Shown piece after piece: positions 1-64,000 of a stretch of 64,000 nt of DNA. The position numbers and the translations under genes are program-made. How positions within the stretch are numbered: the first letter of the stretch is position 1; every line of letters starts with the position of its first letter. Source of the DNA: Deferribacterales bacterium (GTDB lineage Bacteria > Chrysiogenota > Deferribacteres > Deferribacterales > Geovibrionaceae). Below the pieces are notes generated by a model. It worked only from the letters and a program-made list of their open reading frames with translations. It did no database searches and was not told where the DNA came from. The stretch is from NCBI GenBank assembly GCA_050253075.1, contig JBFWJS010000002.1, forward strand, positions 544,001-608,000. The letters run 5' to 3'.

Positions 1-3000
1 CAACCATGATGTTCGCACCGACAGGAAGAATGTATCTCTGGATGGTCTTGTTGTTTTCATCCTTGATAGAGATACGCGGCTGCTTCTTGCCTCTGGTGTT
101 GGCGATAACAACCTTCTGCGACAGACCTGTAATGGCGTCGATGTCTTCTTTAAGGGTTTCACCTTCGACGATATCGCCGAAAGCAACACGGCCTTTGAAT
201 TCTGTCATGATCACGGCTGCATACGGATCCCACTCAGCGATGAGCTCACCCTGTTTAACATTGTCGCCCTCTTTCACATGGAGCTTTGTACCGTATGATA
301 TATTGTATTTCTCAAGAACACGTCCGTCCGGATCCATGATCTTAAGTACACCGTTTCTGTTAAGAACGATAGGTTCGTTGTATCTGTTCTCTACAATCTT
401 CATCTCTTCAACAGCAATTCTACCGCCTATCTTAGCGTTAAGGCTTGACTGCTCCGCAGATGAGGAAGCCGCACCACCGATGTGGAAAGTTCTCATCGTA
501 AGCTGTGTACCGGGCTCACCGATAGACTGGGCAGCGATGATACCGACAGCTTCACCTGTTTCAACCTCACGGCGTGTCGCCAGGTCGAGACCGTAACAGC
601 TGCGGCATACGCCGTGCTTAGCTTCACATGTGAGAACAGAGCGAACTTTAACTCTGTCGATACCGGCTCTCTCGATCTTCTTAACAATGTCACCCGTGAT
701 GAGCGAGTTGCCTTCAACGATGAGTTCGTCAGTAACAGAGTCGTATATGTCTTCAAGAGTGTAACGTCCGTAGATACGCTCGCCGAGGGATTCCACAACT
801 TCGGAACCTTCCATAAGAGCAGTGATCTCGATACCCTTGATAGTTTCGCAATCGTCAACAGAGATGATAACGTCCTGAGAAACGTCAACAAGTCTTCTTG
901 TAAGGTAACCGGAGTTCGCTGTTTTAAGAGCTGTATCCGCAAGACCTTTACGAGCACCGTGAGTAGAGTTGAAGTACTGAAGTACTGTCAGACCTTCACG
1001 GAAGTTAGATACAATAGGTGTCTCGATGATCTCACCGGAAGGTTTCGCCATCAGACCTCTCATACCCGCAAGCTGTGATATCTGCGCCTTAGAACCCCTC
1101 GCACCTGAGTGCGCCATTACGTGGATAGGGTTATAGAAACGCTCACGCTTGTTCTCTTTAGACTTGTCACCGCCGATGCTCTGGATAGTTTTCATCAGCT
1201 TGTCAGTAATGATGTCGTTAGTTGTAGACCATGTATCGATTATCTGGTTGTAACGCTCACCTGATGTAAGTGCACCTTCACGGTAGTGCTCGTCGATCTC
1301 ACGAACTTTAGCATTCGCCTGATCGATGAGGTCCTGTTTCTCTTCAGGGATGATAAGGTCATCGATACAGATAGAGAAACCGGCATTAGCAGCCCATTTG
1401 AAACCGAGGTTTTTAAGAGCATCGAGGAAGTTAACCGTGTGGAAGTTACCGAGACGCTTGTAAACTGTGTCTACGAGTGTCACGAGGTCTTTCTTTCCGA
1501 ACAGTTTGTTTACGACATCGAACTCGATTCCCTCAGGAACAATGGAGTAAAGGATGATACGGCCCGGGATAGTATCGTAGTACTGTCCGTTGATACGTAC
1601 CTTTATTTCAGCGTGCATGTCGACCTTACCGTGGTCAAGGGCGATCATCACTTCGTTTGTGCTGGAGAATGTCTTGCCCGCACCTTTGGCGTTTCTCATC
1701 TCACGTGTGAGATAGTAGATACCGAGAACCATATCCTGTGTAGGAACAGCAAGCGGTTTACCGTGTGCAGGAGACAGAATGTTATAAGAAGCAAGCATAA
1801 GTGTACGTGCTTCAAGCTGTGCCTCGTATGAAAGAGGTACGTGTACGGCCATCTGGTCACCGTCGAAGTCGGCGTTGAACGCAGGACAAACGAGCGGGTG
1901 GAGACGGATAGCCTTACCCTCGATAAGTACGGGCTCGAAAGCCTGAATACCGAGTCTGTGCAGTGTGGGCGCACGGTTAAGCATTACAGGGTGTTCCCTG
2001 ATAACCTCTTCGAGTACGTCCCAAACCTCAGGTCTCTGCTCTTCAACCATCTTCTTAGCCTGCTTGATAGTGGAGGCGATACCGCGCTCTTTCTCAAGTT
2101 TGTAGTAGAGGAACGGTTTGAAAAGCTCAAGAGCCATTATCTTAGGGATACCACACTGGTTCATGTTCAGCGTAGGACCAGCAACGATAACGGAACGTCC
2201 TGAGTAGTCAACCCTTTTACCAAGAAGGTTCTGACGGAAACGACCCTGCTTACCCTTGATCATGTCTGAAAGGGATTTAAGAGGACGCTTGTTAGAGCTT
2301 CTGATAACTCTTCCGCGGCGACCGTTATCAAACAGAGCATCTACCGCTTCCTGAAGCATACGCTTCTCGTTTCTGATGATGATCTCAGGTGCGTTAAGCT
2401 CCATAAGTTTCTTCAGACGGTTGTTTCTGTTGATAACCCTTCTGTAAAGGTCGTTAAGGTCGGATGTCGCAAAACGTCCGCCGTCGAGAGGAACAAGTGG
2501 ACGAAGCTCCGGCGGAATAACCGGAAGAACGTCGAGGATCATCCACTCAGGCTTGTTGCCGGACTTTCTGAAAGCCTCTACGACTCTCAGACGTTTAGCC
2601 AGCTTCAGCTTTTTCTGCATGGATGTTGTATCGCGGAGTTCCTCTTTCAGCTCTATGAGGAGAAGGTCAAGGTCAACCTTTTTCAGGAGATCCTTGATAG
2701 CCTCAGCACCAATCTTCGCTTCGAAAGACCCTACGCCGAGCTCCTCGATGAGCTTTCTGTATCTGTCCTCTGTAAGGAGCTCGCGCTCTTTCAGAGGTGT
2801 GTTTTTAGGATCAGTCACAATGTATGACTCGAAATAGATGATTCTCTCGATATCTTTGATAGAGAGGTCAAGTATAGAGCCGATACGGCTTGGTGTTCCC
2901 TTGAAGAACCAGATGTGACAAACAGGAGAAGCAAGGTCGATGTGACCCATTCTCTCACGTCTGACTTTAGACTGAATAACCTCAACACCACACTTCTCAC

Positions 3001-3256
3001 ATACGATGCCTCTGTGCTTCATACGTTTGTATTTACCGCAGAGACACTCCCAGTCCTTTACAGGTCCGAATATCTTCGCACAGAAGAGACCGTCCCTTTC
3101 AGGTTTGAAAGTACGATAGTTGATAGTTTCAGGTTTTGTCACTTCACCGGAAGACCATGAAAGGATCTTTTCAGGGGAAGCTATCTTGATGCGTATAGCA
3201 TCAAAGAACTGTGATTTTTCGCTATTATTATCTAAGGTACTCATTCTATTTTCCAT
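1..3256 (-). CDS. rpoC: RNA polymerase beta' subunit (truncated by left window edge)
   Basis: Manual translation from ATG 3256 (alternative ATG 3244): MENRMSTLD...[41 protein letters not shown]; catalytic NADFDGD near 1860-1880; [18 protein letters not shown] near 480-540. Absent from the ORF track because no stop lies inside the window. Confidence 0.99.
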
Positions 3257-6200
3257 TATGAGTCCTCCATATTATCATCGTCATCATCTTTGTTAAGCTC
3301 ATCTTCAGGAAGCTCAAGAACACCGTCTGCATTAGTAGAGAGCAGTTCCATGTCGAGAGCAAGACCCTGAAGCTCTTTGATAAGAACGTTGAATGACTCA
3401 GGCATGCTAGGAGTGAAGCTGAAGTTACCGTTAACGATAGCCTCGTAAACTGTTGTACGTCCTTCAACGTCGTCGGACTTAACAGTAAGCATCTCCTGAA
3501 GTACGTTAGCCGCACCGTATGCCTCGAGTGCCCAAACCTCCATCTCTCCGAGACGCTGACCACCGAACTGTGCTTTACCACCGAGCGGCTGCTGTGTAAC
3601 GAGAGAGTATGGTCCGGTCGAACGAGCGTGCAGCTTAGTATCGACAAGGTGGTGAAGTTTCAGGATGTACATGACACCGACTGTAACTTCCTGCTCGAAG
3701 CGCTCGCCTGTACGTCCGTCGTAAAGGATCGTCTGGCCGTCTTCCTGGAATCCTGCATCAACGAGAAGCTCTTTGATGTCGGATTCGCGTGCACCGTCGA
3801 ATACTTCAGTAGCGAATTTCTGACCGAGTTTACGGCCTGCCCATCCGAGGTGAACTTCGAGAACCTGTCCAACGTTCATACGTGATGGAACCGCAAGCGG
3901 GTTCATAACCACATCGACCGGTGTACCGTCAGGGAGGTAAGGCATGTCTTCCTGAGGAAGAATTCTGGAAACAACACCCTTGTTACCGTGACGTCCCGCC
4001 ATTTTGTCACCGACGGAGAGCTTACGCTTGATAGCTACATATACTTTTACGGATTTAAGAACACCGGCCGGGAGCTCGTCGCCCTTCTCAACCTTTTTCT
4101 TCTTATCTTTGTAATAGTCTTCGGCTGCCTGTACTTTTTCAAAGTAGCTTCCGTTGACTTTCTGTATATGAGCTTCAAATTCGCTCTGTTCGTCTATTTC
4201 TATCTGGATAAGGTCTGTGTAAAGGAGGTCTTTAAGAACTTCCTCTGTGATAACAGTCCCCTTACCGAATTTTACTTCGTTGTTTGAGTATTCAGCTTTC
4301 AGCTTCTTACCGATGAGGAAGGAGCCGATCATGTCGTTTCTGGACTTTTCGAGTGCTTTGAGCTCTCTTTCGTAGTCCTTCTGGATAGCTGCATACTCAG
4401 CTTTTTCGATCATCTCTGTTCTGGAGTCTTTTTCGATACCGCGTCTTGTCATTACCTGTACGTCTACGACAGTACCAGTGATGCTAGGCGGAACTCTGAG
4501 AGATGCATCTTTAACATCGCCGGCCTTCTCGCCGAAGATAGCTCTGAGGAGTTTCTCTTCAGGTGTGGCCTGTGTCTCACCCTTAGGTGTGACTTTACCT
4601 ACGAGGATGTCTCTAGGCTTGACCCTTGCACCGATGCGGATGATACCTGATTCGTCGAGGTCTTTAAGAGCCTCATCGGAAACGTTAGGTATATCTGCTG
4701 TGATCTCTTCAGGTCCGAGCTTAGTATCTCTTGCCTCTATCTCGAACTCTTCGATGTGGATAGATGTGTATCTGTCCTCACGAACAACGTTCTCAGATAT
4801 AAGGATGGAGTCCTCGTAGTTGTAACCCATCCAAGGCATGAATGCGAGAACCATGTTCTGGCCGAGGGCGAGCTCACCGTTATCGGTGGCAGGTCCGCCT
4901 GCGAGCATGGATCCTTTAACAACTTTTTCGCCCGGTTTAACGATAGGCTTATAGTTGATGCATGTGTCCTGGTTGGATCTTCTGTATTTTACAAGATCGT
5001 ATACGTCGATACCGAATTCGTCACCGTCCTGGTATCTGACTGCGATCTTAGCAGAGTCGATATATTCGATAACTCCCGGTCTCTTGGCTGTGATAACAGC
5101 ACCGGAGTCGACAGCTACCTTGCCCTCCATACCTGTACCTACGATAGGAGAGTCTGTACGAACGAGCGGAACAGCCTGACGCTGCATGTTCGATCCCATG
5201 AGCGCACGGTTCGCGTCGTCATGCTCAAGGAATGGGATGAGCGCAGCAGAAACAGAAACCATCTGCTTAGGAGAAATGTCCATAAGAGTAATAGTCTCTT
5301 TCTCTGTCTGAATAGGCTCACCTTCGTGTCTTGCAGCTACGAAATCTCTGATGAATGTGCCGTCAGGGTTAAGAGGTGCGTTCGCCTGAGCGATGTAGTA
5401 ATCCTCTTCCTCGATAGCAGACATATAGACAACTTCGTCTGTTACTCTTCCGTCTTCTACCTTTCTGTACGGCGTCTCGATGAAACCGTACTCATTCACT
5501 TTCGCGAATGTTGTAAGAGATGTGATAAGACCGATGTTTGGTCCTTCAGGTGTCTCAATAGGGCAGATACGTCCGTAGTGGGATGTATGTACGTCTCGAA
5601 CTTCGAAGCCGGCTCTGTCACGGTTAAGACCGCCAGGTCCGAGAGCAGAAAGCCTTCTCTTGTGAGTGATCTCACTGAGCGGGTTAGTCTGGTCCATGAA
5701 CTGGGAGAGCTGATAGCTTCCGAAGAATTCTTTGATAGATGCAGACAGAGGCTTAGCATTGAGAAGATCCTGCGGTGTGAGGTCCTCTACGTCCTGAATG
5801 CTCATACGCTCTTTAACAGTCTTTTCCATTCTGGAGAGACCGATGCGGATGTGGTTCTGGAGCTGTTCGCCTGCTGCTCTTACCCTTCTGTGGCCAAGGT
5901 GGTCTATGTCGTCCACTCTGTCGAGTCCTTTACGGATATTCTCAAGAACACGTACAGTCTCAACAATGTCCTCTTTTGTAAGGGTAGTCGTGTCGAGGTC
6001 TACTTCGAGACCAAGACGTTTGTTTATTTTAAGACGACCAACTTTAGAGAGGTCGTATCTTTTCGGGTTAAAGAAAAGGTTGTCGAAGAGAGTCTTAGCT
6101 GTCTCCTCTGTGGCAGGTTCACCAGGACGAAGTTTCTTATAGATATCTATGAGGGCTTCTTCCTGAGTTTTAACCTTGTCAACAGCGAGGATGTCTCTCA

Positions 6201-7254
6201 TTACTGAGTCAGATGTAAGTCTGTCGATGAAAAGAACCTTGAATTCTTTGATTCTGTTCTCGTGAAGTCTTTCGATCATCTCTTCGCTCATAGCCGTGTT
6301 TGCTTCGATGACTACTTCACCGTCGGCAGAAACAACATCTTCAGCGAAGAATGTGTGCTCGATGTCCTCAAGAGTAACTGGGATCTTTTCGATCTCGGCT
6401 TTCACCATTCTCTTTCTGGCAGCCTTTGTTATCTTGTGGTTAGCCTTAACGACAACATTTCCTTCTTTATCGAGGATATCAAGGCTGTTGCGGAGGCCGA
6501 GGACTATGTCCTCATTAAAGTTTTTGAAAAGAGTGTCACGATCGCCGAAAGTGACTGTCTCTTTGGTATAGTAAGTATCGAGGATATCCTGCTCTGAATA
6601 ACCGAGAGCTTTAAGCAGAACAGTTACCGGGATCTTACGCTTTTTATCGATCCTTACATACATTATGTTTTTAGAATCGAAGTCGAAATCTATCCATGAA
6701 CCCCTGTAAGGGATTATTCTCGCACTGAAGAGGTGTTTTTCCATTACACCTTTGGATGCAGTGAGGTCTTCGAAGAAGATACCTGGAGAACGGTGGAGCT
6801 GACTTACGATAACTCTTTCAACACCGTTGATTACAAATGTTCCTCTGTCTGTCATCATAGGTATATCGCAGAGATAAACCTCTGATTCCTTGGCAGAGAC
6901 AACCATCTTCTCGCCTGTTTCCTCATTTACGTCGTGTGTTACCAGCCTGACCTTTATCTTTAGCGGCGCAGCAAATGTTGTGCTGCGGTCGATGGCCTCA
7001 CCGGGAGTATACTTATATTTTTCAATACTATAGCTTATATACTCCAATACCGCAGTTTCATTAAAGTCGGTAATTGGGAAAATTTCACGGAACACTTCCT
7101 CCAGTCCTTTAACGGCTCTGTCTTCGATAGACACGCCTGACTGAAGAAAATCAACATAAGAATCTCTTTGAACCTCTATGAGGTCTGGAATATCAATAAC
7201 CTTCTGAATTCTAGAAAAGTTACGTCTCTCGGTGGGTTTGCTGGTCAAATTCAT
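3256..7254 (-). CDS. rpoB: RNA polymerase beta subunit
   Basis: Motifs [39 protein letters not shown]. Start moved to ATG 7254 (MNLTSK), preceded by RBS GGAAGGTG. Confidence 0.99.
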
Positions 7255-7277
7255 TCGTTTCACCTTCCGGTAATTTT

Positions 7278-7310
7278 TAAACGAAAGACGGGGGAGCGCT
7301 GGCTCCCCCA
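7278..7310 (-). terminator. rplL-rpoB attenuator-like hairpin
   Basis: Minus strand GGGGGAGC-CAGC-GCTCCCCC followed by GTCTTTCGTTT, between rplL and rpoB as in other bacteria. Confidence 0.65.
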
Positions 7311-7346
7311 TACTATTAATGCTTTAATATCAGTAGTTTACTGAAA

Positions 7347-7727
7347 TTACTTAATTGTTACGCTTGCGCCGGCTTCTTCAACTTTAGCTTTGATGTCTTC
7401 AGCTTCAGCTTTAGAGATGCCTTCTTTGATAGGAGCAGGAGCGCCGTCTACAAGAGCTTTTGCTTCTTTAAGTCCGAGACCTGTGATCTCTCTTACAACT
7501 TTGATAACGCCTACTTTTTTGTCGCCTGCAGCAGTAAGTTCAACAGTGAACTCTGTCTGCTCTTCAGCTGCAGCAGTTTCGCCGCCAGCAGCAGGACCAG
7601 CCATCATAGCAACTGGAGCAGCTGGAGATACGCCGAACTTGTCTTCAAGTTCTTTTACGAGCTCAGCAAGCTCGATTACAGTCATATTTTCGATAAATTC
7701 AATTACTTGTTCTTTAGTTACTGACAT
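7347..7727 (-). CDS. rplL: 50S ribosomal protein L7/L12
   Basis: [27 protein letters not shown]; position in operon. Confidence 0.99.
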
Positions 7728-7741
7728 TTTGTCTCTCCTGA

Positions 7742-8260
7742 TTAGTTATCTTTTTTATCTTTCACAGCGGTCAACACGTTAAGCAGACTTCTTGGTATGT
7801 TCGCAAGAAGAGAAACGAAGTTGGACACAGGAGCGTTCATGCTGCCCAGCATTTTTGCAAGCAGCTCTTCGCGGCTTGGCAGATCTGCCAGAACATTTAC
7901 ATCGTTTGCTGTGAGCGCGTTTCCATCGAGGAAACCCGCTTTGATTTGAAACTTATCAAAGTCTTTAGCGTACTTTTTGATAACTTTAGCGACAGCGGCA
8001 ACGTCGCCAGTTACGATAGCACATGCTGTAGGCTCTACGAGGTATGAATCCATAGAGCTTATTTCGTTGTTATTAAGAGCAATTTTCAATAGCGTGTTCT
8101 TGACTACTTTGAAATCGCTTCCACTTTCTTTGATCTTTGTACGTATAGCAGTCTGCTGTACGTATGTAAGACCTTTGTAGTTTGTCAAAAACAGCGCATC
8201 TGACTCTTTTATTTGAGCGGTTAAGTCCGCTACAAGTTGTTGTTTATCAGCTTTTTTCAC
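7742..8260 (-). CDS. rplJ: 50S ribosomal protein L10
   Basis: [23 protein letters not shown]. Start moved to GTG 8260 after RBS GGAGG. Confidence 0.98.
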
Positions 8261-8271
8261 GCTGTTCCTCC

Positions 8272-8362
8272 GTTTCCGGTTGTATATCAACCGGTTTCCG
8301 CAGGGGTGTTTACACACATCCTAAGATGAGATACCTGCTTCTTTAACCAGAATTAGTCTCTG
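8272..8362 (-). promoter_or_regulatory. L10 leader (autoregulatory RNA)
   Basis: Minus strand GGTTAAAGAAGCAGG...TAAACACCCCTGCGGAAACC resembles the L10(L12)4-binding leader; directly upstream of rplJ. Confidence 0.7.
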
Positions 8363-8366
8363 TTTA

Positions 8367-9068
8367 TTACAGTTCGTTCACTAGTTTGTGGTGGTCAAGT
8401 TTGACCCTGGGGCCCATTGTTGCAGAAATATACATGCCCCTTACATAATGCCCTTTGGCACTTGCCGGCTTCAGCTTGACTAGTGTGTCAAGCAGCGCTT
8501 TGATGTTTTCCATCAGCTTGCCGTTCTCAAAAGATTTTTTGCCGACTACTGAGTGGATAATACCCATTTTGTCGACTCTGAATTCGATCATACCTGCTTT
8601 AAGCTCTTTAACAACTTTAGCAACATCTGCTGTTACTGTACCGACTTTGGGGTTAGGCATAAGACCGCGTGGTCCGAGCACCTTACCAAGTTTACCCACC
8701 TGAGCCATCATGTCAGGGGTTGCCACAACTTTGTCAAAGTCTGTCCAGCCGCCCTGGACCTTTTCGATAAGTTCGTCATCACCGACGTAATCTGCGCCGG
8801 CTTCCTGTGCGTCTTTCTGTTTCTCGCCTTTACAAAATACAAGAACCTTTACGTCGCGTCCTGTACCGTGGGGAAGACTAACTGAGCCACGAACCATCTG
8901 ATCAGCGTGCTTAGGGTTTACACCAAGCTTAATAGCTATATCGATAGTTTCGTCGAATTTTGCGAATGCGGCTTCCTTAGCGAGAGCGATAGCCTCTTCC
9001 AGGTCGTAAGATCTTTCAGCGTCGATCTTAGCAGAGGCAGCCTGGTACTGTTTTCCTCTTTTAGCCAT
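8367..9068 (-). CDS. rplA: 50S ribosomal protein L1
   Basis: [22 protein letters not shown]. Confidence 0.99.
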
Positions 9069-9078
9069 GATTCACCTC

Positions 9079-9504
9079 TTATAAATCTGTTGTGATGCCC
9101 ATACTGCGGGCTGAGCCTGCAACGATTTTCATCGCCTGCTCTACATCGTTTGTGTTCAGGTCGGGGAGTTTGATCTCCGCGATCTTTTTCAGCTGATCGT
9201 TTGTCAGGTGTCCTGCGACAGCCTTACCGGGTGTCTGAGACGCTGACTGAATGTTCAGCTCCTTCTTGATCAGGTTAGACACGGGTGGAGTCTTAGTGAT
9301 GAAGCTAAAGCTTCTGTCTTCATACACTGTAATGATTACAGGGATGATGTTGTCACCGAGGCTCTGTGTCTCTGCGTTGAAGGCCTTGCAAAAATCCATG
9401 ATGTTGACACCACGCTGACCCAGCGCTGGACCAACAGGAGGAGAAGGGTTTGCCTTTCCTGCCGGAATCTGGAGTTTAAGCTGACCTGTGACTTTCTTGG
9501 CCAT
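9079..9504 (-). CDS. rplK: 50S ribosomal protein L11
   Basis: [26 protein letters not shown]. Confidence 0.99.
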
Positions 9505-9645
9505 TTATAAACCTCCGGTTTGTCTTAAACCTTAGTTTTTTCTATCAGAGCCGCAGCTCTGTAGTTCACATGCGCAAAAGGGCAAACCTGCACTAGCAAG
9601 TTTGCTCCCTTGTATACTTATCGTTCACCCGAAAGGGGTAGAACG

Positions 9646-10170
9646 TTATCCAACTCTTTTAACCTGCAGATAATCAAGCTCTACAGGAGTTTGTCTTCCG
9701 AAGATACTTACGATAACGCGTACCTTCTCTTTTTCAGGGTTAACCTCTTCAACAACACCTGTGAATCCGAGGAAAGGTCCGTCTATAACCTCAACAGTAT
9801 CACCGTCAACATATTTAGAGGCAATACGTGGAGATTCAGACTTGGCAAGGTCTATCATAGCCTTAACATCATGCTCCGGGATCGGAACAGGGTTGATGCC
9901 GCCGACAAAACCTGTAACCTTTGGTATGCTTTTTACGACATGCCAGTTAGTTGTGCTCATTTCCATGTGCACAAGGATATAGCCGGGGAAGGTCTTCTTC
10001 TTACTGACCTTCTTCTTACCCTTTTTAAGCTCTATGACGTCTTCGGTAGGGATGAGAACATCATCTATTTGATCTTCCAGCTTTTCATTCTTCACTTTTT
10101 CCTCAAGGAGCGTAACTACACGCTTCTCGAAGCCGGAATAAGTGTGAACCACATACCACTGTTTTGCCAT
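9646..10170 (-). CDS. nusG: Transcription termination/antitermination factor NusG
   Basis: WYVVHTYSGFE, FPGYILV, KOW motif VIDGPF..FTG, IFGRQTPVEL. Confidence 0.99.
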   Translation of the reverse strand: MAKQWYVVHTYSGFEKRVVTLLEEKVKNEKLEDQIDDVLIPTEDVIELKKGKKKVSKKKTFPGYILVHMEMSTTNWHVVKSIPKVTGFVGGINPVPIPEHDVKAMIDLAKSESPRIASKYVDGDTVEVIDGPFLGFTGVVEEVNPEKEKVRVIVSIFGRQTPVELDYLQVKRVG

Positions 10171-10180
10171 GTTTATCTAC

Positions 10181-10360
10181 CTAGTATATAAACTGAGTTA
10201 TCTTTGCGAGTCCGAAGTCAACTATACCCATGAACACAGCGCAGACAACGCATATAGCGATAACAACGCCTGTTGTTCCGATAGTAGATTCCTTAGTAGG
10301 CCATACTACTTTCTTGAGCTCATCTTTAACTTCATTATAAAACGCAGACCATTTGCCCAT
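10181..10360 (-). CDS. secE: Preprotein translocase subunit SecE (59 aa, below ORF-track cutoff)
   Basis: Manual translation MGKWSAFYNEVKDELKKVVWPTKESTIGTTGVVIAICVVCAVFMGIVDFGLAKITQFIY; ELKKVVWP motif; lies between tRNA-Trp and nusG. Confidence 0.97.
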   Translation of the reverse strand: MGKWSAFYNEVKDELKKVVWPTKESTIGTTGVVIAICVVCAVFMGIVDFGLAKITQFIY

Positions 10361-10391
10361 ATTTAAAACTCGTTTTTTTAAAAGGATTTAA

Positions 10392-10467
10392 TGGCAGGCC
10401 AGAGAAGACTCGAACTTCCAACCCCCGGTTTTGGAGACCGGTGCTCTGCCAATTGAGCTACTAGCCT
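10392..10467 (-). tRNA. tRNA-Trp(CCA)
   Basis: AGGCTAGTAGCTCAATTGGCAGAGCACCGGTCTCCAAAACCGGGGGTTGGAAGTTCGAGTCTTCTCTGGCCTGCCA; cloverleaf with 3' CCA encoded. Confidence 0.97.
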
Positions 10468-10489
10468 GCAATCCTTTTGTATTCATTAA

Positions 10490-10515
10490 GCAGCGGCAGT
10501 TTTAGCTGCCGCTGC
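10490..10515. other. GC-rich 10-bp hairpin between rpmG and tRNA-Trp
   Basis: GCAGCGGCAG-TTTTAG-CTGCCGCTGC perfect inverted repeat; only a weak U tract, so a processing or stabilising role is as likely as termination. Confidence 0.5.
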
Positions 10516-10528
10516 AAACTTAACTAAA

Positions 10529-10678
10529 TTACTTAGTCTCTTTATGAAGAGTGTGCTTTCTGTCAGTACGACAGTATTTCATCAACTCCAGCTTACCAGT
10601 CATAGTTTTCTTATTCTTGGTAGTTGTGTAGTTTCTGTTTTTACACTCAGTACATGCGAGAATAACTTTATCTCTCAT
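10529..10678 (-). CDS. rpmG: 50S ribosomal protein L33 (49 aa, Zn-ribbon type)
   Basis: Manual translation [49 protein letters not shown]. Confidence 0.98.
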
Positions 10679-10682
10679 TATA

Positions 10683-11867
10683 TTACTCCGATATTTCTGT
10701 TACAACACCGGCGCCGACTGTTCTACCACCCTCACGGATAGCGAAACGAAGACCAGCATCCATTGCGATTGGAGTGATAAGCTCCACGTCACAAGATATG
10801 TTGTCACCAGGCATTACCATCTCTACTCCCTCTGGAAGTGCGATGATTCCTGTTACGTCTGTTGTTCTGAAGTAGAACTGTGGACGGTAACCTGTGAAGA
10901 ATGGGGTATGACGGCCGCCTTCCTCTTTTGTAAGGATGTAAGCTTCTGCCTTAAACTTCTTATGTGGTGTGATAGAACCTGGTTTAGCAAGAACTTGTCC
11001 ACGCTCAACATCGTCTTTCTTAATACCACGAAGAAGGATACCTACGTTGTCACCAGCCTCACCTTGGTCAAGAAGCTTACGGAACATTTCTACTCCGGTT
11101 ACTACTGTCTTAACTGTGTCTTTGATACCAACGATCTCGATCTCTTCACCAACCTTTACTATACCGCGCTCAATACGACCTGTTACTACTGTACCACGGC
11201 CGGAGATAGAGAACACGTCCTCGATTGGCATAATAAATGGTTTATCTATGTCACGCTCTGGCTCTGGGATGTAGTCATCAAGAGCTTGTACAAGCTCGAT
11301 GATCTTCTCTTCCCATGCTGCATCGCCTTCAAGGGCTTTAAGAGCGGAACCCTGGATGATTGGTGTATCATCACCGGGGAATTCGTAAGCAGACAGAAGG
11401 TCGCGGATCTCAAGCTCTACAAGCTCAAGAAGCTCTTCGTCGTCTACCATGTCGCATTTGTTCATGAATACTACGATTGTAGGCACTCCTACCTGACGTG
11501 CAAGAAGGATGTGCTCACGTGTCTGAGGCATTGGGCCGTCAGATGCGCTTACTACAAGTATAGCGCCGTCCATCTGCGCTGCACCTGTGATCATGTTCTT
11601 AACGTAGTCGGCGTGACCTGGACAGTCTACGTGTGCGTAGTGACGAATCTGGGACTCGTACTCTACGTGTGCTGTCGCAATAGTAATACCACGCTCGCGC
11701 TCCTCCGGAGCCTTGTCAATGTTAGCGAAGTCTACAGCCTGGCAGAAACCGCGTTTAGCAAGTACTGCTGTCATTGCTGCTGTAAGAGTTGTTTTACCGT
11801 GGTCAACGTGACCGATTGTACCCACGTTAACGTGAGGTTTCTTTCTCTCAAATTTTTCCTTAGCCAT
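10683..11867 (-). CDS. tuf: Elongation factor Tu
   Basis: [28 protein letters not shown]. Confidence 0.99.
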
Positions 11868-11891
11868 CTTGATCTATCCTCCTCAAGTTAA

Positions 11892-11965
<74 letters not shown>

Positions 11966-12034
11966 AATATAAAAAAAAACAGACGTAACGGTATCGTCCG
12001 TCCTGATTTTTTATAAAAACCACTTAAAAAAAAG

Positions 12035-12108
12035 AGCGGGTAACGGGACTCGAACCCGTGACCCTCAGCTTGGAAGGCTGATGCTCTAGCCAACTGAGCT
12101 ACACCCGC
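12035..12108 (-). tRNA. tRNA-Gly(TCC)
   Basis: GCGGGTG...TCAGC-CTTCCAA-GCTGA...GGTTCGAGTCC...TACCCGC; no encoded CCA. Confidence 0.96.
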
Positions 12109-12117
12109 TTTAAAAAA

Positions 12118-12200
12118 TGGGGAGAGAAGGATTCGAACCTTCGAAGTCATACGACAACAGGTTTACAGCCTGCCCCCTTTGGCCACTTGGGTATCTCCCC
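12118..12200 (-). tRNA. tRNA-Tyr(GTA)
   Basis: GGGGAGA...CAGG-CTGTAAA-CCTG, long variable arm, GGTTCGAATCC, TCTCCCC-A; no separate CCA tail. Confidence 0.96.
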
Positions 12201-12269
12201 TTTACGTGCTCCGGCGTTAACCGGCCAGCCAGTCTAAAAACCCTGTGGGTTCTTAGCTTTAAAAAGAAA

Positions 12270-12342
12270 AGCTGGTGATAGGACTTGAACCTACAACCTA
12301 CTGATTACAAGTCAGTTGCTCTACCGTTTGAGCTACACCAGC
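12270..12342 (-). tRNA. tRNA-Thr(TGT)
   Basis: GCTGGTG...ACTGA-CTTGTAA-TCAGT...GGTTCAAGTCC...CACCAGC; first gene of a thrU-tyrU-glyT-thrT-tufB-like operon. Confidence 0.96.
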
Positions 12343-12368
12343 CTGTGTCCGCATTGAAGCGGAGGCAA

Positions 12369-12397
12369 ATACTATAATCTAACGTAAAATATGTCAA
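12369..12397 (-). promoter_or_regulatory. sigma70 promoter of the tRNA-tuf operon
   Basis: TTGACA-N17-TAGTAT followed by GC-rich discriminator-like TTGCCTCCGC; A-rich upstream element. Confidence 0.8.
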
Positions 12398-12452
12398 GCA
12401 TTTTGTTAGATTTTTTTTTAAACTTTTTCAAGTTATGTCCGAAGGCTTGCTG

Positions 12453-13589
12453 CTAGCCCATTTTCCTGTAAAAACTGCTTATAACATCACAGACTTCTTC
12501 GATCTCTGCATCAGTTTTATATGCACACATCGGAAGGCTTACTACCTTTTCGGACATCTCTTCGCTGATAGGGAAATCGCCTTTTTTATAGCCGAGGTCG
12601 GCGAAGGCTTCCTGAAGGTGAAGAGGCATAGGATAATGTACGGCACACGGTACCTGATTATCCTGCATATATTTCATCAGTTTGTCTCTTTCCACCGCCT
12701 GAAGGGTAAACTGTGCCCAGACATGCACTGTGTCAGGCATTACATACGGAAGTACTATCTTGCCTGCGTCAGCGAGCGGTTTAAGGAGCTCCATGTATTT
12801 GTTTGCGGTATTATTACGCTTTCTTATCTCAAGGTTTACAAATCTGTCAAACTTAGCATTAAGCACAGCACACTGCATGCTGTCGAGGCGTCCGTTGATG
12901 CCTATTATCTTGTGCTTATATCTTTCATTCTGACCGTGGTTACGCAGCCAGTTGAGTTTTTCGTCCAGCCCGGCATCGCTTGTGAAAACCATACCGCCGT
13001 CGCCGTAGCATCCGAAAGGTTTCGCAGGGAAGAATGATGTAGTACCTATATCGCCGTGTGAGCCTGCCTTCACGCCTTTATACTCTGCGCCGAAAGACTG
13101 TGCAGCATCCTGAACGATGAAAAGGTTATAGTCTTTGATAACTTCACGTATAGCTTCGTAGTCTGCGCACTGACCGTAAAGGTCTACAGGTATGACGCCT
13201 TTTATCTTTTCAAGAGGCACATCTGTTGTCTCGAGGAGTTCTTTCAGCTTCTGAGGACATATATTATATGTCTTAGGGTCGATGTCTACGAAGAGTGGTT
13301 TTGCACCTACAAGGGCGATGCACTCTGCTGTTGCTATGAATGTGAAAGGAGTCGTGATGACATAGTCGCCGTGACCGACCTCATAAGCCATAAGAGCAAG
13401 GACAAGAGCGTCTGTTCCCGAGCTGCATGCCTTTGCGTATGAAGAACCGGTGAAGTCCGTACATTTCTTTTCGAGCTCTGCCACTTCAGGTCCGCCGATA
13501 TACATACCGTGTTCGAGAACCTGTGCTATTGCGTTATCTATCTCAGGTTTAAGTTCCTGATACTGTTGTTTGAGATTACAAAACTGCAT
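12453..13589 (-). CDS. DegT/DnrJ/EryC1/StrS-family PLP-dependent sugar aminotransferase (WbpE-like)
   Basis: SSGTDAL, TPFTFIATAE, VQDAAQSFGA, SFFPAKPFGCYGDGG. Confidence 0.92.
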   Translation of the reverse strand: MQFCNLKQQYQELKPEIDNAIAQVLEHGMYIGGPEVAELEKKCTDFTGSSYAKACSSGTDALVLALMAYEVGHGDYVITTPFTFIATAECIALVGAKPLFVDIDPKTYNICPQKLKELLETTDVPLEKIKGVIPVDLYGQCADYEAIREVIKDYNLFIVQDAAQSFGAEYKGVKAGSHGDIGTTSFFPAKPFGCYGDGGMVFTSDAGLDEKLNWLRNHGQNERYKHKIIGINGRLDSMQCAVLNAKFDRFVNLEIRKRNNTANKYMELLKPLADAGKIVLPYVMPDTVHVWAQFTLQAVERDKLMKYMQDNQVPCAVHYPMPLHLQEAFADLGYKKGDFPISEEMSEKVVSLPMCAYKTDAEIEEVCDVISSFYRKMG

Positions 13590-13675
13590 TTTCCATTCCT
13601 TCTCTGTTTAATTTAGTTAATGCATAAACGATTTATAGACAGCTTTGCGCTGTAATAGTTCAATCATCACAAAAT

Positions 13676-13736
13676 GTCATCCTGAACGCAGTAAAGGATC
13701 TACTATGAACAGATTCTTCGCTGTGCTCAGAATGAC
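13676..13736. repeat. GTC-tagged palindromic repeat doublet, copy 1
   Basis: GTC-ATCCT-GAACGCAGTAA-AGGAT-CT...AG-ATTCT-TCGCTGTGCTC-AGAAT-GAC. Confidence 0.85.
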
Positions 13737-13759
13737 TGTTTAGGTACACTACTGATTAA

Positions 13760-13923
13760 GCACCTTTGTTAACCGTTGTGCTCCATACCCTTCGACCGAT
13801 TACCAAAGAAAATCCTTAGTCCTAAAGAATTTTCTCCCGCGCTACGCCGAACAAGTACGGCTGCGCTTTCGCTTCGCGGGGTACATCCTGCACCTTTGTT
13901 AACCGTTGTGCTCCATACCCTTC
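13760..13923. repeat. Two exact 34-bp direct repeats (13760-13793, 13890-13923) duplicating the 3' end of the ArsR gene
   Basis: GCACCTTTGTTAACCGTTGTGCTCCATACCCTTC occurs twice, 130 bp apart, enclosing 96 bp that contain a GC-rich hairpin. Confidence 0.95.
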
Positions 13924-14246
13924 TCTATTAGCGCACGCACGGCATCGCTGTCAAGAGAGTAAAAGACCTGTTTGCCTGTCTTTTTCCACTGGACCAGTCT
14001 GGAGTTTCTGAGTATGCGGAGCTGGTGTGAAACAGCCGACTGTGAAACACCCGTAAGCTCTGATATATCCTGAACACAAAGCTCGGAAAGAGAGAGCACA
14101 TAGAGTATTTTCACACGGGTGAAATCGGAGAGCAGCTTAAAGGTATCTGCGAGCCCTTTAAGGCTGTCGTCGGAAAGCATCTTACCGCGGAGCTCAGATA
14201 GAAGATCCTCGTGCGGTTCGGATAGCTGAAAAATATCATCTGTCAT
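13899..14246 (-). CDS. ArsR/SmtB-family metal-responsive repressor
   Basis: FKLLSDFTRVKIL, ELCVQDI, SQSAVSHQLRILR, GKQVFYSL. Confidence 0.93.
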   Translation of the reverse strand: MTDDIFQLSEPHEDLLSELRGKMLSDDSLKGLADTFKLLSDFTRVKILYVLSLSELCVQDISELTGVSQSAVSHQLRILRNSRLVQWKKTGKQVFYSLDSDAVRALIEKGMEHNG

Positions 14247-14260
14247 AACATGTCCTCACA

Positions 14261-14274
14261 TGTACAATTGTTCA
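14261..14274. promoter_or_regulatory. ArsR/SmtB-type operator
   Basis: Near-perfect palindrome TGAACAATTGTACA (minus) resembling the TGAA-N6-TTCA core of SmtB/CzrA operators, 3 nt downstream of the -10. Confidence 0.7.
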
Positions 14275-14277
14275 GCT

Positions 14278-14306
14278 ATACTATTACTCTCATATTTTTA
14301 TGTCAA
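14278..14306 (-). promoter_or_regulatory. sigma70 promoter of the ArsR gene
   Basis: TTGACA-N17-TAGTAT. Confidence 0.8.
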
Positions 14307-14336
14307 TTATTTGTTTTACGAAAAATATAGGAAAAT

Positions 14337-15101
14337 TTACAGCCCGAGATATCTGGCAGCCTGAATGAGCGAGACTGCCCCCTGTCTGTTGGTGACACCG
14401 AGCTTTTTATATATGTTTGCGATGTGGAATTTGACCGTTGCCTCAGTGATGTCCAGAGCCGATGCTATGTCCCCTGCTGCAAATCCGCTGCACAGAAGGT
14501 CTGCCACGGCATGCTCTCTGTCGGAAAGTGCGCCTGTGAGCTCTATCACGCTCAGCCTCTTACGCACGATGGTCAGCACGGGGATGACGGTGTTCATTAT
14601 CACCTCTGTGCGGATGTCGGGCTTTGTGCTTCCGCTCCCCAGCGTCATGAGAAATGTCATGTCCTTACTCTCATTATTATTAAATACGGAGCAGCCGTAG
14701 TAAAAGCCGTATTCATTCCGTCTGTTTATGACCGTCTTTTCCCCTTCGGATATCTCACGGTCAAATTTGTCCCAATAGATGAATGTCCCCTCACCCTTTG
14801 CCATCATCCGTTCCATCTCTATGCGCACGGGCTCATGCTCCAGAAATCCTCTGGCATGATACTCCTCCATCCACGCATCGGGGTAAGACAGATTTACGAA
14901 ATGCACATAGCTCCTCGGCGTATAGGCGTCCTTTGAATAGCAGTAAAGAATGTATTCAAAACCAAGATATGAGGTAAAAGCCAGTATGAGTTTATGGAAT
15001 TCGTCCTCACGGGAGGCTGTGAGGCAGTCTTTCATAAAACGTATGACTCTGGTCAGGTCGCTCTTTTCTAGAATATTAAGGGGATCGGCATATTTACTCA
15101 T
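14337..15101 (-). CDS. LuxR-family regulator with autoinducer-binding domain (LuxR solo)
   Basis: N-domain YPDAWMEEY...EPV...YWD...YG; C-terminal HTH LSDRE...IASALDITEATVKFHIANIYKKLGV. Start may be ATG 15116. Confidence 0.88.
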   Translation of the reverse strand: MSKYADPLNILEKSDLTRVIRFMKDCLTASREDEFHKLILAFTSYLGFEYILYCYSKDAYTPRSYVHFVNLSYPDAWMEEYHARGFLEHEPVRIEMERMMAKGEGTFIYWDKFDREISEGEKTVINRRNEYGFYYGCSVFNNNESKDMTFLMTLGSGSTKPDIRTEVIMNTVIPVLTIVRKRLSVIELTGALSDREHAVADLLCSGFAAGDIASALDITEATVKFHIANIYKKLGVTNRQGAVSLIQAARYLGL

Positions 15102-15351
15102 ACACAATAGTAACATACATGGACAAACATGCGCACTTAAAACATTGGAAAGGCTATTTTGAGATGCAGAGATATCTCACGGCAAGGATTACGGAGGAGA
15201 TGTTCCCTATCATTATATACATTCATATGCTTTAAACACATTTTTTTATTAAGCAAAAGGAGCTTTTCTTTAAATTTCTGCTATAATTTTGCCGTAACAT
15301 ATGTTTACATTATAATATGTATCAAGCATAAGTTCAATTCAGGAGGATAAA

Positions 15352-16770
15352 ATGAAGAAGCTGTTCATAGACGGCAGCTGGGTCGATACGGGCAGGACGA
15401 TCGAAGTCAGAAGCCCATTCGACGGCTCCGTCGTAGATACCATATGCGAAGCAAGCATCGACGACACAATGAAAGCCATCGACGCCGCATATAAAGCAAA
15501 AGATATAATGAAGAAACTAACCGCAGCACAGCGCGGAAAGATATTAGATAATATGTCTGCCCTTATCCTCAGAGATCAGGAAGAGATAGCCCGGATAATC
15601 ACCGCAGAAGCGGGCAAGGGGCTCATGTTTTCCAGAGGCGAGGCAAGCCGTACCGCAGAAAACTTTAAATTCGCCGCAGATGAAGCACGCAGACTGGGCG
15701 GAGAGCTCGTGCCTTACGACGCATCAGACAGCGGTGCAAACAGATTCGGATATTTCAAACGCTACCCCATAGGCGTTGTGGGTGCTATTACACCTTTCAA
15801 CTTTCCTCTGAACCTCGTAGCGCATAAGGTAGGCCCTGCTATAGCTGCAGGCAACGCCATAATACTCAAACCCGCATCCAGCACACCGCTCACAGCGGTT
15901 AAGATCGTCGAGCTGCTCCTCGAAGCGGGAATGCCGAAGGAAGGTATAAACCTTGTAGTCGGCTCAGGCTCCGTCGTAGGTAATGCAATGGTGGAATCCG
16001 AAAAGATAAACATGGTGACATTCACAGGCTCGCCAGGCGTCGGTCTCGGCATAAAGGCGAAAGCAGGTATAAAGAAGGTCACCCTCGAGCTCGGCTCAAA
16101 CTCCGCAGCGATTATCCACGAGGACGCCGACATCAGCTACGCAGTGCCTAAGTGTGTAGTGGGCGGATTCGCAAACTCCGGTCAGGTGTGTATCTCCATT
16201 CAGCGTATATACATCCACGAGAGCAGATACGACGAATTCCGCAATATGTTCGTAGACGCTGTGAAAGCCAGCGCATTCGGCGACCCGAACGATGTGAAAA
16301 CCCTCGTCGGCCCGATGATAGATGAAAAAGAGGCAGCCCGTGCCCACGGATGGATAGAAGAAGCCGTGAGAGACGGAGCAAAGATAGCCACAGGCGGTAA
16401 CCGCAAAGGCACTATGCTCGAGCCGACAGTACTCGAAGATACTAATGAGAAGATGACTGTTGTACGTGAGGAGGTCTTCGCACCTATCGTATGCATCATG
16501 AAATATAAGACTCTGGACGAAGTTATCGAAAGGGTGAACGACTCGCAGTTCGGACTGCAGGCGGGCATCTTCACCAATGACATAAAGAACGCCTACAAGG
16601 CCATCGACGAGCTCGAGGTCGGCGGTGTAATGGTGAACGACATGCCTACTTTCCGAGTGGATCAGATGCCATACGGCGGGCTGAAGCTCTCCGGTACAGG
16701 GCGTGAGGGTCCGAAATTTGCAGTCGAGGAAATGACAGAGCTCAAGACCGTAATGTTTAACCTGAATTAG
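15352..16770 (+). CDS. Aldehyde dehydrogenase family protein
   Basis: ITPFNFP, LKPA, FTGS, catalytic Glu LELG and Cys GQVC, EEVFAP; RBS AGGAGG. Confidence 0.95.
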   Translation: MKKLFIDGSWVDTGRTIEVRSPFDGSVVDTICEASIDDTMKAIDAAYKAKDIMKKLTAAQRGKILDNMSALILRDQEEIARIITAEAGKGLMFSRGEASRTAENFKFAADEARRLGGELVPYDASDSGANRFGYFKRYPIGVVGAITPFNFPLNLVAHKVGPAIAAGNAIILKPASSTPLTAVKIVELLLEAGMPKEGINLVVGSGSVVGNAMVESEKINMVTFTGSPGVGLGIKAKAGIKKVTLELGSNSAAIIHEDADISYAVPKCVVGGFANSGQVCISIQRIYIHESRYDEFRNMFVDAVKASAFGDPNDVKTLVGPMIDEKEAARAHGWIEEAVRDGAKIATGGNRKGTMLEPTVLEDTNEKMTVVREEVFAPIVCIMKYKTLDEVIERVNDSQFGLQAGIFTNDIKNAYKAIDELEVGGVMVNDMPTFRVDQMPYGGLKLSGTGREGPKFAVEEMTELKTVMFNLN

Positions 16771-16779
16771 TGCCGAAGC

Positions 16780-16887
16780 GTCATTCAGAGGAAAACATGC
16801 CTGTTCTGACGTATGAATCTCAGCTAAAAGGCTTTATCACACTAAAGCCTGAGATCATTACGTCGCATAAATGCTCCTCATGATGAC
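16780..16887. repeat. GTC-tagged palindromic repeat doublet, copy 2
   Basis: GTC-ATTCA-GAG...CGTA-TGAAT-CT...AG-ATCAT-TACG...CTC-ATGAT-GAC; TGCCGAA occurs on both flanks. Confidence 0.75.
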
Positions 16888-16959
16888 CGATGCCGAACAG
16901 GCTGAACTATAAGGTTATAAAACTGTCATTTAAGCATAAATAACCTATAAAGGACTAAA

Positions 16960-19050
16960 ATGACCAATAAAATACTCAGGGGGGCTTTTGCCCCTCTGCT
17001 TTTATTCATAATACTTTTTGCGTTTTCCGCCTCGGCGGGCATCATCTCAGACATGCAGGTAAAGAACCTCTTCCCAAAGGTGACAGACCTCGAAGGCGGC
17101 GCAGAGCTGTGGCTCAATACAGGCATTCGCAGCAAGACAGAGGAGAACCACACGGTTTTCTCCACCACATATTCATTCTACAGCGGTAAAGATAAGAAGA
17201 TGATGAACATCGTCCGTAAAGGACAGTATGAGACAAACATCGCTCTTTACTCATTCAACAACTTTGTCGATGCTTCAATGTATTTCCACGAGCTGACAAA
17301 GGACGCACCGAAAAACCGCAGTCAGCAGGTGCGATTCGGCGAAAGGGGGCTCTTCTTCCTTTATCCGAAATCCGGCTATATAAACGATGCGGATTTTTAC
17401 CTTGTTTTCATCAATAAGACATTCGTGGTGTGGATACATTCCAACGACGGATTTGCACTCATGGACATAGCAAACCCTATAAACGACAACCTCGATGCCT
17501 TCATAATGAACAACACAGAGATGTACCTTATAAAGAAACTCCATCTGGAAGCCTATGCCGAAGGATATGAGATACAGACGAAAGCCATCGAATTCACAAA
17601 CGAATTCCCCGCAAGCATAAAGGTCAGCGGAAAGGTGTTCACAAAAGACCTCGACCCTATGCCTGCGGCCACCGTCAACATACTCGAGACAGGCGACAGC
17701 ATCCTCACGGACAGCAGCGGCTATTTCGAACACACCATAGAGCTCGACGGCATCAGCGACATAGAGCTGGCGGAAAACTTTTACCTAGACTATGACAAAG
17801 CGTCGAAGATGACCATGTTCAAAGGCGGTTTCTTCGAAAGCGGGCTGAAGTATAACTCCGACGGGAAACTGCGAAACCAGATATGGAAGCTGGAGACAGC
17901 GGGCGAAAAGGTCTTCGGCACTTCATACGTCAAAACATCTCAGGGCTATAAAGGCTATCAGATAAAAGGTACGGCAACGGACGAAGGGATCGAGCTGACC
18001 CTCGACTGCAGGCGGGCCGGCTCAGACTTCGGCTGTGAGCAGATATTCAAAGGAAAGCTGAAAGGGAACGGCATCGAAGGCGAATGGAGCGGGACAGGCG
18101 GCGGAGGCGTATTCAAAGCCGACATGGGCGAATACCGTCCCGTGGAGCGCAAGATCATACTCACACAAAAGACCGCACAGACAAAGACTTTCGGCGTAAA
18201 TGCCGAAGGCAAACTGCTGAAATCATCCGAAAACCTGCTGAACATAGGCGCCAGCCGTGACAGCATAGCAATGATATATGTAAAGCCTAAGAGCGAGGCT
18301 CTCGAGATAGACCCTATAAAGAACATCTCGGCGAAGCTGGTGCTGACCCACCTGCCGGACGACCAGAGCGGACGGATATCACTCTTCAAATACAGTCTGC
18401 GCTATGTAGGAGCACAGGCATACCTCGGCGACAGTAGCTACGCAGGGCAGATATACCCCAGCGAAGAGCCGTATAAGCTGGAGATAGACATAACCGACAT
18501 GCTCGAAAAAGGCGACGGAAGCATCGTCATAGGCGGCGTTCCCGAGGCGGGGAGCACGGGCAACCATAACTTCTCCACCTCTCAGGCGATGTACGACACC
18601 CTGAAGCCATACATAGTGATAACAGAATATGCCAAAGACGGCGGAAAGCAGACAGTGATAAAGCCTTTTGTCATGATAAACGAGCCGAAGAAATCCGCAG
18701 ACCTCATAGGCGACAGAAACCGCCCGGGGAAAGACGGCACAGACGACTATTGCTATGACGCAGTTTTCTCATATCCGGGTAAAAAGCTGACAGGATTCGA
18801 GCTGGAGATAACAGGCGACATCAAGCGCAGGTACAATACCAATCCACTTGACATTTACCCACTGGTAGGATTTATTAATACCAGCGGCAGCCTGCTGAAC
18901 GACAGTAAGGGAGCCCTTGATCACACTTTTGAAAAGAATGCCGAAAAGCTCGGCATATGCATTAACGGCTCTTACGTTCCGACAAAAACAGACAGAATCT
19001 CATACAAATATTATATAGACGGCAGACCTGTGGAAGGACTGCTGAATTAG
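16960..19050 (+). CDS. Secreted multidomain protein of unknown function (696 aa)
   Basis: Sec signal peptide (..FAFSASA); carboxypeptidase-regulatory-like segment VSGKVFTKDLDPMPAATVNI..TDSSGYF; beta-rich remainder. Confidence 0.8.
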   Translation: MTNKILRGAFAPLLLFIILFAFSASAGIISDMQVKNLFPKVTDLEGGAELWLNTGIRSKTEENHTVFSTTYSFYSGKDKKMMNIVRKGQYETNIALYSFNNFVDASMYFHELTKDAPKNRSQQVRFGERGLFFLYPKSGYINDADFYLVFINKTFVVWIHSNDGFALMDIANPINDNLDAFIMNNTEMYLIKKLHLEAYAEGYEIQTKAIEFTNEFPASIKVSGKVFTKDLDPMPAATVNILETGDSILTDSSGYFEHTIELDGISDIELAENFYLDYDKASKMTMFKGGFFESGLKYNSDGKLRNQIWKLETAGEKVFGTSYVKTSQGYKGYQIKGTATDEGIELTLDCRRAGSDFGCEQIFKGKLKGNGIEGEWSGTGGGGVFKADMGEYRPVERKIILTQKTAQTKTFGVNAEGKLLKSSENLLNIGASRDSIAMIYVKPKSEALEIDPIKNISAKLVLTHLPDDQSGRISLFKYSLRYVGAQAYLGDSSYAGQIYPSEEPYKLEIDITDMLEKGDGSIVIGGVPEAGSTGNHNFSTSQAMYDTLKPYIVITEYAKDGGKQTVIKPFVMINEPKKSADLIGDRNRPGKDGTDDYCYDAVFSYPGKKLTGFELEITGDIKRRYNTNPLDIYPLVGFINTSGSLLNDSKGALDHTFEKNAEKLGICINGSYVPTKTDRISYKYYIDGRPVEGLLN

Positions 19051-19058
19051 AGGAACAG

Positions 19059-19205
19059 ATGGAAGATTATATCGGGTTGATCATCTTCGTGGTTCTGGTC
19101 TTCGTACTGGCTAAGCTAAAGCCGGGCGCAGGCTGAGGCCCAAATGCAGACAGCTGCAGTATCGAGGATCGATACAAAAAACAGAAAAAAGAAAAAAAGA
19201 AGTAA
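19059..19205 (+). CDS. Small single-pass membrane protein with in-frame TGA at codon 26 (candidate selenoprotein)
   Basis: RBS GAGGA; MEDYIGLIIFVVLVFVLAKLKPGAG-[TGA 19134-19136]-GPNADSCSIEDRYKKQKKEKKK-TAA. The read-through frame ends exactly at the base before the hemW GTG. Confidence 0.62.
19145..19175 (+). promoter_or_regulatory. Candidate bacterial SECIS hairpin(s)
   Basis: Tandem stems TGCAG-ACAG-CTGCA (19145-19158) and GTATCGA-GGA-TCGATAC (19159-19175); the G-starting loop begins 29 nt after the TGA. Confidence 0.5.
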
Positions 19206-20297
19206 GTGAAAGGTTTATACGTACATATCCCCTTCTGCCGTAATAAATGCGCTTATTGCGGATTCTACTCCGAGACAGACAGCTATGGGTCACAGCTCGA
19301 ATACTTTCGGGCTATGATAACAGACCTGAAATCGAGGGAAAAGAAACGCTACGACTCCATATATATCGGAGGCGGGACACCGTCCACGGCGGATAAGAAG
19401 ATGCTGGCGGCATTCACGGACATAGTGTCCGTTCTGCAGGCGGGGGATTCGAAAGAAACCACAATAGAGGCAAACCCAGAGAGCATCGACGAAGATTTCT
19501 GCCGTATGCTCCACGATTATAAATTCAGCCGTATCAGTATAGGCTGTCAGAGCACCGACGACGGCGTGCTTAAAATGCTCACACGGATACATTCCGCAGC
19601 CGACATCACAAAGGCATACGACACGGTGCGCAGGTTCTGCCCCGACATAGCGGTAAATCTGGACATGATGTACGACATCCCCGGCACAGATTTCGACACA
19701 AGCCATAAAACGATGAAAGACATCATAGCCATGGATCCCGAGCATATATCCGCATATACCTACAGCCACGACACCGACTTTCTCAAAGCGACGGACGACG
19801 ACACGACGGACTTTATGATTGTCCGTGAGGGGCTGGAGGACGCAGGGTATATCAAATACGAGATATCCAACTTCGCCAAAAAAGGGCACGAGAGCATACA
19901 TAACATAAACTATTGGCAGCTTGGGGATTATGACGGCATAGGCGCATCCGCATGGAGCCTTATAAACGAAAAAGACAGACGCATACTCAAAGGCAAGACT
20001 GACAATATAAAAGAATATATAGCAGACCCCACCGCTTTCAAAGAGGTGGAGATAACCGAAAGCCCGAAGATGGAGTACGAGAAGATAGTCTTCGGACTGC
20101 GTATCATCGGCGGTGTAGACGTCGGAACGATCTGCATGAATTTAGATGCAGAGATAAAGGAAAAATTGTATAATTTATTAATACAGCTAGCAGAACAGGA
20201 GCTGATAACATGGGATGGATCAAAGGCGGCATTAACAAAAAAGGGCGAGCTCTTGCTCGACTCTGTGCAATATTTATTATGGGAACAGCTGCCGTAG
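19206..20297 (+). CDS. hemW: Radical SAM heme chaperone HemW (HemN-like)
   Basis: LYVHIPFCRNKCAYC (CxxxCxxC), YIGGGTPS, TIEANP, YEISNFA, HNINYW. Confidence 0.88.
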   Translation: MKGLYVHIPFCRNKCAYCGFYSETDSYGSQLEYFRAMITDLKSREKKRYDSIYIGGGTPSTADKKMLAAFTDIVSVLQAGDSKETTIEANPESIDEDFCRMLHDYKFSRISIGCQSTDDGVLKMLTRIHSAADITKAYDTVRRFCPDIAVNLDMMYDIPGTDFDTSHKTMKDIIAMDPEHISAYTYSHDTDFLKATDDDTTDFMIVREGLEDAGYIKYEISNFAKKGHESIHNINYWQLGDYDGIGASAWSLINEKDRRILKGKTDNIKEYIADPTAFKEVEITESPKMEYEKIVFGLRIIGGVDVGTICMNLDAEIKEKLYNLLIQLAEQELITWDGSKAALTKKGELLLDSVQYLLWEQLP

Positions 20298-20539
20298 CAG
20301 CATATGCCGGATGTGCCGGCGACTGCATGACATGCCATCCAAAGCTGGAAGGGAGCACTGACCATCTGGCACTGAAAAACTGTATTTCCTGTCACACGCC
20401 TTCGACAGAAAAACTCTTTGAATTTGGCGGCGGCGCAGCAGAGGAATGCGGAAACGACTGCTTTCAGTGTCACCAGCAGTGGCCTGCGGACGGGAATCAC
20501 GCTCCGCTCGACACATGCCAGAGCTGTCACCAGAAATAG
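20210..20539 (+). CDS. Small periplasmic tetraheme cytochrome c
   Basis: RBS AGGAG; signal peptide ending AYA; four CxxCH motifs (CMTCH, CISCH, CFQCH, CQSCH) in about 76 mature residues. Confidence 0.88.
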   Translation: MGWIKGGINKKGRALARLCAIFIMGTAAVAAYAGCAGDCMTCHPKLEGSTDHLALKNCISCHTPSTEKLFEFGGGAAEECGNDCFQCHQQWPADGNHAPLDTCQSCHQK

Positions 20540-20547
20540 GGGGAAAA

Positions 20548-20952
20548 ATGCACATAGCCTGGAACGAATGCCTCATCAGCGGAAATACGACCATCGACTC
20601 ACAGCATCAGGAGCTCTTTACCCACATCAATTCATTTTTTAACAGTATTGACAAAGAGTTCAACCACGAGACGACCGTCCGCACACTTAACTATCTGGTA
20701 AAATACGTCCGCTTTCACTTCGGCACTGAAGAGGAGCTCATGGAAAGCAGCGACTATCAGGAACTGAAAGTACATAAAGCAGCACACAGAAAGCTGGTCG
20801 ACTCGCTCATGGTCTGCTATAAAAAGCTCATCGCTGAAGGGAACGCCATGTGTGTTAAAGATGAGCTGACGGAGCTTTTACAGGTGTGGTTCGTAGACCA
20901 CATCATGACATACGACCAGAGGCTTGCCGCTTTTCTAAAATATAATGGCTGA
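20548..20952 (+). CDS. Single-domain bacteriohemerythrin
   Basis: W..GNTTIDSQHQELF, HFGTEEELM, HKAAH, WFVDHIMTYD iron-ligand pattern. Start moved to ATG 20548 after GGGGG. Confidence 0.93.
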   Translation: MHIAWNECLISGNTTIDSQHQELFTHINSFFNSIDKEFNHETTVRTLNYLVKYVRFHFGTEEELMESSDYQELKVHKAAHRKLVDSLMVCYKKLIAEGNAMCVKDELTELLQVWFVDHIMTYDQRLAAFLKYNG

Positions 20953-22099
20953 GAACAGCAAAAAGACGTTAGCCTTCGGGATACTATCCCTGTCCCTGCT
21001 GACCATAATGGCAGGAGCGGCGGTATCCCCTGCCCTGGCTGATATTCAAAAGAGCCTCAACGTCGCAAGCCCTACTTTGGTTAAGATGATACTCACCCTG
21101 CCCGCTGTCTTCATCATCCCCACATCATACATAGTCGGTAAATATGCGGGCATAATCTCTAAAAAGAAGCTCGCCCTTTTAGGGGTGCTGATATACGTAT
21201 CCGCTGGATGCGGGGCAGTCTTTGCCGACGGCATATATTTTCTGCTCGCCACCCGTGCAGTACTCGGTGTTGCCGTGGGTATCATAATGCCCCTTGCGGC
21301 GTCGCTCATCGCAGACTTTTTCGAAGGCGAGGACAGGATGCGCATGATGGGCTATAACGCTGCCTTTGCGAATTTCGGCGGGATACTGGCGACATTCTCT
21401 TCGGGGCTTCTCGCCTCGATAAACTGGCGTTACTCATTCTTTGTATACGGCTTAGGCATACCCGTATTTTTCATCGCATTGATGTTCATACGTGACAAGA
21501 AGCGTGAGACTACAGGGACGGCGCAGCCTAAAAAGAAACTGCCAAAGGAGACATACTTTGCGGCGTTTCCCGTATTTCTGGTCTTTCTCGGCTTTTACAC
21601 CATCCCCACAAACATCGCCGCATACCTCATATCCAAAGATCTCGGCGGACCTCCTGAGGCGGGCTATGCCATGGCAATGGCGACAGGTACTGCTATGCTG
21701 ATGGGGCTCTTCACCGTGAAGATACGGAACGTACTCGGCAGAGCATTCATACCTGCCATCGCTTTCACGATGCTTTTGACCCATGCCCTTCTCGGCTTTA
21801 CGTCCTCGATTCTGACGGTTAATCTGGCTCTGATATCAAACGGATTCACACTCAGCATGTCTGTGGCGTATGTGATGCACCGTGCAACGGAAACCTCAAG
21901 GGGGCACAACGTCGGGGCGACGTCACTTGTAACGGTTCTGATATTCCTCGGGCAGTTCTTTTCGCCTCTGGTGATGGATTTTTTGGGGGGTATATTTGGA
22001 ATGTATTCGCCCGCTTTCAGCTTTCAGGCTGTTTCTGCGGGGGCATTGGCCGCTTTTATATTTACTCTTTTACAGAGCTTTCGGCAGCCTCGGCACTAG
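20945..22099 (+). CDS. MFS transporter
   Basis: About 12 hydrophobic segments; motifs ATRAVLGVAVG, LASINWRYSF. Confidence 0.9.
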   Translation: MAENSKKTLAFGILSLSLLTIMAGAAVSPALADIQKSLNVASPTLVKMILTLPAVFIIPTSYIVGKYAGIISKKKLALLGVLIYVSAGCGAVFADGIYFLLATRAVLGVAVGIIMPLAASLIADFFEGEDRMRMMGYNAAFANFGGILATFSSGLLASINWRYSFFVYGLGIPVFFIALMFIRDKKRETTGTAQPKKKLPKETYFAAFPVFLVFLGFYTIPTNIAAYLISKDLGGPPEAGYAMAMATGTAMLMGLFTVKIRNVLGRAFIPAIAFTMLLTHALLGFTSSILTVNLALISNGFTLSMSVAYVMHRATETSRGHNVGATSLVTVLIFLGQFFSPLVMDFLGGIFGMYSPAFSFQAVSAGALAAFIFTLLQSFRQPRH

Positions 22100-23318
22100 C
22101 TTTCACTTTTGCATCATCTTCCAGTCTTTTCAGATAGGTTCTGATAACGAGCGCCCTTTCGGAGGCGTTGTTCTTTATAGCTGAATCCGCATCCATAGAC
22201 GCTACTATCGTATACATCTCTGCTGCTTCGTTATATTTCTTATTCATATCCATAGCACGTGCATAGGCATATGCGTAATAAGCGTCTGCGGGCACTTCAC
22301 GGTGTGCATCGGCGTATGCCTGCTCCGCCTGCATCGACTTCCCGCTGTTTTCATATATCAGGCCGGATGTATAATGGAGCACACTCGGGTTTTCCACACT
22401 GTTTTTATAGTCGGATATCAGATCCTGCGCATGTGGTGCATATCCTGCCTCACCCATTGCCACAGACACGGCGGCTATCCCCTTCGCATCGGTGACGTAT
22501 GAATATCTGGAAACCAGTCTCGGCACCGAGCCGACATCACCCACGGCCAGCTTTGACCTTACAAGGCTGAGCAGTGTTGCCTGTGTAGGCTTTGTCTTCA
22601 TCGCTTCTGTATATCCTGCTATCGCTTTCTCATAGTTTCCGTCTGTGTATGCTCTGTCTGCTATAGTCAGCGTTGTGTTATAGCTTACTTTTTTGCGGAA
22701 TTCCTCACGGTCTTTCTGTGTCATGGCGCTTCCGCCTGCGCCCCCCTCTTCGGCATATCCCTGAATGGCGGCCTTTGCCGAGACCTCAGTATTCTTCACA
22801 CTGATTTCAGTGGTCTGAGGCTCCGGTCTTGAAACTGCCGTTTCGGATGTCTGGGGCAGTTTCCCTGCCATGCCTGCACTCTGGATAGTTGCGTCTCTGT
22901 TCTCCTGCAGTCTCTGGCTGATGGAGGTTTCTTTATCAGACAGTGCCTTTCTCACGGCATCGTCTATACGCTTTTGTATATCCTCCTCTGTCTGTGCAGG
23001 GGCTGATGTTTTATCGGATGGTTCTGCGGAAGGCTTTGCCTGAGCTGTCTCCACAGGTGCGGGTTTGTTAATCACTATCTGGGGCTGTGCGGTCTGGTCC
23101 GAAATGCGGACAGGCTCTGTCACGGCATACTTAGGCGTGCCGCTGCTGAGATAAAGCGTAATGGCGAAACCGACTAAGGCGAAAGCCAGCAGGGCAAGCA
23201 GAACATTGCTCGGTCTCTGTCCTCTGCGCTTCGGGGCGAGATTTATCATCCCCGGCGGAACAGACCCTGTGTCTTCTTTCTTTTTGAGTTTTTTCAGATT
23301 ATCCAGCACAAGGCTCAT
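22062..23318 (-). CDS. Membrane-anchored TPR protein (MshN-like)
   Basis: MSLVLDNLKKL start, one TM helix, Pro/Gln-rich linker, C-terminal TPR-like repeats; directly after the secretin. Confidence 0.7.
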   Translation of the reverse strand: MSLVLDNLKKLKKKEDTGSVPPGMINLAPKRRGQRPSNVLLALLAFALVGFAITLYLSSGTPKYAVTEPVRISDQTAQPQIVINKPAPVETAQAKPSAEPSDKTSAPAQTEEDIQKRIDDAVRKALSDKETSISQRLQENRDATIQSAGMAGKLPQTSETAVSRPEPQTTEISVKNTEVSAKAAIQGYAEEGGAGGSAMTQKDREEFRKKVSYNTTLTIADRAYTDGNYEKAIAGYTEAMKTKPTQATLLSLVRSKLAVGDVGSVPRLVSRYSYVTDAKGIAAVSVAMGEAGYAPHAQDLISDYKNSVENPSVLHYTSGLIYENSGKSMQAEQAYADAHREVPADAYYAYAYARAMDMNKKYNEAAEMYTIVASMDADSAIKNNASERALVIRTYLKRLEDDAKVKASAEAAESSVKE

Positions 23319-24835
23319 AGCTTACCGTCTTTGCCGTCTATTATAGTAGTGGTGAGGAAGATGACCAGCTCACGCTTCTCCACCGACTTTGTGGTACCTT
23401 TGAAAAGATGCCCGATAACAGGCACATCGCCGAAGAAGGGAACCTTCTCCTCTGACTCGACCTCTACATTGCTGATGAGACCGCCCATCACGATGGTGCT
23501 TCCGCTCTTAACATTCAGCACGGTGCCAGCCTCTTTGAGGTTTATGATAGGGTAGCTCGCCGCTATCACACCGTCTGTGTCGAGCTGTGTCTTTACTGTC
23601 TCCACATCGGAGAAAACAGGGACGATGTTCAGCGTGATAGTATCGTCTTCTTTTATATGTGCAGATACGCCCATGACCACACCGTCCAGAACCGTTACAC
23701 GGGTGTATGTGATGGTGACGTCGTCTGTCTCTTCGTCTGTTTCTTTCTCCATCTCCCAGTACGGGATGAGCTGACCGGAGGATATCATGGCTGTCTGGCC
23801 GTTCATGACCCTTATGCGCGGATTACCCACGGATTCGATGCGTCCTTGTGTCGCCATAAAGGCAAACCAGTCGTCGCCTGTACCGCTGGATATAACGCCG
23901 AGAGCATCCAGAGAGCCGTTTGCAAAGTTAGCAGCACCGAGGGATATCCTGCCCACCGTACCGTTCAGTGCGCCCTGCCAGTTTATGCCGTATGCACTGC
24001 TGTCGTTCAGGATAACTTCCACCAGCTTCGCCTCGATGAGAACCTGTTTCCCCATTTCCGAGAGAACATCGCTCATATAGCTGTCTATCATCTTCATCTT
24101 TGCGGGTGTTGTCGTCACCTTCATAACACCGGTGAACTTGTTGAAAACATAGCCCTCTTTGCCGTTGAAGAATGAGCCTGAAGCAGACTCTGTGGTAGTC
24201 GCCGCGTCCGCAGAGGCAGAAGCACCGCCACCGCCTATTATGGCCTGAATGTCGAACTCTATCTGACCGAGGACATCATTTGCCTCGGGAGTATTTTCAT
24301 ATTTGATGGAATAATCACCGCGCAGATTCGCCTCTGTAGAGCCGAAAACATCACCGCCCACCTGACTGCTCTGTGTTGTCTGCATGCGAACATAAGGGAA
24401 CTTAAATGTCTTTGTCACGGTGGAGACTATCTTAAGCGCATTGCCCGAAACCTCGTAGTGTATCCCCGTGTTTTCAGAGATGATCTCCAGAGCGTCTCTG
24501 GCAGGCATATGGTTAACTGTTATGGTAAATGGTGTTTTTACATTTATATCGGGGCTTATGATGAGGTTCAGCCCTGCTTCGGAAGCTATCATGTATAGGA
24601 TGGATGAAAGTGTCTCTTCCACTGCGTCGATGGAGACAAATATATCGGCAAGGGGGTCACGCTTTATGACATCTTTTTTTATCACAGGAGGCGGAGGAGG
24701 CATAAGCTCCACAGGCGGAACAGCCTTCGAAAAGTCAGGCGCAGACGCTGCAGCCTTCTTAGCATTATCGCCGGTAGCCGCACATCCGAAAAGCATGAGA
24801 GAAAAAGCCAGTATTAATATTTTACGAATATCCAT
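23315..24835 (-). CDS. Lipoprotein secretin (MshL/GspD family)
   Basis: Lipobox LFGC; QVLIEAKLVEV, GINW, IVMGGLI, KVPFFGDVPVIGHLF, RELVIFL. Confidence 0.93.
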   Translation of the reverse strand: MDIRKILILAFSLMLFGCAATGDNAKKAAASAPDFSKAVPPVELMPPPPPVIKKDVIKRDPLADIFVSIDAVEETLSSILYMIASEAGLNLIISPDINVKTPFTITVNHMPARDALEIISENTGIHYEVSGNALKIVSTVTKTFKFPYVRMQTTQSSQVGGDVFGSTEANLRGDYSIKYENTPEANDVLGQIEFDIQAIIGGGGASASADAATTTESASGSFFNGKEGYVFNKFTGVMKVTTTPAKMKMIDSYMSDVLSEMGKQVLIEAKLVEVILNDSSAYGINWQGALNGTVGRISLGAANFANGSLDALGVISSGTGDDWFAFMATQGRIESVGNPRIRVMNGQTAMISSGQLIPYWEMEKETDEETDDVTITYTRVTVLDGVVMGVSAHIKEDDTITLNIVPVFSDVETVKTQLDTDGVIAASYPIINLKEAGTVLNVKSGSTIVMGGLISNVEVESEEKVPFFGDVPVIGHLFKGTTKSVEKRELVIFLTTTIIDGKDGKL

Positions 24836-25353
24836 CTAGTTCCCCAACGTCCCTCTAAAAGAACTTTACCGTCTTCGATAGCTGAAACCGACTCACCGCT
24901 GTCTAATGTATCTCCGATGCGGATCACCTTTTCATTCAGCACGGCAAATCTCTTCGCTTTGCCAATGAATACAGTACTAAGAGTGTACTGAGGAGCAGGC
25001 GGGAGCGCCTCTCCTTTATTTGCGGACTTATCATTTCGTCCGCTTTGTCTAGTAGCTGTTATATCATTATTTTGTTTTTTAATAAACTCTCTATTTCTAT
25101 AGTTGGAATAATCTTTATACAACACATGGGGGATCTCATTCTTCTTCGCAAGGGCAACGGCAAAGTCCTGTGTTTCCTTATCCAGATTCACCCTGTTCAC
25201 GCCCCTTGTGCTTATCAGCCTTTTGCTGATGAGACCGCCCAGATTGTCTACTATCATCCCCTGCAGAAAAAATACCACGGCGACAAATACCACAGGCACG
25301 GAGACCTTCGCCCAGTCTTTAGCAGAGAGATATTTGAGGTATTTAGTAGTCAT
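24814..25353 (-). CDS. MshK-like pilus assembly protein
   Basis: One TM helix and C-terminal LSTVFIG..RFAVLNEKVIRIGD..V.AIE; position before the secretin. Confidence 0.6.
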   Translation of the reverse strand: MTTKYLKYLSAKDWAKVSVPVVFVAVVFFLQGMIVDNLGGLISKRLISTRGVNRVNLDKETQDFAVALAKKNEIPHVLYKDYSNYRNREFIKKQNNDITATRQSGRNDKSANKGEALPPAPQYTLSTVFIGKAKRFAVLNEKVIRIGDTLDSGESVSAIEDGKVLLEGRWGTRWIFVKY

Positions 25354-25867
25354 ATACCCCTCCTCTGTATGGCTGTGTGATGATCAGCTCCACAGAAACG
25401 ACCCTTGCGCCTCTGGTCTCTTTGAAATCCATCTGCGTCACTTTATATATAGGCGACACGCTGTTTTCCAGATATTCGATCATGCGGATAAAGTCGTCAG
25501 GTTTCCCCGGCTGATAGGAGAAGCTGATAGTTGTGGTATAGCTGCTCCCTTCGTTGGTGATGGGCTTTATTATCTTTGTATCATATAGACTTTTGAAATC
25601 TTCGGTAACTTCCAGCAGCCAGCTCCTCGCTGTCACAGCGTTGAACTGCGGAATGTGCATCTCATCCACCAGATGATCCAGCTTGTCCATATTGCTGTTC
25701 GTATTTTCGATGCGGAGCCGCTTAAGCTGTGCGTTAGCATCACGGGTGGCTGTCTCGATATTAACCGTGGCGGATGTCAGAGCAATAAATTCAACGATCA
25801 GGAGTGAAAGGACGACGCTCAGCACCAGCAGGAGTTTGTAGCTTCTGAAATATTTCTTCCACATCAT
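25343..25867 (-). CDS. MshJ/PilO-like inner-membrane alignment protein
   Basis: N-terminal TM, coiled coil, ferredoxin-like tail (F.RMIEYLE); operon position. Confidence 0.55.
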   Translation of the reverse strand: MMWKKYFRSYKLLLVLSVVLSLLIVEFIALTSATVNIETATRDANAQLKRLRIENTNSNMDKLDHLVDEMHIPQFNAVTARSWLLEVTEDFKSLYDTKIIKPITNEGSSYTTTISFSYQPGKPDDFIRMIEYLENSVSPIYKVTQMDFKETRGARVVSVELIITQPYRGGVYDY

Positions 25868-27246
25868 TTCTTCTTCCCGGTGAGAGAGATACGCACCGAC
25901 GCAGTCAGAGCGTCCATATTGTATTTCGTACCGTCTGTCACTTTATATTTCCCGCTTTTATCTATCTGATCTAAAATGTTTTCTATGTTATTCTTAAATT
26001 CGTCCGCCTCGATGAGCGATGCGAAATCACGCTTGCCCAGTATCTCTACCATTGGGATGCCGCCGCTGACAGAGAAGTTCACGTTGTCGTATCCGCCCTC
26101 GTCTATCAATATGCCTATGTCCTCGTAAAGATCGAAAGCATCAAGAGTATTTGCATCCAGCTTGTTCAGATAATAGAGCGCATAGCGCTTGTCGTCAGTA
26201 TTTTCGAAAACATGCTGATAGTCTTTCATTTTCAGGTTTATCGTCTTAGTGGCCATGTTATACCGTGAAAGTGAGAAAGACATCCTGTTGTATGCAGCGA
26301 TGACCATATTCAGCATTACCAGTATCGATATGACGAGTACAAGGTTTACAAACAGCTTCGCACTGTTCATCCCCCGTATCTCTTTGTATTCCTCAGGGGT
26401 GAAGTCGTACGCCTGATCAAGCATAACGAGGGATATAGGGAGGAGGAATTCGTGAAAGACCTCTCTCGAACAGCCCTTTATGATATGTGCAGGAATAATG
26501 ACCGTCTGCGGCTTCCCGTTGAATTCGAAAAGCATAGCGGACAGCTCTGTCCTGTCGCTGATTGCGCCGGAGAGTATCATGGTGTCCACATCTATATGCA
26601 GATTCTTCGTCACGAACATGTATGTCAGGTTTATATTCTCATAAAATGTGCTGTCCAGAGTGGATTCATCGACAGCATGATACTCCATCATACGTGTGTA
26701 GAGTATCGTCTTGCCTCTGCTCACGGCCACAACTATCTTATATTTATCCGCAAAAGCGTGGAAAACGACATCATCGGGGCACAGCTTTGCCGAGAGACCG
26801 CATATGGCGAAATCCGACAGGGTGAATATGTTCGTCTTCTGCTTCTGCTTTTCCGAGAGCACATCCATATCGCTGTAGAGAGACTCGGGTATCATGAACA
26901 CTCTGTGCTCTATACTGCCCGACTGGTCAGGCTTTGAGGTCTCATCCTGCTTATAGGCGATGAGGTATTTCTCGCCGTCTTCCATTCTGTCTTTCAGCTT
27001 ATTCTTCGCCAGCATTTTGAAAGTTTTAGAGTCGCTGACAGGGGGGACATTTATTGTGTCGATGATGGTGTCGTAGTGGTTTACCGAAAAATATACAGGT
27101 GCATCACCCGAAAGAGCCTTTAGATTCTCAGGTTCTGTGATATAATGACGTAAAAGAGTATAGCCCTGGTTAGTTTTTCTCACCGTTACAGCTTTTGCTG
27201 CTCTGGTGTCCTCGGCTGTCATTATCTCTGCACTAAATAGTTTCAT
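25864..27246 (-). CDS. MshI/PilM-PilN-like alignment protein
   Basis: Cytoplasmic N-domain, single TM near residue 305, periplasmic tail; first gene of the secretin operon. ATG 27246 preferred over TTG 27255. Confidence 0.55.
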   Translation of the reverse strand: MKLFSAEIMTAEDTRAAKAVTVRKTNQGYTLLRHYITEPENLKALSGDAPVYFSVNHYDTIIDTINVPPVSDSKTFKMLAKNKLKDRMEDGEKYLIAYKQDETSKPDQSGSIEHRVFMIPESLYSDMDVLSEKQKQKTNIFTLSDFAICGLSAKLCPDDVVFHAFADKYKIVVAVSRGKTILYTRMMEYHAVDESTLDSTFYENINLTYMFVTKNLHIDVDTMILSGAISDRTELSAMLFEFNGKPQTVIIPAHIIKGCSREVFHEFLLPISLVMLDQAYDFTPEEYKEIRGMNSAKLFVNLVLVISILVMLNMVIAAYNRMSFSLSRYNMATKTINLKMKDYQHVFENTDDKRYALYYLNKLDANTLDAFDLYEDIGILIDEGGYDNVNFSVSGGIPMVEILGKRDFASLIEADEFKNNIENILDQIDKSGKYKVTDGTKYNMDALTASVRISLTGKKK

Positions 27247-27297
27247 ACGTAACAATACTATTTAGTGAATTAACCTTCAAGCGTTTTTAAGGGTGCT

Positions 27298-27897
27298 ATG
27301 ACAAAGATAATTCTCATCGAAGACGACGAGGCTCTGAGAAAGCAGTTATGCTTCACACTGGAGTCAAAAAATGAAGTATACGAGGCAGGTAACAGGCTGG
27401 AGGCCATTGAGGCGCTCCGTGAAAATACGCCTGATATCGCCATCGTGGACCTTGGGCTGCCGCCTAATGAGAACACCCCCGACGAGGGGCTTTTCATCAT
27501 CGACCATATAGTCGGAAACTATCAGTGCAAGGTCATCGTTCTCACAGGTCAGGCTACAAAAGAGGCCGCCGTGAAAAGTCTCGAGCTTGGCTGTTTCGAC
27601 TATCTGGAAAAACCTGTAAATATCGACCAGCTCCTCTTTTCCATAGACAGGGCGAAGCTGTTCATCGACACAGAGCAGGAGCTGAAAAGCAGAGGTCTGG
27701 AAAAGCTGGAGATGCAGGTCGAGGTGGGCAAAGGGCTGCAGGACATACGTGAGCAGGCGGAGAAAAACATCATCATCCGTATTCTGAACGAGACTGGATT
27801 CAATGTTTATAAATCTGCCCAGATACTAGGCGTAAAGCGTGAAAGCCTCTACTATTTCATAAGAAAATTCAATCTGGAAAGAGACAAGGATGCTTGA
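27298..27897 (+). CDS. Response regulator (REC plus Fis-type HTH, PrsR-like receiver)
   Basis: IEDD, VDLGLPP, VIVLTG, EKP; C-terminal AEKNII..L..TGFNVYKSAQILGVKRESLY. Confidence 0.9.
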   Translation: MTKIILIEDDEALRKQLCFTLESKNEVYEAGNRLEAIEALRENTPDIAIVDLGLPPNENTPDEGLFIIDHIVGNYQCKVIVLTGQATKEAAVKSLELGCFDYLEKPVNIDQLLFSIDRAKLFIDTEQELKSRGLEKLEMQVEVGKGLQDIREQAEKNIIIRILNETGFNVYKSAQILGVKRESLYYFIRKFNLERDKDA

Positions 27898-28948
27898 TCT
27901 CCTATATTTTTCCCTTATATTCGCAGGTCTGATAATATTCGCCGTTGTCTTTTATCTTAAGCGGACAGCGAGCAACTTCCTGCGTGTCCTGACCGAGATA
28001 ATCAAAATGAACGAACTGAACGAATACGACCCCGTTAAGTTCATAGACAACCTCCCCCCGCTGATAAACAAACTGGGGATAAAGGACTATTCATATTACT
28101 TCTTTTACCTCGATACGGAATATCAGAAAACAGCGGAGCACACCAAATACTCCATAAAAAAGTTCGTCTATGCACAGGACTTCACCGTTTATGTCGAGAT
28201 TTCCCCCGGAAAGCTCAGATGGGAGAGGTCTTACCTCGGCAGACTTCTGGTGGAGACAGTCTTCCTCCTGCTGAAGATAGACGTGAACCTGCACCTCAGA
28301 GCCGCTAATAAAGCACTGATGGAATTCAGCAAGATAAACACGTTCCTCAGCCACGACATAAAGAATCTGGCTCAGTTTATAAATATAATGGACCACAACC
28401 TGGCAAATGCATCGACAGAAGCGGAAAAGGATAAGCTGATGGGCTATCTGAAAAGCACCGCCCCATCGCTCAGGATGCGCTCTGACAGGGTGCTCTATGC
28501 TCTGGCTGAAAACGGTAAGGACTATCTGCCCGAAAAAGATATGCTGAACCCGTGCGAGCTGGCCAGAAACATAGGCAACATCCTGAATCTGGACATCAAA
28601 TGCACGGGTGAGGATATAGATGTTTACAGCGAACGCAAAGGGCTGATAATCATATTCGAAAACATCATAAAGAACTATTACGACAAGAGTATCTCCGAGC
28701 CAGGGATAAGCCTCTCCATGGAAGTGAAAGACATGGGCGACACTGTCTCCATAACATTCACCGACAACGGCTCCCCCGTGGTAAACCCTGAAAAGATATT
28801 CGAGCCGTTCTTTTCCGAAAAAAAGGGCGGGCTGGGAATAGGACTTTACCACTGCCGAAATATAGCCAATAATATGAACGCCAGCCTGCGGGCTGAAAAT
28901 ACTGAAAACGGTCCTGCCTTCACCCTTAATATCAGGACAACAGGCTGA
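27890..28948 (+). CDS. Sensor histidine kinase (PrsK-like H-box)
   Basis: N-terminal TM; H-box FLSHDIKNL, N-box ENIIKN, DNG, FEPFFSEKKGGLGIGL. Confidence 0.9.
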   Translation: MLDLLYFSLIFAGLIIFAVVFYLKRTASNFLRVLTEIIKMNELNEYDPVKFIDNLPPLINKLGIKDYSYYFFYLDTEYQKTAEHTKYSIKKFVYAQDFTVYVEISPGKLRWERSYLGRLLVETVFLLLKIDVNLHLRAANKALMEFSKINTFLSHDIKNLAQFINIMDHNLANASTEAEKDKLMGYLKSTAPSLRMRSDRVLYALAENGKDYLPEKDMLNPCELARNIGNILNLDIKCTGEDIDVYSERKGLIIIFENIIKNYYDKSISEPGISLSMEVKDMGDTVSITFTDNGSPVVNPEKIFEPFFSEKKGGLGIGLYHCRNIANNMNASLRAENTENGPAFTLNIRTTG

Positions 28949-28953
28949 GGTAT

Positions 28954-29574
28954 ATGCGTAAAGGATTCACCCTTGTAGAAACAGCTATCGTGCTGATAAT
29001 CATTGGAATAATAGTCGCTGGAGCCATAAAGACCGTCACAATGGTAGATAACGCCAGAGCAAAACGCATCCTCTCACAGGTGGTCGTTCTGGTCGATGCT
29101 CAGAATCAATACTACGAAAGAACCTTCCGATATGCAGGGGATACCAACAACGACGGCGGTATAGACTATACAACTCTGAATGCATCATACGCCACCTTCA
29201 ACAGCGCAGGCAGCGGTATACACACAGCCTTCAACGAGCTGATACAGCTAGGCATATTTAATGACGAATCAGACGCAACCCTTGCATCTGGCGGTCCCGC
29301 TTATTACGCCAGATATAATAACGCAAATAACGTACCTATAAACATCGTAGTGATCAGGAATGTACCCTGCCTCACGGCTTTTCAGATGGAGATAAATCTG
29401 GATAAGAATCAGCCAAGCGACGCAAACGGCATAGGCTCCGGACGTGTAAGATGGTTCAGCACAAACGCCGCAAACAACATCGTTACAGCCACAGGGGCAT
29501 GGACAGCAGGGAACATCTGCGGAAACGGCACAGGCAATACAAACGTCATGTATCTCTTTGACAGGTTACAATAA
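28954..29574 (+). CDS. Type IV pilin/pseudopilin
   Basis: Class III signal MRKG|FTLVE with hydrophobic helix; two C-terminal Cys. Confidence 0.93.
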   Translation: MRKGFTLVETAIVLIIIGIIVAGAIKTVTMVDNARAKRILSQVVVLVDAQNQYYERTFRYAGDTNNDGGIDYTTLNASYATFNSAGSGIHTAFNELIQLGIFNDESDATLASGGPAYYARYNNANNVPINIVVIRNVPCLTAFQMEINLDKNQPSDANGIGSGRVRWFSTNAANNIVTATGAWTAGNICGNGTGNTNVMYLFDRLQ

Positions 29575-29611
29575 GTAATATTGGGTTTTTATGTTTCAGG
29601 GAAATTTTTTC

Positions 29612-29692
29612 GTCATCCTGAGGCCTTAGCCGAAGGATCTGAACACTTGGATTCTCTACTGGTATTAGATTCTTCGCTCCGCTCAGAATGAC
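29612..29692. repeat. GTC-tagged palindromic repeat doublet, copy 3
   Basis: CGTC-ATCCT-GAGGCCTTAGCCGA-AGGAT-CT...AG-ATTCT-TCGCTCCGCTC-AGAAT-GACG. Confidence 0.87.
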
Positions 29693-29733
29693 GCAGCCGT
29701 GCTTGTTTTAGAGATTCTGCAATAAATCTTTTA

Positions 29734-29755
29734 AGGGGCGCTTAAAGCACCCCCT
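29734..29755 (-). terminator. Hairpin after the 1338-aa gene
   Basis: Minus GGGGTGC-TTTAA-GCGCCCC-TT between convergent genes; weak U tract. Confidence 0.45.
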
Positions 29756-29763
29756 GATAATAT

Positions 29764-32700
29764 CTATTTAGTAAACTGAGCTTTCAGTTCTTCGTATTTA
29801 GAATGGAATGTAGATACGGGAACAACCTTCGCATCACTTCTGAAAAGCTCCGCAGGTTTATATTTATCCATCGCTTTTGACAGTATCACCAGCTTCGTAT
29901 CATCCCCCAGACCCGATGCTATCTTTGCACCGCTCTCCCATGCCTTCACAGAGCCGTCGGATATCGCAGATACATCAATCGGTATCCAGATATTCTCGTC
30001 ATAAACGACAACCTGCTCCTTTGAAAAGCCCAGCCTGCCGAGCATCTCCTCAGGTATGGAGGTGTCGAAAAGTGCGAGCACCTTCCCGTCTGAAACGGTG
30101 AAAGCCATGTCTATACCCGATGCCTTTAGTATCGAGCCGTATGTTATGAGTATGTCGTCGCCGTCGCCCTGTTTGCCGGTTAAAAGCTCTGCGGGATACT
30201 GCGCCGAATCCACCTTTGTATTGCTTCCGTATACATCGGTGAAGGGACGCTTCTCGTCGGGGATGTATTTCACGCCTAGACCGTTGAGATAGTCCAGTGC
30301 TGTCATACCTTTATACAGCTTCATAAGCTGTTTGTCAGACGAGAGGCCTTCCGCCTCGGCTTTCAGCTCATCTGCGATGGATGCCACCGCAGGGGCAGCA
30401 CTGTCTATATATATGGCGAGCTTTTCGCCCGTGTTCCACCTTGTGGTATGGGCATCAAATATCACGATGGGGTATTTGATCTCTGCCTTTTTCTTACCGT
30501 AAGCAATGGATATCACAGCGTCAGTGCGCTTTGTCTTCGATATTTTTTTCAGCTCGTCCGTAAACTCGGCAAAGAGCTGTATCCGCACCCTGTCAAGGGC
30601 GGGTATGCTCTCGAGCTCTGCCGATATCGGCGATGTGAAATACCCGGGCACATCAAGGGTCAGCTCGGATTTCATAATATTTTCATCCGACTGGTTCTCT
30701 ATGACAAGCGTCATGAAAGGTCTGTCGATGAACTCCTCCGGCATGTTTGCAAACACAGGCTCCACACCCGCCACGGAAAGGATTATCCCCTTGTCCTCGG
30801 CTTTCGGTGCGGGCTTTTTCTGCTCTTTCTTCGGAGGCTGTTTCACTGCCGCAGAGGATGCTTTTGCGCTCTGCTTCACGTCAGCCTGAGCGACCTCCAC
30901 GGCAGGTGCAGGGAAACGCTTCCGCTCTATCTCCACCAGCTTATCCAGAGCACCCTGACCGATAGCGTCAAATGCCTGCTGCATGGCAGCCTTTGTGCCC
31001 ATGTTTTCGTTCATATGATAAACCACCAGCCCCTTCGAATCTTCGAAAAGGCGTGTGCCGTCCTTCGCATCATAAACTTCTATGCCCATGTCGGCGTTGA
31101 TCATTTTAAGGTTTTGGCTGACACGGCTTTTAGATGAATCGGCTGTCTCCTTCACTATCACCAGCAGGTCGATTCCGTTCATCTGCATATCTTCTTTATA
31201 TCCGTCAAATGTGCATCCCTTCGATGGAAGCTCCGCCACGGGGAAGAGCAGAGTGTTCAGCTCCTTTGCCAGTGTCGGTCTTGTCACGTCCCCTTCTCCG
31301 CAGGATGCTATACCTATCTTCAGCTCACGCTTTTTATCGCCTATAATGCGCAGATCCTGCAGGTCGGCAACTACCTGCCCCGTATTGAGGAAAACTACAT
31401 AGAGCCCCTCAAATCTTGCACCGTTTACCCTTGTGCCTACAGGGTAGACGCCCGTTGCGTATTTATCGGATGATGAGAGTATCTTATCTTTCACGATGAA
31501 TGATTTCTTTCTCGGCAGTTTGCCCGTGATGCTGTCCACATGGTCTTTCACCGACTGCATCACCGCTTTGTTCAGAGCTATTTTTGCAAGCCCCTCCCCT
31601 GTGCCTATAACGGGTATGCGGATACCTACGAATTTCAGCTTTGCCGCAGGGCCTGTCTGCTCCGCAAGTCCGAGCGACTCTGCCATTTTTGCAGCGTATG
31701 GTGCTCCCGATGAGTTTATCAGCTCTTTCCCCTCTGACTGCTGCCCCAGTCTGTAAAGAGCATAGCCTTCCACAGCCTTAACGCTTTCGTATCTCTCGGG
31801 GAAAAGCTCCTTCACCAGAGCGAATAGCTTCACGGCATCTTCGTATTTCTCTTTTATCAGTTCTTCCGCCAGATTCGCCATAAGGTCATTATCAGAGTCG
31901 GTCTTCAGCATGCTGAGAGACTTTCTGTGCGGTGTTATATACTTAACGTCTATCGGGCCTCTCATGCCTCTGATCACTTCGTATGATTCTTTTTCAGGTA
32001 TGTCGATATTCTCGATGAAGATGTCGCTCTCTGTGGTGATGTCGAGGGCGTTGTTCTTCATGACAAGGCGTCCCATAATGGACTTCACGTCTGAATAGAA
32101 TGAGAGAGCCTCGCTGTTGTGCGAGAATTCCAGCCCGTCGCAGGATATATTTCCCGATTCGCCCAGCAGAGCTGTCTTGTTATATCCGAAGACCGAGTCT
32201 TTCAGTGCGATGTTTGAATTGTCAGTACTTTTCAGAGCTATGTCGAATGATTCGAATCGGCATCCGTCTATGCTGACATCCGAGTTCGAAACCTGAAATA
32301 TCCCGCCGTTGCGGAAGAATACGTTTTCAAACTTCCCTCCGCCTGCGCCCGTGTCATGCAGGGTGATGTTGTATCCCTTCCCTTTGAAGGTGACGTTCTC
32401 TTCCTTTGTGCCCACGGCGTTTATCCTGCCGAGGACAGTGAGGGATGCGCCGTCTTCAAACCTGACCACAGACCCTGCCTCTATGCTCAGCGTAACGCCT
32501 TTCGGCACTGTCAGCTCGTCTCTTACTATGTACGGACTGCCATAGCTGTAAAAGACTGTGTCCACTTTCAGCTCTCCGCTGACATCTGTCGGCCCGGGTT
32601 TCACAGACATGCGTGTCAGCTCAACAAGCTTGCTTTCATTGTCTGCAAGGTCACGTGTAAATATTTTATAAAACACCTTCTGTCCGTATGCGACATTGGT

Positions 32701-33780
32701 GTCGATGTATTCGCTGATCTCCGTTACGGCGAGGTCTGTATATTCTGTCTCACCCTCTACGGCTTTTTTGATAACAAATTCTTTTATGTCTTCGTCGGCT
32801 GGTTTATCCCAGCTCAGTCGTAGGCCGTTCTCTGACACACCGCTGCGGAAATTTGCAGGCTCGCCCGGGGGCGTGGTGTCCACTGTCAGGAGGTAAGGCA
32901 CCTGATACTTAGATACCGTGCGCTTCTCTGAGTTTACGAGGAAAACCTCTACCAGAGCGGCTTTATAGTTTACCCCTTCGGGTATCACATACTTTCCGAG
33001 GTATTCTCCAGATTTCATCTCATTAAGGGTGACAGCATCTGTCTGCCCTACGATGCTGAAATATGCCTTCATCCCCTCGTCACCTTTCATAGAGACCAAT
33101 ATCTCCTCGTGCGCTTTGAACGGACTGTCCAATGTGTTTGTCACTACGGAGAATATCGTCGGCGGGCGCACAGTTGTCAGGTTGTCCGGCTCGGGGAGCT
33201 CGTTTGCGATGTTTCGGCAGAGCTTGTCAAACAGCTCTATCTTCACACTGTCTCTGAGAACAAGTGCAGACTGCACGGCTGTGGATATCGCAGACCACGG
33301 GGAAAGCGGAACACCGCCGCTCTTTCTGTCGACTTTATTCTCTTTTTTCCAGATTATCCTGCCCGTGGAGGCTTCTTCAAAGATTACCTCCAGCTTCACT
33401 GTGAGGCTTCCGTATACGCCTGCGTATATCTTTTCGATACCGACAACGTTAAGGAATACCAGACCGTCCACGCCTAGGTGATCTGCTATCTGCTTATGGG
33501 GGAGTTCGCTCCATTTCTGCCCTGTCTGCTGTTCCAGAAGGAAGAGCTTCGCATCCACATCCGCAAGCTCCATGTCACGATAGTTTTTCGAACCGATATG
33601 GTTAAAGAATGTCACTCGGAGTTCTTTCAGATCCTCAGGGCTTCCTTCGCCTTTGATGGGGAGGACTGCTATATTCTCCGGCAGTGCTGCCACGGCCTGA
33701 GATGTAAATATAAGGCAAAAAAAGGCCGCAAAAAATGCGGCCTTGAGAATGTTTTTATTAATATATTGAGAGTACATCAA
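29764..33780 (-). CDS. Large exported mosaic protein (1338 aa)
   Basis: Signal peptide; DUF799/CsgG-like alpha/beta N-domain (IAVLP...LGVDGLV...TGRIIW); Ig/FN3 (VDTTPP..LSWDKP); beta-helix (SPYIV..LTVPKGVTLSIEAG); TPR-like part; degenerate transglutaminase-like tail. Confidence 0.75.
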   Translation of the reverse strand: MMYSQYINKNILKAAFFAAFFCLIFTSQAVAALPENIAVLPIKGEGSPEDLKELRVTFFNHIGSKNYRDMELADVDAKLFLLEQQTGQKWSELPHKQIADHLGVDGLVFLNVVGIEKIYAGVYGSLTVKLEVIFEEASTGRIIWKKENKVDRKSGGVPLSPWSAISTAVQSALVLRDSVKIELFDKLCRNIANELPEPDNLTTVRPPTIFSVVTNTLDSPFKAHEEILVSMKGDEGMKAYFSIVGQTDAVTLNEMKSGEYLGKYVIPEGVNYKAALVEVFLVNSEKRTVSKYQVPYLLTVDTTPPGEPANFRSGVSENGLRLSWDKPADEDIKEFVIKKAVEGETEYTDLAVTEISEYIDTNVAYGQKVFYKIFTRDLADNESKLVELTRMSVKPGPTDVSGELKVDTVFYSYGSPYIVRDELTVPKGVTLSIEAGSVVRFEDGASLTVLGRINAVGTKEENVTFKGKGYNITLHDTGAGGGKFENVFFRNGGIFQVSNSDVSIDGCRFESFDIALKSTDNSNIALKDSVFGYNKTALLGESGNISCDGLEFSHNSEALSFYSDVKSIMGRLVMKNNALDITTESDIFIENIDIPEKESYEVIRGMRGPIDVKYITPHRKSLSMLKTDSDNDLMANLAEELIKEKYEDAVKLFALVKELFPERYESVKAVEGYALYRLGQQSEGKELINSSGAPYAAKMAESLGLAEQTGPAAKLKFVGIRIPVIGTGEGLAKIALNKAVMQSVKDHVDSITGKLPRKKSFIVKDKILSSSDKYATGVYPVGTRVNGARFEGLYVVFLNTGQVVADLQDLRIIGDKKRELKIGIASCGEGDVTRPTLAKELNTLLFPVAELPSKGCTFDGYKEDMQMNGIDLLVIVKETADSSKSRVSQNLKMINADMGIEVYDAKDGTRLFEDSKGLVVYHMNENMGTKAAMQQAFDAIGQGALDKLVEIERKRFPAPAVEVAQADVKQSAKASSAAVKQPPKKEQKKPAPKAEDKGIILSVAGVEPVFANMPEEFIDRPFMTLVIENQSDENIMKSELTLDVPGYFTSPISAELESIPALDRVRIQLFAEFTDELKKISKTKRTDAVISIAYGKKKAEIKYPIVIFDAHTTRWNTGEKLAIYIDSAAPAVASIADELKAEAEGLSSDKQLMKLYKGMTALDYLNGLGVKYIPDEKRPFTDVYGSNTKVDSAQYPAELLTGKQGDGDDILITYGSILKASGIDMAFTVSDGKVLALFDTSIPEEMLGRLGFSKEQVVVYDENIWIPIDVSAISDGSVKAWESGAKIASGLGDDTKLVILSKAMDKYKPAELFRSDAKVVPVSTFHSKYEELKAQFTK
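33717..33744 (-). terminator. Intrinsic terminator-like structure inside the 5' end of the 1338-aa gene
   Basis: GGCCGCA-TTTTT-TGCGGCC-TTTTTTT, about 14 nt after the stop of the upstream gene. Confidence 0.6.
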
Positions 33781-35797
33781 GATATTTACCTGCTTTGTCT
33801 TTTAATTCGGTAACATCTTTACCCTTTTTATCTTTAAGGAGTATGGCGTTGACGTACATCTCCACGGCTTCTTTCAGGTTGTTCGAAGACTCCAGCCTCT
33901 CAGCCTCGCCGAGATACTTTTCGTCCTGATCTTTAAAGAGCTCTTTCACCTGTGACGATATCTTGTCTATCGTCTCGGTGCGCACGTCGTTGCTGAGCTC
34001 GATATCTGTCGGCAGGTTTGCTGCCTTCATATCTACCTTATAAGAGCCGAGGTCGATACCGCTGGTGGCTTCGTCCCTTGCTTCTTTCTGGGCACGCACA
34101 GTGTTGCTGTAGGTTATGCGCCCCTGTGATGTCTCCACCACACGATAGCTGATGGAAAGGTAGCTGACCTTTTCGTGGAATGCTGTGTCATACTCTGCAT
34201 AGTCATAAACAGGCTGCATGATGTATTTCGGAGGTTCGGGCACTTCCACTGGGCGGTTCTTAGCTTTCAGCTCTTCTGCGTCCTTGTTCCAGTCTTCCCA
34301 CTCTATGTTTCTTATTTTATTTTCGCTTACTTTCACACGCACTTTCTTCTTGCTGTTCTGGATGTTTGTCTCTGTTCTGGAGTCGAGCACCTCACCCATG
34401 AGTAGATAGTCCGCACTCTTTATCTTAAATGAATCTGTGCCCGTGGACTGCTCGTTCACACTGCCCGCAACGGCAAGCTCGTATTCACGAAGCAGTATTT
34501 CAAGAGCACCTCTTTCGATTATCTTTACGTCTTTGTCCAGCGCCTTCTGCAGTATCTGCATGATGTTAGATGTGACCTGCAGTCCGAGCTCAGGTTCACT
34601 CACAGGGCTTTTGAAAGGTATCACGGCGATGCTCTTCAGCGATCTGGCGAGTATCTTATCCTCTGTGCTCTGTTTGATCTCTCTCAGACCGAGATACGAA
34701 GGTGAAAGATCATAAAGCATTGTAAAGTAAAGATATGCCTGTCCAAATGAGCCTTCGTCATGCGCTTTTTGACCGAGGTAGAAGAGGTTGTCATAATAGC
34801 CTTCGAGGTCTTCCTTCGGTATGGATACCATAGTGCGCATTTCGAGAGGTATGTCCTTCATAGTGCTGAAAGCATAGATGAAGTTGTCATACGCCTGCTT
34901 GTTCAGATCCTGAGACGCATGGTCGACTCCCTGCATAAAGCTGACCTCGATGATCTGCACTCTGGTGTTGTCTATCGCTCTCTGTGCCTGCTGTCTAACA
35001 TCAGGGAAAGCGAGAGCCTTTTTATAATATGTAAGAGCACGCGGCAGGTCGCCCGCCTCGGAGGCCTCGTCACCCTTTGTCATGTAATACTCGGCAGTGT
35101 CATTCTTCTCTGCGAGGGCTATGTACTGCTTAAGCTGAGCATTCTCAGGGTCTATCTTCATCATCTTTGCGAGGAGTTCTTTTGCTTCTTTCAGGTTGTC
35201 TTCTGCCAGCATCTTTTCAGCCTCTGGCATATTCACGCTGATGGCCTTTGCACCGTACTCGTCAGCCATCGGGCCGAATACCGCAGGGTCGAGGGCTTTC
35301 GCTCCTGCCGCCGCTTCATAGGCAGAGAAGTAATCGCCGTTCTCGGCACTCTGCGCCGCTACAACCTTTGCAGACTCTATAGCCTCTGTGGTCTTTTTCT
35401 GCTGTTCGGTGAAAAGTGTTTTATATTTAGATACTTCAGGGTTTCCGTCGGAATAGAGAGCGGCTTTGTTCAGCCTTTCTTCCGATGCGGCGAGGTCAGA
35501 CACGCTTACAACAGGCTGTCCCAGCTTTGCCCTGACGAATGTCATGTTTTCGTTATAGATCTCGTCTTCCAGAGCTTCTTCTTCGGCACAGAATCTTTTA
35601 TCCTGTGGAAACTTTGAACAAAGTTCTTTGACATTTTTATACGCAGCCTCTTTGTTTCCCTGCTGCGCCATCATCATGCTCTGGCGGAAAAGTGCTTCGT
35701 CCTGTTCTGAGACACAGGCTGTCAGCGATATAACGGTAAATACGGCAATAAGGCAGTATTTAACCGGTCCAGAGATATAGCTATTCCTCTTACTCAT
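33758..35797 (-). CDS. TPR lipoprotein with C-terminal CsgG/TolB-N-like domain
   Basis: Lipobox LTAC; TPR-like helices; SIAVIPF...IIERGALEILLRE...ADYLLMGEV...YRVVETSQGRI. Confidence 0.8.
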   Translation of the reverse strand: MSKRNSYISGPVKYCLIAVFTVISLTACVSEQDEALFRQSMMMAQQGNKEAAYKNVKELCSKFPQDKRFCAEEEALEDEIYNENMTFVRAKLGQPVVSVSDLAASEERLNKAALYSDGNPEVSKYKTLFTEQQKKTTEAIESAKVVAAQSAENGDYFSAYEAAAGAKALDPAVFGPMADEYGAKAISVNMPEAEKMLAEDNLKEAKELLAKMMKIDPENAQLKQYIALAEKNDTAEYYMTKGDEASEAGDLPRALTYYKKALAFPDVRQQAQRAIDNTRVQIIEVSFMQGVDHASQDLNKQAYDNFIYAFSTMKDIPLEMRTMVSIPKEDLEGYYDNLFYLGQKAHDEGSFGQAYLYFTMLYDLSPSYLGLREIKQSTEDKILARSLKSIAVIPFKSPVSEPELGLQVTSNIMQILQKALDKDVKIIERGALEILLREYELAVAGSVNEQSTGTDSFKIKSADYLLMGEVLDSRTETNIQNSKKKVRVKVSENKIRNIEWEDWNKDAEELKAKNRPVEVPEPPKYIMQPVYDYAEYDTAFHEKVSYLSISYRVVETSQGRITYSNTVRAQKEARDEATSGIDLGSYKVDMKAANLPTDIELSNDVRTETIDKISSQVKELFKDQDEKYLGEAERLESSNNLKEAVEMYVNAILLKDKKGKDVTELKDKAGKYLDVLSIY

Positions 35798-35828
35798 TGG
35801 AGCCCCCGTAGATATATGTGGATTAGTA

Positions 35829-35856
35829 ATACTACATTAATAGTAAAGTATTTCAA
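35829..35856 (-). promoter_or_regulatory. Putative sigma70 promoter of the TPR lipoprotein operon
   Basis: TTGAAA-N16-TAGTAT. Confidence 0.5.
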
Positions 35857-35900
35857 AGTGAAAATGGTCTTATTCTGGATACATATGCGAAAATCTGCAT

Positions 35901-35931
35901 AAAAAAAGCCCGCCTTGTAAAAAGCGGGCTT
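35901..35931 (-). terminator. Rho-independent terminator after the M23 peptidase gene
   Basis: AAGCCCGC...GCGGGCTTTTTTT. Confidence 0.85.
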
Positions 35932-35952
35932 GGTTATTTGCTTGATGTCGGT

Positions 35953-36870
35953 TTAGTTTGTGCCGACGATGAATTTAAGCGGATTGACCGGTATGCCGTT
36001 CACGAGAACTTCATAGTGAACGTGAGGTCCTGTGCTTCGTCCTGTGCTTCCCACTTCGGAGATCACGTCGCCCTTCTCAACCTTGTCTCCTGCGTTCACG
36101 AGGAGCTTGTTGTTGTGGCCGTATTTTGTGATGTATCCGTATCCGTGGTCTATGATAACTGTTTTACCGTAGCCTGCCTTTCTGCCGGAAAAGACGACAA
36201 CGCCTTTTGCTGTGGCTTTTACAGGTACGTTATACTTTGTTGCTATGTCGAGACCTTCGTGGAAAACTCTTCTGCCGGTGAAAGGAGAGATTCTGTATCC
36301 GAATCCGCTGGATATCCAGCCCTTAACAGGCCAGATTGTCGGAGTGGAGCTGAGCATGAGCTTTTGCTCCTCGAGGAAGTCGGCAAGCTCTGAAAGGCTC
36401 ACGGCTCTCTTCTCTATCTCCATACCCAGATTTGTCAGGGTATTATTAAGCTCTTCGAAATATCTCTTATCTTTACGCTCGGAAACCTTTGAAAGATCCT
36501 GAAGGACATCGACCTCTTTACCGCCCACAGCGAGCTGACGAGCTTCTTTGCTCTTATCGCCGTATGCAGCGAGGCTTCTCACTTTGTTCTCAAGCTCCAT
36601 CACACCTGCGATCTTTTCGTTAAGTGTGATCATCTGAGACTCGTATCCTGCGATCTTGTCCTTAAGCTGAAGGTTTTCTTCTTTATATTGGGAAAGAACT
36701 GTACGCTCTTTATAAAGGTTTGTCAGATAGTAAAAACCGGCACCTGATATAAAAACATAGAGTGCCAGCGACATTAAAGCGAATCTGATTACTCTGCTGC
36801 TGATCTTACGCGTCTTCACCTCTTCGAGGCGGGACTCGTCAAAAACCATCACAGTATATTTCTTCTTCAT
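35953..36870 (-). CDS. M23-family peptidoglycan metallopeptidase
   Basis: TM plus coiled coil; HEGLD, YGH, STGPHVHYEV. Confidence 0.95.
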   Translation of the reverse strand: MKKKYTVMVFDESRLEEVKTRKISSRVIRFALMSLALYVFISGAGFYYLTNLYKERTVLSQYKEENLQLKDKIAGYESQMITLNEKIAGVMELENKVRSLAAYGDKSKEARQLAVGGKEVDVLQDLSKVSERKDKRYFEELNNTLTNLGMEIEKRAVSLSELADFLEEQKLMLSSTPTIWPVKGWISSGFGYRISPFTGRRVFHEGLDIATKYNVPVKATAKGVVVFSGRKAGYGKTVIIDHGYGYITKYGHNNKLLVNAGDKVEKGDVISEVGSTGRSTGPHVHYEVLVNGIPVNPLKFIVGTN

Positions 36871-36953
36871 ACAACCTCCGACGTGCTGTCTACAAGGAAA
36901 TTTGCAGTAGTCTACCTGAAAACCGCTGTCTTTTCAAGGGATTAATGTCATTT

Positions 36954-38663
36954 CTATGACAGTTCACCGAGTTTTTGCACAACAGCATCAGCTCCGGCAG
37001 CCACTTCCACTTCGAACGACTCGCCTGTGGAGCGTACCGCAATCTCGATTTTCCCTTCTGTGAGAGTCTTTTTACCAACGACCACACGCAGAGGGATACC
37101 AGTAAGCTCAGCATCGTTAAACTTAACGCCGGGTCTCTCGTCCCTGTCGTCAAGCAGGACTTCTATGCCTCTCTCAGTAAGGTCCTTATATATATTTTCG
37201 GCTGTTTCCACGACATCTTTATCTTTCATCGCAAGAGGAAGCACGCTAACCTTGAAAGGAGCCAGCTTCACAGGCCATACGATACCCTTTTCGTCATGGT
37301 TCTGCTCTATCGCAGCGGCGACAACTCTCGTCACGCCGATGCCGTAACATCCCATCACAAAAGGATTTCTCTTTCCGTCTTTATCGAGGAACATAGCATT
37401 CATGGCTGAAGAGTACTTTGTACCCAGCTTGAATATATGCCCCACTTCGATACCTTTGGTTATTTCATATTTTCCGCTTCCGCATGCACAGCATGTGTCG
37501 CCGATCTCTGCATTTCTGAAATCGTCCACGGCTTCGAACTGAAAATCTCTACCGTGATTCACGTTTATCTTATGCATTTCTTTGACGTTTGCACCCACGC
37601 AGTAGTTGCCCATCGCCTCTACGGCATAGTCGCCGTAAACAGGGAGTGTGAGCCCCACAGGACCGCTGAATCCGAGCGGACCGCCTGTCTTTTCGAATAT
37701 CTCCTGCGGAGTAGCGAGGTCTACGACTGATGCGTTGAAGAAGTTCTTAACCTTTGCGAGGTTAAGCTCGTGGTCGCCTCTGACGCACACAGCTATGAAT
37801 TTATCGTCTACGTTCAGTATCATGGTTTTCACAACTTCGGCATTCTTGATACCGAGCTGTTCAGCTACTTCGGCCACAGTCTTCGCCTTTGGAGTGCTGA
37901 TGTCCTCTGCTGCTTTCATCTCTCCGCTGAACGGCACGCTGTCCTTTTTAACAGGTGCTTTTTCAACGTTTGCAGAGTATTCACAGCTGTCGCAGCTGAT
38001 AACAAAATCCTCGCCTGTATCGGCGAGAACCATAAACTCGTGAGAGAACGAACCGCCGATAGCACCGGAATCCGCCTCCACGACCTTATATCTCAGACCG
38101 CACATTTCGAATATGCGGCGGTATGCTTCATACATTTTTCTATAGCTTTCGTTTGCTGCCTCATCGTTCACGTCAAATGAGTAAGCATCCTTCATCACAA
38201 ATTCGCGTCCACGCATAAGTCCGAATCTGGGACGAACCTCATCACGGAATTTTGTCTGTATCTGATAAAGGTTTATAGGGAGCGCTTTATAAGATGTGAT
38301 GTAGCTGCGCACGATGTCTGTTATGACCTCTTCGTGTGTGGGGCCGTAGCAGAAGTCTCTGTTGTGTCTGTCTTTTATACGGAGGAGCTCCTTACCGTAG
38401 AAGTCCCATCTGCCGGATTCCTGCCAGAGTTCCGCCGGCTGTACAGACGGCATTATCATCTCTATTGCGCCTGCTTCGTTCATGCACTTGCGTACGATAT
38501 CCTCTACTTTTTTAATAACCACAACGCCCAGCGGGAGGTAGTTATATATCCCTGAAGCGAGTTTTTTGATCATCCCCGCCCTTGCCATCAGCTTATGGCT
38601 GACAACTTCGGCGTCAGATGGCACTTCCCTCAAAGTAGGGATAAAGTACTGACTGTATCTCAT
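36954..38663 (-). CDS. proS: Proline--tRNA ligase (with editing domain)
   Basis: GPTHEE, FRDEVRPRFGLMRGREF, GIEVGHIFKLG, MGCYGIG. Confidence 0.99.
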   Translation of the reverse strand: MRYSQYFIPTLREVPSDAEVVSHKLMARAGMIKKLASGIYNYLPLGVVVIKKVEDIVRKCMNEAGAIEMIMPSVQPAELWQESGRWDFYGKELLRIKDRHNRDFCYGPTHEEVITDIVRSYITSYKALPINLYQIQTKFRDEVRPRFGLMRGREFVMKDAYSFDVNDEAANESYRKMYEAYRRIFEMCGLRYKVVEADSGAIGGSFSHEFMVLADTGEDFVISCDSCEYSANVEKAPVKKDSVPFSGEMKAAEDISTPKAKTVAEVAEQLGIKNAEVVKTMILNVDDKFIAVCVRGDHELNLAKVKNFFNASVVDLATPQEIFEKTGGPLGFSGPVGLTLPVYGDYAVEAMGNYCVGANVKEMHKINVNHGRDFQFEAVDDFRNAEIGDTCCACGSGKYEITKGIEVGHIFKLGTKYSSAMNAMFLDKDGKRNPFVMGCYGIGVTRVVAAAIEQNHDEKGIVWPVKLAPFKVSVLPLAMKDKDVVETAENIYKDLTERGIEVLLDDRDERPGVKFNDAELTGIPLRVVVGKKTLTEGKIEIAVRSTGESFEVEVAAGADAVVQKLGELS

Positions 38664-38707
38664 TTATAAATCTCCTTATATGTGTGCATTTCTTATTGTC
38701 CCAAAAA

Positions 38708-38770
38708 AATTTCATACGCTCGCGCCTGAGTGAATCAGGCTTCGCTACGCACGGCGGCTTCCATTTGCGG
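38708..38770. repeat. GC-rich intergenic structured element, possibly related to the 13828-13889 insert
   Basis: GCCTGA-GTGAA-TCAGGC hairpin flanked by CGCT...TTCGCTACGC. Confidence 0.35.
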
Positions 38771-38771
38771 T

Positions 38772-40571
38772 TTATTCCGCCGAATCCGTCTTTTTATCGT
38801 TAATGGAAAGTCCGTTTCTGAACCAGACGTCCTGCTGTGGAAACAGGATTTCTATACCATGTTCTTTAAATTTATGCCAGAGGGACGTTAAGAAAATATT
38901 CTTAACCGCTGTTATCTGGAAGCCTTCGGACATGTTCAGCCAGAAGAGCACCATGAAATCCAGCGAGCTTTCGCCGTATCCCATGAACCAGACATCGTTC
39001 CCCTTATATTTCACCACATGCTCAGAGTCTTCTATCGCCTCACGCATCAGCTTCTGCGCCAGATCTATGTCGGAACTGTATGCAATGCCCACAGGCACAC
39101 GCACACGTATGTACTTATCACTTCGGGTATAATTGATTATAGTGTCTGATATGAATACAGAGTTCGGCACCATTATCTCGATATTGTCGTATGTCTGCAC
39201 AGTAGTGGCGAACATGTCGATTGATGCCACCCTGCCGAAGACAGTGTTGGACTGAACCCCCACAACGCTCCCCGCAGAACCCGGAAGCTCTACAAAGTCG
39301 CCTATGCGTATCTTTTTAGAAAAAAGGAGTATGAATCCGCAGATGTAGTTGTTTATAACCGTCTGCAGACCAAAACCTATACCTATGCCGAGAGCACCGG
39401 CAACAGGCACGACTATCTGCCATGTTATCCCAACCTGCAGCATCGTAAGCATAACGACAAACAGCAGACCTATATTATAGACTATGATCTCAAGGGAATC
39501 AGTATCGTCTGCGAGGGATTTATCCTCGAAAAGCACCCGCAGATACTTTGTGAAAAGGAAGAGCAGGCTCTTCAGAAATATGAATATGAAAACCGCAGAT
39601 ATAAGCGACAGTACCGAAAGGGAGAACAGCTTAGTCTCGAAAAGATACATCAGCTTCAGCCTTTCCAGAACATCGCTCATGTGCAGCGCATTATAAACAA
39701 GTATATAATAGATATAGACAAATATCACAAAGACGAATCTGGATGTATTCTTGCGTATCTGTATCCACTCCAGCTCTGTGTATATATCCTTCGTAAACAG
39801 CTTGTCCAGACTCCCCCTTATCTTATGCAGTGTATAGGAAAGTGCCGCTATCATCATGCCCATCAGGGCAACAGCCATCACCGCACGGAAATCCAGAGCG
39901 ATAATGTTGAATATCCACATGAATGCTATAAATATGTAGGCGACCATCAGCAGTCTTGCCAATGTGGAAAACATGACAAAGCGGGGGTATGTCTCCATCA
40001 GTATCTTAACCGACTGAGGCAGGACAGCCTTCATATATATAAATATACCCAGTGACATCAGCACCTTGGAAAGTGTACTGGCAAGGTCAAAGACACTCTT
40101 CATCTCCTTCATAAAACTGCCCGAATATATCACTGCTATGTCGGTATAGACAGACAGAGTCAGGGCAAGGGCTATGAATATAAGCGCAGGCAGATATACC
40201 AGCTTTATCTTCACTCCGAAATATTTCGAAGGGACACGCATAAGAACGGAAGCAAGCCAGAAGAAACCAAGATAATTCAATATTATATAAAGCGGATTCC
40301 TCGGATCTGCCTGTACGGCGTAATAAGTGAATAATATGAATATAAAGGGTGAAAGGATATAGACCAGTATGTCTACCCTTTGGCTTACATTTTTTCGTGA
40401 AACTACGAATTTGTAAATATTGATAAGCAGATAGCCTATGACAGCCATACTGACGGTGAATGCGAATGTTACAGGTTCGTTCTCTACGCTGGTGACCAGC
40501 TCCTTCAGAACAAAAACAGAAACTTTGATGATATTATCGAAAAGCAGATAAATACTCTGACTGATATCCAT
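38772..40571 (-). CDS. MscS-family mechanosensitive channel with extended TM region
   Basis: GALGIGIGFGLQ, IRIGDFVE, VPNS, VGIAYSSD, FPQQDV. Confidence 0.93.
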   Translation of the reverse strand: MDISQSIYLLFDNIIKVSVFVLKELVTSVENEPVTFAFTVSMAVIGYLLINIYKFVVSRKNVSQRVDILVYILSPFIFILFTYYAVQADPRNPLYIILNYLGFFWLASVLMRVPSKYFGVKIKLVYLPALIFIALALTLSVYTDIAVIYSGSFMKEMKSVFDLASTLSKVLMSLGIFIYMKAVLPQSVKILMETYPRFVMFSTLARLLMVAYIFIAFMWIFNIIALDFRAVMAVALMGMMIAALSYTLHKIRGSLDKLFTKDIYTELEWIQIRKNTSRFVFVIFVYIYYILVYNALHMSDVLERLKLMYLFETKLFSLSVLSLISAVFIFIFLKSLLFLFTKYLRVLFEDKSLADDTDSLEIIVYNIGLLFVVMLTMLQVGITWQIVVPVAGALGIGIGFGLQTVINNYICGFILLFSKKIRIGDFVELPGSAGSVVGVQSNTVFGRVASIDMFATTVQTYDNIEIMVPNSVFISDTIINYTRSDKYIRVRVPVGIAYSSDIDLAQKLMREAIEDSEHVVKYKGNDVWFMGYGESSLDFMVLFWLNMSEGFQITAVKNIFLTSLWHKFKEHGIEILFPQQDVWFRNGLSINDKKTDSAE

Positions 40572-40597
40572 CCTCTACCGCCTGTAATATTTTGATA

Positions 40598-40626
40598 ATA
40601 CTACACCAAACTAACTTTATTATCAA
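40598..40626 (-). promoter_or_regulatory. Putative mscS promoter overlapping a 10-bp inverted repeat
   Basis: TTGATA-N17-TAGTAT; TTTGATAATA-N17-TATTATCAAA at 40591-40627. Confidence 0.55.
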
Positions 40627-40705
40627 ATGCTGAATAATTTTCGACTTCCAAGATAAATGTTTTTACTATACCATTTTAATTATTAACTAAGGGGTGAATC
40701 ATCTT

Positions 40706-42376
40706 ATGGCAAAAAAGACTGTCGGTCAGCTGCTGAAAGAAGAGGGATACGTTACCGAAGAGCAGATACAAGTTGCTCTAGAAGTTAAGAAAATCAAAAA
40801 TATTCTGCTCGGTGAAATACTTATCGAGCTGTCATTTGTCTCGCCGAGGGAGATAGCCCTTGTGGTGGCGAAGCAGTCGGGGAAACCGTTCCTCGACATC
40901 AGCGAGCACCCGCCGAGCAAAGACGCTCTGAAGCTCTTCGACAGGCACATAGCCAAACAGCTTGAGATGATACCCATAGAGAACAAAGAAGACAGGCTCG
41001 TCGTAGCCCTTGCCGACCCTTTCAACATCAACACCATAGACATCCTGCAGCGTAAAGCGGGGAAAGAGGTCGCCGTCTACGTCTCAGACAAGGAATCCAT
41101 CCTTAAAAATATTGAGATCAACTATTTCCTTCTGGAAAAACCTATAGATGCCGAGATAAACAAGCTGGTCACAAAGGCGATGAATTCCGGCACAACGGGC
41201 GAACTGCCTCAGCTGCTGGAGCTGATATTAAACAGTGCCATCATATCCCGTGCGACTGATATTCACATATCCCCCGAGGATGTCGCAACGCACATCTTCT
41301 TCAGGATAGACGGCATACTGCGCCACTATTATGCTTTCCCCCAGCAGATGCACACTGCGCTCTCCTCACGCATTAAGATATTGTCAAGCCTCGACATTGC
41401 CGAACAGCGTCTCCCGCAGGACGGCGCCATGAGCCACACGTTCTTCGACGAGGATTTCGACATCAGGGTCTCCACCATACCCACCTACTACGGTGAGGGT
41501 ATAGTTCTGCGTATCCTTTCAAAGAACGTATCTCTCTTTAACCTTGAGAGCCTCGGCTTTGAACCCGACACCGAAGCAAGGCTGATGAAACAGCTTCAGA
41601 AACCACACGGTATACTCCTCGTTACCGGCCCGACCGGTTCGGGTAAAACTACGACACTGTATGCATCACTCAGAAAAATAAACTCTCTTCAGCGGAAGAT
41701 ACTCACCGCCGAAGACCCTATAGAATATAAATTCCCCTTTATAAAACAGACACAGCTTAACCTAAAGGCTGGCTACACATTTGCCCGTGCCATGCGTGCT
41801 TTCCTACGTCAGGACCCCGATGTTATCCTACTCGGTGAGATGCGTGATGAAGAAACAGCCGAAATGGCTCTGCGTGCCGCCATCACGGGGCACCTCGTGC
41901 TCTCAACACTGCACACCAATGACGCAGTGACAGCCATCCCGCGACTGATGGAGATGGAGATAAAGGATTATATGATAGCCTCAGGTGTGGGCGGGATACT
42001 GGCGCAGAGACTCATCAGAAAGACTTGCCTCTTCTGCCGTGAAGAGGTTTCCGAGCCTATCGCACCGCTCATCGAAAGGGGCATCCCCGAAGCAATGTTT
42101 GTCAAACACGGATACTCCCCCACAGGAGAGATAAAATACCAGAAAGGGAAAGGGTGCGAACACTGCCGAAACACAGGCTATTCAGGACGAGGCGTCATCA
42201 GCGAACTGCTAGACATCGATCAGGAGATAGGCGAGCTGATAGTAACGGGCGCCACACCTCTCACCATCTTTAACAAAGCCGTAGAGAAAGGTATGATACC
42301 TATCCTCGAATCAGGTTTGATAAAAGTGAAGAAAGGCATTACAACACCCGAAGAGATCCTTAGAGTGGCTATCTGA
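40706..42376 (+). CDS. Pilus/T2SS extension ATPase (MshE/PilB/GspE family)
   Basis: MshEN-like N-terminus, Walker A GPTGSGKTT, LRQDPDVILLGEMRD, TGHLVLSTLH, tetra-Cys CLFC/CEHC. Confidence 0.96.
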   Translation: MAKKTVGQLLKEEGYVTEEQIQVALEVKKIKNILLGEILIELSFVSPREIALVVAKQSGKPFLDISEHPPSKDALKLFDRHIAKQLEMIPIENKEDRLVVALADPFNINTIDILQRKAGKEVAVYVSDKESILKNIEINYFLLEKPIDAEINKLVTKAMNSGTTGELPQLLELILNSAIISRATDIHISPEDVATHIFFRIDGILRHYYAFPQQMHTALSSRIKILSSLDIAEQRLPQDGAMSHTFFDEDFDIRVSTIPTYYGEGIVLRILSKNVSLFNLESLGFEPDTEARLMKQLQKPHGILLVTGPTGSGKTTTLYASLRKINSLQRKILTAEDPIEYKFPFIKQTQLNLKAGYTFARAMRAFLRQDPDVILLGEMRDEETAEMALRAAITGHLVLSTLHTNDAVTAIPRLMEMEIKDYMIASGVGGILAQRLIRKTCLFCREEVSEPIAPLIERGIPEAMFVKHGYSPTGEIKYQKGKGCEHCRNTGYSGRGVISELLDIDQEIGELIVTGATPLTIFNKAVEKGMIPILESGLIKVKKGITTPEEILRVAI

Positions 42377-42377
42377 T

Positions 42378-43586
42378 ATGCAGGTATACGCTATCACCCT
42401 TCTGAACGACGAGGGGAAAAAGGTTCGGAAAATTGTCGAGATGGACGACGGCGACGATATCACATCATATATGAATGCCCTCGGTTCGAACATTATATCC
42501 ATAAAAAAGCTCCCCTCTTTCTACAGATTTCTCCGCCCGAAAAAGAAGATAAAGATACCCGAAGTAATAGAAGTAATAGACAACCTCCACATGATAGTGA
42601 AGGCGGGTCTCCCCGTTAACACCGCAATATCCGATCTTGCCAAAGATACTGAGAACCCGACGCTGAAAGATGTTCTCGACGACATCGCCCACAGGATACA
42701 GACGGGGATGACATTCTCCCGTGCACTGGGGAAGCATAAAAAGGTCTTTTCAGACACCACGATAAACCTCGTGCGTATCGGTGAAGAGACAGGACAGCTC
42801 GACAGCACACTGAAAGACGCCGCCAACAACATGCGGAAGATACACGACCTCATCTCCAAGACTAAATCGGCTCTTATATATCCCTCATTCGCCTTTGTGG
42901 CTATGATGGGCACTATGATATTCTGGCTGGTGGTGGTAATGCCGAAGATGATAGATGCTTTCAAATCTTTTCAGATCGATCTGCCGCCCACGACAAAGTT
43001 TATCATGGCTATGTCTAACTTCATGCAGACATATCTGCTGCATATGACTGTCGCCACTGTTGCGGGGGTCATGCTTCACGGATTCCTTCGCCGGACAAAT
43101 ATAAAATACCGCTTCATCACGGATAAGATACTGACAAAGCTGCCTGTTTTCGGCAATATCGTGCGTAATTTCAACTATGCATTCATCGCCGAATATATCC
43201 GCCTGATGATATCCGCAGGTCTGCCTCTGTATATGGCGCTGAGCATTATGGAAGACAGCCTGAACAACCTCGTCTATAAGAGATCTATCGAAAACTCCAG
43301 AGAGCTGATATCCGTGGGTAAGTCTTTCTCCGCCGCTCTCGCAGAGCAAAAGATGTATCCGAACATCATCCTGCGTATGGTGAGCATCGGCGAACAGACG
43401 GGTAACCTTGACTCTCAGCTGGAAAATGTGGCGAACTTCTACTATTACAAAGTGGACTACATAGCCACAAACATCTCAAAGATGATCGAACCTCTGATCA
43501 TAGGCTTTATAGGCATTTTCATGCTGGTCATCATGATAGGTCTTATGGGGCCGATATTCTCGCTTATCACAAATATGCCGACCTAA
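42378..43586 (+). CDS. Inner-membrane platform protein (MshG/PilC/GspF family)
   Basis: Two GspF domains: IGEETGQLD, ALIYP, IGEQTGNLD, MIEP. Confidence 0.96.
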   Translation: MQVYAITLLNDEGKKVRKIVEMDDGDDITSYMNALGSNIISIKKLPSFYRFLRPKKKIKIPEVIEVIDNLHMIVKAGLPVNTAISDLAKDTENPTLKDVLDDIAHRIQTGMTFSRALGKHKKVFSDTTINLVRIGEETGQLDSTLKDAANNMRKIHDLISKTKSALIYPSFAFVAMMGTMIFWLVVVMPKMIDAFKSFQIDLPPTTKFIMAMSNFMQTYLLHMTVATVAGVMLHGFLRRTNIKYRFITDKILTKLPVFGNIVRNFNYAFIAEYIRLMISAGLPLYMALSIMEDSLNNLVYKRSIENSRELISVGKSFSAALAEQKMYPNIILRMVSIGEQTGNLDSQLENVANFYYYKVDYIATNISKMIEPLIIGFIGIFMLVIMIGLMGPIFSLITNMPT

Positions 43587-43734
43587 CCGCTAGGAGCGGC
43601 CGCCAAATTGTAAGATGATTTTCTGTGCTGCCTCGCAGGACAGCTTCAATTGGTCGCCTGCATCATAAAGGCGCAAACATATGGACACGCAACACCCACA
43701 GAAACTAAACAATAAGACTGTCAGGCCTACCCGA

Positions 43735-44475
43735 CTAGAAGTTTATGTTGCCGAGGACAGGGAACCACATAACAAGGTATGAGCTGATGGTCTGCAGGCT
43801 GTTGGTAGCCATAAGAAGACCGATGATAACAAGCAGAACGCCCGATGTCTTTTCGACTATCATAACGATCTTGCCCGCTTTGCGCACACCGCTGAATACG
43901 AATCCCACGCCGAAAGCAGATATAAGGAACGGTATCCACAGTCCAAAACCGAATGCAGTGAGGAGCTTTATCCCCTCCCATACGGTGTCTTCGCTGGCTG
44001 CCATGGCGAATATACCCGCAAGGACGGGGCCGAGGCAAGGCGTCCAGCCGAAAACGAATGCGATACCTAAAAGAAATGCGTTGATATAGAAAGGCTTGCC
44101 AGTCTTCTGAGTGTAGTTCCACTTTTTCTGAACGAGCAGCCTGTTGATGCGGAAGACTCCCATCATGTGCAGACCGAGGACGATGATCACTATCCCCGCC
44201 ACCTTACCTATGATGAGTTTATAACTTTTAAGGAGCATCCCCACCTTTGTAGCGGAAGCCCCGAGGAGTACGAATACAAGCATGAATCCCAGTCCGAAAA
44301 ATACGGCACCGAGGAATACTTTAAGTCTAGCTGCCTTCTTATCGCCTTTTGAGAGTGTCTCTATCGACTCGCCCGACATAAAAGAGAGATATCCGGGCAA
44401 GAGCGGGAGTACACACGGTGACAAAAAAGAAAGAAGTCCTGCAAATAACGCTGTGTAGATTGATATGTTTTCCAT
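43735..44475 (-). CDS. ccdA: Cytochrome c biogenesis thiol transporter CcdA
   Basis: SFLSPCVLPLLPGY and FGWTPCLGPVL. Confidence 0.95.
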   Translation of the reverse strand: MENISIYTALFAGLLSFLSPCVLPLLPGYLSFMSGESIETLSKGDKKAARLKVFLGAVFFGLGFMLVFVLLGASATKVGMLLKSYKLIIGKVAGIVIIVLGLHMMGVFRINRLLVQKKWNYTQKTGKPFYINAFLLGIAFVFGWTPCLGPVLAGIFAMAASEDTVWEGIKLLTAFGFGLWIPFLISAFGVGFVFSGVRKAGKIVMIVEKTSGVLLVIIGLLMATNSLQTISSYLVMWFPVLGNINF

Positions 44476-44711
44476 TTACATTCTTTATAAATTTTTTCTT
44501 GATATTGCAATGATTTTTTTACATCATACTAGAGTACAAGACTAACAAAACATATAAAAGTTCATATATATATTGCAGATATATATTAAGGATAATTTTT
44601 ATTGTTTAATATTTTTTTAAGTTGAGTTGTTTAAATAATTGCGATATTATGTCGAAAATTTGAAACTTTTAGACAGGGTGCCTGTCTAGCTATAAACAGG
44701 AGTGAGGAATA

Positions 44712-45116
44712 ATGAAAAAATCCTGGAAATTTTTATTAGCCGCGGTTGTTTTCGCAGGCGCGATAGGCTATCTTTTAGTGTCTGGATTCAGCTCGGAGAG
44801 CGTATATTACCTTGAGGTTTCAGAGGTTGTACAGCATCCTGAGAAATTCAACAAAAAAGGTATGCGTGTCAGTGGTGACGTTGTCACAGGAACTATCACA
44901 AAGGACTTCAAAAAGCAGTATCTCGAATTCGACATAGCAGATGCTGACGGCAAGTCTATGAAAGTGATATACAATGGTATCATCCCAGATACTTTCAAAG
45001 AGGATATACAAGTTATCGTCGAAGGCCGTTACGACCAGAACGCACATGTATTCAATGCTGCGACAGTCTTAACAAAATGTCCGTCTAAATACGAGACAGA
45101 GCTGGAAGAAGGATAA
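44712..45116 (+). CDS. ccmE: Heme chaperone CcmE, CxxxY variant
   Basis: N-terminal TM, YNGIIPDTFKE, VLTKCPSKY. Confidence 0.95.
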   Translation: MKKSWKFLLAAVVFAGAIGYLLVSGFSSESVYYLEVSEVVQHPEKFNKKGMRVSGDVVTGTITKDFKKQYLEFDIADADGKSMKVIYNGIIPDTFKEDIQVIVEGRYDQNAHVFNAATVLTKCPSKYETELEEG

Positions 45117-45152
45117 TATCCTCGCATCTAATTTATTTAATAGGGAGAAATA

Positions 45153-47069
45153 ATGGGACAAATCGGTAATCTTTTTCAACTGCTCGGATTATTTGCCGGA
45201 GCTGCCGCTTTTGGTATGTATATTTATGCTATGCAGACCAAATCCAAATCTTACAGCAGGATGGCAGACTGGTTCCTGATCGCACAGGCGGCTTTTGCCA
45301 CTCTGGCGTCAATCGTACTTATTTATGCTCTGGCCACTGGTTATTTCAAAATGGAATACGTGGCTCAGTACACAGACAGAGCTCTGCCGTTTATTTATAA
45401 AATAAGCGGATGGTGGGCAGGACAGGCCGGTTCTCTCCTCTTCTGGGGATGGCTGGTTACAGTCTTCGCTCTCATAGAAATTTTCCGTATCAAAGAATAC
45501 GACATCAGACAAAGATCTGCTGTGCTTGCCGTAGCCGCACTTACAGCTACGTTCTTTTTAGTGCTTACAGTCTTTGTCACCAGCCCGTTTAAGGAGCTTG
45601 ACTTCTTCCCGCAGGACGGTATGGGTATGAACCCTCTCCTGCAGAACCCGGGCATGCTTTATCACCCGCCTACACTTTTCCTCGGATACGTTGGTTTCAC
45701 CATCGTTGTAGGCCACGCTTTTGCAGCACTGGTCAGCAGGGACACATCTTCCTTCTGGGCATCTGACACACGCAGATGGACACTCATCACATGGATATTC
45801 CTTACCATCGGTATCGTACTCGGCGGCGAGTGGGCTTATGTAGAGCTCGGCTGGGGCGGATACTGGGCATGGGACCCTGTAGAGAACGCTTCTCTGCTTC
45901 CATGGCTCACATCCACAGCTTACCTTCACTCTATCGTTATGTTTGAGAGAAAGGGCAAGCTGAAGATATGGTCACACATCCTGATACTGCTTTCGTTCCA
46001 GATGTGCCTTTTCGGTACATTTATCACACGAAGCGGTGTTCTCGACTCTGTTCACGCATTCGGAAAGTCATCGCTGGGATACTTCTTCCTTGTGTTTATG
46101 ATAGGTACTACCGTCATATTCCTTCTTTACCTCTTCAGGATGTTAAAGGAGCTTTCCGATAACGAAGATAAGAACTTCCACTTCTTCTCAAGAGAAGGTA
46201 TGTTCTTCATCGCAAACTGGCTTTTCGTTGGTCTCACACTCGTTATCATAATAGGTACAATGATGCCTATAATATCCGGCATCGTAATGCCTGATAAGAT
46301 AACAGTGGGCATACCATACTATAACAAAGTGTCTGCACCTTTCTTCCTGCTCATACTTCTGGCGAGCGGTCTTGCGCCTCTCCTCTCATACGGTATGACA
46401 GGGGGCAACGTACTGGTGAAGAAGATTGCTCCTTCTGCTGTCTGCGCAGTGATAGTTACTGCCGCTGCGGGTGTCATGGGTTTCACAAACCCTCTCTCAC
46501 TCGCATTGACAGCCGTGACAACTTTCTCACTGGCTACAATAGTCATCCAGCTCGGTGCTACATTTAAAAAGAGCGGTACATCCACATTCCTCTCTAACAG
46601 ACGCTACTACGGCGGACTTATAGTCCACCTCGGCGTTGTTATGATGGCATACGGTATCATCGCTTCTTCTTTCTACAACTCACAGGTGGATAAGGTTGTC
46701 GCTCCGGGCGAAAGCTTTGAGTTTCAGGGGCATACTCTGCAGGTGTCCGACATCCGATTCAGACAGGGCGGTAACTATACATCTGCCTATGCACCTGTTG
46801 CCATCATAAAAGACGGTAAAAAGCTTTATACACTCGCTCCGGAGAGACGCTTCTATGCAAAGAACAAAGAAGCATTTGCTGAGGTAGCCATCAGATCAAC
46901 CCTTGCAGGGGATATGTATCTGATACTCAGTTCATACTCCAAAGACGAGAATTATGTCGGCATACAGGCTGTTTATCAGCCGCTGATCGCATGGGTATGG
47001 CTTGGCTGTATCGTGATGATATTAGGCGGTCTATACGGATTTTCAGGACGGAAGAAACAAAATGTCTGA
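45153..47069 (+). CDS. ccmF: Cytochrome c synthase CcmF
   Basis: WAGQAGSLLFW, HPP, WGGYWAWDPVENAS, SVHAF. Confidence 0.97.
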   Translation: MGQIGNLFQLLGLFAGAAAFGMYIYAMQTKSKSYSRMADWFLIAQAAFATLASIVLIYALATGYFKMEYVAQYTDRALPFIYKISGWWAGQAGSLLFWGWLVTVFALIEIFRIKEYDIRQRSAVLAVAALTATFFLVLTVFVTSPFKELDFFPQDGMGMNPLLQNPGMLYHPPTLFLGYVGFTIVVGHAFAALVSRDTSSFWASDTRRWTLITWIFLTIGIVLGGEWAYVELGWGGYWAWDPVENASLLPWLTSTAYLHSIVMFERKGKLKIWSHILILLSFQMCLFGTFITRSGVLDSVHAFGKSSLGYFFLVFMIGTTVIFLLYLFRMLKELSDNEDKNFHFFSREGMFFIANWLFVGLTLVIIIGTMMPIISGIVMPDKITVGIPYYNKVSAPFFLLILLASGLAPLLSYGMTGGNVLVKKIAPSAVCAVIVTAAAGVMGFTNPLSLALTAVTTFSLATIVIQLGATFKKSGTSTFLSNRRYYGGLIVHLGVVMMAYGIIASSFYNSQVDKVVAPGESFEFQGHTLQVSDIRFRQGGNYTSAYAPVAIIKDGKKLYTLAPERRFYAKNKEAFAEVAIRSTLAGDMYLILSSYSKDENYVGIQAVYQPLIAWVWLGCIVMILGGLYGFSGRKKQNV

Positions 47070-47769
47070 ACCTCTTATTCAGTTCAGCAAAGTTAATAAG
47101 AAATACGGACACATCCACGCTATGCGGGATGTGTCCGTGTCATTTAATAAGGGCGAGTTCATCAGCATCTTCGGACCTAACGGTGCCGGCAAATCTACGT
47201 TTCTGAAGCTGCTCTGCACTATGACTTCCCCTTCCTCAGGCGATATCATGTATGAGGGAACGCCCCTTAAAAAGCTGAAGGATGATTTCCGCAGCAGGTT
47301 TGGCGTGATATCCCACCAGCCTTTCCTTTACTCTGAGCTTACTGCTATGGAGAACCTCCGCTTTTACGCAAAGCTTTACGGTGTTGAAAAGATCGACGAC
47401 CGCATTAAGGAGCTTCTCGATAAGGTTGAGCTTTATAAAAGACGTAACGACAAGGTGCGAGGCTATTCAAGAGGTATGCTCCAGAGACTCTCTATCACAA
47501 GGGCTCTCCTGCATAACCCCGACATAGTAGTACTCGACGAGCCATACACAGGCCTCGACACTCATGCATCAGACATACTTACTAAGATACTTATGGAGCT
47601 GTTCGACGAACAGCGCACCATACTTATGGTCACACACAACATAAAGCAGGGCTACGATGCGTCTTCCAGACTTGCGATAATCCGCAGGGGTCAGATAGTC
47701 TTCGACAGGAAGAAATCAGATATTGCCATAGACGAATTTGAGCATGCATATACAGAGGCGGTGAGCTGA
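47062..47769 (+). CDS. ccmA: Heme exporter ATP-binding subunit CcmA
   Basis: GPNGAGKST, YSRGM, LDEP; ccm context. Confidence 0.93.
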   Translation: MSEPLIQFSKVNKKYGHIHAMRDVSVSFNKGEFISIFGPNGAGKSTFLKLLCTMTSPSSGDIMYEGTPLKKLKDDFRSRFGVISHQPFLYSELTAMENLRFYAKLYGVEKIDDRIKELLDKVELYKRRNDKVRGYSRGMLQRLSITRALLHNPDIVVLDEPYTGLDTHASDILTKILMELFDEQRTILMVTHNIKQGYDASSRLAIIRRGQIVFDRKKSDIAIDEFEHAYTEAVS

Positions 47770-48446
47770 TGAACTATTTAGGATCAATTCTCGCCATTGT
47801 GCGCAAGGACATCTTACATGAGCTTAAATCAAGAGAGATAGTGGTCTCTATGCTGCTTTTCTCTGTGCTTACTGTTGTGGTATTCAGTTTTATATTCGAA
47901 CCAGGCTCAGAATTCAAGAATCGTGTCGTGGGCGGCATACTCTGGATGTCTGTTATTTTTGCAGGTCTGCTCGGACTTAATAAATCCATGATGAGCGAGA
48001 TCAGCGGAGGAAACTTTTCCGCACTTCTCCTTGCTCCGGTGGACAGGTCTGCTATATTTTTCGGTAAAGCTATAAGCAACTTCCTATTTATGGCAGTTGT
48101 GGAGGCTATCACCATACCTCTTTTCATGATTTTATATAACATCCAGATATTCAACTCCGGCCCCATGCCGCTGGCAGTTTTCTTTATGGGGACTTATGGG
48201 TTTGCCATATTAGGAACACTTTTTTCTATCATTTCCGTGAGCACACGGACACGTGAAGTTATGCTTCCGCTGCTCCTGCTCCCTGTTATGGTTCCTGTTA
48301 TACTTGCATCCGTGCAGGCTCTGAATATCTATATCTTAGGGCTCGACATAGCTGAGTCTTATAAATGGTTGAAGCTTCTCGCCGTATTCGATATTATATT
48401 TACAGTAGTTGTTTTCGCAGTATTTGATTTCATAGTAGAGGATTAA
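47769..48446 (+). CDS. ccmB: Heme exporter permease CcmB
   Basis: Six TM segments, LPLLLLPVMVPV; ccm context. Confidence 0.93.
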   Translation: MNYLGSILAIVRKDILHELKSREIVVSMLLFSVLTVVVFSFIFEPGSEFKNRVVGGILWMSVIFAGLLGLNKSMMSEISGGNFSALLLAPVDRSAIFFGKAISNFLFMAVVEAITIPLFMILYNIQIFNSGPMPLAVFFMGTYGFAILGTLFSIISVSTRTREVMLPLLLLPVMVPVILASVQALNIYILGLDIAESYKWLKLLAVFDIIFTVVVFAVFDFIVED

Positions 48447-48447
48447 T

Positions 48448-49104
<657 letters not shown>

Positions 49105-49108
49105 TACT

Positions 49109-49240
49109 ATGCAGAATTTTTCATACCTGTTTGCAGGATACACAGCTATTTTCGTACTTTTAGGAATTTACTTTATGATTCTCGGCTCTAAGGTCTCTGA
49201 CCTGGAGAAGCGTGTCGAAGCTCTCGACAGCGAAGATTAA
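49109..49240 (+). CDS. ccmD: CcmD (43 aa, below ORF-track cutoff)
   Basis: Manual translation MQNFSYLFAGYTAIFVLLGIYFMILGSKVSDLEKRVEALDSED; RBS GGAGG; follows ccmC. Confidence 0.85.
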   Translation: MQNFSYLFAGYTAIFVLLGIYFMILGSKVSDLEKRVEALDSED

Positions 49241-50370
49241 CGACGTAAAGCCATCCTGCCCAGCAGCAGAGTGGATAACATTATTACAGCTAGGAGCACC
49301 AGAAAGGTGTTCCAGCTGTAGTTTTCATATATCATACCCGGAACGACTGATCCCAGTGTCCCGCCTGAATAATAAAAAGAAACATACAGTCCGTTTGTAA
49401 CGCCCTTCCTGCTGTCTGCCATCTTATTTACATAGCCAGATGCTATTGTATGGCTCATAAACATTCCTGCGCAGAATATAAACATCCCAACGAACATAAC
49501 GTATATATTTGAGGATACAAACAGCCCCAGTGATAGCAGATACACACTAAGCCCAACGAATATCGCATTCACTTCACCTCTGAATATCTTTATCAGCTTC
49601 AGAGAATTAAGGGATGTGACAATACCCATTATATATCCTGTGTACATAACACCGATAAGCATCGCATTTGATGAAGGGTTTATCTCTCTCAGTCTGAAAG
49701 GGATAAAGTTCAGCACAGCGGCAAACATAAAGAACATGCTGAAGATCATTATATAGGTGATGAGAAAACGCTTTTGCGCAAGAACCTCAAGGGCTGCACG
49801 CATATTCAGCTTAGTCATTTCAGCTTTATTATTATCCAGCTTACCTATCATAAGCACAGAGGCAAGGAGGCTGAATCCGAGTATAGTAAACATCACACGC
49901 CAGTTGGTATAATAAGAGATAAGACCGGAAAAGAATCTGCCAGAGAATCCGCCTATTATTGTTGATGATATATAAATTGCCATTATCTTCTGTACGTTTT
50001 CTTTAGTCGTCATTGTAGCAATGTATGTCATAAGTCCGGTAAGTATAGCAGGTATCGCAAGCCCTTCGACCACTCTCAGTGCCAGCAGTAAGCTAAATGA
50101 ATTCGACACTGAAAAAACGAACTGACTGACGGCAAGTATGATGATAGATATCAGCAGCATCTTCTTGGCCGAGACAGACTCCAGTATATATCCGTAAAAT
50201 ATCGGAGATATACTAAGAGGAAACATCGTCAGTGTCGTAAGCAGGGCAGACTGAGACTGTGATACTTTGAAATACTCCATGATGATCGGCTGGATCGGCT
50301 GTGGAGCATATAGAGCCGAAAATGTAAGTATGGTGGTAAAAATAATTATACCGAGCTTTAACCTATCCAT
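49237..50370 (-). CDS. MFS transporter (YnfM-like)
   Basis: LYAPQPI, GGFSGR, GLYVSFYYSGG. Confidence 0.9.
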   Translation of the reverse strand: MDRLKLGIIIFTTILTFSALYAPQPIQPIIMEYFKVSQSQSALLTTLTMFPLSISPIFYGYILESVSAKKMLLISIIILAVSQFVFSVSNSFSLLLALRVVEGLAIPAILTGLMTYIATMTTKENVQKIMAIYISSTIIGGFSGRFFSGLISYYTNWRVMFTILGFSLLASVLMIGKLDNNKAEMTKLNMRAALEVLAQKRFLITYIMIFSMFFMFAAVLNFIPFRLREINPSSNAMLIGVMYTGYIMGIVTSLNSLKLIKIFRGEVNAIFVGLSVYLLSLGLFVSSNIYVMFVGMFIFCAGMFMSHTIASGYVNKMADSRKGVTNGLYVSFYYSGGTLGSVVPGMIYENYSWNTFLVLLAVIMLSTLLLGRMALRR

Positions 50371-50425
50371 TGAGACAGATTAATCCAAATATAAGAGTTA
50401 GGAAAGAATTAATATGTGTAGAAAC

Positions 50426-50455
50426 AAAAAAGGCTCACCCGAAGGTGAGCCTTTT
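50426..50455 (-). terminator. Strong (bidirectional) terminator after the porin gene
   Basis: AAAAGGCTCACC-TTCG-GGTGAGCCTTTTTT, UUCG tetraloop. Confidence 0.92.
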
Positions 50456-50486
50456 GATTATCATTGAACTTTAACTTAGTTCTAAA

Positions 50487-51773
50487 TTAGAAGCTAAGGT
50501 TAAGTGTGTTGATAAGACCGATAGCTGGGTCAACATCATAAGATGTGTCTGTATCAATTTCAGCATAGCCGAGTTTTACAGTGTAAGACATAGCATCTGT
50601 TATAGCGTAAGTAGCCATGATGTCGATTTCGAAAGCTGTAGCATCTTCGAATTCTGTATCTTCAAGTGTAGACACAGCGTAGAAAGCTCCACCTGTGATG
50701 TTAAATTTTGCGTTAACATCGTAAGAAGCGTAGAGACCGTTAGCCCATATACCAGCAAGACCGGAGTAACCGTCTATACCAAGTGTATTAGCAAGGTAGC
50801 CTTCATCACCAAGTACGAAGAGAAGGTCATCATCGAAGTCATCGCCCATGTCGTAAGCTTTGCCAGCATCTTCATCGAATGAAGAGTAAGCTGTGATGAA
50901 GCCAAGTTTAGCGCCAGCTACTTTTGTGTATATATTACCATAGATACCGTATGCGCTGTAATCATCAGCACCACTTACGTCTGTAGTAACATCATCGTAG
51001 TCGAATTCTAATTCGAATCCAACAGCACCGAGGTCACCGCCAACAGCGAGGTCGAAAGATACAACTGTATCGCCATCGTTATCGCCAGACTCTGCAGATG
51101 TAGCAGGAGCCATAACAACAAGACCTGTTGCAGGATCAAGTGAGTAAGAAGCAGCAGATGCTTCGTGGCCTTTTACTTTCTGAGAGTTGTTAGCGTATGT
51201 GAAAAGAGGAGCTACAGTGATACCGCTGAACTTGCCTGTGTAGCCAAGAGCGTAAAGGTCACCATCATCTTTCTCTTTATCTTCGTAGTCGCCGATGTTG
51301 TTGCTTTCAGAAGATTTCTGAACGAAAGCGATTACTTTACCAACTGTCACTGGGATTGTAGCTTTAATTCTGTATTTACCTTCTACGTTGTTACCAAAGT
51401 TGTATGACCAGCCGCCGCCGTTCATAAGACCAACTTCGAGAAGAACAGAACCGAAGTTATGTCCCATCCAAGCTCTCTGTACAGAGAACTGTGTTTGGTC
51501 AGCGTAGTCACCGTCGCTAGCTGGGCTTCCTTCCCATGTTCCATCAAGGAACTCGAATTTAGCTTTGAAGAATGTGTCTTTGTCAACCTGAGCGTTCAGC
51601 CAAAGGTCGAAGTCGTGCTCGTAGAATCTCTGAGTGTAATCAGAATCCTCAGATCCCTCTACGTTGTCAAGGTATTTACCGGATACTTCATAAGCACCGG
51701 AGAATGTGATGTCAGCAGCAAATGCTGTAGCAGCAAAAGCTACCATCATGAGAGCAACAAGAAGTTTTCTCAT
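50487..51773 (-). CDS. Major outer-membrane porin-like beta-barrel
   Basis: Signal peptide (ATAFA), amphipathic beta-strands, terminal Phe, acidic loops, codon usage like the ribosomal protein genes. Confidence 0.85.
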   Translation of the reverse strand: MRKLLVALMMVAFAATAFAADITFSGAYEVSGKYLDNVEGSEDSDYTQRFYEHDFDLWLNAQVDKDTFFKAKFEFLDGTWEGSPASDGDYADQTQFSVQRAWMGHNFGSVLLEVGLMNGGGWSYNFGNNVEGKYRIKATIPVTVGKVIAFVQKSSESNNIGDYEDKEKDDGDLYALGYTGKFSGITVAPLFTYANNSQKVKGHEASAASYSLDPATGLVVMAPATSAESGDNDGDTVVSFDLAVGGDLGAVGFELEFDYDDVTTDVSGADDYSAYGIYGNIYTKVAGAKLGFITAYSSFDEDAGKAYDMGDDFDDDLLFVLGDEGYLANTLGIDGYSGLAGIWANGLYASYDVNAKFNITGGAFYAVSTLEDTEFEDATAFEIDIMATYAITDAMSYTVKLGYAEIDTDTSYDVDPAIGLINTLNLSF

Positions 51774-51869
51774 TTCTTTTCCTCCTGTAGGTTTTTACAT
51801 TTTAAAGGCGTTAACCTTTTTTTCTCTTTCTATCTGTATACAGTCTACTGCATACATATAATCGTTGTG

Positions 51870-51898
51870 ATGCTACCACAGCAAAAATGCCCTGTCAA
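51870..51898 (-). promoter_or_regulatory. sigma70 promoter of the porin gene
   Basis: TTGACA-N17-TAGCAT with extended -10 TG. Confidence 0.75.
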
Positions 51899-52140
51899 CA
51901 TCAAACACGATTTTTTTTATCCTGCATGACATACACTTATATGAAACCTGCCGTACACAGGTGTATACTTTTTTAAACAGCTAAGCATATAATATGTATC
52001 TCTTTTAAAACAGTATGTGGTTTTCAAACAACTTTCAGCCTCTTAGTGTATCGTCCTTTATTACGAACACTTTAGATAAACGATAATCTTTTTTTTATCT
52101 ATACCCTGTTCGAGGCAGGCTAATTAATTAGTTATTAAAG

Positions 52141-52157
52141 AGCATATTACGTGCCAA
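52141..52157 (-). promoter_or_regulatory. sigma54 (-24/-12) promoter motif
   Basis: TTGGCACGTAATATGCT: GG-N10-GC with a perfect TGGCACG. Confidence 0.65.
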
Positions 52158-52158
52158 A

Positions 52159-53778
52159 TTATTTTGTTTCAATATATATAAACTGTGACCTGTCTCCGGA
52201 CATCATGCTCTCGCTGAAATTTCTCAACAGGAACAGATATGTTCTGCCGAATTCCTCATACATATAGTAATCAGAGATGACAGGCTCCATAATATCAGAG
52301 TACCAGAGGTTACTGATCCTTCTGCCGTCCCATCTATATATTGCGAAACGAGAACCTTCATACCCGTGAGCCTGAAGGAGCATTTTATATTTCTTTTCAT
52401 TCTGAACGAGGTAGATGTTGCCGTCGGAGTTAACAAACACCCTCCCCTTTATGTATTTCTTGTGGTTTTCAAATGTGAAAGGATCATCCTCGCCTTTACC
52501 TGACTTGCGCTCCACCTCATCATCGACCACTTCATTTTTGAGGATAAAGAAATAAGGTGTCTGACCAAATTCTTCCAGAGAAGTATATTTGAGACTTGAG
52601 CCATTATAAACATTCAGCCTGTAATCTTCACCGATGTGGAAGACTTCGTTCGTACCGTCGTTGTCCAGATCGCTGTATCCGAATCCGTATATGTTAACAT
52701 CTCTGCTGGATGAAACAGCAGGTCCTCGCTCGTATACACCATTAGAAACAACCAGCTTGTGAACCATACCTATATAGTTACCTGTGGTTGATATCTTCTG
52801 AGCTAAGACGCTCTTAACACCCTTTACGTGTGTGGTGCGGAAGATGTAAGGCATATTTGTCTCGAGTTCGGCAAATCTGCTGCCGTTATATTCATATATA
52901 GCTGAGCTGATGTTTGTGTTGTACTTAAGCTCAGTGACGAATATCTCGTCTACGCCGTCTTCATCCATATCAGCAAGCTCTACGTTCTGAATATTGTCGA
53001 ATTTAACGCCGAGGTCTCCGGCAGGCTGGAACTCCTTACCTGTGAATACATAAAAGTCCACGCCTTCTTTATCTGCCGCTGCTATATATATATTACCGTC
53101 CTGCTTTACATGGCCTACGGCAATGGATTTATATGTCTTGTCTATCGCTTTGCTGCGGAGTATGTCTTTCGTTGCCAGAGCTGTCCCGCCGGTGAGGTTT
53201 ATATCCTGATCTGAAAAGTATCTGGAATAGACCAGAGCCCCTGACTTACTGTCGGAGACGGTATATCCTATGCCGCCCTCTTCCTGCTGTGTGAATGTCA
53301 GCGTGAGCGGAGCAGAGTCTTTTATCATAATATTTCTGGCATTGCTGAGCTCTTCCTTAAGGAGCAGCTCAAGACGCACGGGGAGCTTCTCTATCTTAAC
53401 AGCCACTTCTATAGGCGGATTCATAGTGAGGATATCGCCCGGCTTAACCGCACGCACCTGCTTTGTGATCTTCGCATTGGAATATCCGTCGAAGACCTCG
53501 CTGATCTGTATGTCGCCTATGTAAATCTTTTTATTTCCGAGAACCTGCTTTGTGATGGGGTGTATGATAGGTTCGCTCTGGCGGTATATCTTCATATCCA
53601 GACCGTCATAGACACCTTTATCCCTGCCGAGGTCAGTGATCATATCACTATCTTCGACACTGACGACATAGCCTGTAAATCTCTCAAACATCTGGTCGAT
53701 GTCGTCTGTCAGCTTCTCAAATCTTGCGAATGCAAGTGACGGAATCAGTATCAGTAGTAATAAAAAGATTCTTTTCAT
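52159..53778 (-). CDS. Exported protein with FlgT-C-like beta domain and FG-GAP/VCBS-like repeats
   Basis: Signal peptide; DLGRDKGVYDG..IIHPIT; ADMDEDGVDEIFV and SDLDNDGTNEV repeats. Confidence 0.75.
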   Translation of the reverse strand: MKRIFLLLLILIPSLAFARFEKLTDDIDQMFERFTGYVVSVEDSDMITDLGRDKGVYDGLDMKIYRQSEPIIHPITKQVLGNKKIYIGDIQISEVFDGYSNAKITKQVRAVKPGDILTMNPPIEVAVKIEKLPVRLELLLKEELSNARNIMIKDSAPLTLTFTQQEEGGIGYTVSDSKSGALVYSRYFSDQDINLTGGTALATKDILRSKAIDKTYKSIAVGHVKQDGNIYIAAADKEGVDFYVFTGKEFQPAGDLGVKFDNIQNVELADMDEDGVDEIFVTELKYNTNISSAIYEYNGSRFAELETNMPYIFRTTHVKGVKSVLAQKISTTGNYIGMVHKLVVSNGVYERGPAVSSSRDVNIYGFGYSDLDNDGTNEVFHIGEDYRLNVYNGSSLKYTSLEEFGQTPYFFILKNEVVDDEVERKSGKGEDDPFTFENHKKYIKGRVFVNSDGNIYLVQNEKKYKMLLQAHGYEGSRFAIYRWDGRRISNLWYSDIMEPVISDYYMYEEFGRTYLFLLRNFSESMMSGDRSQFIYIETK

Positions 53779-53810
53779 TTATATCTCCAAAATATGTTTA
53801 CTAAACAAAG

Positions 53811-53924
53811 GTCATTGCGAGCCTCAAGGAGGCGTGGCAATCTTCCAAGTTATAGGATTCCTAGCCAAATATTAATATTCAAAACGGTATCAGATTGCTT
53901 CGTCACTGCGCTCCTCGCAATGAC
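53811..53924. repeat. GTC-tagged palindromic repeat doublet, copy 4
   Basis: GTC-ATTGC-GAG...CGTG-GCAAT-CT...AG-ATTGC-TTCG...CTC-GCAAT-GAC. Confidence 0.87.
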
Positions 53925-53929
53925 TTAAA

Positions 53930-55249
53930 TTAGAGGACGTATCTGCTGAGATCCCTGTCCTCTACAATATCCTTCAGATGGTCGTTCACATACTGCTCGT
54001 CCACCGTTACTTTATTGGTCTCAACATCGGGCGCTTCATATGATATCTCTTCAAGGAGCTTTTCCACGATGGTGTGCAGTCGCCTTGCGCCGATGTTTTC
54101 CAGCGAACGGTTAAGTTCGTCTGCCATCTCAGCTATGCGCTGTATCCCTTCGTCGGTGAATGATACTTCAACACCGTCCGCACCCAACAGTGCAGTATAC
54201 TGCCTTGTGAGTGAATTTTCCGGTTCTTTAAGTATACGGACGAATTCTTCGGCAGTGAGGCTGTCCAGCTCTACCCTGATAGGGAAACGTCCCTGAAGCT
54301 CAGGGATGAGGTCAGTAGGCTTCGCCATATGGAAGGCACCTGCCGCTATGAACAGTATATGATCCGTACGGATCATGCCGTATTTTGTATTAACGGTTGA
54401 GCCCTCGACGATAGGCAGAAGGTCACGCTGAACCCCCTCTCGGGAGATGTCGCCCCCCTTTGTACCCGTGGAATGGCTCACACATATCTTATCTATCTCA
54501 TCCAGAAAGATGATGCCGCTCTGCTCCACCCTTTCTGCTGCGATGTCTTTCACATCGTCCATATCTATGAGGCGGTTTGTCTCCTGCTGTTCCAGGATGG
54601 TAAGTGCCTCGGCGACTTTCATTTTACGTTTGCGTTTCTTAGCTGGGAAGATGTTCTTCATCATGTCGCCCAGCCCGGCGCCCATATCTTCCATCCCCAT
54701 GTTTGTAAACACTTCGACCTGCGGCGCAGCGTCCTCAACCTCAACCTCGACCATGCGCTCATTGAGCTCGCCGTTGATGAGTTTTGTCCTCAGCTTGTCC
54801 CTTGTGCCTGTCTCCTGCTCTGCAAAGCCTGTGGTCGAAGGGAGCAGAAGGTCGAGCACACGCTCGATGGTGTTCTCTTTCGCCTTGTCTATGACGCTTG
54901 ATTTCTTCTCTTCCTTGACCATGCCTACGGCTATCTCTACGAGGTCGCGAACCATGCTTTCGACATCACGTCCCACATAGCCCACTTCCGTGTATTTGCT
55001 GGCCTCGACTTTTATAAATGGTGATTTTGCGAGTTTTGCGAGGCGTCTTGCCACCTCGGTCTTACCCACGCCGGTGGGCCCGATAAGGATGATATTTTTA
55101 GGCGCTATTTCGTCCTGCAGATATTTAGGCAGCTGCAGTCTTCTGTATCTGTTTCTCATGGCGACAGCGACGGCCTTCTTGGCATTGTGCTGCCCTACCA
55201 CGTATTTATCTAATTCTTCTACGATTTTCTTGGGGGTATAGGATTCCAT
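53930..55249 (-). CDS. hslU: ATP-dependent protease ATPase subunit HslU
   Basis: [32 protein letters not shown]. Confidence 0.99.
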
Positions 55250-55256
55250 CTGAGAT

Positions 55257-55802
55257 TTACATCTCCTCTACTATTATGTTGTCGTTAGTATATATGCAGA
55301 TATCCGCCGCAATAAGCAGCGCTTTTCTGACAATTTCAGCGGGTGAAAGTTCGGTATTTTGAATAAGTGCAATGGCAGAAGCCTGAGCAAAAGGTCCGCC
55401 TGAACCTATCGCCGCTACACCGTTCTGAGGCTCGACTACGTCACCGTTCCCGGTGAGGATATAAAGCTCTTTTTCATCGGCCACGATCATCATAGCCTCG
55501 AGAGCTCTGAGGTATTTATCCGTACGCCAATCCTTAGCCAGCTCAACAGCCGCACGCAGAAGCTGCCCGCCGTGCTGTTCCAGCTTTGCCTCGAAACGTT
55601 CCATCAGCGTAAATGCATCCGCAGTGGAACCTGCGAATCCGCAAATTACCTTATTATTATATACTTTACGCACCTTCTTTGCGTTATGCTTAAGCACCGT
55701 ATTACCGAAGGTGACCTGTCCGTCAGCACCGATTGCTGTTTTTCCGTCTTTTTTAACTGCGACTACAGTAGTTCCTTTCATCATATCCGGCATTTTTACC
55801 AC
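55257..55802 (-). CDS. hslV: ATP-dependent protease subunit HslV
   Basis: [28 protein letters not shown]; exact start uncertain (55802, 55793 or 55781). Confidence 0.98.
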
Positions 55803-55938
55803 TCAAACAGACATAGGTGCAAGACAAAAATGTGTGAACCGTCAATATATCCATATATACCATTTCTATTTGCATCGTTTTGAAATATAGGATATTCTGA
55901 AAAGCTGTACTTAAAAAGCTCGGGCGGTTTTGGGGTAG

Positions 55939-56562
55939 ATGAAAAGTCTTTTTATAAGATTAGTTCTTAGGTTATACATTTCGACATTCCGCTACAACCT
56001 CGTAGTGGATGAAGAAGTGAACAGGCTTGCCTCCGAAGGCAAAAGGCTTGTCTTCTTCATATGGCATAATCAGCTTGCCCTCACACTCGCCAAAAGCGGT
56101 GCTTTCAAATTTGTCACTATGGTTTCACGCAGCAAAGACGGCGATCTGGTCGCACCTCTCATAGAGAGCTTCGGTCACAAGGTCGTCAGGGCATCATCGT
56201 CAAAAGGCGCCAGCGCAGGCGTTATGGAGATGCTGGGGCATATGGGCGGCGGATTCCACGGAGCAATGGCAGCAGACGGACCGAAAGGCCCCGTCTATGA
56301 AGCAAAGCCGGGGGCTCTGTATCTGGCGAAAAAGGCAGACAGCATCCTTGTCCCCGTACTGGGAAACTGTAAAAGCTTCTTCCGCTTCAACAGCTGGGAC
56401 AAGTTCATAATGCCGAAGCCGTTTGCAAAGATAGACCTGCACGTTTTCGCCCCGATAATGCTCAGTGACTCGATGGAAAAAGACGACGTAGAGAAAGAAC
56501 TTAAAGACGTACAAAATAAGATCATGGAAATGACACGTGTTTATTCTAAAGACATTATATAA
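55939..56562 (+). CDS. DUF374 acyltransferase (LpxJ-like)
   Basis: IWH, MVSRSKDG, DGPKGP, FNSWDKFIMPKPF. Confidence 0.85.
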   Translation: MKSLFIRLVLRLYISTFRYNLVVDEEVNRLASEGKRLVFFIWHNQLALTLAKSGAFKFVTMVSRSKDGDLVAPLIESFGHKVVRASSSKGASAGVMEMLGHMGGGFHGAMAADGPKGPVYEAKPGALYLAKKADSILVPVLGNCKSFFRFNSWDKFIMPKPFAKIDLHVFAPIMLSDSMEKDDVEKELKDVQNKIMEMTRVYSKDII

Positions 56563-57760
56563 CCTCGCAATAGCCGCCATTGTGCCTGTTGCCGTGCCTG
56601 TGGGATACATAGTAGCTCTCAAGCGCAAAGAGGACGAAGACTACTTTCAGCGTTTCGGCATGATAAACCTGCCTGAACCGACGGAAAAGAGCATCTGGTT
56701 CCACTGTGCCAGCGTGGGAGAGGTGCGCAGTCTTAAATCTGCACTGGAATACATCCGTGCGGAATTCCCCGACATAGACGTAATAATCAGCACAACCACA
56801 GCCACAGGTAAAAAGATGGCGAACGCAGAGCTTGAGCCCTATTTCGCTTTCCTTCTTCCTTTGGAAAACTCTATGGCGATAGAACACATCATAGAATACA
56901 TGAGCGTCAAAGCCGTTTTCATCGTGGATACGGAGCTATGGCCGAATATGATCCGCATAGCATCAAAACGCTCAAAGCTGTATCTGCTGAACGGCAGGAT
57001 ATCCGATAAAACATTCGAAAACTATAAGCGTTTCAGCTTCCTGTTCAAAAGACTCCTCGGTAAATTCGAGATAATATTCACTAAAAGCGACGAAGACACA
57101 GAGAAATTCGCCTCAATCAAGGGTGACAAAAACAATATCGTCACAATGGGTAATATAAAGTTTCAGTCCCGAGCGGAAAAGATCGACAGCGGCATCTTCA
57201 ACTTTATAAGAAACCACCGCATCTTCGCCGCTGCCAGCACCCACGCACAGGAAGAAGAAACTATAATAAAAGCATTCATAAAGCAGAACAGATGCGACCG
57301 CATGGTTCTCGCCCCCAGACACATAAACCGTGCTCAGGAAGCAGTGAAGATGTGCAGAGAGCTCGGGCTCACAGCCAGCCTGCTGGCAGAGCGTGACGGC
57401 GCAACGGATGTCGTCGTCATAGACAGGTTCGGCACACTGGAGGAGCTTTTCATCTTTTCCGAAAAGGTCTTCGTGGGCGGTTCATTAAATGACACTGGCG
57501 GGCACAACATCTTCGAGGCTCTCCAGTTTGAAAAGATCACCTGCACCGGACCAAACATGAAGAACTTTCAGGAGATATCCGAACTCGCAGATAAATTCGG
57601 CGTAAGAGCCGTAGCAGAAAACGAAGACGAGCTGGCGGAATTCCTCGATAAAGACTGTAAAAAAGCAGACTTCGACGGATTCTTCGAAGCTCTCGACTCC
57701 GACAGAGCAAACAAGCTGGAATACATCAAAGAGGTACTCTCGGGTGTATCTGATAATTAG
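56537..57760 (+). CDS. waaA: Kdo transferase
   Basis: IWFHCASVGE, TELWPN, AASTH, LAPRH, FVGGS..GGHN. Confidence 0.95.
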   Translation: MFILKTLYNLAIAAIVPVAVPVGYIVALKRKEDEDYFQRFGMINLPEPTEKSIWFHCASVGEVRSLKSALEYIRAEFPDIDVIISTTTATGKKMANAELEPYFAFLLPLENSMAIEHIIEYMSVKAVFIVDTELWPNMIRIASKRSKLYLLNGRISDKTFENYKRFSFLFKRLLGKFEIIFTKSDEDTEKFASIKGDKNNIVTMGNIKFQSRAEKIDSGIFNFIRNHRIFAAASTHAQEEETIIKAFIKQNRCDRMVLAPRHINRAQEAVKMCRELGLTASLLAERDGATDVVVIDRFGTLEELFIFSEKVFVGGSLNDTGGHNIFEALQFEKITCTGPNMKNFQEISELADKFGVRAVAENEDELAEFLDKDCKKADFDGFFEALDSDRANKLEYIKEVLSGVSDN

Positions 57761-58622
57761 AGCGGCATACGCCGTTTTCAGCCGACTCCCACTGCGAACT
57801 CTCCACACCATAGGAAACATCACAGGCGGCATCATGTATCATCTGCTGAAAGGCAGGCGTGCCGTAGCCGAAAAAAACTGTGAGATAATAGGCATCCCAT
57901 CAGCCAACATAGAGAAGACCGTCAAAAGCTCATTCAGACAAACATTCTGCTCATACCTTGAATCATTTTACGTAAAAAACATCGACCGGAAATTCTTAGA
58001 TGAAAATGTAGACGTGGTATACATGGGCGAACGCCCCGATACAAATGCATGCTTTATGGTCTCTGCCCATTTCGGCGCATGGGAGCTTTCCCCATACATA
58101 ATGACAAAGAAACTAGGGCTGAAAGGTGCGGCAGTAGCCAGAAAGATAAAAGACCCAAAAGTAGACAAATTCATACTCAGCCAGAGGGTAAACTCTGACG
58201 TGGCATATATACACCACAGGAACGCTACGGACACCATAAGGGAATATATGGACAGGGGCGAGGCTGTCGGCGTACTCCTCGACCACAGCTCTATGCCGAA
58301 GGACAGCATGACCGTCCCATTCTTCGGGCTGGAGACCACCTTTATAAAGGGCATCCCGCTGCTCTCCGTACGCAGGGACTACCCTATCCTCCCCGCATTT
58401 ATCCTGAGAGAGAACGGTAAGTATAAGCTGATAACTTATCCACTGATATACCCTGATAAATCCTTAAAACCTAAAGAGAGAGCGTACGATATCGCCCTTA
58501 AAATAAATCGTTTATACGAAGAGATGATAAGACAATACCCTGATCAGTGGTACTTGATACACAAGAGATTTAAACGTGTCGCAGACGAAAACGGAAAGCT
58601 CAGGAAAGGAATCTATTCATAA
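57744..58622 (+). CDS. Lipid A secondary acyltransferase (LpxL/HtrB family)
   Basis: SAHFGAWE, VPFFG, YPDQWYLIHKRFK. Confidence 0.9.
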   Translation: MYLIIRAAYAVFSRLPLRTLHTIGNITGGIMYHLLKGRRAVAEKNCEIIGIPSANIEKTVKSSFRQTFCSYLESFYVKNIDRKFLDENVDVVYMGERPDTNACFMVSAHFGAWELSPYIMTKKLGLKGAAVARKIKDPKVDKFILSQRVNSDVAYIHHRNATDTIREYMDRGEAVGVLLDHSSMPKDSMTVPFFGLETTFIKGIPLLSVRRDYPILPAFILRENGKYKLITYPLIYPDKSLKPKERAYDIALKINRLYEEMIRQYPDQWYLIHKRFKRVADENGKLRKGIYS

Positions 58623-59343
58623 GAGCCCCAAGTATAAACTGAACGAGCTTATACCCAGCCACAAAGACCAGAAGAGCAAATATGCCGAGTATCACACCGA
58701 AATATATGAAGCTGTCCGGCGCTTTCAGCACCGTGCTCATCAGTGAATCCTGATAATAGAAAAACCACTTATGCCCCTCTGGGAAGACCATTCGGTGCAG
58801 AGCGTAAAATATCGACACAAAGCCGAACTTGCTCACTGCCAGCCATAAAGCACCGCCCAGCAGAGCACCGCTCCACGCCAGAGCAGTCAGACCATACGGC
58901 CTGTAACGCCCGTATATCATAATACCGACGACAGAAAGCAGCATTATAAGCATCAGCCTCCAGAAAGACCTGAGCAGACTTATCAGATCCGCCACGTCCT
59001 GCAGGTGAACCACTTCGTCCGGTGTCAGCAGTGCTTTTTTGCCGTTTCGACCTGCGGGGTATGTTATCTCTGCGAGACCTTCGCCGTCATTTTCAACAGA
59101 TTTCAGCATTTCAGAGAACATCTTCATATGTGTTCCGCTGCCGACAAATGCGAAGTCAGCCTTGCCCATTCTGTTCTGCGGGGCGAATTTCAGCACGTGT
59201 CCGTGTATGTCTGTCATCTGGTAAATAACAGGGAAGAAGAAGTAGTTAGAGTAAGAGATGTACCAGCCAGCAAAAAGAGCATAGTACACGAGCGTAGCAA
59301 TAAGGAGGAGATTCAGCAGAAACCTATTCGTCGTTCTCATCAT
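58600..59343 (-). CDS. DUF1461 (Lit-like) membrane protein
   Basis: Four TM segments; EVVHLQDV and FYALHRMVF..W.F motifs. Confidence 0.7.
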   Translation of the reverse strand: MMRTTNRFLLNLLLIATLVYYALFAGWYISYSNYFFFPVIYQMTDIHGHVLKFAPQNRMGKADFAFVGSGTHMKMFSEMLKSVENDGEGLAEITYPAGRNGKKALLTPDEVVHLQDVADLISLLRSFWRLMLIMLLSVVGIMIYGRYRPYGLTALAWSGALLGGALWLAVSKFGFVSIFYALHRMVFPEGHKWFFYYQDSLMSTVLKAPDSFIYFGVILGIFALLVFVAGYKLVQFILGALMNRFLS

Positions 59344-59512
59344 TATTAGTCTTATCTACATCCTTATCTTTTTTAGCATAATACACCAAAAAGGCTATAA
59401 AACCGGCAAGTGCGAGCAGCACCAGAACCTTCTGGATATTCATCCCCGAAGAACTGAAATGCTCATGCGCTGCGGTCAGCCTGTCGGCGGGGGTAACAGT
59501 TAAAAAATCCAT
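59324..59512 (-). CDS. Small single-pass membrane protein
   Basis: RBS GAGGG; one TM segment then charged tail; overlaps the next gene by 20 nt. Confidence 0.6.
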   Translation of the reverse strand: MDFLTVTPADRLTAAHEHFSSSGMNIQKVLVLLALAGFIAFLVYYAKKDKDVDKTNNDENDE

Positions 59513-59667
59513 ATCAAGCCCTCTTATAAAAAGTTTATAACAAAAAGATATATTTTTAAAGCCCCACTATTGTTTTTTCTATGAAATATGATTCGGATGG
59601 GCTAGAAAAACCTTGAACTAATATGTGGAATATGCTTTTAATATTAATTTCACAGCTTCAGGGTATT

Positions 59668-59748
59668 GTCATCCTGAGCACCTGCGAAGGATCTGTGTAA
59701 TGAGCCGTATTTCGCTTTTTCCGGATTCTTCACTCCGTTCAGAATGAC
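59668..59748. repeat. GTC-tagged palindromic repeat doublet, copy 5
   Basis: GTC-ATCCT-GAGCACCTGCGA-AGGAT-CT...GG-ATTCT-TCACTCCGTTC-AGAAT-GAC. Confidence 0.85.
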
Positions 59749-59789
59749 AGCCTATATACAGGAGCTGGCAATAAACATATAGGTGGTAT

Positions 59790-60959
59790 ATGTCCGCGAT
59801 CTTTAAAAATTATTCGCGCTACCCGCTCACTTTTGTAAAGGGTGAAGGGTGCAGACTCACTGATGACAAAGGCGATACTTACATCGACTTTGGAAGCGGC
59901 ATATCTGTTGTTAACCTCGGCCACTCGTTCACACCCGTGACAGAGGCAATTTGCAAACAGGCAGGCACGCTTATCCACACATCCAATTTGTACAATCTCC
60001 CTGTACAGGAGCGACTTGCGGATAAACTGAGCCGACGATCCTTTGGCGGAGACGTATTCTTCTGCAACTCCGGTATGGAGGCAAACGAGGCAGCCCTTAA
60101 ACTGGCACGTATATACGGCAACACCCACTACGAAGGCAAAAGGCTGAGAGTGATAACGCTGGAAAACTCTTTCCACGGACGCTCATACATGACACTCTCT
60201 GCCACAGGGCAGGAAAAGGTTAAAAAAGGATTCGAGCCGGTGGCCGACTTCTTTAACCATATCCCAGTGAACGACTTCTCAGCTTTTAAAGCGGAAGCGG
60301 ACAAGGGCGATGTGGTGGCTTTCATGCTGGAGCTCGTACAGGGCGAAGGCGGACTTGAAGCCGTTAATGCCGAATATCTGAAAGAGTGCGCCGATTACTG
60401 CAAGGAAAAAGGCATCCTGCTCATCTTCGATGAAATACAGACAGCCTTTTGCAGGACAGGAACATTCTTCGCATATGAGCAGTACGGCATAGAGCCTGAT
60501 GTGATCACATTGGCGAAGGGTATAGCGAACGGCGTCCCTATGGGCGCAATGATAGCAAAGCCCGAAGTGGCAAAATTTCTCGCACCGGGCACACACGGCA
60601 CGACATTCGGCGGAAACATGCTCGCATGCGCCGCAGCGGATGCTGTGTTTGAAACGATGAATGCAGACGGCTTCCTCGAAAGCGTTGCCGACAAGGGCGC
60701 ATACATGCGTGAGGCTCTGGAGAACATCTTCGAAGGCTCTGACGTCACAGTCAGGGGCATCGGCATGATGCTCGGGGTGAAAGTACCGGGCAAGCAGAAG
60801 GAATTCATCGCTAAAGCTATGGAAAATAAGATTTTGTTCGTTCCCGCAGGGAATGACGTGGTGCGTATATACGCTCCTCTTAATATATCTCAGGAAGACC
60901 TCGACACGGGGCTCGAACTGATAAGCAAAACCGCCTCAGACCTGGGGCTGGGAGGCTGA
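59790..60959 (+). CDS. argD: Acetylornithine aminotransferase
   Basis: FFCNSGMEANE, SFHGR, FDEIQT, TLAKG, HGTTFGGN; upstream of argF and argG. Confidence 0.95.
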   Translation: MSAIFKNYSRYPLTFVKGEGCRLTDDKGDTYIDFGSGISVVNLGHSFTPVTEAICKQAGTLIHTSNLYNLPVQERLADKLSRRSFGGDVFFCNSGMEANEAALKLARIYGNTHYEGKRLRVITLENSFHGRSYMTLSATGQEKVKKGFEPVADFFNHIPVNDFSAFKAEADKGDVVAFMLELVQGEGGLEAVNAEYLKECADYCKEKGILLIFDEIQTAFCRTGTFFAYEQYGIEPDVITLAKGIANGVPMGAMIAKPEVAKFLAPGTHGTTFGGNMLACAAADAVFETMNADGFLESVADKGAYMREALENIFEGSDVTVRGIGMMLGVKVPGKQKEFIAKAMENKILFVPAGNDVVRIYAPLNISQEDLDTGLELISKTASDLGLGG

Positions 60960-60960
60960 T

Positions 60961-61881
60961 ATGAAGAGAGATTTTCTCACACTGAAGGACTTCAGCTCCG
61001 ACGAGCTGAAAGATATGATACAGACAGCCATCAGGCTGAAAGCCGAGAATAAGAATGGTATAACACACCATCATCTCGCAGGTAAAAAGCTCGCTATGAT
61101 CTTCGAAAAACCGTCCACAAGGACACGTGTTTCCTTCGAGGTCGGCTTTTACGAGCTGGGCGGACACCCGCTCTACCTCAGCAGCAACGACATACAGCTA
61201 GGCAGAGGCGAAACAGTGAAAGACACTGCACGCACACTCTCCAGATTTGTCGACGGCATCATGATACGTACAAAGGGTCATGATATAATAGAAGAGCTTG
61301 CAGAGTATGCCACAGTGCCCGTCATCAACGGTCTCACAGACGACTTCCACCCTTGTCAGGTAATGGCAGACGTTCAGACCATATACGAGCACCTCGGCAC
61401 ATACGATGTGAAAGTAGCCTTCATCGGCGACGGAAACAACATGGCGCAGAGCTGGCTTTACGGTGCGGCTAAATTCGGCATGGATATATCCGTAGCATCT
61501 CCGGAGGGTTACGAATGCAAACCTCATGTGGTTAAATCCGCAGTAGAGGCAGCTAAGAGCACAGGTTCAAAAATAGAGCTCGTGCGTGACCCATATGAAG
61601 CTGTCAGAGGTGCAGATATCATCTATACTGATGTATGGGCCAGCATGGGACAGGAAGCAGAAAAGGAAGCACGCAAGAAGATATTCGCAGGCTATCAGGT
61701 CAATGCCGACCTCATGGCTGCCACAGGCAAGAAGACGCTCTTCATGCACTGCCTCCCTGCATACATGGGGCTAGAGGTCACAGAGGACGTTTACGAATCT
61801 GAGGCTTCCATCGTCTGGGACGAAGCAGAGAACAGGCTGCACGCTCAGAAAGCTATCATGCTCGCCGTATTCGGCAAGTAA
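60961..61881 (+). CDS. argF: Ornithine carbamoyltransferase
   Basis: STRTR, HPCQ, DVWASMG, HCLP. Confidence 0.98.
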   Translation: MKRDFLTLKDFSSDELKDMIQTAIRLKAENKNGITHHHLAGKKLAMIFEKPSTRTRVSFEVGFYELGGHPLYLSSNDIQLGRGETVKDTARTLSRFVDGIMIRTKGHDIIEELAEYATVPVINGLTDDFHPCQVMADVQTIYEHLGTYDVKVAFIGDGNNMAQSWLYGAAKFGMDISVASPEGYECKPHVVKSAVEAAKSTGSKIELVRDPYEAVRGADIIYTDVWASMGQEAEKEARKKIFAGYQVNADLMAATGKKTLFMHCLPAYMGLEVTEDVYESEASIVWDEAENRLHAQKAIMLAVFGK

Positions 61882-61890
61882 GCGTTTAAG

Positions 61891-61976
61891 GTCATTGCGA
61901 GCAAAGCGAAGCAATCTTCCAAGTACATTAACGTAAAAGTATTGGAAGATCACTTCGACTAAAGCCCCGTGATGAC
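61891..61976. repeat. GTC-tagged palindromic repeat doublet, copy 6
   Basis: GTC-ATTGC-GAGCAAAGCGAA-GCAAT-CTTCCAA...TTGGAAG-ATCAC-TTCG...-GTGAT-GAC. Confidence 0.85.
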
Positions 61977-62020
61977 GCATATGGATAATATAAATATATA
62001 ATTCTCACAAGGAGATAAAA

Positions 62021-63232
62021 ATGGCAAAAGACAAAGTGGTTCTCGCCTATTCAGGCGGTCTGGACACATCAGTTATCCTGAAATGGCTCCAGCTTAAAGG
62101 TTATGACGTTGTAGCATACGTGGCAGACCTCGGTCAGCTTCCGGATGTTGAAGCTATCCGTGAGAAAGCAATGAAGTCCGGCGCAGTAGATTTCTACGCT
62201 CTCGACCTTCAGGAAGAATTTGTCAAAGATTTCGTGTACCCTGCGGTTAAGTTTAACGCCCTTTACGAAGGACGCTACTACCTCGGTACTTCTCTGGCAC
62301 GTCCTATCATCACAAAAGGTATGGTGGACGTAGCTAATAAAACAGGTGCGAAATTCCTCGCACACGGCGCAACAGGCAAAGGTAACGACCAGGTTCGCTT
62401 CGAGCTTTCCGCTGCCAGCCTGAACCCTAAACTTAAAACTATCGTCCCATGGCGTATCCCTGAGTTCTTTAACAAGATCAAAGGACGTAAGGAAGCTATG
62501 GAATTTGCAGAAGAGCACGGCATCCCCGTTAAAGCTACTGTAAGCCAGCCGTGGAGCTCTGATGACAACCTGCTCCACATCAGCTTTGAAGCAGGTATCC
62601 TCGAAGACCCTGCTATGCGCCCTCCAAAGGAAATGTTCGAATACACAACAGACCCTAAGGACGCACCAAACGAAGCAGAGATCATCGAGCTCGAATTTGC
62701 TCAGGGCGAGGCTGTTAAGCTCAACGGCGAAAAACTCTCTCCTGCAGAAATGCTGAAAGCACTTAACAAAATAGGCGGAAAGCACGGTATCGGACGTGTG
62801 GACATGGTAGAGAGCAGATACGTGGGTATGAAATCACGCGGTGTTTACGAGACGCCAGGCGGAACAATACTTTACGCTGCACACAGAGACCTCGAAGCAC
62901 TCACTCTCGACGGCGGTACTATCAACCTGAAAGAGACACTGATGCCTCGCTTCGCTACACTGGTATACAACGGATACTGGTACTGTCCTGAGATGGATGC
63001 TATGATGGCACTCCTTAATAAGACTCAGGAATTCGTTTCAGGTAAAGTTAAACTTGAGCTCTACAAAGGAAACATCACATGTATCGGACGTGAGTCTGAA
63101 TACTCACTCTACGACATGAAAGTGGTTTCCATGGAAGATGATGAGGGAGCTTACGATCAGACAGACGCAGCAGGATTTATCAAACTGCACGCTCTGCCTC
63201 TGAAAGCTCACGCTCACCGCGCGAAGAAATAG
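62021..63232 (+). CDS. argG: Argininosuccinate synthase
   Basis: AYSGGLDTS, HGATGKGNDQVRFE, KSRGVYETP. Confidence 0.99.
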   Translation: MAKDKVVLAYSGGLDTSVILKWLQLKGYDVVAYVADLGQLPDVEAIREKAMKSGAVDFYALDLQEEFVKDFVYPAVKFNALYEGRYYLGTSLARPIITKGMVDVANKTGAKFLAHGATGKGNDQVRFELSAASLNPKLKTIVPWRIPEFFNKIKGRKEAMEFAEEHGIPVKATVSQPWSSDDNLLHISFEAGILEDPAMRPPKEMFEYTTDPKDAPNEAEIIELEFAQGEAVKLNGEKLSPAEMLKALNKIGGKHGIGRVDMVESRYVGMKSRGVYETPGGTILYAAHRDLEALTLDGGTINLKETLMPRFATLVYNGYWYCPEMDAMMALLNKTQEFVSGKVKLELYKGNITCIGRESEYSLYDMKVVSMEDDEGAYDQTDAAGFIKLHALPLKAHAHRAKK

Positions 63233-63319
63233 CACTTCAGGCGGAGCACTATACTGTGACCGTAAGCAGAGAGCCGTATTTTACGCTCCCGCCGGTCGCT
63301 TACTAATGACTATATTTGC

Positions 63320-63381
63320 GTCATTCTGAGGAAGCATTACGAAGAATCTGAACACAGATCCTTCGCTAAGCTCTGGATGAC
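63320..63381. repeat. GTC-tagged palindromic repeat doublet, copy 7
   Basis: CGTC-ATTCT-GAG...CGA-AGAAT-CT...AG-ATCC-TTCG...CTCT-GGAT-GAC. Confidence 0.85.
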
Positions 63382-63401
63382 AATAACAGGAGTTTTGATA
63401 C

Positions 63402-64000
63402 ATGTATTTTCAGGATGTGATACTGAATCTTCAGAAATTCTGGGCTGAGAGAGGTTGTATAATCTATCAGCCTTACGACATAGAAGTCGGTGCGGGTACA
63501 TTCAATCCTGCGACATTCCTTAAGTGCCTCGGTCCCGAGCCGTGGAACGTTGCTTATGTTGAGCCTAGCCGCCGCCCCACAGACGGACGCTACGGCGAAA
63601 ACCCTAACAGACTTCAGCACTACTACCAGTTTCAGGTTATCCTGAAGCCTTCACCGGACAACATTCAGGAGCTCTACCTTGAGTCTCTGAAAACACTCGG
63701 AGTAGACCCGAAAGACCACGACATCAGATTTGTCGAGGACGACTGGGAATCACCTACACTCGGTGCTTGGGGTCTCGGATGGGAAGTATGGCTGGACGGT
63801 ATGGAGATCACTCAGTTCACATATTTTCAGCAGGCGGGCGGTATCGACCTGAAACCTGTTTCAGGCGAGATAACATACGGTCTGGAGCGTATCACTATGT
63901 ACCTTCAGGGTGTCGAGTCCGTTTACGACCTTAAGTGGAACAAAAACGTGACATACGGCGATGTTTACCACGCTAATGAGGTTCAGTACTCTGCACACAA
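63402..64000 (+). CDS. glyQ: Glycine--tRNA ligase alpha subunit (truncated by right edge)
   Basis: Manual translation [77 protein letters not shown]. Confidence 0.98.

Follow-up and report, generated by a model that had tools for sequence, protein, structure and literature searches.

A predicted 48-residue membrane peptide of Deferribacterales, very likely read through an in-frame TGA, as a likely divergent branch of a widespread predicted selenoprotein family

We report a short open reading frame (ORF) with an in-frame TGA that, judging from its conservation, is very likely a real selenoprotein gene and likely a divergent branch of a widespread family. It lies in a 64,000-nt stretch of a Deferribacterales genome (the window, meaning the whole stretch analyzed), between a gene for a 696-residue protein and hemW. 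SelB would almost certainly bind a GGA-loop hairpin in the transcript and insert selenocysteine (Sec, U) at codon 26. The product would be a very short, membrane-anchored addition to bacterial selenoproteomes, hidden in roughly half of the genomes sampled from two phyla. The features of the locus in the window are as follows.

16960..19050, plus strand: 696-residue protein of no recognized family by family-model scans, probably on the same transcript as the peptide
19050..19054, plus strand: ribosome-binding site GAGGA, read from the sequence, sharing the last base of the upstream stop
19059..19205, plus strand: unannotated 48-codon ORF interrupted by TGA, its product predicted to be a selenopeptide that crosses the membrane once (translation, homologue conservation)
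19065..19115, plus strand: predicted transmembrane helix, residues 3 to 19 (AlphaFold and hydropathy)
19134..19136, plus strand: inferred Sec codon TGA, codon 26 (U26); TGA in 29/29 close homologues and in 90/90 wider-family loci read, the latter a related, non-random draw
19155..19157, plus strand: partner Cys33 (U-x6-C), invariant in alignment A1
19176..19202, plus strand: lysine-rich tail of unconserved sequence, carrying a net positive charge in 83/119 members
19206..20297, plus strand: hemW (TIGR00539 passed with 216.5 bits, cut-off 205.4)

The preliminary description had read a 48-residue ORF with TGA as codon 26, preceded by a ribosome-binding site and filling the gap between its neighbors exactly. 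Our translation agrees, GAGGA was located at the position listed, the ATG starts 8 nt past the upstream stop (19048-19050), and the TAA at 19203-19205 abuts the hemW GTG at 19206. Purine-rich stretches also lie ahead of the starts in the 29 close homologues. A promoter scan gave chance-level signals only, and matching RNA amounted to two low-share runs from one sample, with one 240-nt contig that falls inside hemW, the ORF lying outside it.

The clean transmembrane helix of the preliminary description was borne out by hydropathy (best 19-residue Kyte-Doolittle mean, 2.25) and by AlphaFold, which modeled a helix over residues 3 to 19 with pLDDT values of 82 to 84 over residues 1 to 20; the loop with U26 and C33 was modeled at low confidence (pLDDT, 52 to 58). 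By the positive-inside rule, the charge pattern of such a peptide implies a cytoplasmic C terminus. Because the N terminus is acidic and the C-terminal side basic, we hold with good confidence that the predicted helix anchors the peptide N-out/C-in, which would leave U26 and C33 next to the membrane in a flexible loop rich in Gly.

Strong matches to the peptide (E at most 7.5e-7) were recovered from 29 of 61 related genomes, spread over five genome families; 18 further weak rows (E of 0.02 or worse) were left out as chance, and profile searches of the related genomes added no member beyond the 29. As the preliminary description had anticipated for a true selenoprotein, all 29 carry TGA at the aligned codon and keep both the frame and the hairpin past it. 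The Cys follows four or six residues after U and is invariant, succeeded by S-[IV]-E-D-R-Y, in an alignment of 28 of the 29. The U-x6-C arrangement proposed earlier holds for the window and 11 relatives, all of the window's own genome family (f1), and is confined to that family (12/119 members overall); the other 17 Deferribacterales have x4. This U-x6-C branch is likely, from its sequence, to be a divergent one, newly described here.

The genome that contains the window is 99.9% complete and has selA, selB, selD, and tRNA-Sec, the last being its sole tRNA with a TCA anticodon, so the possibility raised at the outset that the Sec machinery might be missing fell away. Its selD itself carries an in-frame TGA, followed after 17 nt by a complementary 5-bp stem with a GGC loop (a stem read from the sequence; the minimum free energy [MFE] fold drew a different structure). 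Across the 61 related genomes, 27 have both the ORF and selA, 2 the ORF only (genomes 73% and 87% complete), 1 selA only, and 31 neither. Kin are not independent, and genus g3, from the window's own family, is therefore the telling case for co-loss. Its four genomes (99 to 100% complete) lack selA, selB, and the peptide gene; the upstream gene is kept and runs within about 20 nt into a kdsA-like gene, and the peptide ORF is thus cleanly deleted in this sister genus. One genome (G020) has selA, selB, and the upstream gene and lacks the peptide. No diverged or Cys form was found by profile search in the Sec-less Deferribacterales searched, nor among the 150 of 192 matches listed. The Deferribacterales branch amounts to a clean natural experiment: the gene goes with Sec decoding and is deleted in its absence, in genera that are cultured and non-pathogenic, so that both Sec insertion and function can be tested directly. 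As a separate observation, a partial selB match (model positions 1 to 343) lies at positions 1116 to 2141 of contig C30 in genome G021, whose family is otherwise without selA and selB.

Two hairpins follow the TGA, as follows.

19145..19158, plus strand: first hairpin, found by folding, unconserved, overlying variable columns and probably incidental
19159..19175, plus strand: Sec insertion sequence (SECIS) candidate with a 7-bp stem and the loop GGA at 19166-19168, 29 nt past the UGA (conservation and covariation)

Both hairpins of the preliminary description do fold, the second with the 7-bp stem, GGA loop, and 29-nt distance it had given, and the region past the UGA that holds both reaches -16.2 kcal/mol (z, -4.45), a value that none of 200 shuffles equaled. 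Conservation is limited to the second, which is the SECIS candidate; the alignment columns under the first vary among the 29 homologues. Limits for bacterial SECIS elements, given in the accessible part of a 2026 review (PMC13188914), are a loop of 3 to 9 nt with G in its first two positions, a stem of 4 to 16 bp, a spacing of 16 to 37 nt, and an MFE of at most -7.5. The second hairpin lies within these limits when its MFE is taken over the region with both hairpins (-13.1); the apical (second) hairpin by itself scores -5.9. Its 3-nt loop starting GG, 7-bp stem, and 29-nt spacing resemble those of bacterial genes with such elements, and the product is unlike typical bacterial selenoproteins in being very short (48 residues) and without a thioredoxin fold.

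By itself the hairpin is weak evidence for Sec. A lenient hairpin rule was passed by 117 of 656 (18%) long TGA-ending ORFs of the same genome, 27 of the 656 had a hairpin as strong as the window's, and a naive genome-wide scan for UGA plus hairpin yielded 705 candidates and was uninformative. Conservation is more telling. Of the 29 close homologues, 28 share the 17-nt hairpin letter for letter, and the remaining one has a single A-U to G-U change that keeps the pair. A SECIS-type hairpin occurs in 112 of the 117 distinct members, whereas shuffled sequences had one in 14% of cases and synonymously recoded ones in 15.5%. Compensatory changes were seen at 7/7 stem pairs in the wider family, where 79% of positions paired versus 26 to 40% when the stem was slid, in a covariation set of 41 members hand-chosen as alignable x4-type sequences; over all 83 distinct x4 members, unselected, pairing was 60 to 94% per pair. 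Since the SIEDRY residues vary freely across the wider family and the pairing persists, their conservation in Deferribacterales is probably in part a by-product of the RNA stem.

The wider family, to which a bridging clade links the window peptide, was reached through a scan of 185,579 genomes for a conserved octapeptide, which gave 18 confirmed loci out of 27 stretches. Four of these lie outside Deferribacterales, in genomes that all have selA, and share the hairpin and tail with a different N-terminal half. A profile that included these four loci detected the family in 146 of the 401 genomes from their phylum, the second one sampled, and a broader profile in 183 of 401. At least five peptide-bearing genomes there are without a selA match, and selA, present in 371 of the 401, is too common in this phylum to discriminate. 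The aligned codon was TGA in all 90 loci read, which were the top 30 plus 60 hand-picked from the remaining 118 of 148.

Over the 119 members assembled, the frame past the TGA was open for at least 11 codons in every case, whereas the two other frames closed sooner in 42 and 63 members. The spacing from U to Cys is x4 in 83, x5 in 19, and x6 in 12 members, with no Cys there in 5, and the 114 Cys residues are encoded by both TGC (73) and TGT (41). Terminal stops are mixed (TAA, 56; TGA, 40; TAG, 23), and the stop at the U position is always TGA.

A protein-database search with 64 members returned 1,021 matches. At the U position, 63 of the 120 matches listed end, 37 have Cys, and 20 have Trp, and the Cys homologues that the preliminary description had looked for thus exist, at least as protein records tied to the window peptide via the bridging clade. 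One of those listed is named from Thermostilla marina, and some carry an extra Cys. A profile (A3) run against 1.84 billion representatives had two matches (P0007 and P0008), both with Trp, and the Trp forms are probably gene calls made under genetic code 4. A DNA-motif scan of metagenomes recovered 17 stretches, of which 13 are members and 4 match by chance in another frame. The window peptide itself, used as a direct protein query, found nothing, plasmid and phage collections gave no match to the one Cys homologue used as query for each, and a profile search of the PDB stayed at chance level (E of 0.57 or worse). None of the 64 members scanned passed a Pfam or NCBIfam cut-off, curated selenoprotein models included (best E, 0.008). 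Databases hold the family in shortened form, and no family model covers it. One 123-member cluster in the ESM Atlas (score, 0.88) is a lead only.

Homology of the window peptide to this wider family is likely, on sequence grounds, although transitive and resting mostly on the C-terminal half, because only the bridge profile lifts the peptide above background. Main-family profiles built without the bridging clade gave the window ORF 3.5 to 8.6 bits, within background (top, 9.8). A profile of nine bridge sequences ranked it first of 61,458 genome segments (18.1 bits; E, 0.006; next, 12.9), and the bridge sequences themselves score 77 to 83 bits on the main-family profile and 63 to 70 on the Cys profile. 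The 17-nt hairpin is identical between the window branch and the bridging clade.

The wider family has already been predicted, in a deep-Sep data file (Data S1), and we found it in the data file of that one paper only. Its six entries have a hydrophobic N-terminal helix, Sec about 30 residues in, and a short charged tail, and compared by eye they show the LP[KR][LM]G[VI]xT-U-[ML]xxxC pattern of the wider family, the LP[KR][LM]G[VI]xT core being a description that we drew up from those six. The window peptide fits the layout of helix, then U, then Cys, with Cys six residues past Sec instead of four. The window branch is without the W..L[NQ]..[IV]LP[KR]LG core and has KLKPGAG before U. The deep-Sep supplements hold no Denitrovibrio, Deferribacter, or SIEDR entry, and the family name is absent from Table S1 of that paper, from the accessible parts of the 2026 review (PMC13188914, including its Table 1), and from those of a 2022 review (PMC9312934). 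A literature search found no paper on the window peptide or on the Deferribacterales form.

We estimate a probability of roughly 45% that the peptide is a membrane-tethered, cytoplasm-facing Sec/Cys redox switch or electron carrier that handles thiol or sulfur stress. Held in the membrane N-out/C-in, with U26 and C33 on the cytoplasmic side, it would use U26 to attack an oxidant, a persulfide, or a partner disulfide, and C33 would resolve the product into a Se-S ring; thioredoxin would then re-reduce this ring, perhaps with the Cys...Sec tail that ends an FmdB-type zinc-ribbon protein as intermediary. We give this scheme as a whole a little less than an even chance. According to the accessible part of the 2026 review (PMC13188914), redox selenoproteins usually pair Sec with a resolving Cys close by. 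In layout only, the peptide as predicted also resembles eukaryotic SELENOK and SELENOS, with differences in that its Sec would come right after the helix, not near the C terminus, and its SECIS candidate lies inside the coding region. Those two are single-pass membrane proteins with Sec on a disordered cytoplasmic tail.

Genomic neighbors in the wider family, from a survey in which 150 of 165 flanking ORFs were scanned, seem to point to thioredoxin-linked thiol or sulfur chemistry. Thioredoxin lies upstream of the peptide at loci L208 and L210 and downstream at L151 and L155, and redoxin, CcdA/DsbD, DsrE, rubrerythrin, ArsR, and MerR recur with no fixed operon. At L206, DsrE is among the upstream genes running into the peptide gene, beside what we take to be sulfide:quinone oxidoreductase-like and TusE/DsrC-like genes in a sulfur-handling operon. 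At L209, ArsR and two further genes, presumably hgcA-like and hgcB-like (mercury methylation), follow on the peptide strand about 300 to 2,300 nt downstream of the TGA.

A candidate partner for the redox switch is an FmdB-type zinc-ribbon protein, which passes TIGR02605 (56 bits; cut-off, 31.3). Among 90 wider loci, 35 carry its gene on the peptide strand no more than 700 nt from the peptide gene, either upstream (18) or downstream (17), and the other 55 have none nearby; five genomes counted held one to nine copies of the zinc-ribbon family each. All 34 complete neighbors have a TGA with just one or two residues left before the stop, and 32 of them a SECIS-type hairpin. The window genome (G000) has such a gene on contig C6 (142930 to 143133, minus strand; L226:3431-3634), directly behind trxA and ahead of feoA/feoB-like genes, with the tail Cys-Gly-Ser-Gly-Phe-Ser-TGA-Ala-Pro-stop and a SECIS-type hairpin; it is probably a second hidden selenoprotein. 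This differs from the FmdB-family selenoprotein of the GOS metagenome, as presented in the accessible part of its report (PMC2398784), whose representative has U inside the zinc-ribbon CxxC; here both Cys of each CxxC pair are kept, and the TGA comes at the very C terminus, one or two residues before the stop.

Zinc-ribbon matches were found in 25 of the 61 related genomes, and 24 of 26 loci parsed end in a TGA tail. In Deferribacterales, 22 of the 24 TGA-tailed genes, the window genome's copy included, stand behind thioredoxin. The zinc ribbon is present in 23 of the 29 peptide-bearing genomes and absent in 6, two genomes have it without the peptide, and in the window genome both it and trxA are remote from the peptide gene. 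In family f6 (L252 in G027 and L253 in G020), the zinc ribbon that follows thioredoxin has a tail rich in Cys that stops at TAG or TAA, and a second copy elsewhere has a TGA tail. It is possible, if doubtful, that many anaerobic bacteria use a two-selenoprotein relay from thioredoxin through the zinc-ribbon Cys...Sec tail to the membrane U-xn-C peptide, which would handle reactive sulfur or oxidants at the inner membrane face. On the equally tentative relay view, Deferribacterales would keep it with the genes unlinked, and the peptide would be lost outright without Sec decoding, with no Cys switch. Should the link to the zinc ribbon and thioredoxin be true, the pair would form a new minimal membrane redox module.

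The neighbors fit metal handling about as well as redox chemistry. The same selenopeptide could bind a soft metal or metalloid (Hg, Cu, Cd, or As) through its Sec/Cys pair as a chaperone, sink, or sensor, a reading that we consider unlikely but well short of negligible. It gains from the flexible, variably spaced U/C pair and the extra Cys in some Cys homologues, from an ArsR gene no more than 1.5 kb away in 9 of 90 loci (four of them with overlap or direct contact), from MerR, NikR, and DUF364 neighbors and the block that follows the peptide at L209, and from the feoA/feoB-like genes behind the window genome's zinc-ribbon gene. No transporter or metal ATPase recurs as a neighbor, however, the U/C spacing differs from the CxxC of HMA domains, and two ArsR neighbors have sulfur-sensing BigR as the closest named subfamily model, not CmtR, with all such scores below cut-off.

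It is rather improbable that the peptide serves a single membrane or exported protein as accessory subunit or redox modifier, the candidate here being the upstream 696-residue protein. That protein has a signal-peptide-like N terminus and a weak CarboxypepD_reg-like stretch with no other family match, and homologues occur in all five genomes tested. A similar gene lies directly upstream of the peptide in f1, f3, f4, and f8, and within about 30 nt of it in four of the five genome families; the peptide anchor also weakly resembles ATP synthase b/b' models (E of 0.003 to 0.013, far below cut-off). Against this, the 696-residue-type gene stays where the peptide is lost (g3 and G020), f2 has alaS-like or other genes upstream, and no such gene occurs in wider-family loci.

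A selenium-sensing leader or regulatory peptide, in which read-through versus termination controls the next gene or the two forms signal Se, has a small chance of being correct. In f1 the peptide gene ends right at the start of the following gene or overlaps it, and the hairpin is unusually invariant. We reject this reading because the gene that follows differs among close relatives (kdsA-like, hemW, lnt-like, and others), because it lies on the opposite strand in 54 of the 86 wider loci that have one, and because the Cys homologues have no UGA to sense with.

Least probable, with only a slim chance, is that the UGA is a true stop ending a 25-residue peptide, a nonsense mutation, or a Trp codon, with the hairpin a terminator or operator. 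Databases do hold the shortened form and the Trp form, the hairpin is a DNA palindrome, and hairpins follow 18% of the ordinary TGA stops of this genome. The first two options, which the preliminary description had kept as alternatives, fit poorly with a U-position stop that is TGA in 119/119 members next to mixed terminal stops, a conserved frame with a Cys in either codon, and loss of the gene together with selA and selB, and a Trp codon fits poorly with tRNA-Sec as the sole TCA-anticodon tRNA. We rejected the terminator or operator in particular, since the palindrome occurs once in the genome, no T-run follows it on either strand, and its sequence varies while pairing is kept.

Two further candidates were discarded. 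Lipoproteins have a basic n-region and a lipobox directly after the hydrophobic stretch, and a lipoprotein with Sec/Cys at +1 is at odds with the acidic N terminus, the charged spacer, and the mostly Thr or Gly residue before U. A RiPP precursor with a radical SAM enzyme fails in that the adjacent gene passes the HemW chaperone model and adjoins the peptide in only 3 of 29 genomes (G000, G001, and G002), where an intervening gene, presumably kdsA-like, is missing; most f1 genomes have that gene, and it separates hemW from the peptide. hemW is an incidental neighbor and not part of the system. Farther along the window, a small multiheme c-type cytochrome-like ORF (20210-20539) overlaps the end of hemW and is followed by a hemerythrin gene.
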